Below are positions 1-64,000 of a stretch of DNA of 64,000 bases, piece by piece. The stretch lies in the IMG/VR virus record IMGVR_UViG_3300025534_000009. One strand, 5' to 3'. The translations under genes were made by a program, and so were the position numbers. A model generated the notes under the pieces. It made no database searches, was not told the origin of the DNA, and worked only from the letters and a program-made list of their open reading frames with translations. The DNA comes from an uncultured virus (IMG/VR IMGVR_UViG_3300025534_000009) (taxonomy: Duplodnaviria; Heunggongvirae; Uroviricota; Caudoviricetes). Position 1 is the stretch's first letter, and each line of letters starts with the position of its first letter.

Positions 1-84
1 CCCCTTGGCGCCGCGCCGCGGCAGCGAGGCGCGAAAGACCTCCAGCACCACCGCCCAATCCGCTTCCGTCATCTTCGTGGACAT
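1..84 (-). CDS. IS5-family transposase, N-terminal part (partial)
   Basis: Own translation MSTKMTEADWAVVLEVFRASLPRRGAKG fits the IS5/DUF4096-type 'xTDxxW...LP..R.G' start; RBS GGAGG upstream. Confidence 0.75.
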   Translation of the reverse strand, partial: MSTKMTEADWAVVLEVFRASLPRRGAKG

Positions 85-180
85 GCCGACCTCCAGAATC
101 AGTCGGCAATCCATGAATCACACTGGATTCCTTCGCGGAATCCTCAGGCCAATACCTGAGTCAATTCGTCCACACGGCCT
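1..180 (-). mobile_element. Left end of an IS5-family (IS427-like group) insertion sequence; continues beyond the window start
   Basis: Minus strand begins AGGCCGTGTGGACGAATTG next to CTAG (179-182), followed by a GGAGG RBS and a transposase-like N-terminus. Confidence 0.75.
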
Positions 181-1671
181 AGTGCAGTCTTTAGCCTCGG
201 CGGTAAATCTCCGCCGAGGCAGAAGCACCTTTTCATCGTGAATTTCCGTAGGGCAGGGGGTGGCGCAGGCTCGCTCTGGCAGAAGGACCTGCCTTTTCTG
301 GTTCGACATGTCGATCGTCCTAATGTTGATGTCAGAATTGAAGAGCTTCACCAGTACAACAAGAAGCGTCTCGTCCAAACAGGCTTCAAAATAACTCCTG
401 TCCGCATCGAGTTTTATGATACCGCTGACTCCATGGCGAAGCGGATGTGGGCGGAATACGCGAGGTTTCATTTTGGTGATTTCCGCCACGCAGAGAACCT
501 CTCCGATTTCAAGTACGATGTCATGACCGACGAGTTCATGGACAGCGGAGGAGGCTTCGGCTACGCGCCTATCACGTCGTCTGGAGTCGGAGCGACAGAG
601 AACGAATTCAACAGTCACTTCTTTTTTGAAACTATCCAGATTTATGAGGTATTCGGAAACCAATACGTCCAGACTGATCTGATAAACCCACGTATCATGA
701 GCTTCGTGTCGAGTGACCTCGATTATTCATCGGCCGAAGTGTCAACAGTCGGCGTGACCCTCGCGTGCGAAGCTATCATCTACGCCAATGACTCCATCCC
801 GCAGCCATTGATGGCGAACGAATTCCTCCTCTCAGCCTTCCAGGATGTCACCAAGTTCAACGGCGATGTTATCGATGTCACCAGCGGTGCCGTCGTAGCG
901 AACATCAGCAACGGAACTGGCACGGAAATGGCCGTGGCCCAAACCGTGCAGTGGACCAACCCTCAGGTCACCACTCCCGAACTGCGTACCTACAGCTCCA
1001 GTTCCTCCTCCTCGGGAGCGCTGGCTTCCTACGGCTCCTACAATTTTGGTTCGCTCGTATCCGGCTCGCACGCCAGCCAGAGCACCGCGAGCGACCTTTC
1101 TCTCGCCGCACTGAGCAATCCAGCGCTAGCGTCCGCACTCCGGCTGTCCAGAACGAGGCAGGCGGCCGCCGAGGCCACCTCTACGGTTCTCTCTGGCTCC
1201 CCCAGCACGCCGTCAGCGATATCTCAAGGCACATACGACATTGCCCGCTCGGCGGTCTCGTCCATCGGCTCGAACTACGGCCGGATCGACAGTCAGTACA
1301 TGCGGGATGCAGTCGTCTTCGGCGTCATTTCGGCGGCGGAGGCGACTTCATCCAGCCCGAGGGAGCACGTCTTCAATCGCCCCCCCGGCGACGCTGGATC
1401 GCCCCCTGCCGTGCAGACGCGCCAGCCAGCAAGGTTCCGGGTCAAGCACCCTGAAGGAACGGCTCCGCTCGTCGCTGACGGCGGCTCCGACAGGGTCCAG
1501 AACGCCTGGTCTTCAACCGACGGTCAGGGCATCACCCTGACCAGGGAAACGTATGGAATCCTGAACGCTCAGAGAAGTCCCGCGAGCCAGATCGGCGTCA
1601 ACGAAAACGTCAAGGGTACCAAAACGATATCGCTGAAGCCTAAATATCCGGGTAAACCGAAAAACAGCTGA
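181..1671 (+). CDS. Tail-tube-fold baseplate/tail initiator-like virion protein; 5' end apparently cut by the IS
   Basis: Frame is open upstream of GTG238 (SAVFSLGGKSPPRQKHLFIVNF) back to the IS junction; VDRP, YNKKR, FYD and SDLDYSS motifs resemble gp19/gp48/gp54-like proteins. Confidence 0.6.
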   Translation, partial: SAVFSLGGKSPPRQKHLFIVNFRRAGGGAGSLWQKDLPFLVRHVDRPNVDVRIEELHQYNKKRLVQTGFKITPVRIEFYDTADSMAKRMWAEYARFHFGDFRHAENLSDFKYDVMTDEFMDSGGGFGYAPITSSGVGATENEFNSHFFFETIQIYEVFGNQYVQTDLINPRIMSFVSSDLDYSSAEVSTVGVTLACEAIIYANDSIPQPLMANEFLLSAFQDVTKFNGDVIDVTSGAVVANISNGTGTEMAVAQTVQWTNPQVTTPELRTYSSSSSSSGALASYGSYNFGSLVSGSHASQSTASDLSLAALSNPALASALRLSRTRQAAAEATSTVLSGSPSTPSAISQGTYDIARSAVSSIGSNYGRIDSQYMRDAVVFGVISAAEATSSSPREHVFNRPPGDAGSPPAVQTRQPARFRVKHPEGTAPLVADGGSDRVQNAWSSTDGQGITLTRETYGILNAQRSPASQIGVNENVKGTKTISLKPKYPGKPKNS

Positions 1672-1672
1672 T

Positions 1673-2137
1673 ATGGCCAAGACCGCGAAGGACGTTTTTA
1701 CGCCGAAAAACCCGCAGAAATACATCGGCCGTAACCTCAACAACATCATCTTTCGCAGCTCGTGGGAGCTGGCCGCAATGCGTCTTTTCGACCGCCACCC
1801 GAACGTCCTCGGATGGAGTTCAGAGTGCGTCGATATCCCGTATATCAACCCTCTGACCAATCGCTCGACGATCTACAAACCCGACTTTCTCGTCATCTAC
1901 ATCGACAAAACCGGCAAGCAGCACATCGAAGTCATCGAGATAAAGCCGCTCAAGGAAATCCCCGGCTATCAGGAAATATCGGAAAGAACAGGTAAGCCCA
2001 AGAGACTGTCAGAGCAGACCCGCCTCACTCAGGTCATCAACGCCGCAAAATGGAAGGCGGCCGTAGCTTTCTGCGCCAAGAGAGGGTGGAAGTTCCGCGT
2101 CGCTACGGAAAAGACCCTATTCAATATGGGTAAATAG
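1673..2137 (+). CDS. Head completion nuclease (T4 gp4-like, TnsA-type PD-(D/E)xK)
   Basis: F.PKNPQKY.G, RSSWE, WSSE, Y.PDF, EIKP, N.AKW.AA motifs. Confidence 0.9.
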   Translation: MAKTAKDVFTPKNPQKYIGRNLNNIIFRSSWELAAMRLFDRHPNVLGWSSECVDIPYINPLTNRSTIYKPDFLVIYIDKTGKQHIEVIEIKPLKEIPGYQEISERTGKPKRLSEQTRLTQVINAAKWKAAVAFCAKRGWKFRVATEKTLFNMGK

Positions 2138-2141
2138 TTGC

Positions 2142-2618
2142 ATGACAAAGTTTCTGGAAGATGCACTTGGTTTGCCTCACCTCGACGAGATGATGACGAA
2201 TGACGAGGAAAATGCGGAGGAAATCACTCCCGAGACGAAAGCAATCGCTCTTCGAAACGATCTGCCGTATTCTGCCGAACTGGTGGAGGGGGCCGATCAC
2301 GCTCGGAAAATGGACATGCTGTTCGACGAGACGATCAGGCACGCCCAGTCCATCATGGACCTCGGTTTCAACATGGACCCGGCTCGCGCCCCGCGCATGT
2401 TCGAGGTAGCTGCAAGCGTCTACAAGGTCGCGCTCGATGCCGCCAATGCGAAGCGAGAGGCCCAACTGAAGGCAATCAAGCTCATGCAAAACCAGATGAA
2501 AATTGATATGGCGCGGACGACCACTCCATCCGCGACATCAGACGAAGTCATCGATGCGTCAGCCGTTATCGTCGAGAACCGCAACGAACTTCTAAAGCGG
2601 CTGAAGAGCGACGACTAA
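2142..2618 (+). CDS. Putative terminase small subunit (gp16-like)
   Basis: Helical 158-aa protein with a PRMFEVA motif resembling gp16 PRAYEV; lies after gp4 and upstream of TerL. Confidence 0.5.
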   Translation: MTKFLEDALGLPHLDEMMTNDEENAEEITPETKAIALRNDLPYSAELVEGADHARKMDMLFDETIRHAQSIMDLGFNMDPARAPRMFEVAASVYKVALDAANAKREAQLKAIKLMQNQMKIDMARTTTPSATSDEVIDASAVIVENRNELLKRLKSDD

Positions 2619-2971
2619 ACAATCTCTTGTTCGAATTTCTCCGCAATCCAGTAGGCCGAAAGTGTTTCCGCCTTGATGAATCCGGTGAGCTGGCCGGTCA
2701 TTCCACCGTCCAGAAGGACCCGCTCCGTTGTCACGTCCTGGAAGACTCCTATGTCCATGAACGCACTTAGGAGTTGAACAGTTTCCCAAAACTTGTCCCT
2801 GGCGGTGGTCAGCTCCAGCTTCACTCGCCATCCCTTGAGATTCTCGCCGTCCTGCTTGCCGACAATGGTGAAGATTGGAGGTGAGTCAATGGACAGAAGA
2901 AGTTGTTCAAGAAATTCATCAATTGACGAGGACTTGTCGTATACTTCAATCCAATAATTTGACGAAATCAT
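2615..2971 (-). CDS. Hypothetical protein
   Basis: 118-aa ORF directly downstream of 2972-3235. Confidence 0.5.
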   Translation of the reverse strand: MISSNYWIEVYDKSSSIDEFLEQLLLSIDSPPIFTIVGKQDGENLKGWRVKLELTTARDKFWETVQLLSAFMDIGVFQDVTTERVLLDGGMTGQLTGFIKAETLSAYWIAEKFEQEIV

Positions 2972-3235
2972 TCAATACCTCGGCGGCAACCCCAAGCGAC
3001 AAAGTCTCCGATTGTAGCTGCTCGACATAGATCCACACTGCTCGCGTCGCCCCGTCACCTGAACGTTGCAGTAAATTCTCACGTCACGTTCCCGGATGCT
3101 GGTGCAGTACGCCGCGTTGTTCCTCGTTGTAGCAAGACACAAGTAGCGGTCATTCCCGCTCACGGAAAAGCAGTTCGGGTTCGCGAGCGCAGGACCAGAA
3201 ACGATCAACGCTATAAGCAAACCGACCAGACGCAT
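2972..3235 (-). CDS. Small secreted Cys-rich protein
   Basis: GGAGG RBS, signal peptide MRLVGLLIALIVSGPALA, three C-x9-C repeats. Confidence 0.7.
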   Translation of the reverse strand: MRLVGLLIALIVSGPALANPNCFSVSGNDRYLCLATTRNNAAYCTSIRERDVRIYCNVQVTGRREQCGSMSSSYNRRLCRLGLPPRY

Positions 3236-3320
3236 TACTAACCTCCAGCACGAGAGAAATATAAAGCCAGGAGTCACAACGTCAAGCAATAAATACGATA
3301 TAATCCGTCGAAGGTCCGTT

Positions 3321-4073
3321 ATGAGAATCCAGAAATATCTCGCCGAAGTCGAAAAGAGCTATCACTACCGCATCAAGACCATCGTGCCGCTCGACGACGA
3401 CAAGATGGGTCGCATCGAGCACGCGATCCTCAAATACAACCCACTCTCCCTCTCGCAGCCGAAGAAGACCATCATCCAGAAGAACCCGCTGGATTTCCCG
3501 TCCATCGTCGCATCCGAGGTTTACATCGTCGATGTTGAACTCGGCCTGCCCGCGTCCGCCTACGTCATGCAGCAGGAACTGCGCATGGCCCTCGGTATCC
3601 CGGAGGACTTCATCGTTGTCGTCGCTCCCAATGACCCCATCGAGAACCAGACCATCGCGGCGAACGCCAAGCGGGAGATGGACAAGGAAGCTCGGAACGA
3701 AGGCGCTTCCCGCGCTGCCCTCATGGCCGATCCCCATTACTCCGAAGCCCCGGAGATTGATCCCCACAAGTATTTTGGTGACGAGTTCAACCGGCGCCTC
3801 CTTGGCTACCTGAAGCGTGTCGAGGAGGAAAGGAAGGAGGCCATGAAGATCGATGCGCCCCATCCTCTCATCCGCTGGAAGGACATGCCCAAGTCGGACG
3901 TTCCTGCCGATCCAGGTCCCACCATCGGAACATCCGACGGTGAAATGGCTGAAACAGCGCCACAGGGCAACTTCGATGATGACAAGAAAACCTACCGCCG
4001 CCTCTACCAGAGAAACGGAAACGTCTACGTCAAGGCGCGCAGTGCGGACAGCATTCGGAAGGTCAAAAAATGA
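3321..4073 (+). CDS. Conserved jumbo-phage virion protein
   Basis: TAAATA upstream; N-terminus MRIQKYLAE; good codon bias. Confidence 0.7.
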   Translation: MRIQKYLAEVEKSYHYRIKTIVPLDDDKMGRIEHAILKYNPLSLSQPKKTIIQKNPLDFPSIVASEVYIVDVELGLPASAYVMQQELRMALGIPEDFIVVVAPNDPIENQTIAANAKREMDKEARNEGASRAALMADPHYSEAPEIDPHKYFGDEFNRRLLGYLKRVEEERKEAMKIDAPHPLIRWKDMPKSDVPADPGPTIGTSDGEMAETAPQGNFDDDKKTYRRLYQRNGNVYVKARSADSIRKVKK

Positions 4074-5356
4074 GAAGAATTCTCACGGAACAGGGCGACT
4101 ACGACTATCGGAAAAAGCATCCCCAGCAGAAATGCGTGAGCATCGCTCCGCACAACTTCCGCTCGGATAGCGCACCAGCCATCCGAAACACCGGAAACTA
4201 CGCGGACAATCCTATTATCGACCCCCGCCGCATCAATGAGTCCCTCGACATCGTCGATGAAATCCGAGCCTTCCTGCACAAGGAAGGCATCAGCGACGAT
4301 GCGTTCCTCAGCGGCGCCAGGCTCACCAGACGGGGATACCGGAAGATGGCGCGCGAGCTCGGCATTTCTGAAAGCGAGATCGAGCTTCTTTTGCGCTCTC
4401 TTGCGACCCGTATTGAGGACGAGCGCAAACACGAAGAACTCATGCTTGAGGAGTACCGGAAAGCCATGGAGGATCGCTTCTCGTACGAGGCTGATCACCT
4501 TGGAAACATGATAGTCCGGGACAACAAGACCAGCGATGAGGTCCGCCTCGTTGGAACGCCCGCCGTGGCCCTCGCCAACCGCCTGCGCGCCGGAAAGGAC
4601 CACCAGAGAATCCTTGCAGGTGTCATGGCAAAGATCACCGAGGGGGACGACGACGATCACTCAGCAGCCCTCGAAAAGACGGGCTTCTGGGGGCGCAGAG
4701 GGGCTGGCGCCATCGTCCTTGCACAGGACACCGGCCGCATCCTCCTTGCCCACCGTTCGGCCTTCGTCGAGCAGCCTTTCACATGGGGAGGATGGGGCGG
4801 AGCAATTGATCCCAACGAAGACCCCAAGGAAGCCGCTCTCCGCGAGGTGCGCGAGGAAACCGGATATACCGGGGAGATCGTCAAGACCATCCCTCTCTAC
4901 GTGTTCAAGAAGGGCAGCTTCCGATACTTCAACTTCCTCATCGTCGTGCCCAGAGAATTCAAGCCGCGCCTGAATTGGGAAAGCCACGACGCAGGCTGGT
5001 TCGAGTTCCGGAAGTGGCCGACGCCCCTGCATTTCGGCCTCACCGCGCTCTTTAACGATGCAAAATCCGTCAAGCTTATCAGCAAGGAGATCGCCGGGAT
5101 CGAGGAGCGTGGCACGATCACCGAGGACGAGGACAGCTTCGATGAAGAGATCGCCAGTTCGACCGGCACCTACAACTTCCCCTGGAGGCACAACGGAATG
5201 AGAGGCTTCGCAACGGCTCGATATAGGGGCAGGGGACCCGAAATGAAGATTGACGTGATCTCCATCCGAGACGAGGAAGGCGAGCCCGTGGACGCCTCTC
5301 CGGCCCTCATGAAGGCCATCAAAATTCAAGCCGTCGAGTTCATCGGCGACGAATGA
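4070..5356 (+). CDS. Multidomain virion-type protein with a central Nudix hydrolase domain
   Basis: Nudix box GGAIDPNEDPKEAALREVREETG; N-terminus MRRILTE. Confidence 0.85.
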   Translation: MRRILTEQGDYDYRKKHPQQKCVSIAPHNFRSDSAPAIRNTGNYADNPIIDPRRINESLDIVDEIRAFLHKEGISDDAFLSGARLTRRGYRKMARELGISESEIELLLRSLATRIEDERKHEELMLEEYRKAMEDRFSYEADHLGNMIVRDNKTSDEVRLVGTPAVALANRLRAGKDHQRILAGVMAKITEGDDDDHSAALEKTGFWGRRGAGAIVLAQDTGRILLAHRSAFVEQPFTWGGWGGAIDPNEDPKEAALREVREETGYTGEIVKTIPLYVFKKGSFRYFNFLIVVPREFKPRLNWESHDAGWFEFRKWPTPLHFGLTALFNDAKSVKLISKEIAGIEERGTITEDEDSFDEEIASSTGTYNFPWRHNGMRGFATARYRGRGPEMKIDVISIRDEEGEPVDASPALMKAIKIQAVEFIGDE

Positions 5357-5367
5357 AAAATAGCCTT

Positions 5368-5592
5368 TCACACAGGGGCTATTTCATTTCCGAAGGTCAT
5401 CTGAAAGGCGACGTAGTCTTCGAGGTTGGTGAAGAGCAACCGAAGCGCCAGGCCCATATCCGGCCCAGGAACGTAGGACATCAACATCTCTCCGTTGCCG
5501 CCACCGTGCGGATGCATGTGAAACCACTCGATGTATCGCAGGAGAGACGTGTCAACCGGGATGATGACCTCGTAACCTTCAGTATTACTCAT
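5368..5592 (-). CDS. Small phage protein of the 'F.D...A..F.M.F/W' family
   Basis: C-terminus LLFTNLEDYVAFQMTFG. Confidence 0.55.
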   Translation of the reverse strand: MSNTEGYEVIIPVDTSLLRYIEWFHMHPHGGGNGEMLMSYVPGPDMGLALRLLFTNLEDYVAFQMTFGNEIAPV

Positions 5593-5628
5593 CGAAAACT
5601 CCACTGGATGACCTAATCTTGGCCGAAG

Positions 5629-5940
5629 TTAGGTCATCTGCAACACGAGCGCAACCTTCGTCGGACACCCGAAACCGTCACATTCCCTGACCGTGTGCCA
5701 CATCTCCTCCAGCTCCTCCGAAGTCGTCATTGTCGTGATGCCGGGGAGCGGTCGTTTGTGCAGATAGAGGTCGATGTAGCGCTCAATGTCCACGACCGAC
5801 ACCGTCTTGTAGGGTGTGAACTTCATGAAATGCTCCTCTCCATCCTCTCCGACCAGGATGTGGTTCCGCTTCCGGCAATCTTCGTCGGCAATCACCTCGC
5901 ACCGATAAGTGTAGCCCTTATACTTCAACAACGAACTCCA
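5629..5940 (-). CDS. Hypothetical protein (start uncertain)
   Basis: ORF with coding-like composition in its 3' part. Confidence 0.45.
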   Translation of the reverse strand, partial: WSSLLKYKGYTYRCEVIADEDCRKRNHILVGEDGEEHFMKFTPYKTVSVVDIERYIDLYLHKRPLPGITTMTTSEELEEMWHTVRECDGFGCPTKVALVLQMT

Positions 5941-6019
5941 TAAAAAACATGCGCGCAATATACCAAACGACATGAAATGTGGTCCATAAATAAAAACGCG
6001 CAAAAGTAAGGGTGTTGAA

Positions 6020-6391
6020 GTGTCCAAACCAGGCGACGTTACAAAGAAGCCCAACGTGAAGTCTGGGTACAGGCAGGAGGATATCGAAGACCTCTACCTG
6101 TGCTCAAAAGACCCGATGTATTTCATCAAGAATTTCGTTTACGTTCAGCATCCCACACAGGGGAAGCTTCCGTTCGTGCCGTATCCATTCCAGGAAGAGA
6201 TGATACAGGCCTTCCACGAGAACCGTTTTACAGTTGCTCTGACATCGAGACAGATGGGCAAGTCGGTTACCGCGAAAACGCTTATTTCACGGAATGGAGA
6301 AAAGGTAGAAATTGGTTCGCTTGTTGGTCTCTCTGTAAAAGAACGGATTGTTGATACGATTGAACGCTGGATTTTGCGTCTAAAAGCTTGA
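6020..6391 (+). CDS. terL: Terminase large subunit fragment 1: 81-aa N-extein plus 42-aa IntN1 (6263-6388)
   Basis: gp17-like C.KDP.YF.KN...HP..G...F..YPFQ and Walker A SRQMGK, then intein block-A-like SVTAKTLI. Confidence 0.9.
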   Translation: MSKPGDVTKKPNVKSGYRQEDIEDLYLCSKDPMYFIKNFVYVQHPTQGKLPFVPYPFQEEMIQAFHENRFTVALTSRQMGKSVTAKTLISRNGEKVEIGSLVGLSVKERIVDTIERWILRLKA

Positions 6392-6557
6392 TTGCAATGT
6401 TCTCTATGCGTCGATTAGACCCCGCACGCCGATACGTCAAGGGGTAGACCTTGGTCGGAAGCGTGAAACCGGTGACAGTTTGTTGTCACACAGCTCAAGT
6501 GCTGAGCGGTAGACGCTGAGGTTCGTTGTCCGGGTTGGCTGCCTAGTGTAGCGTTTC

Positions 6558-7106
6558 ATGAACGAGTTCAAAAAGGCGTGGAGGAGGCATGCGGGCACCA
6601 AGGATGAGAATGGGAGTAAGAAGGAGCCGACGGCTGTTTATCTGTTCCTTGACGTTTCCATTCCCAAAAAGGGGGGTCGCCGCACTTCAAAGCTAATCCC
6701 GCTGCCGAAGAATCTGGAGAAGTACGACTCCGAGTATCATTTTTTCTACGAAAGAATGCTTAAATTTCAGAAATCGGGCAAGGAACACTATAAGTATTGG
6801 TTCATGATGCCCAACGTCTTGCGTCGAGTGCTTGAAGTCTTTTTGGGGTTCAAGGTGCCTAGTCCGAGTAGTGTGATAACGAAACTAGAGAACCTTGCCC
6901 CAGAATTCAATTTGGACAAGGTGCAGTTGAAAGCTTTGGATCGTTTGCTCCAACTGGAGTCGCATTCAGATAACCTGGAAAAGGTTCTTATTCCATCACC
7001 ATTGACGTTTGAAGAGGCACGAGATGCGAATGCGTCCGTGCTCTATTTAATCGAGAAGGTCGATGAACGGCATGGAAAAGCGATGCGGAAACTATGCAGC
7101 AGTTAG
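6558..7106 (+). pseudogene. C-terminal fragment of an AAA_13/RloC-like ABC-ATPase protein
   Basis: FMNEFKKAW, YDSEYHFF, PNVLRRVLE.FL.FK.P and ESH motifs; in-frame TAG just upstream and no Walker A. Confidence 0.55.
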
Positions 7107-8161
7107 TTGATCAGCGATCCCTGTTCGTTCATCGATCTGATCCGTTCGGGCTCCAGAATGTCTCGCAGATGCTGACCGAGAAGGGCGCGTCCCTTCTCGA
7201 ACCGCTTCTTCCAGCCCGTCCCGCGCGCCAGCAGCTCCTCAAGGCCGTCAGCCAGACCCCAGGGATCGACCTTCAGCAGCACGGAGATGAGCTCCTCGGC
7301 CTGCATCCGGTCCTTCTGAGCCTTCGCCATGCTCTCGGCCGTGCTGGCTCGTGATACGCTCACGATGATCTTGTGGAGCGCGTAACGGATGGGCGAGGGG
7401 ACGTTGATGAGGATGCCTGGCCCCCAGAGCGCGACCGCCTGTTTCTCCTCGTAGATCAGATAGTCAAGGAAGCGTAGCGGAATGCCCTCCGTCTGGATCG
7501 CCGGGAGCGGGATCGGGTCACCCGTATCCGGGCCGCGATTGGGAACCAGGAACTCGACCCGGTACGGACCGAGGGCATATCGCGTCGCGCCGCCAGAGAG
7601 ATCGGGAATGGCCTCGAAGTGCTCGTCCACGCCCTTCAGAACGTCCAGGATCGGCACGTCGATCTGGTCCTCGACTGCAACCGAGATCGAGTTGAACTGG
7701 GCTATGTCGAGATCACCAGTTCGGACGGCGGCAGACCCCAGACGGTAGCCGAGCAGTCCCGAATAGCACTGGTAAGCGACCGTGCCGACCACCACTGCCC
7801 GCATCCTGAAAACACCAGCCTGGGAGAGGGCGTTCAGAATTCGTCCTGTCATGTTGTCGGGGCCGGGGACACCTGCACCCAGCAATGAGCGAACGATGGT
7901 GCGCCGTTGCCGCAGATCGTCCTCATGGCGCCGATGGCGCTCGATGTATGAGCGCATCTTCTCCGAGTCCGGCCCCACATACTTCTTGAAGCGTTTCCCA
8001 TCGACCTGCGGGCTCTGGTAGTACCAGTAGTCGCGATCCTTGATCCGCGTCTTGAAGAAGTTGCCTCCCTCGGGGAAGTCGCTCTTGAACTGGCTGAGCG
8101 AGGCAAGCTCGACCAGCTCCTGATAGGAGGTCTGGATCGTCAGAGGCAGCTTGGTCGCCAT
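7103..8161 (-). CDS. Nucleotidyltransferase-fold protein (GSU2403-like)
   Basis: YWYYQ...YVGPD N-terminus, VVGTVAY, RTGDLDIA, VP.P.RYALHK, K..KD..QA. Confidence 0.85.
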   Translation of the reverse strand: MATKLPLTIQTSYQELVELASLSQFKSDFPEGGNFFKTRIKDRDYWYYQSPQVDGKRFKKYVGPDSEKMRSYIERHRRHEDDLRQRRTIVRSLLGAGVPGPDNMTGRILNALSQAGVFRMRAVVVGTVAYQCYSGLLGYRLGSAAVRTGDLDIAQFNSISVAVEDQIDVPILDVLKGVDEHFEAIPDLSGGATRYALGPYRVEFLVPNRGPDTGDPIPLPAIQTEGIPLRFLDYLIYEEKQAVALWGPGILINVPSPIRYALHKIIVSVSRASTAESMAKAQKDRMQAEELISVLLKVDPWGLADGLEELLARGTGWKKRFEKGRALLGQHLRDILEPERIRSMNEQGSLIN

Positions 8162-8162
8162 C

Positions 8163-8292
8163 GGTAGTCACTCCTACGGAGTGACTACCAGTTGGAGCCA
8201 CTCCTTATGTCTGACCATAAGCGAAATGGCTGTTATGGTCAAATCCAGAATCTGACCCTAACGTTAGGGGCACCTTCAGAATCTGACCATAA
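8163..8292. promoter_or_regulatory. Perfect 12-bp hairpin over the NTase RBS plus four TCTGACC(A/C)TAA-like repeats (putative operator)
   Basis: GGTAGTCACTCC-TAC-GGAGTGACTACC at 8163-8189; repeats at 8210, 8233 (inverted), 8251 and 8282. Confidence 0.55.
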
Positions 8293-8369
8293 CTCCGGTC
8301 CGATCCATGTTCGTCACTGTCATGTGCAGGAGGGCTTCTCCCGCATCCATGTGCTACTAAATATGGCAC

Positions 8370-9191
8370 ATGATAAAACAAATTATTTCGCACGTATTAA
8401 AAGGACTGCTCTGGCTAATTGATCGAGACCATCGGGTCTCACACGAGATTGGCATGGACGATGTGAAGAAGTTTACTCACATCGTCGAAGCGGATTTCTC
8501 AAGTGACTTCGGAAGGGTCACTCGCGTCTTTAGGACGGTGCCCTATGCCGTCTGGGAACTGAAAACGGGGACGAAGACGCTTCTGGCCGCCGACAAGCAC
8601 CGTGTCGTCCGCGAGGACTTTTCCTGCGCCTGGATCGAGGACCTGAGACCCGGTGACCGCATCATCACCGACACCGGCCCGGAAGAGGTTGTGTCAGTCC
8701 GCGACCTCGGCGTCCGGACACACATGTATTGTGTCGAGGTCAACACGGAAAATCCTGAGAGCCGCTTCAACCACCTATATTACACAGACGGTATTCTTTC
8801 ACACAACACGACGTGCGCAGCCGCATACCTGCTCTGGCGGGCAATGTTCGTGGAAGACACGACGATCCTGATCACCGCCAACACCTTCGCCCAGGCGCTC
8901 GAAGTCATGGATCGTATCCGCTTCGCCTATGAGAATGTCCCGGATCATATCAGGGCAGGCGTCCGTGAATACAACAAGGGCACCATCGCATTTGATAACG
9001 GCTCCAAGATCGTAGCCCGTGCCACCTCTGCCAACTCAGGTCGCGGCCTCTCGATCTCACTCCTCTACTGCCTCGGAGGAGAGACGACGGTCACCGTAAG
9101 GGACAAGCGGACCGGCGAGGTCAAGGACGTGTCCCTGCGCGACCTATACGAGGAGCTTGAGAATGACCCTGCAACCCGCCCTTTGGTGTAG
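8370..9191 (+). CDS. terL: Terminase large subunit fragment 2: IntC1 (146 aa) + 87-aa extein + IntN2 (40 aa)
   Basis: LLAADKH, DLRPGDRI, MYCVEV, YYTDGILSHN/T; then gp17 YNKG.I.FDNGSKI.A..TS..SGRG.SISLLY; then CLGGETTV. Confidence 0.92.
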   Translation: MIKQIISHVLKGLLWLIDRDHRVSHEIGMDDVKKFTHIVEADFSSDFGRVTRVFRTVPYAVWELKTGTKTLLAADKHRVVREDFSCAWIEDLRPGDRIITDTGPEEVVSVRDLGVRTHMYCVEVNTENPESRFNHLYYTDGILSHNTTCAAAYLLWRAMFVEDTTILITANTFAQALEVMDRIRFAYENVPDHIRAGVREYNKGTIAFDNGSKIVARATSANSGRGLSISLLYCLGGETTVTVRDKRTGEVKDVSLRDLYEELENDPATRPLV

Positions 9192-9262
9192 GTCCGCCCC
9201 GAATTGACGAGAGACCACCGACCAAATATTCATGTTCGGGGAGAGAAAAATAGGGGGGCGAC

Positions 9263-9586
9263 ATGAGCGATAATGCGCTCGCGAACGCGTTGGTTCATGT
9301 CAATAAACAGAAGGAAATGGAAAAAGAAATTAGGGAGTTGCGTCTGGAGAATCATGAACTAGGCGTCGCTCTGGCGCTCGAACAGGCGGCAAATGCCGGA
9401 TACAAGGCGACAATTACGGCTTTCAGGCGTTATCACCCTGAATCTCCACTTCTGGAATACTCCGGATATCGTTTCAAGAACGGCTCTCCGAAGACCGTCG
9501 AACGTCTCATCTACGAGAACGCCTTCGATCGGTTCCTGAAAATCCACATCGGTTTCAAGAATCCAAAGGACTATCGTCAGGACTAG
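9263..9586 (+). CDS. Hypothetical protein between the halves of the second intein; paralog of 33558-33752
   Basis: G-rich RBS; shared FRR.HP.SP.L..SG.RF..G.PK motif. Confidence 0.75.
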   Translation: MSDNALANALVHVNKQKEMEKEIRELRLENHELGVALALEQAANAGYKATITAFRRYHPESPLLEYSGYRFKNGSPKTVERLIYENAFDRFLKIHIGFKNPKDYRQD

Positions 9587-9667
9587 ACGGTATTCCAGCC
9601 GTTCGAGCGATGAAATGTTCTGGCCTCGTGTGCGTGCCGATCTACGAGGAAGCTAATAAATTGCTAT

Positions 9668-11083
9668 ATGAAACAAAGCGTTGCACTAAACGATCGGTAC
9701 GAGATTCTTACTCCGAACGGCTGGGAGGACTTTCGGGGAGTGATCAGGAACGAGGTTCCCCGACCCGGAGTTGAAATCAGGACAGCGACGCGAACCATCA
9801 GGGCGACCCAGGACCACCGCTTCTTCATTGATGGGGAGGAGGTACGCGCCGCCGAACTATTTGTAGGTCAGCTGATTGACACCGTCAGTGGCAAGGAGGA
9901 GATCGTTTCCATAACGAATATATCGCTCGATGAAACGTTCGATATTATTGAAACAGCATCGCACAGTGTTTATACGTCTGGTATAGTAACACATCAATGT
10001 GACGAGCTTTCGTTCGTTAGCCCATCAATACAAAAGGACTTCTGGACATCAGTGCAACCGGTTCTTTCAACCGGTGGTAGCTGTATTGTAACGTCAACTC
10101 CGAAGTCGGACGTGGACCAGTTTGCCAAAATCTGGAAGGACGCGAACGACAAGACTGACGAGTACGGCAATCCGACTGGCTCGAAGGTCGGCAAGAACGG
10201 GTTCTATCCGTTCAAGGCGCCGTGGTGGTTGCATCCGGAGCGAGACGAGGAGTGGGCCAAGCCGTTCAGAGCGAGCCTTGGAGAGGCCCTTTTCCGGCAG
10301 GAGTTCTGCTGCGAGTTCATCACGGACGACCAGACCCTGATCAATCCGATGCTTCTTGCGAACATGAAGGCAAAGGAGCCGGAGTTCTATACGGGCACGG
10401 TCCGATGGTTCAAGGAGCCGGAGCCGAACAAGGTCTATTTGGTCGCCCTCGATCCGTCGCTTGGCACGGGAGGCGATCCGGCTGCGATCGAGGTCTTCGA
10501 ACTTCCGGGCATGACGCAGGTAGCGGAGTGGCAGCACAATCTGACGCCCACGCGCGGGCAAGTGAAGGTTCTGCTACAGATACTGCTCTTCATCGATGAC
10601 GCGCTCCGCAATCACCCGGACCAGTCTGGCGAGCCGGAAATCTATTGGACGGTAGAGAACAACACGCTCGGCGACGGAGTCCTGCAAATCATCGAAGACA
10701 CCGGAGAGGACAAGTTCCCCGGCATGTTGATCTCCGAGCGGAAGAAGAAGGGGCAGACGCGCCGCTTCCGCAAGGGACTGAACACTGATCACCGAAAGAA
10801 GCTAGCGGCGTGCGCGAAGTTCAAGTCCCTCGTGGAGACGCAGCGAATGGTCCTTAACTCCCTGACGCTGATCAATCAACTGAAGGTATTCGTCGGTACC
10901 GAGGGCGGCACGAAGTTCGCGGCCAAGCCAGGAGAGCACGATGACCTGGTCATGGCGACACTGCTTTGCGTCCGCATGCTTGATACGGTCATCGCCTGGG
11001 GCGTGAACGTCGGCAACGTATCGGAGACGATCAGCGACGAGGAGCTGATGGAAGAACAAGAGCCGATGCCCGTCATAGTGTGA
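9668..11083 (+). CDS. terL: Terminase large subunit fragment 3: IntC2 (110 aa, ends His-Gln) + 361-aa C-extein including the RNase H-like nuclease
   Basis: EILTPNGW, ATQDH, GIVTHQ/CDELSF; STP coupling motif, FRQEF.CEF, ALDPS.G.G.D, VENN, HDDLVMA. Confidence 0.93.
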   Translation: MKQSVALNDRYEILTPNGWEDFRGVIRNEVPRPGVEIRTATRTIRATQDHRFFIDGEEVRAAELFVGQLIDTVSGKEEIVSITNISLDETFDIIETASHSVYTSGIVTHQCDELSFVSPSIQKDFWTSVQPVLSTGGSCIVTSTPKSDVDQFAKIWKDANDKTDEYGNPTGSKVGKNGFYPFKAPWWLHPERDEEWAKPFRASLGEALFRQEFCCEFITDDQTLINPMLLANMKAKEPEFYTGTVRWFKEPEPNKVYLVALDPSLGTGGDPAAIEVFELPGMTQVAEWQHNLTPTRGQVKVLLQILLFIDDALRNHPDQSGEPEIYWTVENNTLGDGVLQIIEDTGEDKFPGMLISERKKKGQTRRFRKGLNTDHRKKLAACAKFKSLVETQRMVLNSLTLINQLKVFVGTEGGTKFAAKPGEHDDLVMATLLCVRMLDTVIAWGVNVGNVSETISDEELMEEQEPMPVIV

Positions 11084-11132
11084 TGGTGCGTGAGCATCGC
11101 GAAACGCCTGACACATTCTCTGGTGGAACGTG

Positions 11133-11759
11133 TCAGGCATTTCCGACGACGTTGATGGCAGGGTCTTCGTCGATCTCCACGTTCCGGATGGAGATCGTTG
11201 CCAGGATCGGGAGGAGCTTTCGGATCGTCTTCCCGTCGAGCTGGAAGAGGCGGTCAAGGGCACTGCTGTCGGGGATGATCCGCGACACGCCTTCCTGCTT
11301 GAGGAAGAAGTCCTTCGGGACACCGGGCACCCTGCGCAGCTTGCGGTTGACCTTTTCGAGAAGCTGGGTGTCGTCCTTGTAGGCGGGGTTGATCACGTAC
11401 GTCTCCGGACGGTCGGTCACGGTAACGGTCGGGATACCAGCCTGGGCAAGGGTCTCGATTTCTGACGCGGCGAGGGGACGGGTCTTTGCACGTGCGGCAA
11501 GATCGCAGGAACCGGTAGCATTCTCCTCCTGAATTCGGAAGTTGGCCGGGCGTGCCTTTGCCTTCCGACCGGCGTTGATGAACTCGATCTCGGCGGCCGA
11601 CTTGAGGTCGGCCTCGATGGCGTCATGGATCGCTTCGAGCTGCGCGATGGCCCTGCGGATTTCCGCAAGCTTCTTGAGCCCCTGCATCTCGACGTAGCGA
11701 GGCTCACACTTTCTGGACTTGCGGGCCGGTGCCGGGATGACAGGAGCGGTGTTGAACAT
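11133..11759 (-). CDS. Hypothetical protein
   Basis: 208-aa ORF with GAGG RBS and strong codon bias. Confidence 0.7.
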   Translation of the reverse strand: MFNTAPVIPAPARKSRKCEPRYVEMQGLKKLAEIRRAIAQLEAIHDAIEADLKSAAEIEFINAGRKAKARPANFRIQEENATGSCDLAARAKTRPLAASEIETLAQAGIPTVTVTDRPETYVINPAYKDDTQLLEKVNRKLRRVPGVPKDFFLKQEGVSRIIPDSSALDRLFQLDGKTIRKLLPILATISIRNVEIDEDPAINVVGNA

Positions 11760-12131
11760 CGAATGCCTCGTGGAATTTCGTGAAACGAAAATATGTCGTG
11801 TATTATATGAGGGGAGCGAAGTCTGTCAACATACGATACGGAGTAATCGCGCGTCATATAACCGTACGGATGCCCGGCGTCACGTATCCATGAAGACGCT
11901 GACAGATATAGGCATTTGATCGGCTACGGACGCAGAAGCGAATACGATATATGTGCGCCCGAGTTCTCCCGGCGGGATGGGGAGATGTGGTTCACAGAGG
12001 GCCGCGTTTCAAGAGGGAACTTTGATCGCAGGATTCTATGTGGAGTTTGCAAATCGTCAAACAAAAATCTCTTGCGACAGCAACGGGCCGTTTGCTATAT
12101 GGGCGCCATTGTGATTTTATCGGAGGCTTTC

Positions 12132-12344
12132 ATGGCAATGTATCGTTCGGCGGATAGTAATAGCTATGTTGTTGAGATTGCCCACACGATCAATCCCCAT
12201 GTTATCGAGAGCTGGCTTGATGAAGGCCGCGTGAATTGTAATAGAACGTACAACACGAATGGCGTTAAGCTTTCCGGGATGGTCCACCGATTTGAGTTTG
12301 AAGACGCTGCCGAGGCGTGCCATTTCCATATGCGCTGGGGCTAA
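12132..12344 (+). CDS. Small phage protein of the 'F.FED..EA..F.M.W' family
   Basis: GGAGG RBS; C-terminus FEFEDAAEACHFHMRWG. Confidence 0.6.
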   Translation: MAMYRSADSNSYVVEIAHTINPHVIESWLDEGRVNCNRTYNTNGVKLSGMVHRFEFEDAAEACHFHMRWG

Positions 12345-12347
12345 TTC

Positions 12348-13151
12348 ATGGCGCTAATCAATTGGGTCTTTCAGGAAGAATTGCTTGACGGGGATGCCTT
12401 CGAAGGGCTGTGGCGGGCCGCGCGATTTCTCGGTCATGGCACTGAAGCAATTTCCCGAGGCGCAATCGAGCATGTCGAGGCTCCCTTTCCGAAGGGAAGC
12501 TGCGTTATTACGATGGGGTCCCATCTTTTCCTGACGGAATTCAATTTTCGTTTCCGCACTTACTATCATCCGTGGTTCTTTGGCCGCCTTGAGAATTTCC
12601 GATACCCGGTCTACGCCGACCATTTGAACGAACTGATTTTCTATAATGAATACAAAATTCTTCCTCTCCGGGAGGTCGCGGATCATTTCAGTGAACTGGT
12701 CTTCATTCGCCCTATCGAAACGAACAAGTCTTTCGACGGACATATCACGACCATTGAAGGGGTGATGTTATTGAATCGGATGTATTCCGTCCCATTGGAC
12801 GAGTTGGTTATCTGTGCCCATCCGAAAAAGTTCAGACGGAGTTTTCGTTTCGTGATTGCCGATCGCGACATTGTGGCCTGTTCAGCATTTAGCAGAACGG
12901 TGGCGCCGGATGAGTATGTATGCGCTCGTGAAGTTGCCAAAGCGGTTGCATCGCTCGATTGGCAGCCAGACATTGTCTTTTGCTGCGATGTTGTCACTTA
13001 TCGACCCAGTTATATGCTTGAAAGCAAGGTTCTTGAGCTGAATCCATTTTCGAGTGCGGACCTGTTTTTCACGGACAGCGTTGCTCTGGCGCATGCCGTG
13101 GGACAGGCTGCGTGGAAGGGGCATGTCGGTGGCGATGCTGCCCTTCCTTAG
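12348..13151 (+). CDS. ATP-grasp (R2K/DUF4343-like) domain protein
   Basis: VFIRP....KSF.G, RFVI....V..S, CDV, KVLELNPFSSA.LF. Confidence 0.75.
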   Translation: MALINWVFQEELLDGDAFEGLWRAARFLGHGTEAISRGAIEHVEAPFPKGSCVITMGSHLFLTEFNFRFRTYYHPWFFGRLENFRYPVYADHLNELIFYNEYKILPLREVADHFSELVFIRPIETNKSFDGHITTIEGVMLLNRMYSVPLDELVICAHPKKFRRSFRFVIADRDIVACSAFSRTVAPDEYVCAREVAKAVASLDWQPDIVFCCDVVTYRPSYMLESKVLELNPFSSADLFFTDSVALAHAVGQAAWKGHVGGDAALP

Positions 13152-13344
13152 TCTAGGCGATGGAATGTATCTCTGTGATCCTCCGGCCTATGTCCGCGAA
13201 GATAAATCGCGGGAACAAGGGTTTGTGTGGGAGCTGAGAGAGCGTCTGGGAGAGAATGCCACCTATTTTTCAGACGGGAAGATGGTCGTCATTTTGGGTG
13301 AGGCGGCGTTAGTTGAATATCGGATTCGGTGGGAAGGGTCATAA
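13135..13344 (+). CDS. Small phage protein
   Basis: Overlaps previous stop; C-terminus EAALVEYRIRWEG. Confidence 0.5.
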   Translation: MLPFLSLGDGMYLCDPPAYVREDKSREQGFVWELRERLGENATYFSDGKMVVILGEAALVEYRIRWEGS

Positions 13345-13371
13345 ATAGCTCAAAGAATATTGGAGCTATAG

Positions 13372-14841
13372 ATGACCTATCTTTTCCTCGGGTCCGAAGA
13401 CATCGATTTCGATCGCTTTGACGGTAACGTCTTCATCGAGACTGGTCTGGGCTTCCGTCGCCCCGACTTCTGTCGGTGCAGTGTCGGCGTTGCCGGTGGA
13501 GGCGATCTTCAGAACGCGGCCGTCGCTTCCTTCGCAGCCAGTGACAGCTTCTGGATCGGGGGTCGCGTTCGCCTCGACGGGGGTGCGTCAGGAGGCTCAT
13601 GGAATACCCTTCTTGCCCTCTACTCCGGTTCGTCCCGCAAGGTCGGGCTCCAGGTCTCCGGTGATCGCAAGCTGCGGCTTGTGCGGTGGACCACGAACTC
13701 CGTAGTGCAGCCGCTCGCAACATCGGAAGTGGCCCTTCCGCTTGCACAACTGTTCAAGCTCGATACGAAGATAGATATCGCGGCCGGGAAGGTCCGTGTC
13801 TTCGTCAACCAGTCGGAGGTTCTGTCCTACAGCGACAGCTTTGCCGGTGTCGTCACCTCGCTGTCTGCGCTTCATCTCGCATGCCATTCGGATGTTGCTT
13901 CCGCGCGCACCTATTGGAGCGAGGTCATTGTGGCCGAGCGTGACACGCGCACGCTCATGCTGGCGACCATTGTTCCCACGCACACGGCGGTCAATCAGTG
14001 GGCAGTTGGCGACCACACGTCGATCAACAAGGTCGAGGCGGGAATGGAGGACGCCGACGCCATATCGACAGATCAGTCCGGTCGGACGATCTCATTCCCG
14101 GTCTCGTCGCTTCCGGGAAGCCAAAATCTGTCCATCCAGGCGGTGAAGGTGGGAGCCTACGTTGCTCGTGCCGAAACTGGCCCTCGTGCCATTGCGCTTG
14201 GCATTGAGTCTCCATCGGTTTCCCGTCAGACAGTCTATGGCAATCACCGGTACTGGCGCGTTCGCGGCTCGGGGGCGTTGTCGTTTGGCCTGAGGGACAT
14301 TGAGTTTCGCGAGACGATAGGGGGTGCGAATATCGCCAGTGGCGGTCTGGCCATCGCAAGCTCGGCCGAACCCGGTTACCCGGCATCGAATGCCTTCGAC
14401 GGGAGCGCCACGACGTACTGGACATCGGTGACGGGAGACGCGTCCGACTTTGCCTGGATCGGCTATCGGTTCCCTCAAGATGTCTCCATCAGCCAGGTTG
14501 CATTGACCTCCCACAACGATGGCACGTCCGGTCAGCAGAGCACTTCCGCCACCGTGCCGTCCTATCTCCTTGTCGAGTATTCCGACGACGGTTCGAGCTG
14601 GACGACAGCGTGGGTGGAGGAGAATGTTGCTCCGTTCCGCGCCGGAGAAACGCGAACATTCGAGACGCCGCATCTAGTCGCGGGTACGGCTGTTTATGGG
14701 CAGTCGCGTGAGGTGGGCATGGGCTGGACCAAGGTCTCTGACATCTTCGAGACCAACCCGGTAACCAGTTCCTCCTGGACGAAGGATGACGTGTCCAAGA
14801 TGCGCATCTCGTTGCAGTCCAGACCGTCTGGGGGAGCGTGA
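13372..14841 (+). CDS. Virion fibre/adhesin with concanavalin-like and discoidin (F5/8C) domains
   Basis: RYWRV, ASS.....ASNAFDG...TYW, WIGYRF, VEYSDDGSSW; TAAATA promoter upstream. Confidence 0.75.
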   Translation: MTYLFLGSEDIDFDRFDGNVFIETGLGFRRPDFCRCSVGVAGGGDLQNAAVASFAASDSFWIGGRVRLDGGASGGSWNTLLALYSGSSRKVGLQVSGDRKLRLVRWTTNSVVQPLATSEVALPLAQLFKLDTKIDIAAGKVRVFVNQSEVLSYSDSFAGVVTSLSALHLACHSDVASARTYWSEVIVAERDTRTLMLATIVPTHTAVNQWAVGDHTSINKVEAGMEDADAISTDQSGRTISFPVSSLPGSQNLSIQAVKVGAYVARAETGPRAIALGIESPSVSRQTVYGNHRYWRVRGSGALSFGLRDIEFRETIGGANIASGGLAIASSAEPGYPASNAFDGSATTYWTSVTGDASDFAWIGYRFPQDVSISQVALTSHNDGTSGQQSTSATVPSYLLVEYSDDGSSWTTAWVEENVAPFRAGETRTFETPHLVAGTAVYGQSREVGMGWTKVSDIFETNPVTSSSWTKDDVSKMRISLQSRPSGGA

Positions 14842-15947
14842 TGGCGTCCTATCGGTTCTGGCGTCTCTATTTCCCCCAGAACGGCGACGCTCAGCTCGGC
14901 CGCATCGGCCTGACGACGGTCGAGATGGCCGAGCAGATCGATGGCCCGAGCGTGTGTCGCTGGGGCATTCCCTATGCCAGCTCGGAGGAACTTAATTTCG
15001 GCGCGGCGTTTGCCTTTGACGATGATATTTCGACGGCGTGGCGGACGTATTCAAGCGGTTCGCACTGGATTGTCTATGATTTCAACGAAGATCGGGACAT
15101 CGTTGTGGTTCGTCTGAGGGCCTACTCACCTGAGGAGGCGCCGACCGAATTCCTGATCCAGGGGAGCGACAACGCCATCAACTGGGTCACGACGAACCAT
15201 TACAGTATACGTCCTGCCTCGGATAGCCTGACGACCTATTTCGCCCAACCCGGCCGGAGCGGTCCTGGTTTTCGTTTCTGGCGGGTTCGTTCGCTTGGTA
15301 CGGCCTCCGGCAGGACGACCATTGCCGATGTTGGCTTCAGGGTCGGTGGCAACGATCTTCAGGTTGTGCGACCAATCAGTTCGACCACGGTGGCAGGACG
15401 ACCAGAGAATGCCTTCGATTTAGACGCGACCAGCACCTGGTCGGGACAGGGAGCCAATGCGTGGGTTGGTGCCGAGTTTCCCGAGAACATCGACGTGCGC
15501 GAGGTTCGCATCGCGGCGCCGACCAATCCGGGAATGCTTGCTGATTTCCCGCAGGCTATAGCGATTGATGGGGCATGGGAGTATGGCACGTGGGTCAACG
15601 TCGCCGAATTGACCTATGCGCCTTTCACGGCCGGTGAGGAGCGTCTGTTCGCGATCTCCCAGATCGCCCCCTCGGTGCTGGCAAAGAAGGTGACCGGCTC
15701 GGTTGCGCTTGATGCGATCCCGGACGGATCATTGTCCGTGACTGCGGTTGGTGGCTCGGCCGTACTTGAAGAGAAGCGCTATGGCGTCCTGAAGGCACTT
15801 GGGCACGTTGTCGTCCGGGCCGGGCAGTATGGGGTGAACAAGGTCGTCGCCCATGTCGTCCTGTCCGAACGTGACTCTCCCGGCCTCTTCGTCCGCAACA
15901 CGGTGGTAAGAAACGCCATTTTGCGCGCCGTGTCATTCCGGAGCTGA
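14838..15947 (+). CDS. Virion protein with two discoidin-like domains
   Basis: Two RFWR...AFD....W...W....F units. Confidence 0.75.
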   Translation: MMASYRFWRLYFPQNGDAQLGRIGLTTVEMAEQIDGPSVCRWGIPYASSEELNFGAAFAFDDDISTAWRTYSSGSHWIVYDFNEDRDIVVVRLRAYSPEEAPTEFLIQGSDNAINWVTTNHYSIRPASDSLTTYFAQPGRSGPGFRFWRVRSLGTASGRTTIADVGFRVGGNDLQVVRPISSTTVAGRPENAFDLDATSTWSGQGANAWVGAEFPENIDVREVRIAAPTNPGMLADFPQAIAIDGAWEYGTWVNVAELTYAPFTAGEERLFAISQIAPSVLAKKVTGSVALDAIPDGSLSVTAVGGSAVLEEKRYGVLKALGHVVVRAGQYGVNKVVAHVVLSERDSPGLFVRNTVVRNAILRAVSFRS

Positions 15948-15976
15948 GCAGAACGATCGCGCCTCTCTGACCCTCC

Positions 15977-16445
15977 TCATGGATCGGTAAACATGTCGCA
16001 CCTACCTGGGAGAACAACCACCCCGGCGAAACCGGTGATAGTGTAAATCCCCGTCGTCATTAGAAGGGCAGCAGCTCCGCTCTTGATATCGACGACCATT
16101 TCGATTTCGAGGCCCGGCGCGAGGTGCTTGATTTGGCGGATGGCGCCCAGCCACAGGCTGGTTCATCGGATTTCTGGACGTGGTCTCCGATGACGGTGAT
16201 CTGTCCCGGTTGCTGGGCGTTCTTGAATATCATGACCGAGTTTTCTTCGGCCTCAATGCAGTCGTCGCCGAAGCAAAGCTCACCGGGAGCGTAACCCATA
16301 TAGGAGACACTGTCGATCTTAGGCCCCTTGTAGATGGACGAAAGATCGCCGGGCTGAAAAAGCATTGGATGTCAGGTGCATCCGCCAAAGCCGGGGTGAC
16401 AAGAAAAGCGGCTGCCAACGCCCCGAAGATGAGCTTGGAATTCAT
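15977..16445 (-). pseudogene. Frameshifted secreted protein
   Basis: Signal peptide MNSKLIFGALAAAFLVTPALA; protein-like text continues in other frames after the A5 run (~16357-16361) and near 16150. Confidence 0.5.
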
Positions 16446-16465
16446 CTTCCCCGCCCCCTATTCGG

Positions 16466-16870
16466 CTACTTCTTGAAGCCAAATTCCTCGCAGTCGATTT
16501 TCAGGGTCTTGCGATAGAATTTTCCGCTGGGAAGCCGAATGTTGACACGTATGTTTACGGTTTCGTCCACAATCCAATAACCGCGAGATTTCGAGATTGT
16601 TCCATCAACGAGAAAGTCGCCTGCCTTTTTGAGGCCCTTTACAAGTCCAAGTCTGAAGTATTCCAGGGCCTGATGATCTGGAACGTCACTTACGTCGTCA
16701 AACCGCTCTCGAAGTATCTCGATGACTTCTTCCAGGTCTTCGCTCGGCCTATGTGAGTGGTCAATTTCAACATCGAACGTTCTGGAGATTTTCCCAACCA
16801 CTTTCCTCAGAGTCTTGGAAGACGCCTCGGCTTTAATTTTTTCCAGCCGCATTCCGTGTTGCCTCGCCAA
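16466..16870 (-). CDS. Hypothetical protein
   Basis: 134-aa ORF. Confidence 0.55.
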   Translation of the reverse strand: MARQHGMRLEKIKAEASSKTLRKVVGKISRTFDVEIDHSHRPSEDLEEVIEILRERFDDVSDVPDHQALEYFRLGLVKGLKKAGDFLVDGTISKSRGYWIVDETVNIRVNIRLPSGKFYRKTLKIDCEEFGFKK

Positions 16871-17160
16871 TAGATTGTCAACGCCAACGCAAACACAACA
16901 TGGACGCTATCATGCAATGAAAGCCCCCTGCAATTGGTATCCAAGGTCGGGATGCGCGTCAAACTGGTATTAAGCCCAAGCCGGTTCAGACCGGGTGCCT
17001 CACAACCCCGGCGTAGGGCCGGTCAGGAAAAAAGGCTTGGTAAACTTCGATATTGGTCGCGCATCATCAACATACCAGTTAGAAGAAGCCGGTCTTTAAC
17101 AAAACACATAAATTACGTTCAATTATAAATATTTCGGGCACCAAGAAAGCAGGAAATAAC

Positions 17161-19020
17161 GTGAGATTCGATAGCGTTGCCAAGGAAATATTCCAAATTC
17201 TGCGATCCTTTGATTATGAAGTCCTCATGTTCGATGAGGAGCACAACGAGGTGTATGAACCCGAGCTCGCAAGACGGTTCTTCGCCGCTCCGAAGAACAT
17301 GCTGGTTTCCATCGTAGATGCTGGCGAAGGTTCCTCGGTACGTCTCTATTTGTCGAAGTCCACGAAAGCTGCGTCTGTTCTCGGACTGATCAATTCTCTT
17401 CGGACAGTGGCATCGAAGTACAGTCTGATTTTCAACGTACGTGAGTACGAACGAACGCTAAGTCCTAAGGACTTTTCAACTCATTCATCAATCAATGAGA
17501 ATAAGGGGAACAATATGAAGTTTGCTAACGGCATGTACGGAACGTCGCGTTCGTCTTATCTCGTGATGGAGAACGCAAAGATCATTGTGCGTCACTCACG
17601 AAGGATTGACGAAAGCATCGCCGGTGCACGCACTCGTAACATTGGAAGCATTTTTGTCGAGAACAACGCCGGTGAGCGTATCCGGGTCCCGTCAACGCAT
17701 CTTGGACCGGCGAAGGCTCTGGCGAGCCACATCAATTTCGGCGGGTCATGGGCGGACCAGGTTGGTGAGCAGATCATCCGGATGGCCCGTGACTTCGATG
17801 CCCTGCGCCAGGCCTCCATTCGCCTCGGGAACATGCCCGTCAAGGAAAGTGCTCGCGAACTCCGTGATGCCATCCATGACTATCGCAAGGCGCTGATGGA
17901 GAACTTCGTTCGCTTCTGCCACAAGCGCACTTACAAGGACGCCTGCTCTTTCGCGGTCGATCTGCGCCCGCTGCGCGAGTCCGCCAAGGCCCTTGAGAGT
18001 GAGATCGAGAAGATGGGCCTTCGCCTTCCCAAGCGTCTCATCGAGAGCGCGGCCGTCGCTCTTGAACAGTCCCGACATGGCCGCAAACTGCCGAGCGAGC
18101 GCAACCTTGAACTCATTTCGGTCTTGGGCCGCCCGGTCAACAAGCCGGTCTGGGAGGCGTTCAAACGTGGCCAAATCGAGCTGATCGGCAGGCCGAACCT
18201 CAACAATATGCCTCGTTTCACAAACCCGGTTGCGCGCCTCGCCTACAAACTGCGCCAGGTCGTGGCCGTCGTGAAGGATGACTCCCTGACGAACCTACTG
18301 TCGTTCGTGGCGGATGAGCTGGTCGAGCGGACCATCACGAGCGTCTCTCCTCGCCAGCTTCAGATTGTTGCCCTTCAGGCCCTGAAGGCAGCTGGCGTTC
18401 CGATCCAGGAGGGCAGGGAGCTGCGCAAGGCAAAGGCCATGCGCGAGTTCTACGAGTGGGCTGCAACCTTCCATCCGGACGTTGTCCTTGAGTATGACCG
18501 CTTCAGCGGCCGACTGCCCGATACGTCCCGCTATGACCATGCCGTGGCCGAGATCGTCGGTGATTTCGACTACGAGGATTTCATGGCGTCCGACGCAGCA
18601 AGCGAGTTCTTTTATTCCGATCTCGACAAGCTGACGGACGAGGAAAAGACGATCTCCCAGAAGGAAATTCAGGACGCCATCGAGACCTACATCGAGGATC
18701 AGGCGGCCCGTTACTACGGCATGATCGGCATCAACGTCTCCCATGAGGCCAAGTCGCTGATGAGATACGTCACCGACCGGATGCGCAAGGACGGCTACAT
18801 CATCGAGATCGACGAGCACTGCGGCGTCTGCCCGGAGGACCGGCGCAGGTCGCTCCATGATGACGTGACCCACGAGGATGTGCTTCTGCCCAAGGACAAG
18901 GGTGAGGATTTCAAGCGTGAGGTGGCGGCAAAGACTGTGCGCGATCCGCACACTGGCAAGAAAACGGTTCCTGACCAGGACTATGTCGCCCGACTTCAGT
19001 CCCTGGCTGGCGTGAAGTGA
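17161..19020 (+). CDS. Conserved jumbo-phage virion protein upstream of SSB
   Basis: TATAAATA promoter; GTSRSSY, RNI.SIFVEN..GER and A.H...GG...D..G motifs; ends RLQSLAGVK. Confidence 0.75.
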   Translation: MRFDSVAKEIFQILRSFDYEVLMFDEEHNEVYEPELARRFFAAPKNMLVSIVDAGEGSSVRLYLSKSTKAASVLGLINSLRTVASKYSLIFNVREYERTLSPKDFSTHSSINENKGNNMKFANGMYGTSRSSYLVMENAKIIVRHSRRIDESIAGARTRNIGSIFVENNAGERIRVPSTHLGPAKALASHINFGGSWADQVGEQIIRMARDFDALRQASIRLGNMPVKESARELRDAIHDYRKALMENFVRFCHKRTYKDACSFAVDLRPLRESAKALESEIEKMGLRLPKRLIESAAVALEQSRHGRKLPSERNLELISVLGRPVNKPVWEAFKRGQIELIGRPNLNNMPRFTNPVARLAYKLRQVVAVVKDDSLTNLLSFVADELVERTITSVSPRQLQIVALQALKAAGVPIQEGRELRKAKAMREFYEWAATFHPDVVLEYDRFSGRLPDTSRYDHAVAEIVGDFDYEDFMASDAASEFFYSDLDKLTDEEKTISQKEIQDAIETYIEDQAARYYGMIGINVSHEAKSLMRYVTDRMRKDGYIIEIDEHCGVCPEDRRRSLHDDVTHEDVLLPKDKGEDFKREVAAKTVRDPHTGKKTVPDQDYVARLQSLAGVK

Positions 19021-19025
19021 TTTAG

Positions 19026-19051
19026 AAAAGCGGGCGTTGAGCCCGCTTTTT
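19026..19051 (+). terminator. Rho-independent terminator
   Basis: AAAAGCGGGC-GTTGA-GCCCGCTTTTT. Confidence 0.8.
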
Positions 19052-19232
19052 AATTTGGTCCAATCTCATCAGAATCGTATAGTGGGGACATACTGGCAGG
19101 CGCGGTGGAATAAGCATCTATCTTCCACAACGGAAATAATTTTGCAGTTCGTGTCGCCCTTCCTGTATAAATAGAGTGTCTGCTGATTTGCAGACGGCTT
19201 CGATTTTAGGTTATATTGAAAGGCAAATATTT

Positions 19233-20237
19233 ATGGCAATCGATATTTCAGAAGTTCGTGCTAGGCTCCTTGCTTCCAAGCAGCGTGACCGTCAGTCTTC
19301 CAGCGGTGGTGACAACGCCTCGTATCCCTTCTGGGACATTCCTTTCGACTCCACCGCAACCGTCCGCTTCCTTCCCGACGGTGATCCCAACAATCCGTTC
19401 TGCTGGGTTGAACGTCTGGTCATCAAGCTCCCGTTCGCTGGTATCGTTGGCAGCGATAACGACACTGATCGCGAGATCACCGTGACCGTGCCGTGCGTCG
19501 AGATGTTCGGTATGACGTGCCCGATCATTTCCGGCACGCGGGACCTCTGGAAAGACGACAGCACCAAGGAGATTGCGCGCAAGTACTGGAAGAAGCGCAG
19601 CTATCTCATGCAGGGCTTCGTCATCGACTCCCCGATCAACGAGACGAACCCTCCGGAGAATCCGATCCGTCGCTTCGTGATCAATCCGACCCTCTTCGAG
19701 GTCATTGAGAAGGCCATTCTCGACCCCGACCTGACGGATGTTCCGTACGACTATGTCGGTGGACGCGACTTCCGTATTACGAAGACCCGCAAGGGCGAGT
19801 GGGCCAATTACTCGTCGTCCTCGTTTTCGATGAAGACCCGCTCTCTCAACGAGACCGAACTGATGGCCATCGAGAAGTATGGCCTGTTCAATCTCAAGGA
19901 GTTCCTCGGTCGCGTCCCCGACAGCGACGAACTCGCCGCTCTGAAGGCGATGCTGGATGCGTCTCTGCGTGGCGAACCCTATGACTACGCGTCGTTCGGC
20001 AAGTACTACAAGCCGTTCTCCCGTGGCGGTTCCGACGCCTCGATCAGCGAGGCTGGTGCCCGCCAGGTCGCGGAGACGGTCCCTGCCAAGCCTGTCACTT
20101 CCGAAACGCATGGGGGTGAACCGGCCTTCCAGGCTTCCCTGTCGCCTGCCACCGTGGCTGCGGCGCCGGTCACTACCGGCAAGCCCGATCCTCGCGAGAT
20201 CATCGAGCGCATCCGCCAGCGCACTGCGGCTCAGTAA
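19233..20237 (+). CDS. Single-stranded DNA-binding protein (T4 gp32-like)
   Basis: VRFLPD, PC.E.....CPI, YWKKRSY, GRDF.I.K..KG.WANY..S.F. Confidence 0.88.
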   Translation: MAIDISEVRARLLASKQRDRQSSSGGDNASYPFWDIPFDSTATVRFLPDGDPNNPFCWVERLVIKLPFAGIVGSDNDTDREITVTVPCVEMFGMTCPIISGTRDLWKDDSTKEIARKYWKKRSYLMQGFVIDSPINETNPPENPIRRFVINPTLFEVIEKAILDPDLTDVPYDYVGGRDFRITKTRKGEWANYSSSSFSMKTRSLNETELMAIEKYGLFNLKEFLGRVPDSDELAALKAMLDASLRGEPYDYASFGKYYKPFSRGGSDASISEAGARQVAETVPAKPVTSETHGGEPAFQASLSPATVAAAPVTTGKPDPREIIERIRQRTAAQ

Positions 20238-20312
20238 TCGAACAGGCCGTGTTGGTTTAATCCGCCGCCCTCGGGCGGCGGATTCGATATCAAGCTATTC
20301 TTGAAAGGAAAT

Positions 20313-21383
20313 ATGAAGACTTTCGATCTTACGAGGTTTAGAAAGAGCGCCCTCAAGAAGAGGATGGTTGAGGGGTTTCACGATCCGGATATTTGGATTG
20401 ATACCGGTAACTATGCGCTTAACTACATGATATCGAATTCCTTCTACAAGGGAGTTCCGATGGGCAAAGTCTCGTGCTTTGCCGGTGAATCCGGATCAGG
20501 AAAATCCTACATCGTATCCGGAAACATCGTCCGCAACGCCCAGAAGATGGGCATCCTGCCGGTCATCCTGGACTCGGAGTTCGCGCTGGACGAGAAGTGG
20601 CTGAAGCGTCTTGGCGTTGATACCAGCCCCGAAAAGCTGATGCGTTTCCCTGTGTCGCTGGTTGATGAGTGTGCCACGCTGATCAGTGACTTCATGGATC
20701 AATACTTGGAGGAATACAAGGACATCCCGGAAGAGGAACGTCAGGGCGTCCTGTTCATCATCGACTCTCTTGGCATGCTCTCCACACCCAGCGAGGCCGA
20801 GCAGTTCCAGAAGGGCGACATGAAGGGCGACATGGGCCGCAAGGCCAAGCAGCTCAAGGCCCTCGTGACGCAATGCCTCAAGCTCTTCGGTCCGCACAAG
20901 ATTGGCCTTGTGGCGACGAACCACACCTACCGGTCGCAGGACATGTTCAACCCTGAAGACGTGATCTCCGGTGGTTCGGGTTTCATCTTCGCGTCGAGCA
21001 TCATTGTCTCAATGAACAAGCTCAAGCTGAAGGTTAACGTCGAGGGCGAGAAAGTCTCCGAGGTTCTCGGCATCCGCTCGAAAATTCGATGCGTGAAGAG
21101 CCGATACGCCAAGCCGTTCGAGGAGGTGGAGGTTCACATCCCCTATGACACCGGCATGGACCCGTACTCCGGTCTCGTGGACCTGTTCGAGAAGAGGGGT
21201 CTTTTGACCAAGTCTGGCAACTTCCTCGAATACGTCGATGCCAATGGTGAGGTGCACAAGGCCTATCGCAAGGACTGGCTCACCAACCATGAGAAGCTAA
21301 AGATGATCATGGACGACGTCGAGGCAAGGAACGAGACGGCCGAGGGCGTGGATGAAACGCCTGTTGAATTCGAGCAGATTTAA
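20313..21383 (+). CDS. uvsX: RecA-like recombinase UvsX
   Basis: IDTG.YALN, AGESGSGKS, DSE.A, IIDSLG, TNHTY, SGG.G. Confidence 0.93.
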   Translation: MKTFDLTRFRKSALKKRMVEGFHDPDIWIDTGNYALNYMISNSFYKGVPMGKVSCFAGESGSGKSYIVSGNIVRNAQKMGILPVILDSEFALDEKWLKRLGVDTSPEKLMRFPVSLVDECATLISDFMDQYLEEYKDIPEEERQGVLFIIDSLGMLSTPSEAEQFQKGDMKGDMGRKAKQLKALVTQCLKLFGPHKIGLVATNHTYRSQDMFNPEDVISGGSGFIFASSIIVSMNKLKLKVNVEGEKVSEVLGIRSKIRCVKSRYAKPFEEVEVHIPYDTGMDPYSGLVDLFEKRGLLTKSGNFLEYVDANGEVHKAYRKDWLTNHEKLKMIMDDVEARNETAEGVDETPVEFEQI

Positions 21384-21394
21384 ATGGATTTCTG

Positions 21395-21631
21395 ATGACG
21401 AGTGAAAGCAAGCTTATTTTGGAACTCTGGGAGCTTGTCAGGCACGACATTCCAGCTTCTTCCCGCGCCAGTGTCGCGCACTCGATGATGGCTCTGTTCT
21501 ACGAATACGGATTTGAAGCCCGTGATGTGGCGGATGTCGTCGAAGAGGATCAGGTTCTCGGGAAGGCGTATTTCGAGGTCTTCGAAGGCGAGGACGACCA
21601 GGAGCTGGAAGACGACGATTATTACAACTGA
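21395..21631 (+). CDS. Small acidic protein
   Basis: ORF between uvsX and uvsY with an acidic tail. Confidence 0.7.
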   Translation: MTSESKLILELWELVRHDIPASSRASVAHSMMALFYEYGFEARDVADVVEEDQVLGKAYFEVFEGEDDQELEDDDYYN

Positions 21632-21636
21632 CTGTC

Positions 21637-22110
21637 ATGACTTGGTATAACAGAATTGTTCAAGCAGGGGCGAAGGGAGATTGGTCGGTTCTTGCGGAGG
21701 CCTTCGAGCACTTTCATAGGGAGTACGAGGAGGCGAAGAGGGAGCTCCGGCCGGAGGGACGCATCTGGGATGCCGCCAAGATGCTTCCATATCTCAACGT
21801 CCATCGCTACGAGCAATGGAAGGAGCTGGAGGCGATCCACGACTGGATCGAGCTGCAAGCCCTCAGGAAATATACCGAGAAGTTCGCGGCCTACTCTGAA
21901 CACTACAAGGGTCGCGCCATGACGGAGAACGGTGCCAAGCGTCTGGCTGAAGGCGATCCCGAGCATATCACACTCAAGGAGCTTGCCAGGGAGGTGAAGC
22001 TTCTCATGGACAAGTTCGCCGGGATCACCAAGGGGCTCGATCAGGCCCATTTTCAGATTGGCAATCTGATCAAATTGCGGGCCGCAGGCATCGAGGATGC
22101 GGAGTTTTGA
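21637..22110 (+). CDS. uvsY: Recombination mediator (UvsY-like)
   Basis: Helical protein; GI.KGLD...FQI.N.IKLR.AG.ED C-terminus; position after uvsX. Confidence 0.75.
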   Translation: MTWYNRIVQAGAKGDWSVLAEAFEHFHREYEEAKRELRPEGRIWDAAKMLPYLNVHRYEQWKELEAIHDWIELQALRKYTEKFAAYSEHYKGRAMTENGAKRLAEGDPEHITLKELAREVKLLMDKFAGITKGLDQAHFQIGNLIKLRAAGIEDAEF

Positions 22111-22116
22111 AGAGGG

Positions 22117-22140
22117 GAGGGGCGCTTCGGCGCCCCTTTT
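22117..22140 (+). terminator. Rho-independent terminator
   Basis: AGGGGCGC-TTCG-GCGCCCCTTTT. Confidence 0.8.
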
Positions 22141-22402
22141 CGACGATTGACAATATTTTTTCGTTGACGAAAAACGAAAACATGTCTTAATTGAGCCATA
22201 AGTCATTCATGTGGGGATCGATTATGGCTCTCGGAGATTATAGCCGCAGTCGTATTGCTGCGCTTTTCGGTCGAAACATTCGTAACGAGCCTGCTTACGG
22301 TATCTGTAAACATCGGTTCTTCAAGGCCTTGGTCGCGTGAGCCTGGAGAGGCCCGGCATTGGGTCTCCAATCTTCACCGAGCAATTACCGGAGGATGGGT
22401 TC

Positions 22403-22951
22403 ATGGACGAGAAGCACAAGCCGACTGAGAAAGCGCGCAACGCCTATGCGTCGATGGTTTTCCTGGTCGAAGCGACGAAACTCGTGAGGGATATCCAACT
22501 GATCGTTCTCGATCAGCTTAAAGATTATGATGCTGTGGCGATGGCGCATCGCGTCCTCGATCTTGAGGATCGCATCGAAAGCTTTGACACGCATATCCAG
22601 CGCATCCTCCGTTCCTGCCACCGGAAGCTTCCGAACGAGTCTTCGAGCTACGATTACTGGATTTACAGGCTTCGTCGGGAGCGGAAGGAGCGGCAGAAAG
22701 ACTCCGCTGAGGCCAGTTCACATGTGAAATGGTCACTGACAGGGGAGAACAAGACGGACGAGGACCTACTTCTCGCGCGACAGCTCGCAGGAAAGATCGT
22801 CAGCGATCTGACCTACGACGAGTTCGTGATTTTCGAGCGCCTCTTGGAGAAGGGGCTCGTCGAGCGGGCCTTTGACGGACCATTCGGCTTGTACGGGGTC
22901 GCAACGATTGGCCTTACGAGCCGATACCACGAGGAAATGAAGGAGCATTAG
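22403..22951 (+). CDS. Hypothetical protein
   Basis: ORF with GGAGG upstream. Confidence 0.6.
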   Translation: MDEKHKPTEKARNAYASMVFLVEATKLVRDIQLIVLDQLKDYDAVAMAHRVLDLEDRIESFDTHIQRILRSCHRKLPNESSSYDYWIYRLRRERKERQKDSAEASSHVKWSLTGENKTDEDLLLARQLAGKIVSDLTYDEFVIFERLLEKGLVERAFDGPFGLYGVATIGLTSRYHEEMKEH

Positions 22952-23231
22952 TGCCGCAGCGCGTGGCGGTTGGTCACAGCAGCGGCGGTGAGTTTGAGGA
23001 ACCTGAGGACCGTCCGCTCACGCTATGACCTGGCCTCGCGCCGCCCGGATGGATATGCATGGGTCGGCTGGTCTGGTACCACGCAGCTTTCACTGGCTCT
23101 CCCGGCTTATGCACTTGGGGACGACAATGGAGCCCTGAGGTTGTATCAGCGGCAACAGGTCGTCGCCCGTTGGGTGAGCTGTTCGATAGACTCCCTTGAA
23201 AAGCAGGTCGCCTGAGGCGAGAAAGGCAAAA

Positions 23232-23633
23232 ATGTTTGGCATCCTCTACACGATCCAGCCCAGTGGTGAACAGAGCGTCGATTTCCTCGCAACGCACGCT
23301 GACATCGACCTGCTTCAGCAGCGCGTGGGTGGTCTGGTCGAGGTCATCCCGTACTTTGATACCGTCAAGATCGAGCAGGTCCCCCAGGCTCCTGATGATG
23401 CCTACCTCAGCCTGCTGAAGCGGGCATCCGAGAAGCCTGTTCGATGCGTTGCATTCTGTAACGAGGAGGGCAAGCTTAAAGGGCTTGGCTACAATGAGCT
23501 GGCGACAAGGCTTTGGGTGGTGAACCTCGGTGTTGTCCGGCCCAATGACGACGGCGATGTTATGCTCGATGACGTTCTTGTGGGACCCGTCGTGATCGCA
23601 TTTGGCGATGATGAGTTCCTGGAAAGCCTCTGA
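23232..23633 (+). CDS. DUF3846-like protein
   Basis: LQ..VGG.VE, NEEGKL.GL..N..AT, D.LVGPVV. Confidence 0.8.
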   Translation: MFGILYTIQPSGEQSVDFLATHADIDLLQQRVGGLVEVIPYFDTVKIEQVPQAPDDAYLSLLKRASEKPVRCVAFCNEEGKLKGLGYNELATRLWVVNLGVVRPNDDGDVMLDDVLVGPVVIAFGDDEFLESL

Positions 23634-23640
23634 GGGTCAC

Positions 23641-24210
23641 ATGCTCCTTTCCATCGGGGGAAGGCTCCCCAACTACCGACCTCTGAGCGAGGAGGGTGCA
23701 CAGTTCTACCACAACTACGCGGGTCAGCCTTTCCTGATGCTGTTCTACGACGGCATCACCCAGGAAGAGATCGACGCGATCCGGACCGGCAAGGTGCGAC
23801 TCGCGCTCATCCCCGTCGGGGAGCACACCATCATCCTGGCCTACTCCATCGAGGGCTTCACGGTGGGGTGGTCCGAGGCCATCTTCGCCATGGGGCGGGT
23901 GCATCCCGACAATCGACCATACGAGCACGTCCCAGACGGCGAGGGATGGCTCCTGTCGATCCTTCTCGTCGAGCGATCAACCGGCATCATCAAGTCCATG
24001 CGTGCCGGGACCATGACCCCTCTGATGACCAAGAGGCTCCAGGCTGCGCTCGACCGCCTGACCGAGAACGTGGGTTCCTTTACCGACGAGAAGCACATGG
24101 CCGAAATCCGGACCATGTACGCCCGCTACCCCGATATCGGCAAAATGGTGCGCCAGGAGTCCACGGTCATGGAGACGATGGGGCGTCCATTCCCGAAAAA
24201 GGATATTTGA
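23641..24210 (+). CDS. Hypothetical protein
   Basis: GAGG RBS, operonic, codon bias. Confidence 0.7.
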   Translation: MLLSIGGRLPNYRPLSEEGAQFYHNYAGQPFLMLFYDGITQEEIDAIRTGKVRLALIPVGEHTIILAYSIEGFTVGWSEAIFAMGRVHPDNRPYEHVPDGEGWLLSILLVERSTGIIKSMRAGTMTPLMTKRLQAALDRLTENVGSFTDEKHMAEIRTMYARYPDIGKMVRQESTVMETMGRPFPKKDI

Positions 24211-24311
24211 ACAAAATCAATCACTTATATGGTTAACCTCGCGCACATCAAGCGGCACTTGAACTTGCGGCTTGAATCTGAATCGTAGGATCAGAGGACG
24301 GCCGTAAGTCC

Positions 24312-25001
24312 ATGAAGGATAACGCAATGGAGAATTATAACCCGAAGCTGGAGCCGCCCGAGGGTGTCTATGGCATGTGTGCGGTGATCTACCCGGATCA
24401 GCTGCACTGGTCCGTCTATTACCTGCTCAACGCAACCAAGCCGCTGGGCGTTGAGACGCTTGCGAGAACGCGCGAGCTGCATCGGTCCATGACCTCCGGA
24501 CAGACAACATCCGAGCGCATGCGCACCAGCACGGTGATCGGGGAGGTTCCTGGGGTTGCCCCCGAGGACCAGCCGGTGATCGGCCTTCTCACTTCCTTGC
24601 TTGCCACCACGGCAGCGGAATCCAACCGCATGGCGTCCGTCTACGGACATGCACTCGCGGAGCTCACCGGGCAGAACTTCTTCATCGTCCGGGCTAGCGA
24701 TGCGAAGGAGGGCGTCTCCACCAAGTTCGAGCCCATCAGCGTCTTCGAGCTGGCGCTGCCGCTTCTGACCCAGGGCAAGAATGTCTACCAGGCCTTCGCT
24801 GACCGAGTGAACTCAGACCCGTCCGTCCTCACTATCATCGACCGGATCATGACCGCCATTAAGCGGGCTCCGCGATCCGTTCAGGAGCGGCTGGCGAGGG
24901 TAACGAAGGAGATGCAAATGGAAGGACGCTCCGACCCGCAGGAGCTCCTCCGCATTCTCAAGGAAGTTGATCCGGGGATAATGAAGAACGTCCGTCATTG
25001 A
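24312..25001 (+). CDS. Hypothetical protein
   Basis: 229-aa ORF with codon bias. Confidence 0.65.
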   Translation: MKDNAMENYNPKLEPPEGVYGMCAVIYPDQLHWSVYYLLNATKPLGVETLARTRELHRSMTSGQTTSERMRTSTVIGEVPGVAPEDQPVIGLLTSLLATTAAESNRMASVYGHALAELTGQNFFIVRASDAKEGVSTKFEPISVFELALPLLTQGKNVYQAFADRVNSDPSVLTIIDRIMTAIKRAPRSVQERLARVTKEMQMEGRSDPQELLRILKEVDPGIMKNVRH

Positions 25002-25145
25002 TATCAAGGAAGACGGATCGCGGAAAGATAATGAGTATTATTGGAACCGCCTTCGGATCGTATATTTCTTGCGCTCATTCGACGAGCGCGATAATATGCT
25101 CGTCTATTTATCGAGAACATTTTAACGCGCGCCGGGGAATTACAT

Positions 25146-25733
25146 ATGGGCCGTCGTCTCAAGCTATCCGCCGATCGGACATTCTTCACGTCTGACACGC
25201 ATTTCAACCACGCCAACATCATTCGCTTCTGCAACCGTCCGTTCTCTTCCGTCGAGGAGATGGACGAGGCAATGATCAGCAACTGGAACGCAGTCGTTGG
25301 TCGCACGGACCTGGTCATCCATTGCGGGGACTTCGCCTTCGGCAGCCAGAGTCGGATTCAGGAGATCGCCGGACGCCTCAATGGCGAAATCATCTTGGTC
25401 CTCGGCAACCACGACAACCAGAGGGCACTCAGCAAGCTCTCCCGGTTTCACTCGGTGCATGATGACCTGGAGGTCGTGATCGACGGCGCCCTCGTCGTGC
25501 TCCATCACTACGCCAAACGCACCTGGAACAAGATGGGCTACGGTTCATACCACTTCTTCGGTCATAGCCACGGCAATCTGCCCCCGCTCGGGCGCTCGAT
25601 TGATGTCGGCGTGGACGTTTGGGGTTTCCGCCCGGTCAAGTTCCATGAAATCAAATCAAGGTTGGAGGAGCTGGCAGTCGAGGAGGGGGCCGGATTAAAA
25701 AACGCTGATTCCGCACAGCGGGAAGGCGTCTGA
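25146..25733 (+). CDS. Calcineurin-like metallophosphoesterase
   Basis: SDTHF.H, GDF, GNHD, GHSH motifs. Confidence 0.92.
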   Translation: MGRRLKLSADRTFFTSDTHFNHANIIRFCNRPFSSVEEMDEAMISNWNAVVGRTDLVIHCGDFAFGSQSRIQEIAGRLNGEIILVLGNHDNQRALSKLSRFHSVHDDLEVVIDGALVVLHHYAKRTWNKMGYGSYHFFGHSHGNLPPLGRSIDVGVDVWGFRPVKFHEIKSRLEELAVEEGAGLKNADSAQREGV

Positions 25734-25752
25734 AAAAAACACAGGGGAAAAC

Positions 25753-25839
25753 ATGAGTATATCGCTCTGGCATTTGCTCGTGATTTTGGTCCTCGTGGGT
25801 CTGGTCGTTTGGATTGTGAGGCTGATATTCTTCAAATAG
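25753..25839 (+). CDS. 28-aa single-TM peptide
   Basis: AGGGG RBS; MSISLWHLLVILVLVGLVVWIVRLIFFK. Confidence 0.55.
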   Translation: MSISLWHLLVILVLVGLVVWIVRLIFFK

Positions 25840-26096
25840 TGTAATGCTGGCGGCGCACGCCTAGCGGCTTCATGCCCTGAAAGCGCTACGGGCACAACCC
25901 GAGCGCTTTCAGGAATACCTCTGCCGAGAAATTCGGAATACTACCATCTGGGATGACAGCCCGAGTACGTGATTGATGATGAAGAAATGTTGACGGCAGG
26001 CATGCCGCTATGTAATAAACGACGAGCATAGTTCTCTGGAAGAGTTATTGCGAGAGCATCTCGGGATTCCTTTAATTCCGGGCGAGGGGTTTGGAA

Positions 26097-26416
26097 TGAT
26101 CTATACGACCAGTACGGGCTATCAGGTTCATTCGATCTATATGATCAAGAACGAGATCAAGCTCGATTACTGGTTCGACACCGAAAACCGGTTCAAGCAG
26201 TGCTTTAGGGACATCATCGAGCGTTGTGCAAACGACAAGACGGCTGCCATCAGGACCGTCCTGCCTCACTCCATCCCCTTCGATGGCATCGATCTGCCGT
26301 CCGAGTGGCTCTACGAGAACGTGCAGAGGGCGTGGGTCGGTGTCCCCAACGGGAACAGCTGGATCGTGTTCTTCGACGACGAGGCGGATGCATTGGCGTT
26401 CCGCATGACGTTCTGA
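26097..26416 (+). CDS. Small phage protein of the 'F.D...A..F.M.F' family
   Basis: C-terminus FFDDEADALAFRMTF. Confidence 0.6.
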
Positions 26417-26438
26417 TAGGCGCTTCAGAGGACTGTCT

Positions 26439-26469
26439 AGGCCCTTGGGTTTCACCCAGGGGCTTTTTT
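26439..26469 (+). terminator. Rho-independent terminator
   Basis: GCCCTTGGGT-TTC-ACCCAGGGGC followed by a T run. Confidence 0.7.
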
Positions 26470-26555
26470 CTTGGCTCGATGGCGGTTAATTGCCAATATT
26501 TACAGGGGTTTATCACGAATTAATAGTCGAGCAACAGAATGAGGCTCGACGGGCT

Positions 26556-27038
26556 ATGGCAGTAAGATTTAGCGGGCTGCGCGATGGCGTAGTTCGAGGA
26601 ATTATTATTAGAAAAGGGGAGGTTGGTCTCCCCACCGACCCGGAAGAACCGGAAGTCCCGACGAATCCACTCGCTTGGATTACGCCCCAGGGGTCCCTTG
26701 GTGCTTATGAAGAGCGCACGAGCGTGACGATCTACCTTGAGGTCGTCGATCCATACGATCGGGTTAATTCGTTCTCGATCATTTCCGGTGGCCTTCCGGA
26801 TGGTCTGGAAATGAACCCGTACACCGGGATCATTACCGGGACGATTTCATCCGTCCCCCAGGACCACACGTTCACGTTCACCGTGCTCGTGCGCGATGAG
26901 CTCGGCGACGAACTCACAGGCACCTTCAGCATATCGGTGATCAATGTGCCGCAGGTGCAGTGGATCACTCCTGCCGGTCTTATCGGGGAGGTCGGTCTTG
27001 GGTCGGATTTTGAAGCTCAACTTGTTGCGGAGGCCTAA
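26556..27038 (+). CDS. Putative-Ig (He_PIG-like) fibre protein 1: one full Ig domain plus the first strands of a second
   Basis: WITP.G.LG...SGGLP.GL....TG.I.GT...FTFTV...D...TFSI; ends QWITPAGLIG...QLVAEA. Confidence 0.8.
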   Translation: MAVRFSGLRDGVVRGIIIRKGEVGLPTDPEEPEVPTNPLAWITPQGSLGAYEERTSVTIYLEVVDPYDRVNSFSIISGGLPDGLEMNPYTGIITGTISSVPQDHTFTFTVLVRDELGDELTGTFSISVINVPQVQWITPAGLIGEVGLGSDFEAQLVAEA

Positions 27039-28363
27039 TGTCGATCACGTATCAAATGGTATACGGCGGTCTCCCTTCGGGCATCGATCTCGATCCGAAA
27101 GGGCTCGTGCATGGGACGGCTCTCTATGACGCGATTCATGCCCCGATCTGGGAAACGCCGCCTGGGGAACTCGCTGTCGCCGACGAGTTTGCTGAGCTGG
27201 AGCTTCCTCCGCTGGTAGCCCGCAGCCAGCCTGGGCGCCAGCTTGTCAGGTACAGCATTGTCAAGGCTCACAAGGGCCACACGGGCCTTCCCTGGGGCCT
27301 GAAACTCGATCCCAAGACGGGTGTCATATCCGGCTACATCGCCGAGCTTCTCGACGAGCTGGCGAACCCGCTTCCTCCATCGGAGATTCCGATCTGGAAT
27401 ACACCCAAGGGGCTCCTCGGCACCTGGGGTGAGTTCGAGGAGGTGGAGATTGAGCTGAGCGCGACGCCGCAGCTCGGTGAGCGCATCGTGCGCTGGTTCA
27501 TCGTGAAGGGTGCCCTTCCATGGGGGCTGACCATCGACACCAAGACAGGCGTCATTTCCGGAACCACGGCAGAGCTGGTCCATCCGATCTCCTACGTTCC
27601 GGAGGAGTTCTTCCCAAAGCCTGTCTGGAAGACCCCAACCGGCAGCCTCGGCATCTACAACGAGTTCCAGACGATCTCGCTTCAGCTCGACATCCAACCG
27701 CGTCTCGGCAGCGCGATGAAGAGTTTCGTCATCACCGAGGGCTTCCTGCCGTGGGGGCTCGTCCTCGATCGTGCCACCGGCGTGATCAGCGGCACCGCAG
27801 CCGAGCTGAAAACGCCGTTCGAGCCGGTCATGGAGAGCCCGATGCCTCGCCCGACCTGGAACACCCAAAAGGGCTGCATCGGTATCTACCGCGAGCAGGA
27901 TGAGATCGACGTGCAGGTGAGCGCCACGCCGCACCTCGGGACGACCCTGACCTACATGGTCATCTCCGGTGGTCTTCCGTGGGGATGCACGATGGATCGC
28001 AACACCGGCCGGATCACCGGCGTGGCGGCCGAGATCAAAATCCCGGTCGAGCCGGAATTTTACGAGCTTGGTGGACCGACATGGCTCACGCCCTCCGGGA
28101 AGATCGCGACCCTGTCGGCTGGTCAAACTGTTGACTTCTCGTTCGACGTGAAGGGAGAGAACGGTCGTACCATCAAGTCGTTCTACATGAACTTCCAGCC
28201 AGGCGGCGGTCTGCCGTGGGGCGTAGTGTTCTCGCCGTCGGAAGGGAAGTTGGCTGGCACGGTTAAGACCAATGCCAAACCAGGTGTCTATAATTTCGTC
28301 GTAGTGGCGGTCGATAGCGCCGATCGCGAAGCAGCTAGGGATTTCAGCATTGAAATTGTTTAA
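27038..28363 (+). CDS. Putative-Ig repeat scaffold protein: one partial, four truncated and one complete repeat
   Basis: Repeated P.W.TP.G...LPWG...D..TG.ISG...E units; TAATG overlap with previous gene. Confidence 0.85.
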   Translation: MSITYQMVYGGLPSGIDLDPKGLVHGTALYDAIHAPIWETPPGELAVADEFAELELPPLVARSQPGRQLVRYSIVKAHKGHTGLPWGLKLDPKTGVISGYIAELLDELANPLPPSEIPIWNTPKGLLGTWGEFEEVEIELSATPQLGERIVRWFIVKGALPWGLTIDTKTGVISGTTAELVHPISYVPEEFFPKPVWKTPTGSLGIYNEFQTISLQLDIQPRLGSAMKSFVITEGFLPWGLVLDRATGVISGTAAELKTPFEPVMESPMPRPTWNTQKGCIGIYREQDEIDVQVSATPHLGTTLTYMVISGGLPWGCTMDRNTGRITGVAAEIKIPVEPEFYELGGPTWLTPSGKIATLSAGQTVDFSFDVKGENGRTIKSFYMNFQPGGGLPWGVVFSPSEGKLAGTVKTNAKPGVYNFVVVAVDSADREAARDFSIEIV

Positions 28364-28371
28364 GGAGTAAC

Positions 28372-29406
28372 ATGACTGTTTTCAATTTCACAGTTCGCGC
28401 TACTGATGACCAGGGCGCTTTTGCGGATCGCGAATTTTCGATCAAGATTCGTAATACGATCGTTGACCGCTACATGATGGTCAACGGCACGGATGCGTAC
28501 ACCTCTCCCGATGGGACCAACTGGACGAAGCGAGTCACTTCGGGTGGCTCCAGTGTGACGTACGGTGCCGGAAAGTGGCTCGTCGTGAAGAGCGCTTCCC
28601 AGTACCTCCTGTCGGTGGACGGCATCAACTTCACACCGCATACGTTCCCGCCCAGCTCGGTTGTCCCAGCCGTCCAGTATGTCAACGGTCGGTTCGTCTA
28701 TGCGGCGCGATACGTCAACGAACCTTATCGCATGCACTACTCCTACGACGGCATCAACTGGACCGTCACGGAAGGGGCGATGGCGCTCAGCACCGAGTAC
28801 CAGCCTACTTCGTTCATCTATGTCGATGGTCGATGGATCGCTGCGGCGAACGGTTCCTACAACTACTGTGCCAAGTATAGTGACGATGACGGCGCCACGT
28901 GGCACCCGATCTACACGGGTTATACCTTCGCTTGCTCTGGTATCGCCTATTATAATGGCCTCTATATCGCCATCGACAACTCAGCAAAGGGCAGCGCCGC
29001 CCGTGTTCTGACAAGCAACGATACCGTCGTCTGGACGCCTCGTTCCCTGCCGCCCAGCGCCATCCCGAACTACTACGGAGCGTCTGAAATCCTCTACGGC
29101 AACGGCCGTCTGGTGATGCCAATCTATAAGACGGCATCTAGCGGCACCAATGGCGTCTTTTGGGTTGTCACGAGCGTGGACGGCATCAATTGGGAGGTGA
29201 AGACCTATCCACCGTTCGTCTCAAACGGCAATGCGGTTCATGCCAAGGTCTCCAGCACCTATCACAATGGCCTGTTCATGCTGGTCTGCACTCACAATGC
29301 CGGTGGTGCAGGTGGCATCCGCGTGTCGGAAGACGGCGTGACCTGGGAGACTGTGGCGCCGTCGCTTGGTGTCATGAACGGCATTGCAGGTCTCAGCTAC
29401 GGCTAA
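28372..29406 (+). CDS. Asp-box (BNR) beta-propeller protein with an N-terminal Ig beta-hairpin
   Basis: Repeated S.DG.NW Asp-boxes; N-terminus VFNFTVRATDDQGAFADREFSIKI; AAGGAG RBS. Confidence 0.85.
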   Translation: MTVFNFTVRATDDQGAFADREFSIKIRNTIVDRYMMVNGTDAYTSPDGTNWTKRVTSGGSSVTYGAGKWLVVKSASQYLLSVDGINFTPHTFPPSSVVPAVQYVNGRFVYAARYVNEPYRMHYSYDGINWTVTEGAMALSTEYQPTSFIYVDGRWIAAANGSYNYCAKYSDDDGATWHPIYTGYTFACSGIAYYNGLYIAIDNSAKGSAARVLTSNDTVVWTPRSLPPSAIPNYYGASEILYGNGRLVMPIYKTASSGTNGVFWVVTSVDGINWEVKTYPPFVSNGNAVHAKVSSTYHNGLFMLVCTHNAGGAGGIRVSEDGVTWETVAPSLGVMNGIAGLSYG

Positions 29407-29413
29407 GAAGCGA

Positions 29414-29440
29414 GAAGCCCGGCGCGAGCCGGGCTTTTTT
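29414..29440 (+). terminator. Rho-independent terminator
   Basis: AAGCCCGGC-GCGA-GCCGGGCTTTTTT. Confidence 0.85.
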
Positions 29441-29736
29441 ATGACCCTCTGCGCTGTACGGAGCGATCCCAGGCGCGGAGGGTCTCTACCGTCATAGGGG
29501 TGTCGGCGTGCTGCCTCGCGGGGTCTCGGTGTGATCCCCGCATACAATGTCATTCTTGCATTGGTTTGCAGACCGCAAATCGCCTTCGATTGTTGCGCTA
29601 CTTGTTCTCCCTTGTCTTCTTGCTCTGCTTCAAACATGCTCATCTCAACGGTCACATTGTCGTTTGGCCAGTGAACCGTTGGTTCTCCCGGCGAACAATA
29701 GACGTAGACGGTCGTCCTATACCTGCCGTCGTGGCT

Positions 29737-30381
29737 TCACGGATTGCGCATTGGCTTGCAAAGCGCCTTCCAGATCGCCCTGGAACGTTCGGCGATCCGC
29801 TTCCCGTGGTTCTCGATGGCGGTCTCCAAATCACTCAGTTCGATGAGGGTGTTGGCCTTGTTCCAGTAGACGGTCGGAACCGAACTGGAGCAGTAGACAA
29901 CGGCCGGTTCCTTGTTCACGCTGATCGTGACGATGTTCGTTGGTGCCGCGCTGAAACTTTCGTCAACACGCACTATGTCCCGGCCGACTTGGAGCACCAG
30001 GTTGTCGAGCGGCCGCTTCCAGTTGCTGTCGAGAAACTTGCTCGGTCGGTTCCGACAGACCATGAACCAGATGTCCTGGTCGATCTGTTCCGCGCCGGAG
30101 GATGCGCCCCTGGGGTTGATCCGGACCTTTGACCCCTGCCCAGAGACCGAAGCAGTTTTCGGATTACAGTCAACAGTCAATTCCTGCGTATTGACCTCGC
30201 CCATGTTTGATATGGCCATGATCTTGGCAACCTTCGCTCTCCCCCGGTCTCTGACAGATACGAGGAAGAACTCGGAATAGTAGCCCATCCGGCCGTCAGC
30301 GGAGAATTTTACGACTTCGGCGGACGCACCGAACGCAGAAATAGACATCGCCATCGCAATTGCGATTGTGGCAATACGCAT
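29737..30381 (-). CDS. Secreted hypothetical protein with two internal C...W...C repeats
   Basis: Signal peptide MRIATIAIAMAMSISAFGASA. Confidence 0.7.
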   Translation of the reverse strand: MRIATIAIAMAMSISAFGASAEVVKFSADGRMGYYSEFFLVSVRDRGRAKVAKIMAISNMGEVNTQELTVDCNPKTASVSGQGSKVRINPRGASSGAEQIDQDIWFMVCRNRPSKFLDSNWKRPLDNLVLQVGRDIVRVDESFSAAPTNIVTISVNKEPAVVYCSSSVPTVYWNKANTLIELSDLETAIENHGKRIAERSRAIWKALCKPMRNP

Positions 30382-30574
30382 CGTCAGCCCCTTCCCCGAA
30401 CCAATATGGACGAGGGTAGGGGCAGTTCCTGATTTCCGCAAACAAACTTTGATCAACACCCGTGGCCGCATGCACGGAAGGCTCCCGAGAGGGTTCGGCC
30501 GACCTGACAATCGGCGAACGTAGCCACGGGCTATCCTTGTCTCGGATCGGCTCGCCCATGATGTCGATGATCCC

Positions 30575-31240
30575 TCAGCGCTCCGCCACGCCCGGTGATG
30601 GTGGGACGAGGTTGGCTTCAGTCAGCTGGAGCTTGCGCTTCGTGATAAAGAACAGGCGGTTCTCGTGAACGCTGTCATCGCCCCAGGCATGGGAACCGAC
30701 GGTCTCGATCCATTTGTCGAAGCTCTGCGATCCATCGTAGGGCACGATCTTGCCCTCGTCGATTAGGCCGACCGTCAGACCGCGTTTCACCGCTTCGGAC
30801 ATGCGGTTGATCCAGAAACGCTGACCATCCTGTGTCTGGAAGGCGTCACTAACGATGGTCTCGAAACGCTCAAGGAGGTAATCGAAGAAGACGTAGGAGG
30901 TGATGTTTGGGAAGCGCGGGTTGTCGCGTCGCCAGATGACGACCTGAGTGACAGCCATTCCGAGACCGGGAATGTGTATCTTCTTGTATTTGACGTAGAA
31001 GGTGAGGACCTCTGTGTCCTTGCGGAGCAGGAAAATCTCGCCGAGACCCGGACGAGTGCTGACGGCGAGTTTCCAGGTTTCCGTTTCGAAAATAGTTTCC
31101 TGCGGGACTCCGCTCAGACGAACATATTCCCTGTGGTTGCGCTCCGGATCACCAAGGCCGAAGTCGTCGGCCGTGGTGAACAGAAACGGCATCTCAAACA
31201 AATGTGTGATGAGATCGATGGATTCCCGGATGCTTTTCAT
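30575..31240 (-). CDS. Virion-internal GNAT-like protein
   Basis: Q..IWR, IVSD..QT.DG.RFW; TAAATA 6 nt upstream of ATG. Confidence 0.65.
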   Translation of the reverse strand: MKSIRESIDLITHLFEMPFLFTTADDFGLGDPERNHREYVRLSGVPQETIFETETWKLAVSTRPGLGEIFLLRKDTEVLTFYVKYKKIHIPGLGMAVTQVVIWRRDNPRFPNITSYVFFDYLLERFETIVSDAFQTQDGQRFWINRMSEAVKRGLTVGLIDEGKIVPYDGSQSFDKWIETVGSHAWGDDSVHENRLFFITKRKLQLTEANLVPPSPGVAER

Positions 31241-31249
31241 TACAGATAT

Positions 31250-31819
31250 TTATCGCCTGGCGGCGATAAACAAGGGGACACGACCGTCTCCTTGAATGAT
31301 ACCGTGGACCAGGGGATAGACATCGGCGCCAACCGGGAAGAAAACAGGGGAGCCATCCTTGATGTATCCAGCCTGGCAGGCCTTTCCATAACCGTAGCCA
31401 TCGGCCGCCTTGCCGAGGCAGTTGATCCAGAACGAGAGACCCTGATCAGTGTACAGGGTGTCGCTCACGACCGCGTCGAACTCCGCCAGAAGGTGGTCCA
31501 GCACGATGTCAGAGATGGTCTCGATGCCAGGGGCGGCCCGTCGCCAGGCTGCAAAATCGGCCGCCGCGCTCCCGAGCCCGACGATCTTCTGGGGAGAGTA
31601 GGTGGCGTAATAGGTGACGGACCGATCCACCTTGTTGACGACGAACAGCTCGTTGCCGAGGTGACCGAGCACGTGCGTTTGATCTGAGACGACCGTTCGG
31701 AAATCGGAGGAGGCCAGGCGCTCGTACGTGGCGCTGTTCCTCACCGCATCGTTCAGGCCAAAGTCCGTCGTCGTGGCCTGTGAAGGCAATACGAACGCGT
31801 TTCCCATGCGAACTCCCAT
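31250..31819 (-). CDS. Paralogous GNAT-like protein, 5' end possibly degraded
   Basis: DFGL.D..RN and VVSD...T.QG..FW shared with 30575 and 35561. Confidence 0.55.
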   Translation of the reverse strand: MGVRMGNAFVLPSQATTTDFGLNDAVRNSATYERLASSDFRTVVSDQTHVLGHLGNELFVVNKVDRSVTYYATYSPQKIVGLGSAAADFAAWRRAAPGIETISDIVLDHLLAEFDAVVSDTLYTDQGLSFWINCLGKAADGYGYGKACQAGYIKDGSPVFFPVGADVYPLVHGIIQGDGRVPLFIAARR

Positions 31820-31991
31820 CAGGCAGAGAAACTATACCGAGCTTCCGCACCGCGTGAGCGTTTTCGTCTACCTGGTGCAACTCGCTGGGAGTGGCGTCCA
31901 CAGGATAGGGCGGATACCACGAGCCACGGAGAACGTCGTCAAGCGATGGAGCGAAGACGAAATCCGAGCTCCTTCACAAAGACAAACATTT

Positions 31992-32771
31992 TCAAGAATG
32001 TCTATCGGTCTCATCGTAGGGCTGTATTGTTACAGCGTTCTTCTCTCTGTCAAACTTAACTTTGCCGAGAAGCTTCACGCATGACGGTTTGAAGATCATC
32101 CACTCAAGAGCGTAGCCAAGCTCATAGCTGCCTGTGTCCCCGCCACGATCAAGTTCAACATCGAGAATTCGATTGCTCATTCCGCTGAATGGACCACGAA
32201 AAATGAGGGCATCGTAGCCCTTCTGCTTGGCGAGGATATAGAACCTGCGGTCTGAGGCGAGGCGGAAGCTGCTGATGTTGATGTTGTGGTCATACAGGTA
32301 CTCGTCATCGCCGTGGAGAACTGCTCGGATTTCCTCGTCAGCCAGCTCGTTGGCGGGCCTTCCGCCTTCACCCACCCAGCCTTCAATCGACCTGACGAGG
32401 GCGATGGCCTGTTCGTCAGAGAGCCCAAGCGCCGTTTGGACATGATTGATCTCGGTGACCGGCTCGGGCACCGGGAACATCACAAATGGGCGGTTGAGCT
32501 TCACCCGATAGGCAAACACCTTGCCGCCTTGGTCATGGGTGAAGCCATTTGGTCTAATGGAGTAGTCGTGCGCGATGAGCGGAACGTCAGTAAAGAACGG
32601 ATAGCCGATAGTCGTGTCAGCGAAAGGATCGGGATTTCCGCGTCCTGAACCACGATAGAGTGTAATCGGTGCAGTCCAGTTGTAGACGCGATCTCCATTT
32701 TCAGTAATGTAGGTGACGGAACTGGACCTGAAAGCGCTCTCGACTATATTGATCGCGGTGCGAATGTCCAT
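31992..32771 (-). CDS. Putative ADP-ribosyltransferase-fold internal protein
   Basis: TLYRGS, FFTD....A..Y, V....V.L..P, GYDALIF, EW.IF.P. Confidence 0.6.
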   Translation of the reverse strand: MDIRTAINIVESAFRSSSVTYITENGDRVYNWTAPITLYRGSGRGNPDPFADTTIGYPFFTDVPLIAHDYSIRPNGFTHDQGGKVFAYRVKLNRPFVMFPVPEPVTEINHVQTALGLSDEQAIALVRSIEGWVGEGGRPANELADEEIRAVLHGDDEYLYDHNINISSFRLASDRRFYILAKQKGYDALIFRGPFSGMSNRILDVELDRGGDTGSYELGYALEWMIFKPSCVKLLGKVKFDREKNAVTIQPYDETDRHS

Positions 32772-32953
32772 TTGACTGGGGCTATAGAAGTTTGTGGTAT
32801 TTATCCCTTATAGAATAATCTATGGATATCAAGGATGGAGAATTGTTTTGGGTGCGAGCGACAAGCGTAAGGGGCTATCTCTAAAGAAGGTATAGACACA
32901 ACACGTGGCGCTATTTACTCTTCGTCGGATTGGAGGAACCGGGGAGAGGGGGC

Positions 32954-33331
32954 ATGCGATCCATCTGGTGCTCTGTGTTCATCGCTGCCTTGCTGGCGAT
33001 CATCCCGGCGTATGCGTTCAACGCCGGTGCGCCCGTGCCGTCGGGCAACGGCATGCTGGAGCCGGTTCAAGACGGGAAGCTGCCGCCTGGCTACCGCTGG
33101 ATCGTGCTGGCAAGTGATCTGGACCCGGATCAGCTTCCCATGCAGCGCTACTTACGGCTCCTGCCATGGGCCACGTTCAATGTCGTGAAGACGCGGACGG
33201 GCTACTGGGCGCTGATCATTGGCCCGTACGAGAGAAGGCAGGCGGAATCGATTGCCGCCGATCTCAAGGCCCGAGGCTTCATCCCGTACGACGCCTACCT
33301 CAGTTCGGGAAACGGGTTCCTGCACTTCTAG
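32954..33331 (+). CDS. Secreted SPOR-like domain protein
   Basis: Signal peptide; WIVLAS...GYWAL.IGP...G.IP.DAY.S.G. Confidence 0.55.
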   Translation: MRSIWCSVFIAALLAIIPAYAFNAGAPVPSGNGMLEPVQDGKLPPGYRWIVLASDLDPDQLPMQRYLRLLPWATFNVVKTRTGYWALIIGPYERRQAESIAADLKARGFIPYDAYLSSGNGFLHF

Positions 33332-33492
33332 GCTCAGTGGTTCTCTCCGCGACATAGCTCCCAGAACGTCGCATATGCCTTGCGGCACACCTGCCTGCTG
33401 AAAGCCCTGCCGCCAAGGAGGCGGCCGTCGTTTTTTGCGTGCCTGGATGGGGCGGGGCGCCGCGCAGGAGCGGGAATTTCCATGACCGTGGT

Positions 33493-33520
33493 AATGCGCA
33501 TAAGACATATTATGGAACCA
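33493..33520 (+). other. XerC/XerD dif-like recombination site
   Basis: AATGCGCATAA-GACATA-TTATGGAACCA: canonical 11-6-11 layout with CATAA/TTATG inner palindrome, intergenic. Confidence 0.75.
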
Positions 33521-33557
33521 AAAAATGCTGGTCTGACGGCCGCCTTGGGCACCACCG

Positions 33558-33770
33558 TCAGTCATGGCGGTGATCCAATGGGTTCACGTCGGCACGCAAG
33601 CCATTCAGATGCCTGTCGAATGCCTGCTCGAAAGCGAGCCGCGCCAGGTCCTTCGGCTTGCCGTCCCGAAACCGCTGGCCGCTGTCGGCCAGCACCGGCG
33701 AGTCCGGGTGGTGACGCCGGAACATCTCCAGCTGCGCCTCAAGGCCCGCCACCGTCGATTGCTCAATGCC
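33558..33770 (-). pseudogene. 5'-truncated paralog of 9263-9586
   Basis: EQSTVAGLEAQLEMFRRHHPDSPVL..SG.RF aligns with 9263; in-frame TGA just upstream. Confidence 0.6.
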
Positions 33771-33840
33771 TTGTCATCCTGAGAAACCACCGCGCTAACG
33801 TCAACATACTAGCGATTGAGCGGACCTTTCTTGCCGACCA

Positions 33841-34722
33841 TCAGTCCGGCGAGGCCTCTTCAAGAAATTCCTTGATGGCCGTCATCATATCCTCGGCTGT
33901 CACACCAATGACAACCTCCTGGTTTCCTTCGAACAGCTTATTCCTGAACCGTGCCAACAGGCTCTGTTCCATCTGCTCTGCGTCCGCGCCGGTCTTCCAA
34001 TGTTCGACATGGAACTCGACATACTTCAGCCCTCCGAGCTGTGGGAGGGCATACTTGTTGAAGTAGCGCATGCGCCGAGGAGCGCTATTGCTCCATCCTA
34101 TCTTGAATGCTGGCTCTCTCGTTCCCCTGATCTCAAAGACGTAGGTGTCCGCAGCCTTTTTTAATACCTGATCAACCCAGTACTGCCTGTTCGCCGGAGG
34201 AGGAGCGCGTCTGTATGTCGGTCTGATCGCCCTGAAGATAGGACGCACCTGCCGGATCGCGGGCACTATCTGAAACGGTCTTCGAGGATGGGAAAGGAGA
34301 AAGTCCTTGAGAGAAGGATCTGTTATCTCGACGAGGCCTGTGGCAGTTGGTCGATAATTGTTCAGCCTTCTTAGCTCAAGGAACTCGCCATACAATTCCG
34401 TAATTTTTGGTTTGTTCTCAAATTCCCACGATTGGTGTATTGCAATTCCGTATTTCCACCTTTCGACAATGTTGTACAATTCAGAGTGGTAATGTTCCGG
34501 CAAATCGTAATCACGCAGAAGCACGGGCTTCTTCGTCATCTCTACATAGCCGAGGAGACGGTTCCTAAATTCCATCGGTTCAGCACCGGCAGTAGCGGAA
34601 TAGACGACGACATCACCGTCGTCGAGACGATCAAGTACGCGATTCCTTCTATTCTCAGTGCTGAATTTTACCGGCAGGCCGAGTGCTTCAATGCTCAATG
34701 TTTTGGTGAAGAATACCTTCAT
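33841..34722 (-). CDS. GIY-YIG (T5orf172/MUG113-like) nuclease with an N-terminal PUA/EVE-like domain
   Basis: TYVF...AFKIGWS....RR...N, A.QMEQ; N-terminal GD.VV.....LLG.VE. Confidence 0.6.
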   Translation of the reverse strand: MKVFFTKTLSIEALGLPVKFSTENRRNRVLDRLDDGDVVVYSATAGAEPMEFRNRLLGYVEMTKKPVLLRDYDLPEHYHSELYNIVERWKYGIAIHQSWEFENKPKITELYGEFLELRRLNNYRPTATGLVEITDPSLKDFLLSHPRRPFQIVPAIRQVRPIFRAIRPTYRRAPPPANRQYWVDQVLKKAADTYVFEIRGTREPAFKIGWSNSAPRRMRYFNKYALPQLGGLKYVEFHVEHWKTGADAEQMEQSLLARFRNKLFEGNQEVVIGVTAEDMMTAIKEFLEEASPD

Positions 34723-34821
34723 CCACCCCCTCCGAATTTACTGGCCCCAAGCGACCCCTCGAAAGACGCCGAACATCGAAACCGGAAGATTTCCGTGAGC
34801 CAGAACCGAGCGGCTCCAGGC

Positions 34822-35245
34822 CTAATAGCCATCGTCGGAATCGTCTCCGAACTTGGTGCACTCTCCATAGGCAATGACCAGGCTGGCTGTGCCCAAATCG
34901 GAAAGATGACCGAGAGTCATCGCCCGCGTATATCGCAAGGTCTTCGTATTGATGGAGAAAACATCAAAATTGTCAGAACATTTTTCGATTCGGGGTGCGT
35001 GATGTAAGGGCTGCGACATATATAAGCGTACGTCTTGCCGCGACGTTTCATTGTTAAACGGTCGCCATCGATGGTAACCAGAAGTTTCGAATCGACAAAA
35101 CCGTTGGCTCATATTTATTCCGTTTATAATGGAATCCTGTGACGTTCTCATCAAGACATGCCAACACCGTCTTGGCGTGAGCCGAAATAGCGCTCATGCC
35201 TACCAACAGCGCAGCAATAAGAAAACGCAAGGCCCCCTCCCCCAT
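34822..35245 (-). pseudogene. Frameshifted secreted protein
   Basis: Signal-peptide ORF 35054-35245 and C-terminal ORF 34822-35154 lie in different frames. Confidence 0.45.
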
Positions 35246-35560
35246 CTATGAAGCCAGATCACCTTACGGCGGCAGGGCGCCTCTTTGAACCACTTTTCGT
35301 CGATATGCACTGCCTCGACCTTCGTCGGCCGTAGCCCGCCAACCAGGTCCGACAATCTGCCGGTTGGTAAGGTCCCGGCCCGACTACGTTTCGGTAATCT
35401 CCAGCTTCAGTGACAGAGCGCTCGGAGTTGGGTCTAGCTCATCCGGACCCCGTCACGTTGTCGGAAACGACGTTTCGGCGGAAGGGGGGTTATAGAAATT
35501 CCGCGCACGAGATCGCCTTCGCGCGCGGGGGACAAATCATGTCTGCCGATACCACTTGGT

Positions 35561-36958
35561 TCATTCAATCATCGACGCCGGGAACCAGGACGGAAGCGCA
35601 GGCCGTCGAACGAGGTAAAATCCGGAGGCATCATCATCGAAATCGAACCGTCTGAAAAAGTCCCTGTTACGCGACATGTCGGCCATCGTGTAGACGCTGA
35701 TGTGGTACTCGTCGGCCAGCTCGCAGAGCTTCTCCATGAACTTTGTTCCCTTTCCCTGCCCGGTCGGGAACGCTTCGAGATCGGTCAGAATGACGGAGCT
35801 GGGTTTCTTCGACGACGAGAATTCTGCCGTGATCCCGAGCTTTGCGGCATAGTCCTTCAGCTTGCGGACGAACCGGGCTTCCGAGCCAGAAAGGCCATTG
35901 GTTTCCTCCGCAATGAATTCCTCTGCCTCGTTGAGGTTCTTCACTTCCTTGATCTTGATCTGCCAGTTGCCCATCACGGCCCATACCTTCGAGCCGTTTT
36001 CGCCAGCGATCTCGATGGAGTGATAGCGCTGGCGACGGAGCATCCGACGATACCAGGCGCCGTCCGAACCGGCCTTGCGGAAGTCGGCCAGGAACTCCTG
36101 ATAGTTCTTGTACTGTTTGACGCTGCCCAGCTCGATCTCGGCCGTAACGACGCGCGGGTCCCAGATCAGCCGCTTGACGCCTTGCTGAACGGCCGCTTCG
36201 GCCACCTTCGGGTCCGAGGTGAACCACACACCGGTTCCACGGGGATGGTTGCGATCCTTCTGGAAGGCCGCGCACGAGTAGGCAATGACCTTCGTGCCAA
36301 GCGTCTCCCTCGGCGGGACCGTGAAGTCTTCGGTCAGGGCCTTCTTGGTGATGAACAGACGGATTTCCGCGAAGGCAGCATCAGGCGACCAGGGGTGGAT
36401 GTCGCGCAGCCATTCATCGACATCTTCACCGGAAGGCAGGATGCGGCTGGCGCCGGTGTGCGTGTCGATGACGCCGACCGTCAGGCCTTTGAACGCGGCC
36501 TCCCTCATGCAGGCCTGCCAGAAGCTCTTTCCGGCAGCCGTATGAGACGTGTCACTGATGACCGTTCCGTAGCGGTTCAGCAGGACATCAAAGAACACCT
36601 TCTTCGCGACATTACGATAGACCCCGAGCTGAGGATCGCGCCAGAGGACGCGCTGGCAGGCTGCCTTGCCAAGATGCTCGATGTTTTCTAGGTCGTAATT
36701 GACGTAGAAGAGAACCTTCTCATCCACCTCGTCGGCGAGAAAGATTTCATTCTCGATGCTACCCGCCTGATGTTCGCGAAGTTTGATGTGTTCCTTCTGC
36801 CAGAGGACCTTTCCGCCCTGGCGCATCAGCCGCTGATACTCGAAGTGATTAACGTCAGGGTCGGTAAGAGCGAAGTCCTCGTCACCGACCATGACCGGCA
36901 TTTCGAAGAGAGGCCGAGACGCCTCCTCAATGAGGGAGATGATGTCGCGTATTTTCAT
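35561..36958 (-). CDS. Polyvalent internal virion protein: GNAT-like + ART-like + GNAT
   Basis: ISD..HT..G..FW; G.GVWFT.D...A; GQGKGT.FM..L...AD; domains separated by LTE/LNE. Confidence 0.7.
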   Translation of the reverse strand: MKIRDIISLIEEASRPLFEMPVMVGDEDFALTDPDVNHFEYQRLMRQGGKVLWQKEHIKLREHQAGSIENEIFLADEVDEKVLFYVNYDLENIEHLGKAACQRVLWRDPQLGVYRNVAKKVFFDVLLNRYGTVISDTSHTAAGKSFWQACMREAAFKGLTVGVIDTHTGASRILPSGEDVDEWLRDIHPWSPDAAFAEIRLFITKKALTEDFTVPPRETLGTKVIAYSCAAFQKDRNHPRGTGVWFTSDPKVAEAAVQQGVKRLIWDPRVVTAEIELGSVKQYKNYQEFLADFRKAGSDGAWYRRMLRRQRYHSIEIAGENGSKVWAVMGNWQIKIKEVKNLNEAEEFIAEETNGLSGSEARFVRKLKDYAAKLGITAEFSSSKKPSSVILTDLEAFPTGQGKGTKFMEKLCELADEYHISVYTMADMSRNRDFFRRFDFDDDASGFYLVRRPALPSWFPASMIE

Positions 36959-36994
36959 GAACGTATTTAGTAAAATATGCTCACTTTCGCTGGA

Positions 36995-37477
36995 CTATCG
37001 TCCCCTGTTATCGACGACAATACGAAGGCCAGACGTGGATACGGTATTGGAGCCGGTTTCGCTCCTCGGTGCATTAGCAGTGAACTGATACGAGATATCG
37101 AGCCTGGTGTGGCACGTGATCTCGATCATCGGGATGTGGGAGTCGGTCGTCATCTCCAGGTACATCAAGAAGGCCGCCGTGATGTCCTTGAGGTTTCGGA
37201 GACCGAAATCGACCATGTTGGTTTGCGATTCCCTGCGGCACTCGCTCAACAGGGACGCATGCAGGGCGATCAGGACGCGGAACTGCGCCGGAAGCAGGTC
37301 AGAGTACCGGGTTCTGCCCTTCATCAGGTCTCGACCCTGAATTCGTTCGAGCACCTTGTCTGGAGCGTCCCACCGTCGCCAGACGTTGGTCTTCGTTTCC
37401 TCGCAGAGGTTGAGGATATCGGTTACCGATCCACGGCCATCACGGAGGACGGCGACACTTGCCCTGATGTCGTTCAT
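36995..37477 (-). CDS. Hypothetical protein
   Basis: Operonic ATGA overlap with upstream gene. Confidence 0.6.
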   Translation of the reverse strand: MNDIRASVAVLRDGRGSVTDILNLCEETKTNVWRRWDAPDKVLERIQGRDLMKGRTRYSDLLPAQFRVLIALHASLLSECRRESQTNMVDFGLRNLKDITAAFLMYLEMTTDSHIPMIEITCHTRLDISYQFTANAPRSETGSNTVSTSGLRIVVDNRGR

Positions 37478-37722
37478 AGCCGATCCAGCTTGTTGTCGAG
37501 GTCCCGTTCAACGTCGCGGATGGCATGCCCGTGCTTTTTGAGCGCGTGTTCGAGAGACGTGACCCGCGACTGAAGGCGCCTGATGGTCCGACCCTGGTCC
37601 TCGACGATGCGCATGAGTTCGCGCATCTGTCTGGCGAGAGCCTCCACGTCCCTTGGGGGCGCGGTCTCCTTGACGACGACCCGTGTCGCGTCCGATGGAC
37701 CATCGTTGTCCGGGCCGTACAT
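37474..37722 (-). CDS. Small coiled-coil protein
   Basis: AGGAGG RBS; MYGPDND...RVTSLE. Confidence 0.6.
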   Translation of the reverse strand: MYGPDNDGPSDATRVVVKETAPPRDVEALARQMRELMRIVEDQGRTIRRLQSRVTSLEHALKKHGHAIRDVERDLDNKLDRL

Positions 37723-37751
37723 TTCCCTCCTGATGATGTCATCCAGAGCTC

Positions 37752-38474
37752 TCACAGGCCTGCCTCCTGAAGGATGGAAGTGATCGTGGAGACCTCCTCC
37801 CGGTTGTCGGCCAGCTTCACCTGCCAGAACTTCGGATCGACCACGTCCTGAACCAAGGCGATCTGCTCCTTGGACATGCGAGCAAACAGTTCCTTGGCCG
37901 AGGGGGCCGTGTAGAGCACCCACGGGGATATGCGGCCGGACCTGATCCAGAAGACAGCCTGTGTCGGTGGAATGCGGCGGAAGAAATTGGTCCAGTCTTC
38001 TCCGGTCTCGTTCGCCCACTTCTGCATGAGGACGAAGTTGCGTTCCAGAGCAGCATCCGGGGTCTCGCGCTTGCTGAGGTCGCGCAGATAGTCCTCGTAC
38101 ACAGAGCTGTCGCACCACTTGTTAATCGGGATAAGGTTCGTGATCACATAATCGATGAACATCGCCGGATTAACGGCGTTGATATCAAGTATGTACTTTG
38201 CAAATTTTACAAACGACGAGTAGTGGCGACTCTTGCGGAATTTCTCCTCCGTGACTTCCCGGCGCCCCGGAAATGACAGGTAGAAGAACCGCTTGAAGAT
38301 ATAGAAGGCATACAGAACGTGACGCTCATTGCGCTCCAGGTAACGCTTCTTCGCGGTGCAGTTGTGCCGCATGAGGACAAGTTCCGAGACAAAGTTCTTC
38401 CCGCAGTGCGTGCACGTTAACTCTGGATTCTTTTTCTTTGTTCTCTTCCGCTTAGTGGCTTGCACCTTCGCCAT
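37752..38474 (-). CDS. Conserved jumbo-phage protein with an N-terminal zinc finger
   Basis: CTHCGKNF...L.RHNC; G.ISPW. Confidence 0.7.
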   Translation of the reverse strand: MAKVQATKRKRTKKKNPELTCTHCGKNFVSELVLMRHNCTAKKRYLERNERHVLYAFYIFKRFFYLSFPGRREVTEEKFRKSRHYSSFVKFAKYILDINAVNPAMFIDYVITNLIPINKWCDSSVYEDYLRDLSKRETPDAALERNFVLMQKWANETGEDWTNFFRRIPPTQAVFWIRSGRISPWVLYTAPSAKELFARMSKEQIALVQDVVDPKFWQVKLADNREEVSTITSILQEAGL

Positions 38475-38958
38475 CGCCGCGAACCTTCTTGAATGCCTCG
38501 ATCAACTTCTTTGCCGTCGCCTCGTCATTGTCCGCATAGACAAAGGACTTGAATGTATCGATGTCGAATTGCGAAATAATGAGATCAAGCTCATCGCTGT
38601 TCGCATCCGGCCAATATTTACTCAGGTATGAATGTATGGTCGAAGCCGTCTGTGACCTCTTGGCACTCGGTATCCAATAGTGCTTGCATCGCCGTCCGGT
38701 GCCCGTGGACGCGATCAGGCGATACTGCAAATCAGGATGGTCGTAGAGATCAAAGAAATGCAAATTGGCCATCTTATTGGTCGCGAGGATGGCATACTCG
38801 GCCAGAGGTCCGTCCACGGCGCTCGCCCACCTCATGGCAACCACCGGGGCGAAACCACTTCTTGCTTCCTCGGTCAGCTTGGAGAGGAATTCGAAATCCC
38901 GTCGATCAACGGCGTCCAGAACCTTGAAAATGTCCAGTTTCGGAGGGGACTTCGTCAT
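38452..38958 (-). CDS. Clamp-loader small subunit-like (gp62-like) protein
   Basis: LDIF..L..VD, F.P....RW.S, HP.LQY. Confidence 0.5.
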   Translation of the reverse strand: MTKSPPKLDIFKVLDAVDRRDFEFLSKLTEEARSGFAPVVAMRWASAVDGPLAEYAILATNKMANLHFFDLYDHPDLQYRLIASTGTGRRCKHYWIPSAKRSQTASTIHSYLSKYWPDANSDELDLIISQFDIDTFKSFVYADNDEATAKKLIEAFKKVRGDGEGASH

Positions 38959-39087
38959 TAAAAGAATACCTTATGAAATGCCACCCCAGAATAAATAATA
39001 CCGAGACGTAGGTCAAAAAATAAGCGAGCCCCACATTTTACGCTCGGTTGCTCCAGGCCTCCGGTTCTTGAATGGTCCGGGGGCCTG

Positions 39088-39441
39088 TTATTCGAAGACC
39101 ACACAGTCGGGAAAATACATTCTCAGCGCGAGGGCGCTGGCATTTTCCCGGAACCAGAAAGCCCCTCCCCTGAAAGCCCATTCACCATCATTCGCGTATC
39201 GGACGCACAGCTGACTGCTTTCTCTATCGAAGAAGGGTGCCGTTACGCTCATGGCGTAACCAACATGGTCCAGGCACCACTGGAACATGTCATCAAGGCA
39301 AGTTCTGGCCCCATCCTTGATCTGCACTTTGAAGGGAAACCGCTCAGCGACTGTTCTATGCAAATCGTTGAAAGGAATTACCTTCATATCGTGCGGGAAT
39401 AGACCAAACTTGGAGTATCGCGTCCTTGATACGGGAAGCAT
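39088..39441 (-). CDS. Small phage protein of the 'WC...F.F....A..F' family
   Basis: QWC..H.G and FWFRENASALALRMYF. Confidence 0.55.
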   Translation of the reverse strand: MLPVSRTRYSKFGLFPHDMKVIPFNDLHRTVAERFPFKVQIKDGARTCLDDMFQWCLDHVGYAMSVTAPFFDRESSQLCVRYANDGEWAFRGGAFWFRENASALALRMYFPDCVVFE

Positions 39442-40092
39442 TAGTCTTCCGCCCCGCGCGATGACGAACAGCACTCCGGGTCGCTCGACGACATGATCTC
39501 ACACACGCCATCAAGGACGGCCGAAATGTCCCAGTTCGAGGAAGTTCGGAAGGAGGACGATCGGCTGGCGGTTCGAGATTGGTTTTCAACCTTGCGACGA
39601 TGCATCAGGACTCTTGGATGAACCCACTCCCGTCTCAACCGCCAATCAGTTTCTCGAAACCATTTCAGGATGAACAGAAGGATCACGGCGAAAGACAGAG
39701 CGATAAATGAAATGGAAATGAGCTCGAAAGGCATACCGTCAGGCAATACGGAGGTATTTGCGAAGGCTAAGAATGGCGACGAATCCGTTGATGATGCAGC
39801 CGATCAAGAGGAGGAACGGATCGTGATGGAGAGTGATCTCAGGAACGAAAAGCGATCCACCGAACAGGCCGCTGAAGAGAGCACAGAACAGGCCAAACGC
39901 CAGCCACTCCATATATACCTCCATAAAAATATCTTCATGTAGTGGGGAGAGGGCATTGAACCCCTTTATCCGGTTACAAAGGAGTTCATAGCCACTCTGT
40001 AATCCCCACAATACGGCTATATACTAGAATATGAACTATGGCGTCAACCATTATTGACATGACGAGGGCACGCATTACTGCGCGCCATCCCG

Positions 40093-40449
40093 TCACTTGG
40101 TTTTGCTGCGGCGCTTCGTCTTGATTTCAACCTTCTCTTCGGCCTTCTCTTCCGCCTTCTCTTCAGTCTTGGCTTCCACAACGGGCTCGGGAGCCGTCGT
40201 CACCATAAGGGGCTCGGCGGCCGTGTCCTCCGGGAGGATGAAGGCCTCGCGCAGCTTGCGGACCTCGTCGGTCATCTCCACCTGTGGATTGACGTAGAGC
40301 TCGGCGCCATCGTCCGGGATACGCGAGACAAGGTCCTTCAAAATTTCACCGACGATTTGCATGGAGCGGCGAAGGTTGCCCATCGTCTGGGCCTTGTCCA
40401 TCTGATCGAGAAGTGACAAAAGTTCAGTCTTGGTCATATCGTTCCTCAC
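40093..40449 (-). CDS. Hypothetical protein
   Basis: Operonic; EEKA repeats. Confidence 0.65.
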   Translation of the reverse strand: MRNDMTKTELLSLLDQMDKAQTMGNLRRSMQIVGEILKDLVSRIPDDGAELYVNPQVEMTDEVRKLREAFILPEDTAAEPLMVTTAPEPVVEAKTEEKAEEKAEEKVEIKTKRRSKTK

Positions 40450-40949
40450 GTAATAATCTTCGTAATATCAAGGGATTCCGGGATTTTGTGAGTGTCCTTC
40501 AAGAAGTAGGCACATACCGGGTTCGGGCCATCGTGGAGGGGAACCGCGAGAATGTGGCCGTGCCGCAGATGAGGCATGTGCCACGTCGCATCTGGGAAGA
40601 CGTTCTCGATGCTGATCTCGTGGAAGGACGGCATGTAGCTCGACAGGGGGTTGAAGCAAAACGCGGTGAAGTCCCGGTCGTTGATGTGCTTCAGCTCTAT
40701 GATTTCGACCAGGCCAAAGTCTCGTTCCGAGATGACAATGCTCCAGTCGAGCGGCATGCGCAGCCGGTATGGTCCGATCCTCAGATCAGCTGACGGCCTC
40801 GGAAACACATCCAAAAAAATCAGTGGGATGAAGTAGAAATCAACGTCGCCCTGGTTGGAGTAATCCAGAACACAGTAGTGGACATCAACATCCTGCTCAG
40901 GCAGGCAGTTCATGTCGTAAGGTTCATTCTGTGGTGTCAGAATTTTCAT
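40446..40949 (-). CDS. Conserved jumbo-phage protein (possibly degenerate Hint fold)
   Basis: MKILT..N, PLIFL..F..P, MP.DWS, FNPL. Confidence 0.65.
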   Translation of the reverse strand: MKILTPQNEPYDMNCLPEQDVDVHYCVLDYSNQGDVDFYFIPLIFLDVFPRPSADLRIGPYRLRMPLDWSIVISERDFGLVEIIELKHINDRDFTAFCFNPLSSYMPSFHEISIENVFPDATWHMPHLRHGHILAVPLHDGPNPVCAYFLKDTHKIPESLDITKIIT

Positions 40950-41019
40950 GTTTGATGTTATTGTTATATCAATTTCGATATTATGTCATTTAGTGATCAA
41001 AATGTCCAATAGCAACGTA

Positions 41020-42477
41020 TTAACGATATGCAATCTTTTTGACAGTGAATGGATACCCGGCTTCTTTGTAATATACTTTCCGTTTTCCGAGGTGGCGGGC
41101 CGAGAACTTCATTGTCGAACAAATATCGTAGATGCGAACGGAGTTCTTGTCTTGAGCCTTTCGCAATCCTCGGCCAATGCTCTGGATGACGCGGACGAAC
41201 GACTTCCCCGCTTCGACCAACACGAGGTTGAAGATGCGTGGGATGTTGATACCAACCGCCGCCACGCCGTAGGTCGCTATGATGACCTTATTCGTTGCAA
41301 CCTGGACCTCCTTGTATTCCTTCTTCCGGTCCTTGGACTTGGTGCTGCCGTTGACGAAGGAGGCACCAGGAATGAGTTCAGCCAACGCCATCCCTGTCTC
41401 GATGCGGTCAACGAGGATGAGCGTGTTGCCGCTCTCTGAGCAGGACTTGCAGAACTCAGCGATCCAGCGAATGCGGTCCCTGTCGCTGAGCAGGTAGTCC
41501 ATCTCGTCGTGCCAGTCTCGGAATTCGTAGTGGTCATCGGTGAGCTGGAGGATTTCGACCTCGCACTGGGCGAGGACATCCTTCTTCTGAAGGTCGGCCG
41601 CGCGGATTTCGCCAACGACCGGTCCAAGCGTCCCGAAGAGGGCGAGGTACTCATAAGGCTCTTTGGGAATCGTACCGGTGAGCCCCCAGCGTATCGGGAC
41701 TTGCGCCAGCGGGCCTGCCAGCACCTCACGCAGGACCTGAGCCTTGGCAGCGTGGCATTCATCCACCTGGACGCACACGACGCCGTCGATGATCTGCTGG
41801 AGCGTGTCGGTGTCGATATCCATCTTGGCCTGCTTCGACTTGATGCCAAGGGACTGCCAGGTGATGATCGTGTGCGCGTGACCGAGTTCCTTCCGGTCAC
41901 CGTAGAAGACGCCCACGTCGAGACCGAGGTTCACGAAGTCCTCCTCGGTCTGCTCCACGAGCGACTTTGAGGGGACGATGACCAGGGTGCGTCCGAATGG
42001 CTCGCAGAGCTTGGAGAGGGCGGCTGTGAGGATCGTTTTGCCCGCTCCGGTCGAGATCGACTGGATCGACTGGAGGTTCTGGGTGTAGCGCCGGATCGCT
42101 TCCACCTGGTAGTCACGGAGCATGATGGGCTGCCCGGCGAATGGATGCCCTTCCGGCCAGCATTGGTCCGCCAGGAAGTCCTCAGTGATTTCCGGGAAAG
42201 AGACGGAGAACGGAGGTCGGCGATCATCGATCTCGACGCTGTACCCGGCGTCAATCACGATGGGCAGTACCCGTTCGAGCAGATTGATATACGTGGCCCC
42301 ACCGACCGTGCAGAAGCTGATCTTTCCGTCCCATCGTCCGAGCTTGAACGACGGCATATGGCGCGCATACGGGACGAGGAACTTCAGCGCGTCGCAAATC
42401 TTCCTTCGCGTTACGGGATCAAGGCCTTCGAATTTGCAATTGACTTGGTCAACAATAGTGAGGGTGGTTGTCTTCAT
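41020..42477 (-). CDS. uvsW: SF2 DNA helicase UvsW
   Basis: WDGK, LRDYQ, TGAGKT, DECH, GLTGT, G.NIP, QSIGRGLR. Confidence 0.92.
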   Translation of the reverse strand: MKTTTLTIVDQVNCKFEGLDPVTRRKICDALKFLVPYARHMPSFKLGRWDGKISFCTVGGATYINLLERVLPIVIDAGYSVEIDDRRPPFSVSFPEITEDFLADQCWPEGHPFAGQPIMLRDYQVEAIRRYTQNLQSIQSISTGAGKTILTAALSKLCEPFGRTLVIVPSKSLVEQTEEDFVNLGLDVGVFYGDRKELGHAHTIITWQSLGIKSKQAKMDIDTDTLQQIIDGVVCVQVDECHAAKAQVLREVLAGPLAQVPIRWGLTGTIPKEPYEYLALFGTLGPVVGEIRAADLQKKDVLAQCEVEILQLTDDHYEFRDWHDEMDYLLSDRDRIRWIAEFCKSCSESGNTLILVDRIETGMALAELIPGASFVNGSTKSKDRKKEYKEVQVATNKVIIATYGVAAVGINIPRIFNLVLVEAGKSFVRVIQSIGRGLRKAQDKNSVRIYDICSTMKFSARHLGKRKVYYKEAGYPFTVKKIAYR

Positions 42478-42507
42478 AAACCAAAGAAATCGGCAACAAT
42501 AATAAAC

Positions 42508-43212
42508 TTAGATATTTAGGATATTTGCCAGTCTCAGAACATCTTCCAGGCGCGCGTTTCGGAAGGCCTTCTGGTTAGCAGTCTCTACGTTGTTATCGTT
42601 TCTGATTTGGGACCAGGCGGCCATCAGATTACTCGTGGCGCTCGGATGTTCGCCACGGTCCATGGAAACGATATCCGAGATGTTCGGGGGAACTTGACGT
42701 TGGTCCAGGAGGATGAACTTCGGAAAATCGAACGGTGCCAGTACGCTCAAAAGTGGGCCGTACATGCCCGGAGTATGCTCAGCGATGAGCAGGCAGTCGC
42801 GATGCTGGGCAACGAAGTCGTGGTCCCGAAGCTGCATCGGCTTGATGAACGCGAACTGCTCCGGGCGGCCCAGCATCTCGATGGCGAGTTTCCAGTGCCT
42901 TCTGCTTTCCTCCTTGGTGACGAGGAGGGTCTTGCCGCCGTGGATGACGCCCAGCGCCAGAGACACATTGATCAGACGACTGACCGTCCGTGACCAGAGC
43001 ATGCAGCGATAGTCACGGTCATAGATTGGCTGGAGGTCTTCCTTCGTGACCCTGAACTTCTCCGGGATGTCCGCCATCATTTCGTCGGTGATGCGGTCCT
43101 CTTCAGCCAGCTTCCATATGTTCTGCGCGAGGTCGAGGTTCAGGATTCGCCGGTTCTCAATGAGAAGACGAGCCACTTTACCGGATTTTTGCAAGGAGTA
43201 GTCACAAATCAT
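42508..43212 (-). CDS. Hypothetical protein
   Basis: 234-aa operonic ORF. Confidence 0.6.
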   Translation of the reverse strand: MICDYSLQKSGKVARLLIENRRILNLDLAQNIWKLAEEDRITDEMMADIPEKFRVTKEDLQPIYDRDYRCMLWSRTVSRLINVSLALGVIHGGKTLLVTKEESRRHWKLAIEMLGRPEQFAFIKPMQLRDHDFVAQHRDCLLIAEHTPGMYGPLLSVLAPFDFPKFILLDQRQVPPNISDIVSMDRGEHPSATSNLMAAWSQIRNDNNVETANQKAFRNARLEDVLRLANILNI

Positions 43213-43864
43213 TTGGTTCGGCTAACATAATCTCGCGAAGCCACCATTTTAGTACATCGTTGTCCCGACAGCGAATTAATATCGAGTCCTTTTCAATCGA
43301 TGCGCTGCAAGTCCCGTCGTCGAGAGCCTGAAAGCATTCGATCAGATAGTCCATCGTTTCATCATCAATCTTGAACCGATGTGTCGTAATGACGTGGTAA
43401 ATGGTGTCGAGTGTTTGCCGAGAAACGGGAACAATATACAGTCGGAGTTGTGAATTTCGTACGGATCGCTCGGCCGGTCTAGAGTTGACAAGGGCGGCTT
43501 CGATAAGCTTTGAGACCATGTCATCTCGCTTGAAACGAAAAGCAATGCGACCGCCGCCAATATAGCGCGCTTCCCGTGGCACCCGGATACTTTCATAGGG
43601 CTTGTTTCTGTATCGCGGCATCGAGAGCAGAATGCTGATCTCGTCCTCGCGCATGAAGCCATTCAATTCCAGATACCTACGGCTCCGATGGAGAAGCTTC
43701 AGCGAGATGCGAGCCTGCTCGGTCGATAGAGGCTTTCCCTCGCTGACGTAGAAACGTACATTCGTGATGAAGTCATAAGCCCACGGGTCAGTAAGCTTTG
43801 TTTTGAAAAGACCCTTCTGTGCGGCTTCGTACATCTTTTCAATCGAATATTCGACCGTCAACAT
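43202..43864 (-). CDS. Hypothetical protein
   Basis: LS..QA..L motif; operonic with the uvsW cluster. Confidence 0.6.
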   Translation of the reverse strand: MLTVEYSIEKMYEAAQKGLFKTKLTDPWAYDFITNVRFYVSEGKPLSTEQARISLKLLHRSRRYLELNGFMREDEISILLSMPRYRNKPYESIRVPREARYIGGGRIAFRFKRDDMVSKLIEAALVNSRPAERSVRNSQLRLYIVPVSRQTLDTIYHVITTHRFKIDDETMDYLIECFQALDDGTCSASIEKDSILIRCRDNDVLKWWLREIMLAEPNDL

Positions 43865-44254
43865 AGCTGCCAACGTAGCAATAGCGAATGAGAAATCGTA
43901 TCGTAACTTGGTTCCGAATTCAAAATGTATGATTGTGCTTGTCAACGGAGGGGAGAGCGATCGACCATTCTGGCTGGCATTCCAGAAATGCGATTGTGCC
44001 GGTCTCCGATTGTGGATAGCTCTATCGACCCAACCTGTCCTGTCGCCGTCATGCCGGAAAGGCTTGGACCGGATGTTCTCGTTTCGTTCTTGACAGGGCT
44101 CAGTCGGCTAGGATAATGTTCCTCGCATGAGACATGAGAGGCGCCATGGCGCGCCAAGCTCCGCCGCTGGGATGAAAATCGTTGAACGTTCTATTTTGCG
44201 GGAATCGTCGCGTCTGTGTAGCATAGCGGCATACTGTCGTTTGGGGATGCAGAC

Positions 44255-44566
44255 ATGACCGATGTGATGGAAGAACTTCGGTTTATGAATTTTCTGAAGT
44301 CGAATGATTACTCCCACGTTCGCCCTATAGGCAACGGCCGGTATGCCGCCATAGCCCAATTCATGTTCTCGACTGCCATAGTGGTTGGCAGGATCGGAAA
44401 CTACAGTTGCTATGAGGATCGTTGGTGTTACAAGACGGCCGAAGATGCAATCGCTGCCCTGGAAGCATGGGATGGGCAAGGTGAGCCCCAGGGATGGGTG
44501 CGTCACCCGACGACGGGAAGGCGGCGCCCCAATGGCGATGCCGAGGCCGAGTACATCGACCCCTAG
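44255..44566 (+). CDS. Hypothetical protein
   Basis: RWCY...A..AL..W.G..EP.GW.RHP.TGRRRP motif seen in small phage/bacterial proteins. Confidence 0.65.
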   Translation: MTDVMEELRFMNFLKSNDYSHVRPIGNGRYAAIAQFMFSTAIVVGRIGNYSCYEDRWCYKTAEDAIAALEAWDGQGEPQGWVRHPTTGRRRPNGDAEAEYIDP

Positions 44567-44603
44567 CTCCGCAGGATATCCCCTCCCCTTCAAGAGGTTG
44601 AAT

Positions 44604-45005
44604 ATGGCAGTTCCCTTTGTTCTGGACGCCACGGCCCTGGTCAAGATTGCCAATCTCGTCGAATACGCTTCCGACCTGGACCGTGAGTCCGAACAAGAGT
44701 TCCGAAACACTATCGTCCTCCCTTACGGATGGACTGTGACCTACACCATCGATGAGCTGGACAACGGGGCCGAATGTCGGCACCTGTCCATGGCAGCGCC
44801 CCTTGGTGAGGACCTCAGGATCGAGATCATCCAGGCCACCATGAACGCCTTCGGGTTTCTCAACTCGTTTGAGCTGTTGGAGAGCCTGGGCGTCGTCTGG
44901 TACGAGAATGTCAGCGACGGCAGGATCGCGATCAACGTCCTGGAACCCCTGTCAGGAAAGATCACTGACCTGAGGGACAGCCCGGCCGACTGGGGGACTG
45001 CCTGA
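44604..45005 (+). CDS. Hypothetical protein
   Basis: GAGG RBS; RHLSM motif. Confidence 0.6.
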   Translation: MAVPFVLDATALVKIANLVEYASDLDRESEQEFRNTIVLPYGWTVTYTIDELDNGAECRHLSMAAPLGEDLRIEIIQATMNAFGFLNSFELLESLGVVWYENVSDGRIAINVLEPLSGKITDLRDSPADWGTA

Positions 45006-45205
45006 AAACAGTCAATCACAAGCGGCGCACGGCGCCGCTTTTTTCAAAGCTCCGGAATAAGACAGGCCTGTCTTCTGTCCAGTCTGCTGCATAAGCGGGC
45101 GAATATAAGTCGATTCGATAATATAACTGACTTCCGGGCGGCGCTTTCGAGTGCCGCCTCTTGCATCGCACCGAATAAATACCACCAAAACAATTCGGGT
45201 CAACG

Positions 45206-47473
45206 ATGCGAAATTTTATTGATATTGTTTGTGGGATTCTGACCGAAGCGACTGTCATCAATCCGGATGCCGTAGATAAGGAAGTGGACCGGATTGTCTC
45301 TGATGTAACTGCCAGACCGGCAAGGGAGTGGCTTCGAAAGCGAATCCGCTCTGAAATCATGAACAACACGAACTACCTGCGGGCGGCAATGCCCAGCGAG
45401 TTGGAGAAGGCTCCCGACTACGCACATGATGCCGCCGTGAGGGGTGAGACAGTCTACGTCTTCGATCATCGCGACCCGCGCCTGGGACAGTTCCTTGACA
45501 CCATCCAGCACCTCAAAGACTGGATTGGTTCCATGGAAATGGTTCTCAAAGAGAAGCCGACCAACCAGGTCGAGACCGAGAACCACACGATCACGGCAAA
45601 GCTCATGAGCAAGCTGCCGAAGATGACGTTCGACCAGGCGCTTCGGGCGGCCGATGAGTGGTTCACCCGCATGGGGCGGTCGTCCAAGGGTGTTGAGGCC
45701 CTTCAAGACGTGAAGGTTATCAAGCGTTGGCCCGATGGCTGCTATGCGGTCGAGTACAAGTCGGCCGACGCCATGAAGCGCGATGGCAATATGCTCGATA
45801 ACTGTCTGAGGGTTGGCTACTACTGGGACGCCGTGGCTTCTGGCAGGGACCGTGTCATCACAATCCGCAAGCCGTCACACGAAGCTGTTGTCGCCATTCG
45901 CATTCACAATTCCCCGGTCACCAAGGACGGTATCGAGTACAGCGGCACGGTGGTCGAATGCAAGGGGAAGCAGAACAGGCCGCCGACCAGCCGTTATATT
46001 CCCTATTGCACGTCTCTCCTTTCCGAACTCAACGTCAATGGTGGCAATTGTTCTGACCTAAACGCCGCAGGCATCCACTTCCATCGAGGGCGTTTCGGTG
46101 ACACATGGGAAATCGGGGACAAAATCTACGAAGACCCGCGAAATGACGTGGTTGTGTATCGCGTGGACCGACATGTCATCTTCCGAATCGATAAATTCAC
46201 GTGCAACGCCGTTATTCACGGAAATCTCATTCTGTTGGATGCCGTTCCCGACGGAATAGATATCAAAAAGTTTGCTCGTGCGTTGCGAGGCATAGACTTC
46301 GCGTTGGCGCCGGACAGCGTGGAACGTCTTCGGAAAATTGGCTTGTACATTAACCGGGGGCAGATCGGAACGTTCCTTGAGGTCGGAGATAAAATATCAG
46401 ACGACGGCAAATACACAGCGATCCGGGTCGGAAAAGATATCGTCGTCGCAATGAGCGGCGAGCTGGTCGCAACATTCAATCTCGGGAAAGACAAACAGAT
46501 CATAGAAGTTCGACCGGCCCATGCGGCGTTCCGAAACGACATCACTCGTATCCTGAACCTCACAAAGGCAGCACCGTCCCCAATTTTCGAAGCGGGCTTC
46601 ATGCTGCGTCACGAAATCTTTTTTGATGGAAAGACCTACGGTACATTCGATCAGGTGGCCGTGAAAGATGGTGATCTCTACCGTCTCGGCAAGAGGCCGG
46701 TGTGGGTCGTCCCCGGCGAGGATGGAACCTTTCTTCTGTCCATCACCAAGGGGCAAGCTCGGGCTCTGACCAAGCCGTTCCAGGTTGCTCCGGAGGCTGT
46801 TCGCCGGTTGCTCGCGCGAGAGGGAGTTTCCTCGGTTGAAGACCCGAAGTTTTTCGGCGTGGTGAAGCTCAATGGTCGCATCATCGCCACCAAGGAAGAC
46901 TTCCTGAAGTCACTGAAGGAGCTGAACGCGGCGATCCCACCGAACGCCTTTACTTTAAACAGCGTCCGGGAGGGAGACGTGGATGTTATTTCTCAGGTAC
47001 GCAGGTTCCTTATGGCGTCTGAGAATAACCTGACGGCGAAAGACCGGGCACTGATCATCAGGACGATAAACGGCACTGGCGGTGTGAAAATCACCCTGGA
47101 GAAGAAGGAAAAGATATACGGTGTCGATGTCGGCTATTACAGGATTGATGTTCCCGTAGCAGCGTTCAATCTGTTCGCCCCCTACTCACTTACCTCCGAG
47201 GAATCAAGGAAGATTGTTGAGCATTTGACAAAGGCGGCGGAGCACGTCCGCAAATCGAAGGCACAGATATTCCAAGGTGTCACAATCCCTCATACACTGG
47301 TCGATGCACGACCTGAAATCACGCAAGCTTATCGCGCTTTGATGAACGAAATTGTTGCAGCAAATAGAAGTGTCGTGGATCAGCTAAAGGACCAGCAGAG
47401 GCGCGACGATCTTGATCTTGATCTGTCCAGCCGGTTCGCATCACTGCATGCGCTGAACAAGTTGAAACGATAA
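45206..47473 (+). CDS. Large internal virion protein with a PcfJ-like domain
   Basis: DG..L.NC....Y, I.IR, V.ECKGK.N; TAAATA promoter; N-terminus MRNFIDIV..ILTEA. Confidence 0.7.
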   Translation: MRNFIDIVCGILTEATVINPDAVDKEVDRIVSDVTARPAREWLRKRIRSEIMNNTNYLRAAMPSELEKAPDYAHDAAVRGETVYVFDHRDPRLGQFLDTIQHLKDWIGSMEMVLKEKPTNQVETENHTITAKLMSKLPKMTFDQALRAADEWFTRMGRSSKGVEALQDVKVIKRWPDGCYAVEYKSADAMKRDGNMLDNCLRVGYYWDAVASGRDRVITIRKPSHEAVVAIRIHNSPVTKDGIEYSGTVVECKGKQNRPPTSRYIPYCTSLLSELNVNGGNCSDLNAAGIHFHRGRFGDTWEIGDKIYEDPRNDVVVYRVDRHVIFRIDKFTCNAVIHGNLILLDAVPDGIDIKKFARALRGIDFALAPDSVERLRKIGLYINRGQIGTFLEVGDKISDDGKYTAIRVGKDIVVAMSGELVATFNLGKDKQIIEVRPAHAAFRNDITRILNLTKAAPSPIFEAGFMLRHEIFFDGKTYGTFDQVAVKDGDLYRLGKRPVWVVPGEDGTFLLSITKGQARALTKPFQVAPEAVRRLLAREGVSSVEDPKFFGVVKLNGRIIATKEDFLKSLKELNAAIPPNAFTLNSVREGDVDVISQVRRFLMASENNLTAKDRALIIRTINGTGGVKITLEKKEKIYGVDVGYYRIDVPVAAFNLFAPYSLTSEESRKIVEHLTKAAEHVRKSKAQIFQGVTIPHTLVDARPEITQAYRALMNEIVAANRSVVDQLKDQQRRDDLDLDLSSRFASLHALNKLKR

Positions 47474-47487
47474 TGTAAGAGGTACTT

Positions 47488-47928
47488 ATGCGTTATTATG
47501 AGTTTGCGAAGCCGCTTGTTTTGAACGAGTTCGGTTACCACGGGCACCCTGGTTTTGGTCGTGGTATTTTCCGAAAGGCATACTATGAATATATCGCCAG
47601 CGAGCTTTCCAAGCTTCCCGACAGGGTGGTTCGTGATTACCTGACGGACTGGTTTGCCGAACAGTTCGCGCGCGACAGTGTGAAATTCAACGAGAAATCC
47701 TTCCGCCAAAGGGTCGCCGATGGGAACGGTCCCAGCTCTGGAGTGCCGATGTTCCAGCAGCGGCATTTCTACTATTTGGCCGATGCCGTCCGTTCGATAC
47801 CAGACAAAGCCGCGCGCGAGTTCGTTTCTGACTGGCTCGCCTATGTAGTGGGTCGGACGAACAACAATTTCAAGGCGTCCCGCTGGTATGAGTACTGCGG
47901 TGTCCAGAGGGAGGATGACAACACGTAG
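47488..47928 (+). CDS. Virion-type protein with a tandem internal repeat
   Basis: Two ~60-aa F....Y..A...F....F units; MRYYEF...LNE. Confidence 0.65.
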   Translation: MRYYEFAKPLVLNEFGYHGHPGFGRGIFRKAYYEYIASELSKLPDRVVRDYLTDWFAEQFARDSVKFNEKSFRQRVADGNGPSSGVPMFQQRHFYYLADAVRSIPDKAAREFVSDWLAYVVGRTNNNFKASRWYEYCGVQREDDNT

Positions 47929-47980
47929 AATAATGAATCCGTTAGGCGGTATGGTATAATGCCGCCTAACGGAGTTCATC

Positions 47981-48577
47981 ATGAAATACATTGACACCGA
48001 TATTGATATTGATTTCGCAGATCGAAACGTTGCGCTTTCCCAGCTGCCACACATCGATGCGATGATCGATCGGGACGGCAAAGCCACCCGGCATCCTTCC
48101 GGTGTCTACTTCCAGAACATCCCCGTCGATCCATTGACTGATCTGGCTGCCTACGATTACGAGAAGGCACCAGAGCTGGGGTTCATCAAGGTCGATTTCC
48201 TCAACAACAGCATCTACGCTTGTGTTCGCGACGAGGAACACCTTGAACGTCTCATGGCAGAGCCTGACTGGGACTTGTTTCTGATCCGTGATCTCGTTGA
48301 AGGAACCGAGCGGACCCCGAAACTGGCACACGTCGGAGACCATTTCGGCCTTCTTCAGATGATCCGGCCTCGCAGTGTAGAAGAGCTTGCCATATGCGTT
48401 GCGCTGATCCGGCCTGGCAAGTGTCATCTGATCGGGAAGCCGATGGACGAGATCAAGAAGGAAATCTGGCTTCCGACCACGGACTACTATTACAAGAAAC
48501 CCCACGCGATCGCCTACGCGATGTCCATCATAGTTCAGGTCAACCTAATCGTGGAGCAGCTCAGCCAGGAGGCCTAG
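47981..48577 (+). CDS. Minimal DNA polymerase III alpha (DnaE)-like protein
   Basis: DIDIDF, RHPSGVY, GFIKVDFL, ALIRPG, KKPHAIAYA. Confidence 0.8.
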   Translation: MKYIDTDIDIDFADRNVALSQLPHIDAMIDRDGKATRHPSGVYFQNIPVDPLTDLAAYDYEKAPELGFIKVDFLNNSIYACVRDEEHLERLMAEPDWDLFLIRDLVEGTERTPKLAHVGDHFGLLQMIRPRSVEELAICVALIRPGKCHLIGKPMDEIKKEIWLPTTDYYYKKPHAIAYAMSIIVQVNLIVEQLSQEA

Positions 48578-48948
48578 TCGAAGCGGCGGACGAGGGTCAC
48601 CTGCCGCTTGCGGACACGTCGCGCGATTGTCTCGTGCAGGGACACAGCATGCCCGGCCTCCAGCACGAACTCCTTCCGGGAGAAGTGACGGATGTACGGG
48701 CGAAATTCGCGGAACTCGGCACCGAGGAAGATGTTGATCGGCACAAGCCGGTTGGACTCCCACCACCACTTCTCTCCAAACATGAGGAAGCGTTTTCTCT
48801 GCGTGTCCTCGGGTATCAGGTCCATGACATACATGGAGAGAAGCTGGTTGTCGCTATTCTGGATGATCCCGAGATAGTTCGTTTCTAGCATATGGCCGTA
48901 GCTAAGAAACGGATAGGTTTCCAGCACTTTTGCAATTCGAGAATCCAT
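48574..48948 (-). CDS. Conserved jumbo-phage hypothetical protein
   Basis: YPFLS, GIIQN, WWWESNR.VPINIFL. Confidence 0.75.
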   Translation of the reverse strand: MDSRIAKVLETYPFLSYGHMLETNYLGIIQNSDNQLLSMYVMDLIPEDTQRKRFLMFGEKWWWESNRLVPINIFLGAEFREFRPYIRHFSRKEFVLEAGHAVSLHETIARRVRKRQVTLVRRFD

Positions 48949-49033
48949 ACAAAATCCAACAGCAATTTTGGGTTTATTTATATACATTCGTTACCGCGCA
49001 TTCTGTCGAGGACGATCGACGTTAAATATCGTT

Positions 49034-49912
49034 ATGGCGCTAATACACGTGTTTGATATTCCGCAAGTAGTACAACTGTCAACACGTGTCGTTGCTGGCA
49101 CGGGGTCCAACCACATGAATTATCCGATTAATCATTCGGACTTCACTCTCATCAAGGGGGTTCTGAACGAGATCGATTTTGTCGTCCTCGACATTGATCG
49201 CAAGACAGTCTCCCTCGGGGAGGAGGACGCCATTATTCTTCGCATCCATCGGCGTTCGGATCAGTCTGTCGTCCTGACCACGACACTCGCGACCGTCGAA
49301 GGAAGCCAGGCCCGTTTCCGGGCATCGATCCCGGCCGAGGTGGTGGATGATCTGGACAATGGCTTTTACCGCTACACGGTATGCCTGCGCACTGGCGCAG
49401 ATGAGCCCCAGGAGCGCCTTCTCTACACGGACAGGGGTAGGACCGGAGAAGGCAGTGTCGAGGTCCGCCAAGGTCCCCTGCCCGTCTCCACGGCGCCTCG
49501 CAAGGTCGAGCGGGATGACATGCTCCCTCTCGCAGGCTCACTGATCTCGGGTGCCCTTCCCGGTGCGGCGCAAATCGGCAACAGGACCGGTGTCCACACG
49601 GTGGCGGTCTACGGAAATCATTTCACGGGCTCCGTGGTAGCCGAGGCGAGCCTGGAGATGCAGCCTGACACCAACGACGCCTCGTGGTTCACCGTCGTCG
49701 AGCATTCGTTCAGCGACCTAATCGGATCGTCGGGGTTCTCCTTCACGGGCCCGTACCAGTGGGTCAGGTTCAAGGTCACTGAAAGCCAACCCTCCGGTGG
49801 CAACCAGGATGGGTGCGCTGTCTGCACACTGGGTGACGAGGAGGGAGACAAAGAGTTCGAATGGCCTGAGGGCACACCCGACGGTTTCGTCCACCTTCTC
49901 TACCGGAACTGA
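49034..49912 (+). CDS. Virion (baseplate-upper-like) protein
   Basis: TAAATA 5 nt upstream; KG..N.I.F...D.DRK, FTG...WVRF. Confidence 0.6.
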   Translation: MALIHVFDIPQVVQLSTRVVAGTGSNHMNYPINHSDFTLIKGVLNEIDFVVLDIDRKTVSLGEEDAIILRIHRRSDQSVVLTTTLATVEGSQARFRASIPAEVVDDLDNGFYRYTVCLRTGADEPQERLLYTDRGRTGEGSVEVRQGPLPVSTAPRKVERDDMLPLAGSLISGALPGAAQIGNRTGVHTVAVYGNHFTGSVVAEASLEMQPDTNDASWFTVVEHSFSDLIGSSGFSFTGPYQWVRFKVTESQPSGGNQDGCAVCTLGDEEGDKEFEWPEGTPDGFVHLLYRN

Positions 49913-49981
49913 CGCTCATTCAATTTTGGCGGCGACCATCGCTCTGGCTATAATGCTCGCAAAGGCATTGTTGCGAAACAT

Positions 49982-51058
49982 ATGAGCAATTTAATTGAGC
50001 GGATCGTCGCCGACGATTTCGTCTGGCGAGCCATCACGACCCAGATTTCATCCAGACAGCGCCGAAGCGTCAGCGGTTTCGTCAACATCAACTGCCCGAT
50101 GTGTACGCTTCGGGGCGAAACCCCGGACAAGCGGATGCGCTGCGGCATCAAGAAGGACGGACGAGGCGTCGGCATCAACTGCTTCAATTGCGGGTTCAAG
50201 GCTCTCTGGTCTCCGGGAGACCTTCTGTCCAAGTCGTTGCGCGAGTTCCTTGCGCAGATCGGTATGGATGAAACCGAGATCAAGCGCCTCAACCACAAGG
50301 CGCTAGCCTATCGTTCGGTCATTGCTCAGGTGCCGGAAGCGGCGAACATCCTGCCGTCTTCCTTCGAGCCTCGCTTTCCGCCCGCATCGCTCCCCCAGGG
50401 GGCAAAGCCGCTTGAGGAATGGGCGAACATGCCCAACCCTCCAAAGGAGTTTCTTCGCGTGCTCGACTACATCTATTCACGCGGGGAAAAGGTTTTCGGG
50501 GCAACGACATACTATTGGACACCGACGAAGGAGCACAGACTCAATGAGCGTGTGATCATTCCCTTCTATAATAACGGCACGCTCGTTGGCTTTACCGCGC
50601 GTTCGGTCGGTGATCACGGTCCGAAATACTATTCGGTGAAGCCACCGAACTACCTGTTCAATACCGACGTACTTCGGAAGAATAGGTTCAAGTATTGCAT
50701 TCTGGTCGAGGGACCGTTTGACGCACTCGCGATCAACGGTGTGGCCATGCTCGGTTCTACTCTCAACCAGCAGCAGATCGCCTGGCTCAAGACGCTGCCC
50801 CAGCAGATCATTCTGGTTCCGGACCGGGACAGGAAGGGGCGTTCCACCATCGACATTGCCCTCGAAAACGACTGGATGGTGGCTTTCCCTCGCCTCGGTG
50901 GCTCCCACGGAAAAGAAATGTGGTGGGACCCCGACGTGAAAGACGTGGATATGGCTGTAAAACGTTACGGTCAAGCCTGGACAACCCTGTCAATTATAAA
51001 GACAGCAACAAACAACAAAATCGAAATTAATATAAATCGTCGCCTTCTGGTAGAATAA
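49982..51058 (+). CDS. DNA primase (Zn ribbon + TOPRIM)
   Basis: NCPMC...CFNCG, IIPF...G.TAR, VEGPFDA, PDRD..G, KD.D. Confidence 0.88.
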   Translation: MSNLIERIVADDFVWRAITTQISSRQRRSVSGFVNINCPMCTLRGETPDKRMRCGIKKDGRGVGINCFNCGFKALWSPGDLLSKSLREFLAQIGMDETEIKRLNHKALAYRSVIAQVPEAANILPSSFEPRFPPASLPQGAKPLEEWANMPNPPKEFLRVLDYIYSRGEKVFGATTYYWTPTKEHRLNERVIIPFYNNGTLVGFTARSVGDHGPKYYSVKPPNYLFNTDVLRKNRFKYCILVEGPFDALAINGVAMLGSTLNQQQIAWLKTLPQQIILVPDRDRKGRSTIDIALENDWMVAFPRLGGSHGKEMWWDPDVKDVDMAVKRYGQAWTTLSIIKTATNNKIEININRRLLVE

Positions 51059-51084
51059 GGCTCAATTTTTGAGGTGTTTCATTA

Positions 51085-52485
51085 ATGCGGCAGGGGTTTG
51101 ACGGGGATCGTTTCGGGAGACCCGTGCAGGAGTTGTTTCTTCGTTACATGATCACGGACGCCAACTCGTTCGTGCTGACTCGGAGCATCATCAAGCCGGA
51201 ATACTTCGATGCCTCGTTGCGCGGCGTGGCAAGGGTCATCCTCGATTTCTCGGACCAGTATCACCGGATACCGACCCCTGATCTGATCAAGGCTCAGACG
51301 GGAGTCGATCTGGAGCGCTTCTCGAACGACGAAATCCCGGTCATGTACGAGTGGTACCTGGAGAACATCGAGGAGTTCTGCCGGTACAAGGCTCTTGAGC
51401 TGGCCGTTCTGGAAGGCGCCGACCTGCTCGCCAAGGGCAAGGGCGGAGATATTGAGCGTCTGGTGAAGGACGCCATGTCCATCTCCATCCAGAAGGACCT
51501 CGGCACCGACTATTTTGCCAACCCGCAGGAGCGCCTTCACCGCATGCGGGACAAGAACAACTACGTCTCCACAGGTTGGGCGACCCTAGATGAAAAGCTC
51601 TACGGTGGTTTCCTGCGTGGCGCCCTTAACATCTGGGCCGGTGGCTCCGGCTCCGGAAAGTCGATCTGGCTTCAGAACATCGGCCTCAACTGGGTCGAAA
51701 TGGGGCTCAATGTAGTCTACTTCACCCTTGAGCTCGCGGAGGAGCTGGTCTCCATGCGCCTCGACGCGATGCTGACGCGGCGAAGCACCAAGGAAGTTAT
51801 TCGCGACATCGACGAGACTGCCCTTCGACTGGCGGCAATCAAGAAGCGGCCTAACGAAGATGGCGTCTATCCTGGCAATCTTCACATCAAGAAGATGCCT
51901 GAAGCCGGTACAACGGCCAACGATCTTCGCGCGTACCTGATGGAGTACGAGATCAAGACCGGCAAGAAACCGGATGCGATCATCATCGACTACCTCGACC
52001 TGATGCACCCCAACAATCGGCGCATCGATCCGACGAACCTCTTCGTCAAGGACAAATACACGTCGGAAGAGATGCGCGCCCTGGCCCACGAATATAACTG
52101 CCTGTGCGCGACGGCTTCTCAGCTCAATCGTCAATCTGTCGAAGCCATCGAATTCGACCACTCTCACATCGCCGGTGGTGTCTCGAAGATCAACACGGCC
52201 GACAACGTGTTCGGCATCTTCACGACAGCCGCGATGCGCGAGAAAGGCATTTACCAGCTTCAGTTTCTCAAGACGCGCTCGTCGTCGGCCGTGGGCAGCA
52301 AGATCGAGCTGGCCTTCTGCCCGACGACGCTGCGCATCACAGACAAACCGGCCGCCTCGGGCAATTCCCAACCTCGGTCAACTTCCAAGCCTCCCATCAC
52401 ACAGGAGGCGGAGGACGAACCTCAAATCGACGTTCGAGACGAGATCATGGACCTGATGAAAAACATCCAGGGCCTGAGAACCTAA
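51085..52485 (+). CDS. Replicative helicase (DnaB / T4 gp41-like)
   Basis: STGW..LD, GGSGSGKS, TLEL, IIDYLDL, TASQLNR, LKTR. Confidence 0.92.
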   Translation: MRQGFDGDRFGRPVQELFLRYMITDANSFVLTRSIIKPEYFDASLRGVARVILDFSDQYHRIPTPDLIKAQTGVDLERFSNDEIPVMYEWYLENIEEFCRYKALELAVLEGADLLAKGKGGDIERLVKDAMSISIQKDLGTDYFANPQERLHRMRDKNNYVSTGWATLDEKLYGGFLRGALNIWAGGSGSGKSIWLQNIGLNWVEMGLNVVYFTLELAEELVSMRLDAMLTRRSTKEVIRDIDETALRLAAIKKRPNEDGVYPGNLHIKKMPEAGTTANDLRAYLMEYEIKTGKKPDAIIIDYLDLMHPNNRRIDPTNLFVKDKYTSEEMRALAHEYNCLCATASQLNRQSVEAIEFDHSHIAGGVSKINTADNVFGIFTTAAMREKGIYQLQFLKTRSSSAVGSKIELAFCPTTLRITDKPAASGNSQPRSTSKPPITQEAEDEPQIDVRDEIMDLMKNIQGLRT

Positions 52486-52519
52486 AACCCGTTATAAATA
52501 CCACCGAGGTATTATAACG

Positions 52520-52798
52520 ATGTCTGACCTTTTGATGCGTTCTCACATGCATATTGTCGAGGACTTCGAACGTTGTCTCCGACAATACGATGTTCGAGAG
52601 GAGCCGCTGGACGATGAGGCAACTCCGTCCGAGGAGCGTCTGATCTCGGAGCTTGAGGAAGCCATTGGCAAGATGCGCTCCTATACCGAGAACCGGGGTG
52701 GAGAATACGCCCTTGGTGTCGAGGACGGCATGCAGAAGGCAGCAGACATTCTGGAAAATCTCATACGCCGCTATCGCGAGGGGGTCGTTATTGGATAG
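52520..52798 (+). CDS. Small late protein
   Basis: TATAAATA promoter, GAGG RBS. Confidence 0.65.
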   Translation: MSDLLMRSHMHIVEDFERCLRQYDVREEPLDDEATPSEERLISELEEAIGKMRSYTENRGGEYALGVEDGMQKAADILENLIRRYREGVVIG

Positions 52799-53051
52799 GA
52801 AATTCAGCAGTCTGCTCGATGAGCTGATTGGCCCGGCAGCTCCAGAGCGAGACAAGGACCTCTTCATCGAGAGCAGAGCGCAGCAGGTGATCGCTTCAGC
52901 GAACAACTTGATTGCGCTCATTAGGGAAACCTACGACGCGGAGACGGCCGAGGAGCTTCGGCGTCGCCTCATCAATTCGATCAAAAGCGGAGATGAAAAC
53001 AAGTTCCGGCGACGCATGGCGAAAATCAGAGAGGATCGTCTGTCCAGATAA
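52791..53051 (+). CDS. Small conserved late protein
   Basis: TTG start; SLL.EL, IESRA..VI.SA.NL, RRL.NSIK..D..KF. Confidence 0.65.
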   Translation: MDRKFSSLLDELIGPAAPERDKDLFIESRAQQVIASANNLIALIRETYDAETAEELRRRLINSIKSGDENKFRRRMAKIREDRLSR

Positions 53052-53069
53052 CCACGAGGACCATCGCCA

Positions 53070-53888
53070 ATGTCAAACAATAACAATAAGAAACTGGCGC
53101 AAACAATTGTGGAAGACGGATTTTTCAGTGGCCTTGCATCATCGCTTGGATTGACTGGCAAGGCAGCTCTCGGCGTTGGCCGGGATGTCAGGATGGCGGT
53201 AGCTGGAGCGAAAGGCGCCAATCTCTACAAGCGGGTCTATCGGAAGGTGATGCTCGATTGGAAGAAGTTTGCCGCGACCCTGGGTGCCGACGCTAAGACA
53301 GAAGCTGCGCCGACGGACGAGAACCTGCTGAAATTCGTGCTGAAGTACTACAAGGCCGACGCCTCGGAGCTTCTGGCTGAAATCAAGACGGACTTCGCCA
53401 GGTTCGCCGACGACAAGACCGATGGTGATGACTCCCCGGATGCCGTGCGTAATCGCAGCGTCGAGAGGGCAATGCGCGAGCACCGGAAGATGATGCTGGT
53501 GGCCGAGGAGTTTTTCAAGGCGCTCGCCCGTGAGATCGCCTCCGACCCGAAGCTCGCGCTCCTGTTTCTTGGAGACAAAAAGGCGCGGTCTGACGGCGGC
53601 ATTGGTCAGGCCTCGTACACCTCGGTCGGTGTCTCCTCCGCTGCGAGAGCGGGCGCGTATGCGAGCACTTCAAGTTCACCCTCGTCATCCAGGTCCGATC
53701 CCGAGGTCAACATGCGCGCCTTCGCCAAGAACCTCGGTGACCTCGGCGTGCGGAAGTCCCTCTTCACAAATCTGGCCGAGCTGCGCGGATACGATTTGTC
53801 CGAAATCCATCAGCGGATAAAAACCTTCATGGATCACGAGGACGCCACGAAGATCGTCGCCGCCATGCTTGCCGCACTTAGGAGGTGA
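53070..53888 (+). CDS. Putative virion protein
   Basis: GAGGA RBS; IVEDGFFSGL. Confidence 0.65.
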   Translation: MSNNNNKKLAQTIVEDGFFSGLASSLGLTGKAALGVGRDVRMAVAGAKGANLYKRVYRKVMLDWKKFAATLGADAKTEAAPTDENLLKFVLKYYKADASELLAEIKTDFARFADDKTDGDDSPDAVRNRSVERAMREHRKMMLVAEEFFKALAREIASDPKLALLFLGDKKARSDGGIGQASYTSVGVSSAARAGAYASTSSSPSSSRSDPEVNMRAFAKNLGDLGVRKSLFTNLAELRGYDLSEIHQRIKTFMDHEDATKIVAAMLAALRR

Positions 53889-53889
53889 C

Positions 53890-54555
53890 ATGGAATTCAT
53901 CCGCAACCTCAGCGAAAGCAAGCTGTTTCCATCGAAGGAAATTCTGGAACGTTACTCCAGGAGGGAGATCGCAGAGCTGCTCTATCTCTACATCATCGCG
54001 TTCCGGATTTTCATGGCTGAGGAGAGCACTCGCTTCTGGGCTTCCAACTACCTCCGGAAGACCATTCAGAACGGTGAGTTCTCCCGCTGGCAAACCACGG
54101 GAAACGACCTCTACGTTCTGATCTACGCGATCCAGGCCAAAAAGGGCGACGAGAAGCCCTACCCGCTTCGCATGTCCGACCTGACCCGGTGGATCAAGCA
54201 AGGGGCAACGCGTCGAGAGTTCCCTGATCGGCTGACCGATCGGCTCTTCGTTCGTCTGGACTTCGATCTGAGGATCAAGCACGAAAGCATGCGCGCCGTC
54301 CGGCGACTCGTTTCATCGTGGCCGACGCTCGAAAAGGAGTATCGCCGTCTGGCGATGACCAGGCTGCTTCAGTTCCTCCGCGCCAGATCACCGAAGAGCG
54401 ACATTCTTCTCATGCTGCGACGGCTGGCCGAGATCGAGAACTACGAGCTGAAGAACGTCTTCAACATGGAGACAGGAGAGTTCGAGTACGACCAACAGCC
54501 TCAACTGACAGGGAAGGAAAGCTTTCTTCAAAAGCTCATTCGGTCCAAGAAATGA
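53890..54555 (+). CDS. Putative virion protein
   Basis: AGGAGG RBS; MEFIRNLSES. Confidence 0.7.
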   Translation: MEFIRNLSESKLFPSKEILERYSRREIAELLYLYIIAFRIFMAEESTRFWASNYLRKTIQNGEFSRWQTTGNDLYVLIYAIQAKKGDEKPYPLRMSDLTRWIKQGATRREFPDRLTDRLFVRLDFDLRIKHESMRAVRRLVSSWPTLEKEYRRLAMTRLLQFLRARSPKSDILLMLRRLAEIENYELKNVFNMETGEFEYDQQPQLTGKESFLQKLIRSKK

Positions 54556-54782
54556 AGTCTTTCATCGAATATCTTCAGGACGTTGAACAGGAACGCCTCG
54601 ACGAGGATGCCACCAGCGGGGCGACAAGTGCCGCATCCATTGCGATTGTAGTCGGAGGCCTCGGCCAGAAGGCAAACACCGACACCATTGGCGTCGGCTT
54701 TGAACCGGACGGCCACGAGCGCAGCATCTATCTGGCTCCGGAGTCGCCGAAGACCGGTAAGAAGCCTATTCTCCGTCGGTGA
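54552..54782 (+). CDS. Small virion protein
   Basis: MKSFIEYL...LDEDATSGATSAASIA. Confidence 0.65.
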   Translation: MKSFIEYLQDVEQERLDEDATSGATSAASIAIVVGGLGQKANTDTIGVGFEPDGHERSIYLAPESPKTGKKPILRR

Positions 54783-54841
54783 ATGTCAGAAAACACATTC
54801 GTAATAAATAGTCGTACAACCTTTTAAGAAAGGATTTCAAC

Positions 54842-55177
54842 ATGTCTAATAAGGTCAATGGTAAGGCGCTTCCCGGCGAGAACCTGACTGGCAACCTCCA
54901 GTTCTTCTCGGTCACGACCACGGTCGATATCTCGGGAACCACCGCGCAATCGCAGAAGGCTTTTGATCGTCTCATCGAGATCATCTCGCTGAACGGCCAG
55001 CCGGTCATCCTCGGCCCGGTCACGGTCGATGGTTCGGACTACTCGTTCCGCTTCGCCACCGAGCATGCCGGTGCGTGGGCCAGCGCTGACGCTCTGGTTG
55101 CCGCCATCGAGCAGCACGGCAAGGGCATCTTCGACCAGGGCTCGGTCACTGTCGAAGTCAGCGACATGATCGGCTAA
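54842..55177 (+). CDS. Small virion (decoration-like) protein
   Basis: TAAATA promoter, AAGGA RBS, strong codon bias, terminator after. Confidence 0.7.
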   Translation: MSNKVNGKALPGENLTGNLQFFSVTTTVDISGTTAQSQKAFDRLIEIISLNGQPVILGPVTVDGSDYSFRFATEHAGAWASADALVAAIEQHGKGIFDQGSVTVEVSDMIG

Positions 55178-55199
55178 GGCCTTCTGGGTCAGATTGAGA

Positions 55200-55230
55200 A
55201 GCGCCCGATGCATAAGCATCGGGCGTTTTT
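55200..55230 (+). terminator. Rho-independent terminator
   Basis: GCGCCCGATGC-ATAA-GCATCGGGCGTTTTT. Confidence 0.8.
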
Positions 55231-55408
55231 GTTTAAATATAATTGTCATTAGTGATCAATGAGATGACATTGAACGAGCTATTCAGTCTGCGCCGTAAGC
55301 GTAAAGAGATCGTCTGGGTCAAGCGCGGAAATGAACGAGAACGGACGGATATTTCCATCCGGCGCGTGATACAGCCTAGGCGACGCTTCGATATTCGAGG
55401 AAAGAATA

Positions 55409-56107
55409 ATGAAAAAGATTGATTTTGTGACCGATCTCGCGAATCTTCTTTCATTGGAGGCAAAGGATATTGACGTTGTCGTCAAGCACCTCGGCTTCGA
55501 CGAAATCATCGACCTGATCGACGCCGCCCAGAACAAGGACAAGAAGCGTGCCGCGAGAATTCTCGGTATCCGTGAGGACGGTCGCGAGTTGTCTGGGATC
55601 AGCGACCTGCTGGCGTCGTTCGAGAAGGACACCAAGCTCCGCAAGGAAGGTTCGTCCAAGGACGCGAGACGCTACATGCCGAACATCAACGACAAGGTGA
55701 TCGTCAACGGCGAGCGCGGGACCGTGAAGATTCCCAACGGCCCGAATGGTACGATCGGCGTGATGATCGACGGTGAGCTGACAATGGCCAAGAGATCGGA
55801 AGTGCGGCCGCTACGGGAGTCCACTCTTGGCATGACCACGATCCCATCGCTTGAGCGCATGCGCGAGCTGGCTGGTATTACCACGTGCTCGGAGCCATCC
55901 CAGAAGCTGCCTACGCCCGCCGTGGACGTTGATAGCGAGTGTTCGGACGAGGAATGCCCCCTGGCGGCTATCCAGGACGCTTTCGACACCATCGAGAAGA
56001 ACATCGGCAACCTGAAGATCAGGGATGGCAAGATCGTCCGGGATCGCGCCAACCGCATCCTCATGCGGCTGAACGAGAGCGCCACTCGGCGCGGCCGACG
56101 CATCTAG
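55409..56107 (+). CDS. Putative virion protein
   Basis: GAGG RBS; LRES, RMRELAGI and LNES motifs. Confidence 0.65.
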   Translation: MKKIDFVTDLANLLSLEAKDIDVVVKHLGFDEIIDLIDAAQNKDKKRAARILGIREDGRELSGISDLLASFEKDTKLRKEGSSKDARRYMPNINDKVIVNGERGTVKIPNGPNGTIGVMIDGELTMAKRSEVRPLRESTLGMTTIPSLERMRELAGITTCSEPSQKLPTPAVDVDSECSDEECPLAAIQDAFDTIEKNIGNLKIRDGKIVRDRANRILMRLNESATRRGRRI

Positions 56108-56197
56108 CGCAACGACGGAGGTGACCATCGGGCCACCTCCGTCGTTTATTCCAAGCAAAGTGACGCTCAAGAATGCCCGGAAGACCGGGCATCCTTG

Positions 56198-57243
56198 TCA
56201 ATTGTACTCCGTCACGTTTCCCTTGCGGGTCAGCGGGGTTGATGTCCTGCAACATCACCCTGTCCATGCCGTCAGGCTCGGACCGGATCACGATGCCCTC
56301 ACGCACGTGGTTGGCGAGCGTTGTGGTGCCGTTCTTGAGGTCACGCAGGCTCTGGGACCACGGTCCCTTGAAAAGGAGCGGAACGGTCTCGGCGCCAATC
56401 TTCTCAGTCGCCTGTGCCATCTCCTCCCACTTGAGAAAACGCACCTCACTCCCCTTAACGACCACCACATCGAACACCCCGAATTCGGGCTGGTCCTTTC
56501 CATAATGGAGGTCCTGGATGCCCTTGCCGAAAACCTCTCCCAGGAAGAAGACCTTGTCGTAGCCATCGACAAAGCGCTTGAACGCCTCCAGCTTCGAGAG
56601 AAGAGCCTTGACGTAGACATTCCGAGAGACGTTCGCTTCGTTGTTCTTGAAGACGAGCCCCTTCGCGCCGAGACCCTTTGAGAAGCAGAAAAAGTCCCCT
56701 TCGAACAGGTGCTGGTTGCCGAGACCACGGACAAAGCCAAGGCCGCAGAAAGTGCCGTGAATCTTCTCTGTAACCGTGACGGACATGCCATCGACGAAGA
56801 GGTCCGAGAACTTCTGAATATTCTCCACGTCGAAGTCGATGGTGTTCTCCTGACCGATGAACACCACGTCTCCAGCCATGGACGCCGGAATCTCGGGAAC
56901 GAACTTTGTGATCCCGAGGAACTCCGCAACATCGTCCCCGACCTTGACCTGCTTCCAGGTGTAGGTCCCGTCGGCGTTCGGAATGCGATCGCGGACGGAG
57001 ACATCATCACCATCGATCACGCCCCATGCAGGAAACATGATCCCTCGGGAAAGGACGTCGCGCAGCTTGATCGCCTTCACACGATTGCCCTTGCTGCCCG
57101 CAAGGAGCCCCCTTGTTGTTCTTCTCGTCCCAATATCCTTCCTTGAGGAGTGCGTCGGGCACAACGGCCCCCTCCGGGACGTAGACGACATAGTCTCCCG
57201 GCGCGTAGCCTCCCATCAGGCAACTTGGCAGAGATGGAGACAA
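56198..57243 (-). pseudogene. RNA ligase (DRB0094/Rnl2-like) pseudogene
   Basis: GD.VVY.PE, RVKAIKLR..LS.G, TEKIHGT, GE.FG, REG.V; frameshifts at ~57110 and ~56235; N-terminus missing. Confidence 0.8.
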
Positions 57244-57919
57244 ACTCTCGGAAATAGTTCAGCCCCTCCCCAGAGCCAAAAGATACAGATAGTCGGGCGC
57301 CTCCACCTTTATGAGAAAATCCTTGGCGGGACCAAAACCAACTTGGTCGCGAAGTGCCTCGGACAACATACGCAGGTTAGGGTACATCTTAACGAGCCGA
57401 CAGATTTTGGTCGCCGCCTTCAGGTCTTCATCGTTAAGTTGGTAGGCGATTACCCAGACGATGAGGCGCTTGGTGTCGGTATCGATATGGACTTCGTACT
57501 CTGAAGTATCTTTATGAAAGAGAGAAAGAAGGTTCGAAAAACCGCCATACGGGTTATCCCCGGTTTCGTCGCAAACAACGCCACTATAAAATCACTACCA
57601 CAGAATTGCATTTCTTTTACATGTGGTCGGACCATGGGTGGTGAGTAACCAAGCACCCGTTGCTGGCTGTGACGTGCATGTCGCCAGAAGCGCCCCAGTC
57701 GAGCAGCGGGCGTCGAGTACGACCTGTAAGAAAACATCACCGCAATAGTCAAACTTTCGATTTCATTGCTTCAGAACCGGGAGGCGCATCGCATGTCGTA
57801 CCAGACGTAAAAATGATGTCGGGTGGGAAAGAAGAATTCGATGAGAATATTTCTTTGATATGTTGCCGACACTGACCAAAGGCGGCGCACGTTGCCAGCG
57901 TGTCTTTTTAAATAGTATC

Positions 57920-58489
57920 ATGACTACCATTCGCAAAGCAAAACGAAACATCGGTCCGGTTCTCAGCGAGGCGGGAGCAGGACCGTCGCGTCTTGTCGCT
58001 CACATCAGATCGGGGCGTCCCTTCTTCATGATCTCGGCCATGCGTGCGAACCTTTCCCATCACGAAAACCTGGTTCGCGCCAAGAAACTGGAGAGAATGC
58101 TGGCGAACCTCCCCTACTCTTTCATTCGAACGGAGGGTGAGTACCTTGAGATCGGCCAGACCGAGCCAAGCCCGGAGTTGTCTCTGTTCGTCATGCCCGT
58201 GGACCCCGAAGCGCCCGGTGCGATCGACAGAATGATTTTTCTGGCTGTACGACTTATGCGAGTATTCGACCAGGACTCCGTCCTTATCGGCGACGGCAAC
58301 CGTGTCTATCTCCGCGAACGGGATGGAAGTGAATTCTCGCTTGGAAGCGCGGCATCGTTTTCTCTTGCGGTAATCAAGCGTGCTCCGGCCTTCAGCAAGA
58401 TTAAAGGCCGCAAGTTCACTTTCGCCGACCCTGACGATGCTCCAGGTGCCGCCGTCTATGGCCAAGACAAAAGTGTTGCGAACCAATAG
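57920..58489 (+). CDS. Conserved phage late protein
   Basis: TAAATA 5 nt upstream; SR...H, ISA.R, EN..R...L, G.Y.E, E.S.FV, QDSVL. Confidence 0.7.
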   Translation: MTTIRKAKRNIGPVLSEAGAGPSRLVAHIRSGRPFFMISAMRANLSHHENLVRAKKLERMLANLPYSFIRTEGEYLEIGQTEPSPELSLFVMPVDPEAPGAIDRMIFLAVRLMRVFDQDSVLIGDGNRVYLRERDGSEFSLGSAASFSLAVIKRAPAFSKIKGRKFTFADPDDAPGAAVYGQDKSVANQ

Positions 58490-58512
58490 CGTGTCGCTAT
58501 AGTTGCCACGCT

Positions 58513-58866
58513 ATGCGTAAGAGCGAGCTGTTCACAGAACTGACCAAGCGGAATGCGCTTCGGCGGGAGGCGCAGCTGCCGTTGCTCGACCTGCGCAGGG
58601 AGCTCCAGAAGCAGGAGATCATCGAGGCCTGGAAGGAGTATTACACGATCCAGGAGGCCTACGAGGAGAAGCGGAAGAGCATCTTGGATCGGATATCGCG
58701 GGAGTATGCCGTCAAGTACGGTGTGGCCCCGGACAGCGCCGGGGGCCATTGGATCGTCCTGGCTAAGGCCGAGCGGGAGTTCGAGGCCTACCTGGAGACG
58801 ATCGGCTACAAGAAGCCCCCGCCAATCCCCGGCCAGGCGATCTTCTACGGCGGTGACACCGAGTAA
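58513..58866 (+). CDS. Hypothetical protein
   Basis: 117-aa ORF with codon bias. Confidence 0.65.
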   Translation: MRKSELFTELTKRNALRREAQLPLLDLRRELQKQEIIEAWKEYYTIQEAYEEKRKSILDRISREYAVKYGVAPDSAGGHWIVLAKAEREFEAYLETIGYKKPPPIPGQAIFYGGDTE

Positions 58867-58876
58867 TCCGCCACTC

Positions 58877-59338
58877 TCAAATCACTTCGTACCGCTTGAG
58901 CTGCTCAAGTGTGTCATCGGCGTTCTTGTGGCGAATGCCGATGCCACCAGCGGCTTCCCACCGCCTGATGTTCTTCGGCATGTCATCGACCAAGATTTCG
59001 CCCGGTCGGCGGATGTGTAGAGCCTTGTCGCGAGAAAGGCATGTGACAACGAGCTCATGGTCAAAGTGCCGCTTCCACCACTCCTTCTTGGCGGCCGCAG
59101 CGACCTCAAAGCCACTCTTCGGGCAGCCGGTGAGCACCACGGGCTGAAGGTGTACAACCTTCTCCCAGAGATGCATGGCGTCGCTCTTGAGCGGCATCTC
59201 GTACCAAAAGTCGTTTCTTTTATTGATGAGAGCCCACATGTGGGCTTCGTTCATCTCCCGTGGCCACTTCCCGAAGAGCTGGTAAACGTGGAGATCGAAG
59301 TCGGCAAAAACTCCGTCACTGTCTAGAACGATGCTCAT
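58877..59338 (-). CDS. HAD-family 5'(3')-nucleotidase-like protein
   Basis: LDSDGVFADF, LT, K..W, LVDD...N...W...GG.GI.H. Confidence 0.85.
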   Translation of the reverse strand: MSIVLDSDGVFADFDLHVYQLFGKWPREMNEAHMWALINKRNDFWYEMPLKSDAMHLWEKVVHLQPVVLTGCPKSGFEVAAAAKKEWWKRHFDHELVVTCLSRDKALHIRRPGEILVDDMPKNIRRWEAAGGIGIRHKNADDTLEQLKRYEVI

Positions 59339-59456
59339 AAAATAACTCCTGCCGAAATAAGAATATGTTACGAATCTCGGCAGGAGGTACCATATAATTC
59401 AGGCTCGCGTGGCGCCCCGGCTTCCTCGTTACATGAGGCGTCACGCATTCGTATGT

Positions 59457-59771
59457 CTATACTCCCTTTTCAAGAATTTTAATCGAAATTGTTAAGATGA
59501 ATGCAAAAGTTACGATGATTGCATACCAGAAGAACAACAGGATCGCCTGATAGAGATGCCAATCCCAAACCTCCACCGCGCCATATACGCCAAAACAACT
59601 TCCAACCAGTGGGATATATGTCAGGAAAATAGCTATAAAGAAACTAAGGACTTTTCCTATACCAAGGGCATAAGAAAGGCCGTCCATAATGGCGAACATT
59701 TGTACGAAGCCTATAATCAGATAAAGTACATACACCGCGATACCAAAGGCTCCTGACAAGATGGATGGCAT
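59457..59771 (-). CDS. Membrane protein
   Basis: Hydrophobic helices; YIPLVGS..G..GA..VW.W. Confidence 0.7.
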   Translation of the reverse strand: MPSILSGAFGIAVYVLYLIIGFVQMFAIMDGLSYALGIGKVLSFFIAIFLTYIPLVGSCFGVYGAVEVWDWHLYQAILLFFWYAIIVTFAFILTISIKILEKGV

Positions 59772-60456
59772 CCCCTAACCCTCCGAACACTCGGTGATTC
59801 AACCTGCGAGATAGAGTGTTCATCAGCATGGAGGGAATGACAAGCGAAACGGCGCGCAGTCGGTTTAGCTGCGCGCCTCGGAGTGACGTACTTCAATTCA
59901 AAATGTTCTCAGCGCCATCTGGTCCAGCAATGCACTTCAAGCAGGGCGTAACCACAATTGTTTCCAGGGGGTCCGAAATTTTTCGCCATTGCACTCGCAA
60001 CGGAGGCCTGCCAAAGACATCGCGGCAGACGTATTGAGCAGCGCTTTGTTCTGGTGTATTACAGGCGAAAATGTTTCGGATAGGAAAATTAGGATGCGTA
60101 CTAAAACAACTTGAACTAAACTCACCTATGCAAGCGTTGCGGAATTGCCGCCCAGTAGGAAAAGAGAAATGGTGCCAGGTAGACGTAACGTTTCATGGCG
60201 CACCTCCTAACTGAAGTTGAGGGCGCGGAACGGTCGGAATCCTGGAGAATCCCTCCCGCCCGTCGTGATATCGACGAATGGCGTCAAGTCCAAATAGCCG
60301 CGCGGAAAAGTATCTGACTTGGCGTGATATTCCTCTGCTCGTTCGCAGCGTTCATCTACCCATGACCAGATCGGGCGGCTTTCGGCTAAAGACGAGGAGG
60401 CAGGGAATGGTTTCAGGGCGACGGCGCCACGAAGCACATTCCTCAATGGTCGCTCG

Positions 60457-60720
60457 TCATGCGACTGACTTCTGCTTCTGAAAACGAGCCAACCTCTTGG
60501 CCTCCTTCAGCTCGGCGAGCATCGCCGTGGCAATCCGGGAGAGCGAGATACGCTTCAATACATCTACGTGCGAAAGGCGATAAGCCCGATCGTCGTTCTT
60601 GATCTTGATCTTTAGTTCCCTGATTGCCTCGGAAAGCTCCCGGTAGGAATCCCGCCAGTTCTGACGATATGCCAGGTACGTTTCGCGAGATGTGATGGTG
60701 TCGATGAGAAAAGTCGTCAT
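60457..60720 (-). CDS. Small basic helical phage protein
   Basis: AAGGA RBS; YL.YR..W...Y..LS..IR..K. Confidence 0.7.
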   Translation of the reverse strand: MTTFLIDTITSRETYLAYRQNWRDSYRELSEAIRELKIKIKNDDRAYRLSHVDVLKRISLSRIATAMLAELKEAKRLARFQKQKSVA

Positions 60721-60973
60721 GATTGAAAATCCTTTCGTTATTTCCGCAATGAGAAACATTTTGTAATTATGCGCACGTCTTCTTTTCGTGCGGGCCGATG
60801 CCAAGCGCAGTGACGATAGAAAGACCGATGACGGGGGACCGACCCACCGTGCGTCTTCATGGGCGCACAGGAGTCTGTGCTTCTGGTACGGGGCAGCATC
60901 TACCGGTCTCTCTTGGAGGGCTGCATGACGAGCTTGTCAGCCGCGCCTGCGGGCACCCATCCGGTATTCGAAA

Positions 60974-61726
60974 TTACTTGTTGTCCTGCGGGGGTGCTGG
61001 CAGGTCTTTGCGAGATACACAGATGTGTGTCCGCTCGTAACCATTGTCTCCGGTAGTCAGTCCCCAGACGTGAAGTTCATCATCAAGCATCCAGTAATGC
61101 GCGCGGCGAACAACGGAGACGGTTCGTTCGACTTCGTCGTGCTGCACAAGAGCGCCCCACGACATGTCCCTGCCCTTGCGATGCATATAGACGATCTCGT
61201 TAAAGACCCCGAGCAACGCTCGTTCCATGTCGGCCGCTCGAATGTTACCGAGAATGCGTTGGTCTTTATCATTGTGAGCAGCCTGACGGACTACGTTGTA
61301 CATCGCCAGGAGAACACTGAATATGCAGGCGTTATCCGTGCTCTCCTCCAACAAATTCCAGTCGAAGGGATGTGATGCACCCGCCACAATCTGGCGAATG
61401 CCGGTCAACGTCTCCGGTACAGGATCATCCCCGGCCGTGACGGCGGCGTTGTAGACGGAAACGAGTTCCGTAGCCTCATAGAGGCCATACCAGACCCAGG
61501 CCGACACGACGCCGTCGTATTCCTTGGGGTCGCGCTCGTCGATGCGGGAGCGTGTACCGTCCTTGTGCAGCCGGTAGTAGACCTTTGCGTCCGGGTCGAT
61601 GCCTCGCCTGCGGGTCATCCAGCGGGCGACCATCTCGATTCCTAACTTCTGACGATCTCGCATCGGCCGCCTCCTGGGATCGACTTCGGAGGCGTAACTG
61701 TTTTCCAAATATGCTGTGTCAACCAT
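60974..61726 (-). CDS. Hypothetical protein
   Basis: 250-aa ORF. Confidence 0.6.
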   Translation of the reverse strand: MVDTAYLENSYASEVDPRRRPMRDRQKLGIEMVARWMTRRRGIDPDAKVYYRLHKDGTRSRIDERDPKEYDGVVSAWVWYGLYEATELVSVYNAAVTAGDDPVPETLTGIRQIVAGASHPFDWNLLEESTDNACIFSVLLAMYNVVRQAAHNDKDQRILGNIRAADMERALLGVFNEIVYMHRKGRDMSWGALVQHDEVERTVSVVRRAHYWMLDDELHVWGLTTGDNGYERTHICVSRKDLPAPPQDNK

Positions 61727-61938
61727 TCAACTAATGTTCTTCCAAACGGGCCAATTGTACACCAGAGATGCGATCAAGAATAATAAAAACGGTCGAAGAC
61801 CCTTGTAAGACAATTTCGATTTTGGTTTCGAGCGCTCCAATTATGTATAAATATTGTTACATCGGAAATTGGTCCGATGATACGGGCAGTAAAAACCTCG
61901 CAAGTCGGTGAGGTAGTAAAGACCCGGTAAGGAGCAAT

Positions 61939-62556
61939 ATGGTAGAACACGTTGATCAATCGCTTCCGGCGGGCGGTCGATCCACTGTCGTTGAACTTGT
62001 CATCGACGAGACCGGATCGATGTCAGCATTCAAGACCGCGACAATTTCAGCGATCAATTCCTTTCTCAAGGATCAGGCAGAAGTCGAAGGTGAATGCCTT
62101 CTTTCGCTGAGCAAGTTCCACTCCGGTTCGATCCGGACTCCTATCCAGGACATCGACATCAGGTTCGTTCCTCCTATGACGGAGAGAACCTTCCTTCCTG
62201 GTGGCGGAACGAATTTGTATGACGCAATCATCGAGCGCATCAATGCCCTTAGTTCACGAACTGCGAACTGGACGGGCGACTTTCAGGTCCTGTTCGTTGT
62301 CCTGACCGATGGTGAGGACAACATGTCGAGGAACGGGCCGAGACAGGTCAGAGCGTTGATCAAGAAATACGAAGCCGCGAATTGGCGGTTCATGTATTTG
62401 GGGGCGACCGACAACGCTTTGACGATTGCAAAGAGTCTCGGCTTTCATCGTAGCCGATCCAAGAAATTCAAGATGAAGGACATTGAGAGGACCATGGCCG
62501 TGCTTTCTGCGAGCACGACGGTCTATCGCGCCACTGGGGTGGCGGAGATTGCTTGA
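61939..62556 (+). CDS. von Willebrand factor A (vWA) domain protein
   Basis: MIDAS DETGSM, T.LYDAI, TDGEDN.S, YLGA. Confidence 0.88.
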   Translation: MVEHVDQSLPAGGRSTVVELVIDETGSMSAFKTATISAINSFLKDQAEVEGECLLSLSKFHSGSIRTPIQDIDIRFVPPMTERTFLPGGGTNLYDAIIERINALSSRTANWTGDFQVLFVVLTDGEDNMSRNGPRQVRALIKKYEAANWRFMYLGATDNALTIAKSLGFHRSRSKKFKMKDIERTMAVLSASTTVYRATGVAEIA

Positions 62557-62567
62557 GGAGTTCATTC

Positions 62568-63347
62568 ATGCGGTACAATAACGTTTCCCTTGAAGTTCAT
62601 GTTCGCGGTCGCCAGATCACCGAGTACCCGCACAACGGCCAGGTTTTCGTCGAGGGACGACCAGGCTCTCGCTACGAGATCGTCGTTCGCAATCACAATC
62701 TCTTTCCGATCGAGGCCATCGTCTCCGTCGATGGTCTGTCGGTGATCGACGGAAAGGACGCTGGTCCGAACTCGTCAGGCTATCTCGTTGATCCTGGCGC
62801 CAGCATCACGATCCCCGGCTGGAAGGTGGACAGCGCGACGGCCGCTTCGTTTGAGTTTGCTGGTAAAGGCAAGAGCTATGCGCAATTCGCCAGCGGTTCG
62901 ACGCGCAACGTCGGTGTGATCGGTCTCCTCGCATACAAGCTCCAGCACCCGATCTACACCACCGTTCCCCACCCCTTGAGGAGCATCCAGACCCAGCCCT
63001 TGCCTGGGTGGATTTACGCGAATGGCTATCAAGACGGGGTCGCTACGTACTCGGCATCAGGTTGCGTCAGCTATGGGGCTTCCATCACCGCATGCTGCGT
63101 TCACGACGCAGGCGAGGTGAGCATGCAGAACCTCGGCACCGCGTTTGGTCAAGCGACTGATTTCGCCACCATCTCCATGGAAGCGAAGCGCGAGGACCTG
63201 CTCGGTATGATCGTCATCCATTATGACGACGCTCGCGGCCTGAAGGCCCGAGGTATCTCCCTGGACAAGCGACCTCGCGTCCGCAACCAGCCCAACCCGT
63301 TTCCCGGAATGAGCGGCTGCAAGCCGCCACCCTGCTGGAACGGTTGA
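62568..63347 (+). CDS. Conserved hypothetical protein (Ig-like N-terminus)
   Basis: Y.I..RN, SVDGL.VI.G, GY.V, I.GW, N.GVIG, LGT.FG. Confidence 0.7.
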   Translation: MRYNNVSLEVHVRGRQITEYPHNGQVFVEGRPGSRYEIVVRNHNLFPIEAIVSVDGLSVIDGKDAGPNSSGYLVDPGASITIPGWKVDSATAASFEFAGKGKSYAQFASGSTRNVGVIGLLAYKLQHPIYTTVPHPLRSIQTQPLPGWIYANGYQDGVATYSASGCVSYGASITACCVHDAGEVSMQNLGTAFGQATDFATISMEAKREDLLGMIVIHYDDARGLKARGISLDKRPRVRNQPNPFPGMSGCKPPPCWNG

Positions 63348-63353
63348 GATTGG

Positions 63354-63376
63354 AAGGCCCCGTTACGGGGCCTTTC
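63354..63376. terminator. Bidirectional terminator between convergent genes
   Basis: AAGGCCCCG-TTA-CGGGGCCTTT. Confidence 0.7.
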
Positions 63377-64000
63377 CTTTTCCGATGGGCGTGGACGCCT
63401 CGTAGAACAGGTAGGTATCCGGCTCGATGAATTCGTAGTCGTTCAAGCGGGTTTTCCCCTCTTCGACCAGCTCGCTGTGGAGCCTTACGTTCGTGATCGC
63501 CCGGTTCTTGCCGACCTTCGCCCGGATCACGCACTCATACATGCCTTCGCCGCCGAAACCAGGAAACCGGAACTCCGTGAAGGACTTCTGCGTCTTCGTT
63601 CGGACACCGGACACGTCGGTGCACACAGGGTAACTGTCCTCCTCGTCGGACGAGGCCATGTCCTCGGACTCTTGATGATAGAGGTCGCAGAGAGTGCAAA
63701 GCGTCTTGAGGTTGATCGGTCGCGCGGGGAGCCCGACGACAACGATCTTGTACCGCCTGGCCTTTCCGATTGTGTCGATCAGGTAGACCTCATCCGGTCC
63801 CTTCTTGAGCATTTCGATAGCGAGCGACCTCGGAAAGATTTCTCCGCGATATCCGGCCCCAAGCGCCAGAACCCTGGCGACCGCTGCCAAACCGGCCCCA
63901 TACGACGCCTTCACGGTCTCTGCCGAGAACTGACCTTCCTGCAAATCGAGGTAGGGCGCGTGAAAACCGAGTTGCGCTCGATAGTGGATCGAACGCCTCG
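63363..64000 (-). CDS. COG3904-like (ClpP/crotonase-fold) exported protein, partial
   Basis: Upstream in-frame A.LGFHAPY motif; runs off the window end. Confidence 0.5.
   Translation of the reverse strand, partial: RRSIHYRAQLGFHAPYLDLQEGQFSAETVKASYGAGLAAVARVLALGAGYRGEIFPRSLAIEMLKKGPDEVYLIDTIGKARRYKIVVVGLPARPINLKTLCTLCDLYHQESEDMASSDEEDSYPVCTDVSGVRTKTQKSFTEFRFPGFGGEGMYECVIRAKVGKNRAITNVRLHSELVEEGKTRLNDYEFIEPDTYLFYEASTPIGKGKAP

Follow-up and report, generated by a model that had tools for sequence, protein, structure and literature searches.

A large terminase encoded by three genes and two atypically split inteins predicted to rejoin it in an uncultured virus of the Caudoviricetes

How can a phage build its packaging motor when the gene for the large terminase (TerL) is broken inside both Walker motifs of the ATP site? 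This question is raised by a stretch of 64,000 nucleotides, here called the window, from an uncultured virus of the Caudoviricetes (IMG/VR record IMGVR_UViG_3300025534_000009). ORF translation gives three same-strand reading frames with TerL sequence: F1 (6020-6391, +, 123 aa, GTG start), F2 (8370-9191, +, 273 aa) and F3 (9668-11083, +, 471 aa). A sequence-only reading of this DNA had proposed that they are fragments of one gp17-like TerL rebuilt by two different atypically split inteins, and the ORFs and piece boundaries that it gave are exact to the residue. F1 consists of 81 aa of TerL ending in ...SRQMGK and a 42-aa tail starting with SVTAKTLI; F2 of 146 aa ending in GILSHN, 87 aa of TerL (TTCAAAY...SISLLY) and 40 aa starting with CLGGETTV; and F3 of 110 aa ending in GIVTHQ and 361 aa starting with CDELSF.... 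The TerL segments total 529 aa (81+87+361), compared with 525–531 aa for intact TerLs of related jumbo phages. Such a layout is far beyond chance, and the same boundaries recur in Agrobacterium phage Atu_ph07, Salicola phage SCTP-2 and many metagenome proteins. The features of the locus are collected in Table 1.

Table 1. Features of the terminase locus, numbered from the first nucleotide of the window.
Feature	Position	Strand	Evidence
ATAAATA, T4-type late-promoter-like motif, 28 nt upstream of F1 start	5986..5992	+	HTAAATA enrichment
TerL extein 1, F1 residues 1-81, ends in Walker A ...RQMGK	6020..6262	+	PHROG matches; PA5oct residues 16-101
IntN1, 42 aa, Ser1, block A only, and stop	6263..6391	+	homologous tails in Atu_ph07 ASV44708 and SCTP-2 gene 534
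Gap 1 cargo: 182-aa 3' remnant of AAA_13 / PDC-S06-type ATPase gene	6558..7106	+	profile ends; P0137
Gap 1 cargo: NTP_transf_8 nucleotidyltransferase gene, 352 aa	7103..8161	-	Pfam PF12281, E 3.5e-56
CTAAATA, late-promoter-like motif, 7 nt upstream of F2 start; spacing atypically short	8357..8363	+	HTAAATA enrichment
IntC1, 146 aa: N-terminal helix, blocks B (AADKH), F and G (GILSHN)	8370..8807	+	profile; TIGR01443; AF2/Foldseek
TerL extein 2, 87 aa, Thr+1 of Walker A to ...SISLLY of Walker B	8808..9068	+	PA5oct 77-181
IntN2, 40 aa, Cys1, block A only, and stop	9069..9191	+	C234 of F2 invariant in 30/30
ORF in gap 2, 107 aa, no assigned function	9263..9586	+	no family match
IntC2, 110 aa: block B ATQDH, block G GIVTHQ, C-terminal Gln	9668..9997	+	CatC and VidaL matches; SCTP-2 gene 224
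TerL extein 3, 361 aa, Cys+1-Asp-Glu of Walker B to nuclease domain, and stop	9998..11083	+	phrog_36964, E 1.8e-72

TerL identity was borne out for every piece. Large-terminase families of the PHROGs collection match all three ORFs (phrog_36964 at E 3.7e-14, 1.3e-27 and, for F3, 1.8e-72), and phrog_5989, another large-terminase family, gives matches at E 2.8e-16 and 3.8e-33. The pieces follow one another collinearly along the uninterrupted TerL of Pseudomonas phage PA5oct (531 aa), on which F1 residues 7-89 align to 16-101, F2 residues 133-234 to 77-181 and F3 residues 111-470 to 181-530. Extein 2 also matches T4 gp17 structures (E 1.4e-11) and Pfam Terminase_6N (E 4e-4, under the family cut-off), and extein 3 is 46% identical to the corresponding PA5oct residues and 54% identical to Atu_ph07. 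On removal of the inteins and alignment to intact PA5oct and Atu_ph07, the RQMGK/TT junction forms Walker A (GK[ST]) and the SLLY/CDE junction forms Walker B with the catalytic Glu, both without gap or overlap; the restoration of the two motifs is precise, and the spliced total stands against 531 and 525 aa intact. In extein 1, R77, Q78, G80 and K81 are invariant in 9/9 N-fragments.

In both inteins the Hint domain is split directly behind block A, which leaves a short IntN (42 and 40 aa) and an IntC that contains blocks B, F and G. Hint homology of the segments flanking TerL was found for both large halves. For IntC1, a profile of 30 homologues matches VidaL (1.8e-11), the gp41-1 intein (4.6e-8), Spl DnaX (3.4e-6) and CatC (6.6e-5); TIGR01443 gives 18.1 bits, above its cut-off of 15.6; and an AF2 model of F2 (mean pLDDT 77) retrieves VidaL (1.2e-5) and more than 30 further intein/Hint entries with Foldseek. 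IntC2 resembles atypically split TerL inteins, as had been suspected, with phmmer matches to CatC (6dsl_B, E 1.1e-3) and VidaL (E 1.5e-3), and is 40% identical to the N-terminus of SCTP-2 gene 224. Pfam searches with single sequences gave weak results, namely Intein_splicing at E 0.02 in F3 only and no match on the intein part of F1. CatN against the IntN2 region gives E 0.15; by themselves, IntN1 and IntN2 have too few residues for a score. An IntN2-type tail (CL.G[ED]T...) was found by pattern search in 88 of the 120 best F2 relatives, and the AF2 model of F1 suggests a beta-hairpin (88-97) and a helix (101-122) in its tail, at a pLDDT of just 51-74 in that region. The two inteins are not unrelated: IntC1 and IntC2 are paralogous (30% identity over 103 aa, E 5e-8).

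The residues expected to carry out splicing are conserved. Position 1 of intein 1 is Ser82 of F1 and is C or S in 9/9 N-pieces. Across 30 middle pieces sharing 42-70% identity with F2, the IntC1 and junction residues A74, D75, H77, S144, H145, N146, T147 and C234 are invariant in all 30. These include the His and Asp of block B (A-A-D-K-H, F2 residues 74-77), in which Ala74 replaces the consensus Thr throughout, and S-H-N of block G followed by T+1. Intein 1, with Ser1 and Thr+1 as nucleophiles, has no cysteine nucleophile. In intein 2, block B lies at about F3 residues 46-50, and its T and H are conserved together with Cys+1-Asp-Glu in 16/16 C-pieces; the last intein residue is Q in 8 of these and N in 8, with C+1 in all. 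A terminal Gln is a known minority among inteins, and Gln-terminated inteins splice more slowly in the cases studied.

The preferred reading is that TerL is encoded by three genes and rejoined post-translationally into one protein by two atypically split inteins, with a probability of about 0.85. Each short IntN, with block A only, would dock after translation into a large, near-complete IntC and complete the Hint fold. Intein 1 would then act through Ser1, the block B His, the terminal His-Asn and Thr+1, joining ...RQMGK to TT... and rebuilding Walker A; intein 2 would act through Cys1, the T and His of block B, the terminal His-Gln and Cys+1, joining ...SLLY to CDE... and rebuilding Walker B. 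The product would be a 529-aa packaging ATPase-nuclease of the gp17 type and the only large terminase of the phage. Splicing itself, its efficiency and the choice of cognate IntN and IntC are predicted, and the proposed rebuilding agrees with the homology, the conserved residues, the restored motifs, the single TerL locus in the complete genomes of SCTP-2 and Atu_ph07 and the lack of an intron match, all read from sequence. The weak single-sequence Pfam results, the Ala in block B of intein 1, the terminal Gln of intein 2 and the likeness of the two inteins to each other count against it.

An alternative would dispense with peptide bonds: the pieces might form a working terminase by non-covalent complementation, their intein halves being tight dimerisation modules. 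Atypical IntN and IntC bind by completing a fold, so their association could hold the ATPase together, and the Ala for Thr in block B of intein 1 and the Gln that ends intein 2 would fit such a role. The breaks are, however, inside Walker A and Walker B, and a Hint domain of ~190 or ~150 aa would be left wedged in the ATP site. Moreover, residues that serve chemistry only (C/S at position 1, the block B His, terminal HN or HQ/N, T/C at +1) are invariant in diverged relatives; because binding would not select for them, binding alone is unlikely to be the sole role, and this alternative is considered improbable.

Still less credit is given to the view that the pieces are decaying remnants and that the working terminase comes from an intact terL at another place in the genome. 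The TerL search of this phage's own DNA spans the 64-kb window, which leaves some room for that view, but the window has no Pfam terminase family outside the TerL pieces, and all three ORFs are open, with undamaged, conserved catalytic and Walker residues. Each query found one place only, with no second TerL match, when run against the complete genomes of SCTP-2 and Atu_ph07. The least probable explanation is an interruption at the RNA level (group I/II introns, other RNA splicing or bypass) or an assembly artefact. Self-splicing introns are described in essential genes of T4-like and jumbo phages (PMC7824862), but an Rfam search of 5500-11500 returned no family at E<=1, gap 1 holds an opposite-strand gene, every piece carries start and stop codons of its own with intein halves in frame with exteins, and no contig from three metatranscriptomic libraries joins across either gap. 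The DNA arrangement is real: a compost-metagenome contig from an independent study covers 5800-10489 at about 99.5% identity, joining F1 through most of F3 in the same layout, and the stretch is present in runs of 15 studies.

The three-piece, two-intein TerL is a layout common to many giant phages and not a singleton, being found in a cultured phage and in about 90 protein clusters. Genes 534, 267 and 224 of SCTP-2 (MF360958) are the same three pieces with the same junctions, from the same TerL clade and with the same intein insertion sites. The pieces of SCTP-2 are dispersed, about 40 and 170 kb apart, whereas those of the window lie within one 5-kb stretch (6020-11083); SCTP-2 also keeps an endonuclease gene at site b (gp225) that the window lacks, its piece 3 holds an additional contiguous intein, and its intein 1 is of the short type with Cys1. 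Atu_ph07 (MF403008) belongs to the same clade and has the first split (site a) only, in adjacent genes of 123 and 602 aa (ASV44708 and ASV44707); it has the same intein 1, with IntC1 plus extein 68% identical to those of the window, and lacks intein 2. Relatives with an intact (PA5oct) and a singly split (Atu_ph07) TerL, which the sequence-only reading had suggested seeking, are thus both available. The IntC1-extein-IntN2 build occurs in ~90 of the best 120 database relatives of F2 (88 by pattern and 3 by eye), some of them on contigs of 250, 335 and 572 kb. The later ...EF/CEF site, which we take to be that of the published AceL-TerL/GOS-TerL type, is uninterrupted in the window, as had been stated, and about 24 relatives carry a third split intein exactly there. 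Splits at sites a, b and c are found in nearly all combinations, and one relative contig has TerL in four pieces. Contiguous inteins are found as well: one at site a, carrying an intein annotation, in Klebsiella phage Magnus and its relatives, and one at site b in L033, made up of an IntN2-like and an IntC2-like part. Free-standing endonuclease genes lie between the halves in L008, L031, L032, L035, L039, L043, L047 and SCTP-2 (gp225); those at site a belong to a Vsr-like/DUF559-type family and those at site b to another. The order in L039 is N-piece, endonuclease gene, middle piece, zinc-ribbon ORF and C-piece, the zinc-ribbon ORF having a weak likeness to the site-a endonucleases.

Natural split inteins of TerL broken right after block A, as here, are represented by AceL-TerL, GOS-TerL, Cat (PDB 6DSL) and VidaL (PDB 6VGV). 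The window inteins are homologous to Cat and VidaL by sequence, and IntC1 is modeled with the same fold as VidaL. Published atypical TerL inteins are described with one split per gene, in contrast to the window, where a single gene has two paralogues, one at Walker A and the other at Walker B; unlike that set, intein 1 uses Ser1/Thr+1 without a cysteine nucleophile and intein 2 ends in Gln. Atypically split inteins have an IntN of 25-37 aa, according to the review PMC11766414, and an IntC of >100 aa. Dassa 2009 (Dassa, London, Stoddard, Schueler-Furman and Pietrokovski; PMC2677866) reported the first case, a split intein of a terminase whose C part has 122 aa and contains all motifs except N1. 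In the fractured genes outlined there, an essential phage gene is divided into separate ORFs by a split intein, as in the window, which differs in that its gene is broken twice and gap 1 carries unrelated cargo. The hallmark of such genes, an endonuclease gene between the halves, is present in relatives and absent from both gaps of the window, which would correspond to the later, endonuclease-lost stage of that model. None of the records MF360958 and MF403008 and the papers PMC6102473 and PMC11242549 calls the SCTP-2 or Atu_ph07 genes split inteins: the word 'intein' appears zero times in the Atu_ph07 paper (PMC6102473), and PMC11242549 just lists 'three terminases' for phage AP-J-162. The literature covered, to which the key primary intein papers do not belong, yielded no paper on a three-piece intein-joined terminase.

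If the predicted splicing is true, the packaging motor of a viable phage relies on two such inteins side by side, and natural selection would already have tested them as an orthogonal pair. Scarless joining of proteins is done mainly with split inteins, and three fragments require pairs free of cross-reaction. Atypical split inteins, with an IntN of 25-40 aa, are prized in that the short half can be synthesized. One intein of the present pair would have no cysteine nucleophile, and some 90 diverged variants from nature can be mined. Cross-pairing would be a real risk, because the inteins are paralogous and the short-type IntN1 of relatives is much like IntN2 in sequence. A wider proposal, offered tentatively and with clear doubt, is that natural evolution in the Atu_ph07/SCTP-2 clade of giant phages has produced sets of atypical split inteins that are both paralogous and mutually selective and that join one essential enzyme from three fragments (four in at least one contig). 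In the lineage of the window, intein 1 would have gained an accessory pair of co-evolved helices, one at the C-terminus of IntN1 and one at the N-terminus of IntC1, which clasp the cognate halves together and guard against pairing with the look-alike intein 2. The gaps would be protected landing sites for strain-variable cargo, since the flanking pieces of an essential gene cannot be lost. For phage biology, the locus bears on the extent to which selfish elements can fragment an essential gene (up to four pieces), in a fragmentation that would have outlasted the endonuclease genes that caused the splits.

Both splits would go back to 'fractured gene' events in which a homing-endonuclease gene sat between the intein halves, an arrangement still seen in relatives, and the window phage would have lost both endonuclease genes and gained unrelated cargo in gap 1. 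Gaps 1 and 2 have no similarity to the endonuclease families of relatives, and their ORFs have no nuclease-domain match. The ORF of gap 2 has no match in Pfam, PHROGs, NCBIfam or PADLOC and no similarity to the site-b endonuclease family. In gap 1, the ORF at 6558-7106 matches only the final ~130-170 positions of profiles of 713-790 positions, a 765-aa protein (P0137) is 99% identical across the entire ORF, and the independent contig X13 has about 1.8 kb of extra sequence at position 6557. ATPases of this type are named 'wobble nucleotide-excising tRNase' by some sources. The nucleotidyltransferase gene is covered by contigs from the three metatranscriptomic libraries. The window contains 24 copies of the motif HTAAATA where 5.0 are expected, a count reached in 0/100 shuffles; 12 copies are located within 100 nt upstream of an ORF start on their own strand, 8 of them at 25-36 nt. 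By their sequence, the ATAAATA and CTAAATA motifs may act as promoters, and at least F1 and F2 probably have late promoters of their own.

The large terminase (TerL) of this phage is best interpreted, with in silico support, as an enzyme encoded in three pieces (F1, F2 and F3) and interrupted by two predicted split inteins. Intein 1 (IntN1 at the end of F1, IntC1 at the start of F2) lies at site a, in Walker A, and intein 2 (IntN2 at the end of F2, IntC2 at the start of F3) at site b, in Walker B; the TerL parts retained in the product are the exteins. The sequence-only reading had proposed three split-TerL ORFs, and the ORF list places all of them on the plus strand at the same positions. The peptide landmarks of the proposal (SRQMGK↓SVTAKTLI, GILSHN↓TTCAAAY, SISLLY↓CLGGETTV and GIVTHQ↓CDELSF, arrows marking the boundaries) were all found in these ORFs, and its lengths for the individual parts are correct. 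Splicing of the three TerL pieces and orthogonality of both inteins are predictions that await experiment.

Features of the window associated with the split terminase, its gaps and other loci mentioned in the text
Feature	Position	Strand	Description
TnsA-like ORF	1673-2137		154 aa; late-promoter-like motif at 1640
F1	6020-6391	+	123 aa; TerL 81 aa, IntN1 42 aa
Gap 1 ORF	6558-7106	+	182 aa; AAA_13 / PDC-S06 profiles
Gap 1 ORF	7103-8161	-	352 aa; NTP_transf_8, E 3.5e-56
Repeats before F2	about 8205-8300		Motif copies and inverted repeat (by eye)
F2	8370-9191	+	273 aa; IntC1 146 aa, extein 87 aa, IntN2 40 aa
Gap 2 ORF	9263-9586	+	107 aa; no family match
F3	9668-11083	+	471 aa; IntC2 110 aa, extein 361 aa
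ORF run	13372-15947		Carbohydrate-binding/adhesion-type domains
ORF run	26490-29406		Carbohydrate-binding/adhesion-type domains

Each of the three pieces matches large-terminase PHROGs. Pfam by itself gives only sub-threshold intein and terminase matches for single sequences (F2 to Terminase_6N, E 4e-4; F3 to Intein_splicing, E 0.02), and profiles and PHROGs were required. On the intact 531-aa TerL of Pseudomonas phage PA5oct the extein parts are collinear with zero overlap between them, PA5oct residues 16-101 aligning with F1 7-89, 77-181 with F2 133-234 and 181-530 with F3 111-470. This alignment bears out the placement of the breaks within Walker A (GK↓T) and Walker B (hhhh↓DE). The F2 extein also matches the ATPase structures of T4 gp17 in the PDB (phmmer, E 1.4e-11). 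The predicted spliced product, 529 aa, has the normal TerL size that had been expected, intact enzymes measuring 531 aa in PA5oct and 525 aa in RsoM2USA.

The intein assignment is based on homology, structure prediction and conservation. The proposed likeness of IntC2 to atypically split inteins was recovered by phmmer, which matches it to CatC (6dsl_B, E 1.1e-3) and VidaL (E 1.5e-3). For IntC1 a phmmer search of F2 alone against the PDB returned T4 gp17 only and zero inteins; a profile built from 30 homologous middle pieces matches VidaL (E 1.8e-11), and so upholds the Hint assignment, as well as the gp41-1 intein (E 4.6e-8), the Spl DnaX mini-intein (E 3.4e-6) and CatC (E 6.6e-5). F2 residues 120-147 score above the cut-off of the NCBIfam intein C-terminal model. 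The AlphaFold2 model of F2 (mean pLDDT 77; 74-95 across most of the beta-rich part, residues 35-125) retrieves T4 gp17 first, through the extein, then VidaL (E 1.2e-5) and more than 30 other intein/Hint entries. IntC1 is itself a homologue of IntC2 (30% identical over 103 residues, E 5e-8). IntN1 and IntN2 contain block A only, block B being located in IntC1 and IntC2; the same atypical break between blocks A and B is found at the single terminase locus of Dassa et al. (2009; PMC2677866) and in AceL-TerL, GOS-TerL and Cat (review PMC11766414).

The residues of the splicing chemistry are largely conserved. In the 30 middle pieces (42-70% identical to F2) block B A74-D75-x-H77, block G S144-H145-N146 with the +1 residue T147, and C234 (the first residue of intein 2) are invariant. 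R77, Q78, G80 and K81 are invariant in 9/9 N-pieces, K81 being followed by Cys in 7/9 and Ser in 2/9, and the block B Thr and His together with Cys+1-Asp-Glu in 16/16 C-pieces, where intein 2 ends in His-Gln (8/16) or Asn (8/16). Deviations are the Ala that replaces the block B Thr throughout in intein 1 and the Gln terminus of intein 2 in the window.

Other explanations for the interrupted gene include an assembly error, removal of the gaps at the RNA level, and decay of the pieces beside an intact copy. The stretch is present in runs of 15 studies of bioreactor, compost and manure metagenomes, three runs having been set aside as the possible source of the window, and a 39-kb contig from a 2025 compost study spans 5800-10489 with 23 substitutions and an indel at 6557. 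An intron or structured RNA was rejected, as no Rfam family matched positions 5500-11500 at E<=1. Contigs from three metatranscriptomic libraries give patchy cover of sections of each piece as well as of the gap genes, and contain no joints across the gaps; being contigs, they indicate presence only, neither expression level nor absence. Regarding an intact copy, each F1, F2 or F3 query gave one match and no second TerL place in the complete genomes of the relatives SCTP-2 and Atu_ph07. The nearest record to the window genome, a 20.5-kb fragment, lacks a TerL match and is uninformative either way. The window has a five-fold excess of the motif HTAAATA (24 versus 5.0 expected; 0/100 shuffles reach 24); half of the 24 sites lie just 5' of same-strand ORFs and 8/24 are 25-36 nt upstream of ORF starts, including one 28 nt upstream of F1, and another site is 7 nt upstream of F2. 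Judged from the sequence, HTAAATA is probably the T4-type late promoter core of this phage, which would fit late and separate transcription of the pieces. Scans for sigma-70 promoters (3 versus 3.0) and terminators (5 versus 5.8) remained at shuffle level, and no tRNA genes were found.

In relatives the site-a gap encodes endonucleases of a Vsr-like/DUF559/MTES_1575-type family (L008, L031, L032, L039; L numbers denote IMG/VR loci), of which those in L032 and L039 also match a Ros/MucR zinc finger. Site b has endonucleases of another family (L032, L035, L043, L047; a remnant in L037), to which SCTP-2 gp225 belongs. Neither family is present in the gaps of the window. The possibility that the gap ORFs are decayed forms of these enzymes was rejected, BLASTP giving nothing below E 0.28 and a six-frame comparison only a 17-residue stretch (E 0.03) as the best match. 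The 182-aa ORF of gap 1 (6392-8369) covers only the last ~130-170 positions of the 713-790-position AAA_13 and PDC-S06 profiles; its next relatives (~50% identity) are from Alphaproteobacteria, in some sources named "wobble nucleotide-excising tRNase". Since a 765-aa database protein (P0137) is 99% identical along the whole ORF and an independent contig carries ~1.8 kb of extra sequence exactly at position 6557, the ORF is considered a 5'-deleted remnant of strain-variable cargo. The ORF of gap 2 had zero matches in four libraries. Between the NTP_transf_8 gene and F2, three copies of a TCTGACC(A/C)TAAC-like motif and an inverted repeat (GACCATAA...TTATGGTC) could constitute a candidate operator for the divergent genes.

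The window phage is a T4-superfamily jumbo phage encoding gp32-like, UvsX/RecA-like, gp41-like, primase, RNA ligase and SAM lyase proteins. Its TerL has its closest relatives in Atu_ph07, Sinorhizobium phage Phosso, SCTP-2 and PA5oct. The search for singly split or intact TerL suggested by the earlier reading identified both among relatives: PA5oct and RsoM2USA are intact, and Atu_ph07 is singly split, a 123-aa gene and an adjoining 602-aa gene being separated by the same intein 1 as in the window; unlike the window, its TerL is unbroken across Walker B. Salicola phage SCTP-2 has three "terminase large subunit" genes, 534 (130 aa), 267 (297 aa) and 224 (694 aa), at ~429 kb, ~256 kb and ~216 kb, respectively, and these line up with F1, F2 and F3 across both intein junctions. 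Within a ...PT(L/I)S↓TGG motif, gene 224 (L001:6001-8085) has a further contiguous intein (CLAPGT...GILGSN↓T). Directly upstream, gene 225 (L001:4892-5917) is a member of the site-b endonuclease family, and the SCTP-2 IntN2 (95 aa) seems to have additional sequence beyond block A. Contiguous forms also occur, of intein 1 in Klebsiella phage Magnus and phages like it (the intein is annotated in the record) and of intein 2 in contig L033.

At E<=1e-5 the protein database yielded 220 F2 relatives, some of them on contigs of 250, 335 and 572 kb. Among the best 120 of the 220, 88 are IntC1-extein-IntN2 pieces by pattern and 3 (P0039, P0081, P0108) were assigned to this build by eye; 25 plus P0069 are continuous past Walker B, 1 has a contiguous intein near site b and 2 are cut by contig ends. 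About 24 of the continuous proteins (P0018, P0022, P0029-P0031, P0033-P0034 and others) finish in an IntN placed at another, third site (...QEF.↓C...); they combine site a with this site, not b. Almost every combination of split sites is seen among the IMG/VR loci, namely site a only (L007/L008, 70% identical and on a 457-kb contig, L009, L031, L038), site a with a contiguous intein at b (L033), a and b (L035, L039), b only (L037, L043), b and the later site c, ...EF↓CEF (L047), and all three (L036). In L036 (L036:2298-5671, on a 12.3-kb contig) TerL is encoded by four consecutive ORFs (149, 250, 241 and 353 aa), and its three split inteins lie at Walker A, Walker B and a ...REH.↓C... site. 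The layout of the window is accordingly no one-off but one state within a dynamic system. Close relatives of F2 (68-70% identical to it) differ in their second site (a and b, a and c, or only a in L008), which indicates rapid gain or loss of the second split. Locus L035 (L035:8686-13362, on a 250-kb contig) carries the IntC1-extein piece in two tandem copies: the first (300 aa) continues through Walker B and then breaks off, and the second (249 aa), an ordinary middle piece, precedes an endonuclease gene and then the C-piece. The first looks like a displaced older copy left by insertion of the element.

Intein 1 occurs in two forms whose halves co-vary. The long form (window, L007/L008, L009, L031, L032 and Atu_ph07) has an amphipathic stretch at the end of IntN1 and ~30 extra residues at the start of IntC1, and the short form (seven loci and SCTP-2) has neither extension. 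Helices are predicted for both extensions (F1 residues 101-122, pLDDT 53-74; F2 residues 2-17, pLDDT 76-87). About half of the residues are shared between short-form IntN1 and IntN2 (by eye). The long-form extensions may act as a putative clasp separating the look-alike inteins 1 and 2.

The literature yielded no account of two split inteins dividing a terminase or any other phage gene, a provisional result as the primary papers on AceL-TerL, GOS-TerL, Cat, VidaL and the cysteine-less intein lie outside the search. In the portions available, Dassa et al. (2009; PMC2677866) report one atypical terminase split, the MIJ3 paper gives PolB as the sole split-intein gene, the Atu_ph07 paper (PMC6102473) nowhere mentions inteins, and the AP-J-162 paper (PMC11242549) lists "three terminases (gp002, gp005, gp648)" without comment. 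The search also covered the actinobacteriophage intein preprint and the group II intron paper, and four papers that proved irrelevant: TaPaz, Novikova 2016, the Planktothrix paper and the nuclease-boundary preprint. The presence of several paralogous atypically split inteins in a single essential gene is widespread but apparently undescribed.

Elsewhere in the window, the 154-aa ORF has a TnsA-like endonuclease N-terminal domain (E 1.3e-18) and may be a free-standing nuclease gene. The two runs of adjoining ORFs downstream of F3, with F5/8 type C domains twice, then He_PIG Ig-like domains twice and BNR repeats, probably encode tail fibre or host-recognition proteins.
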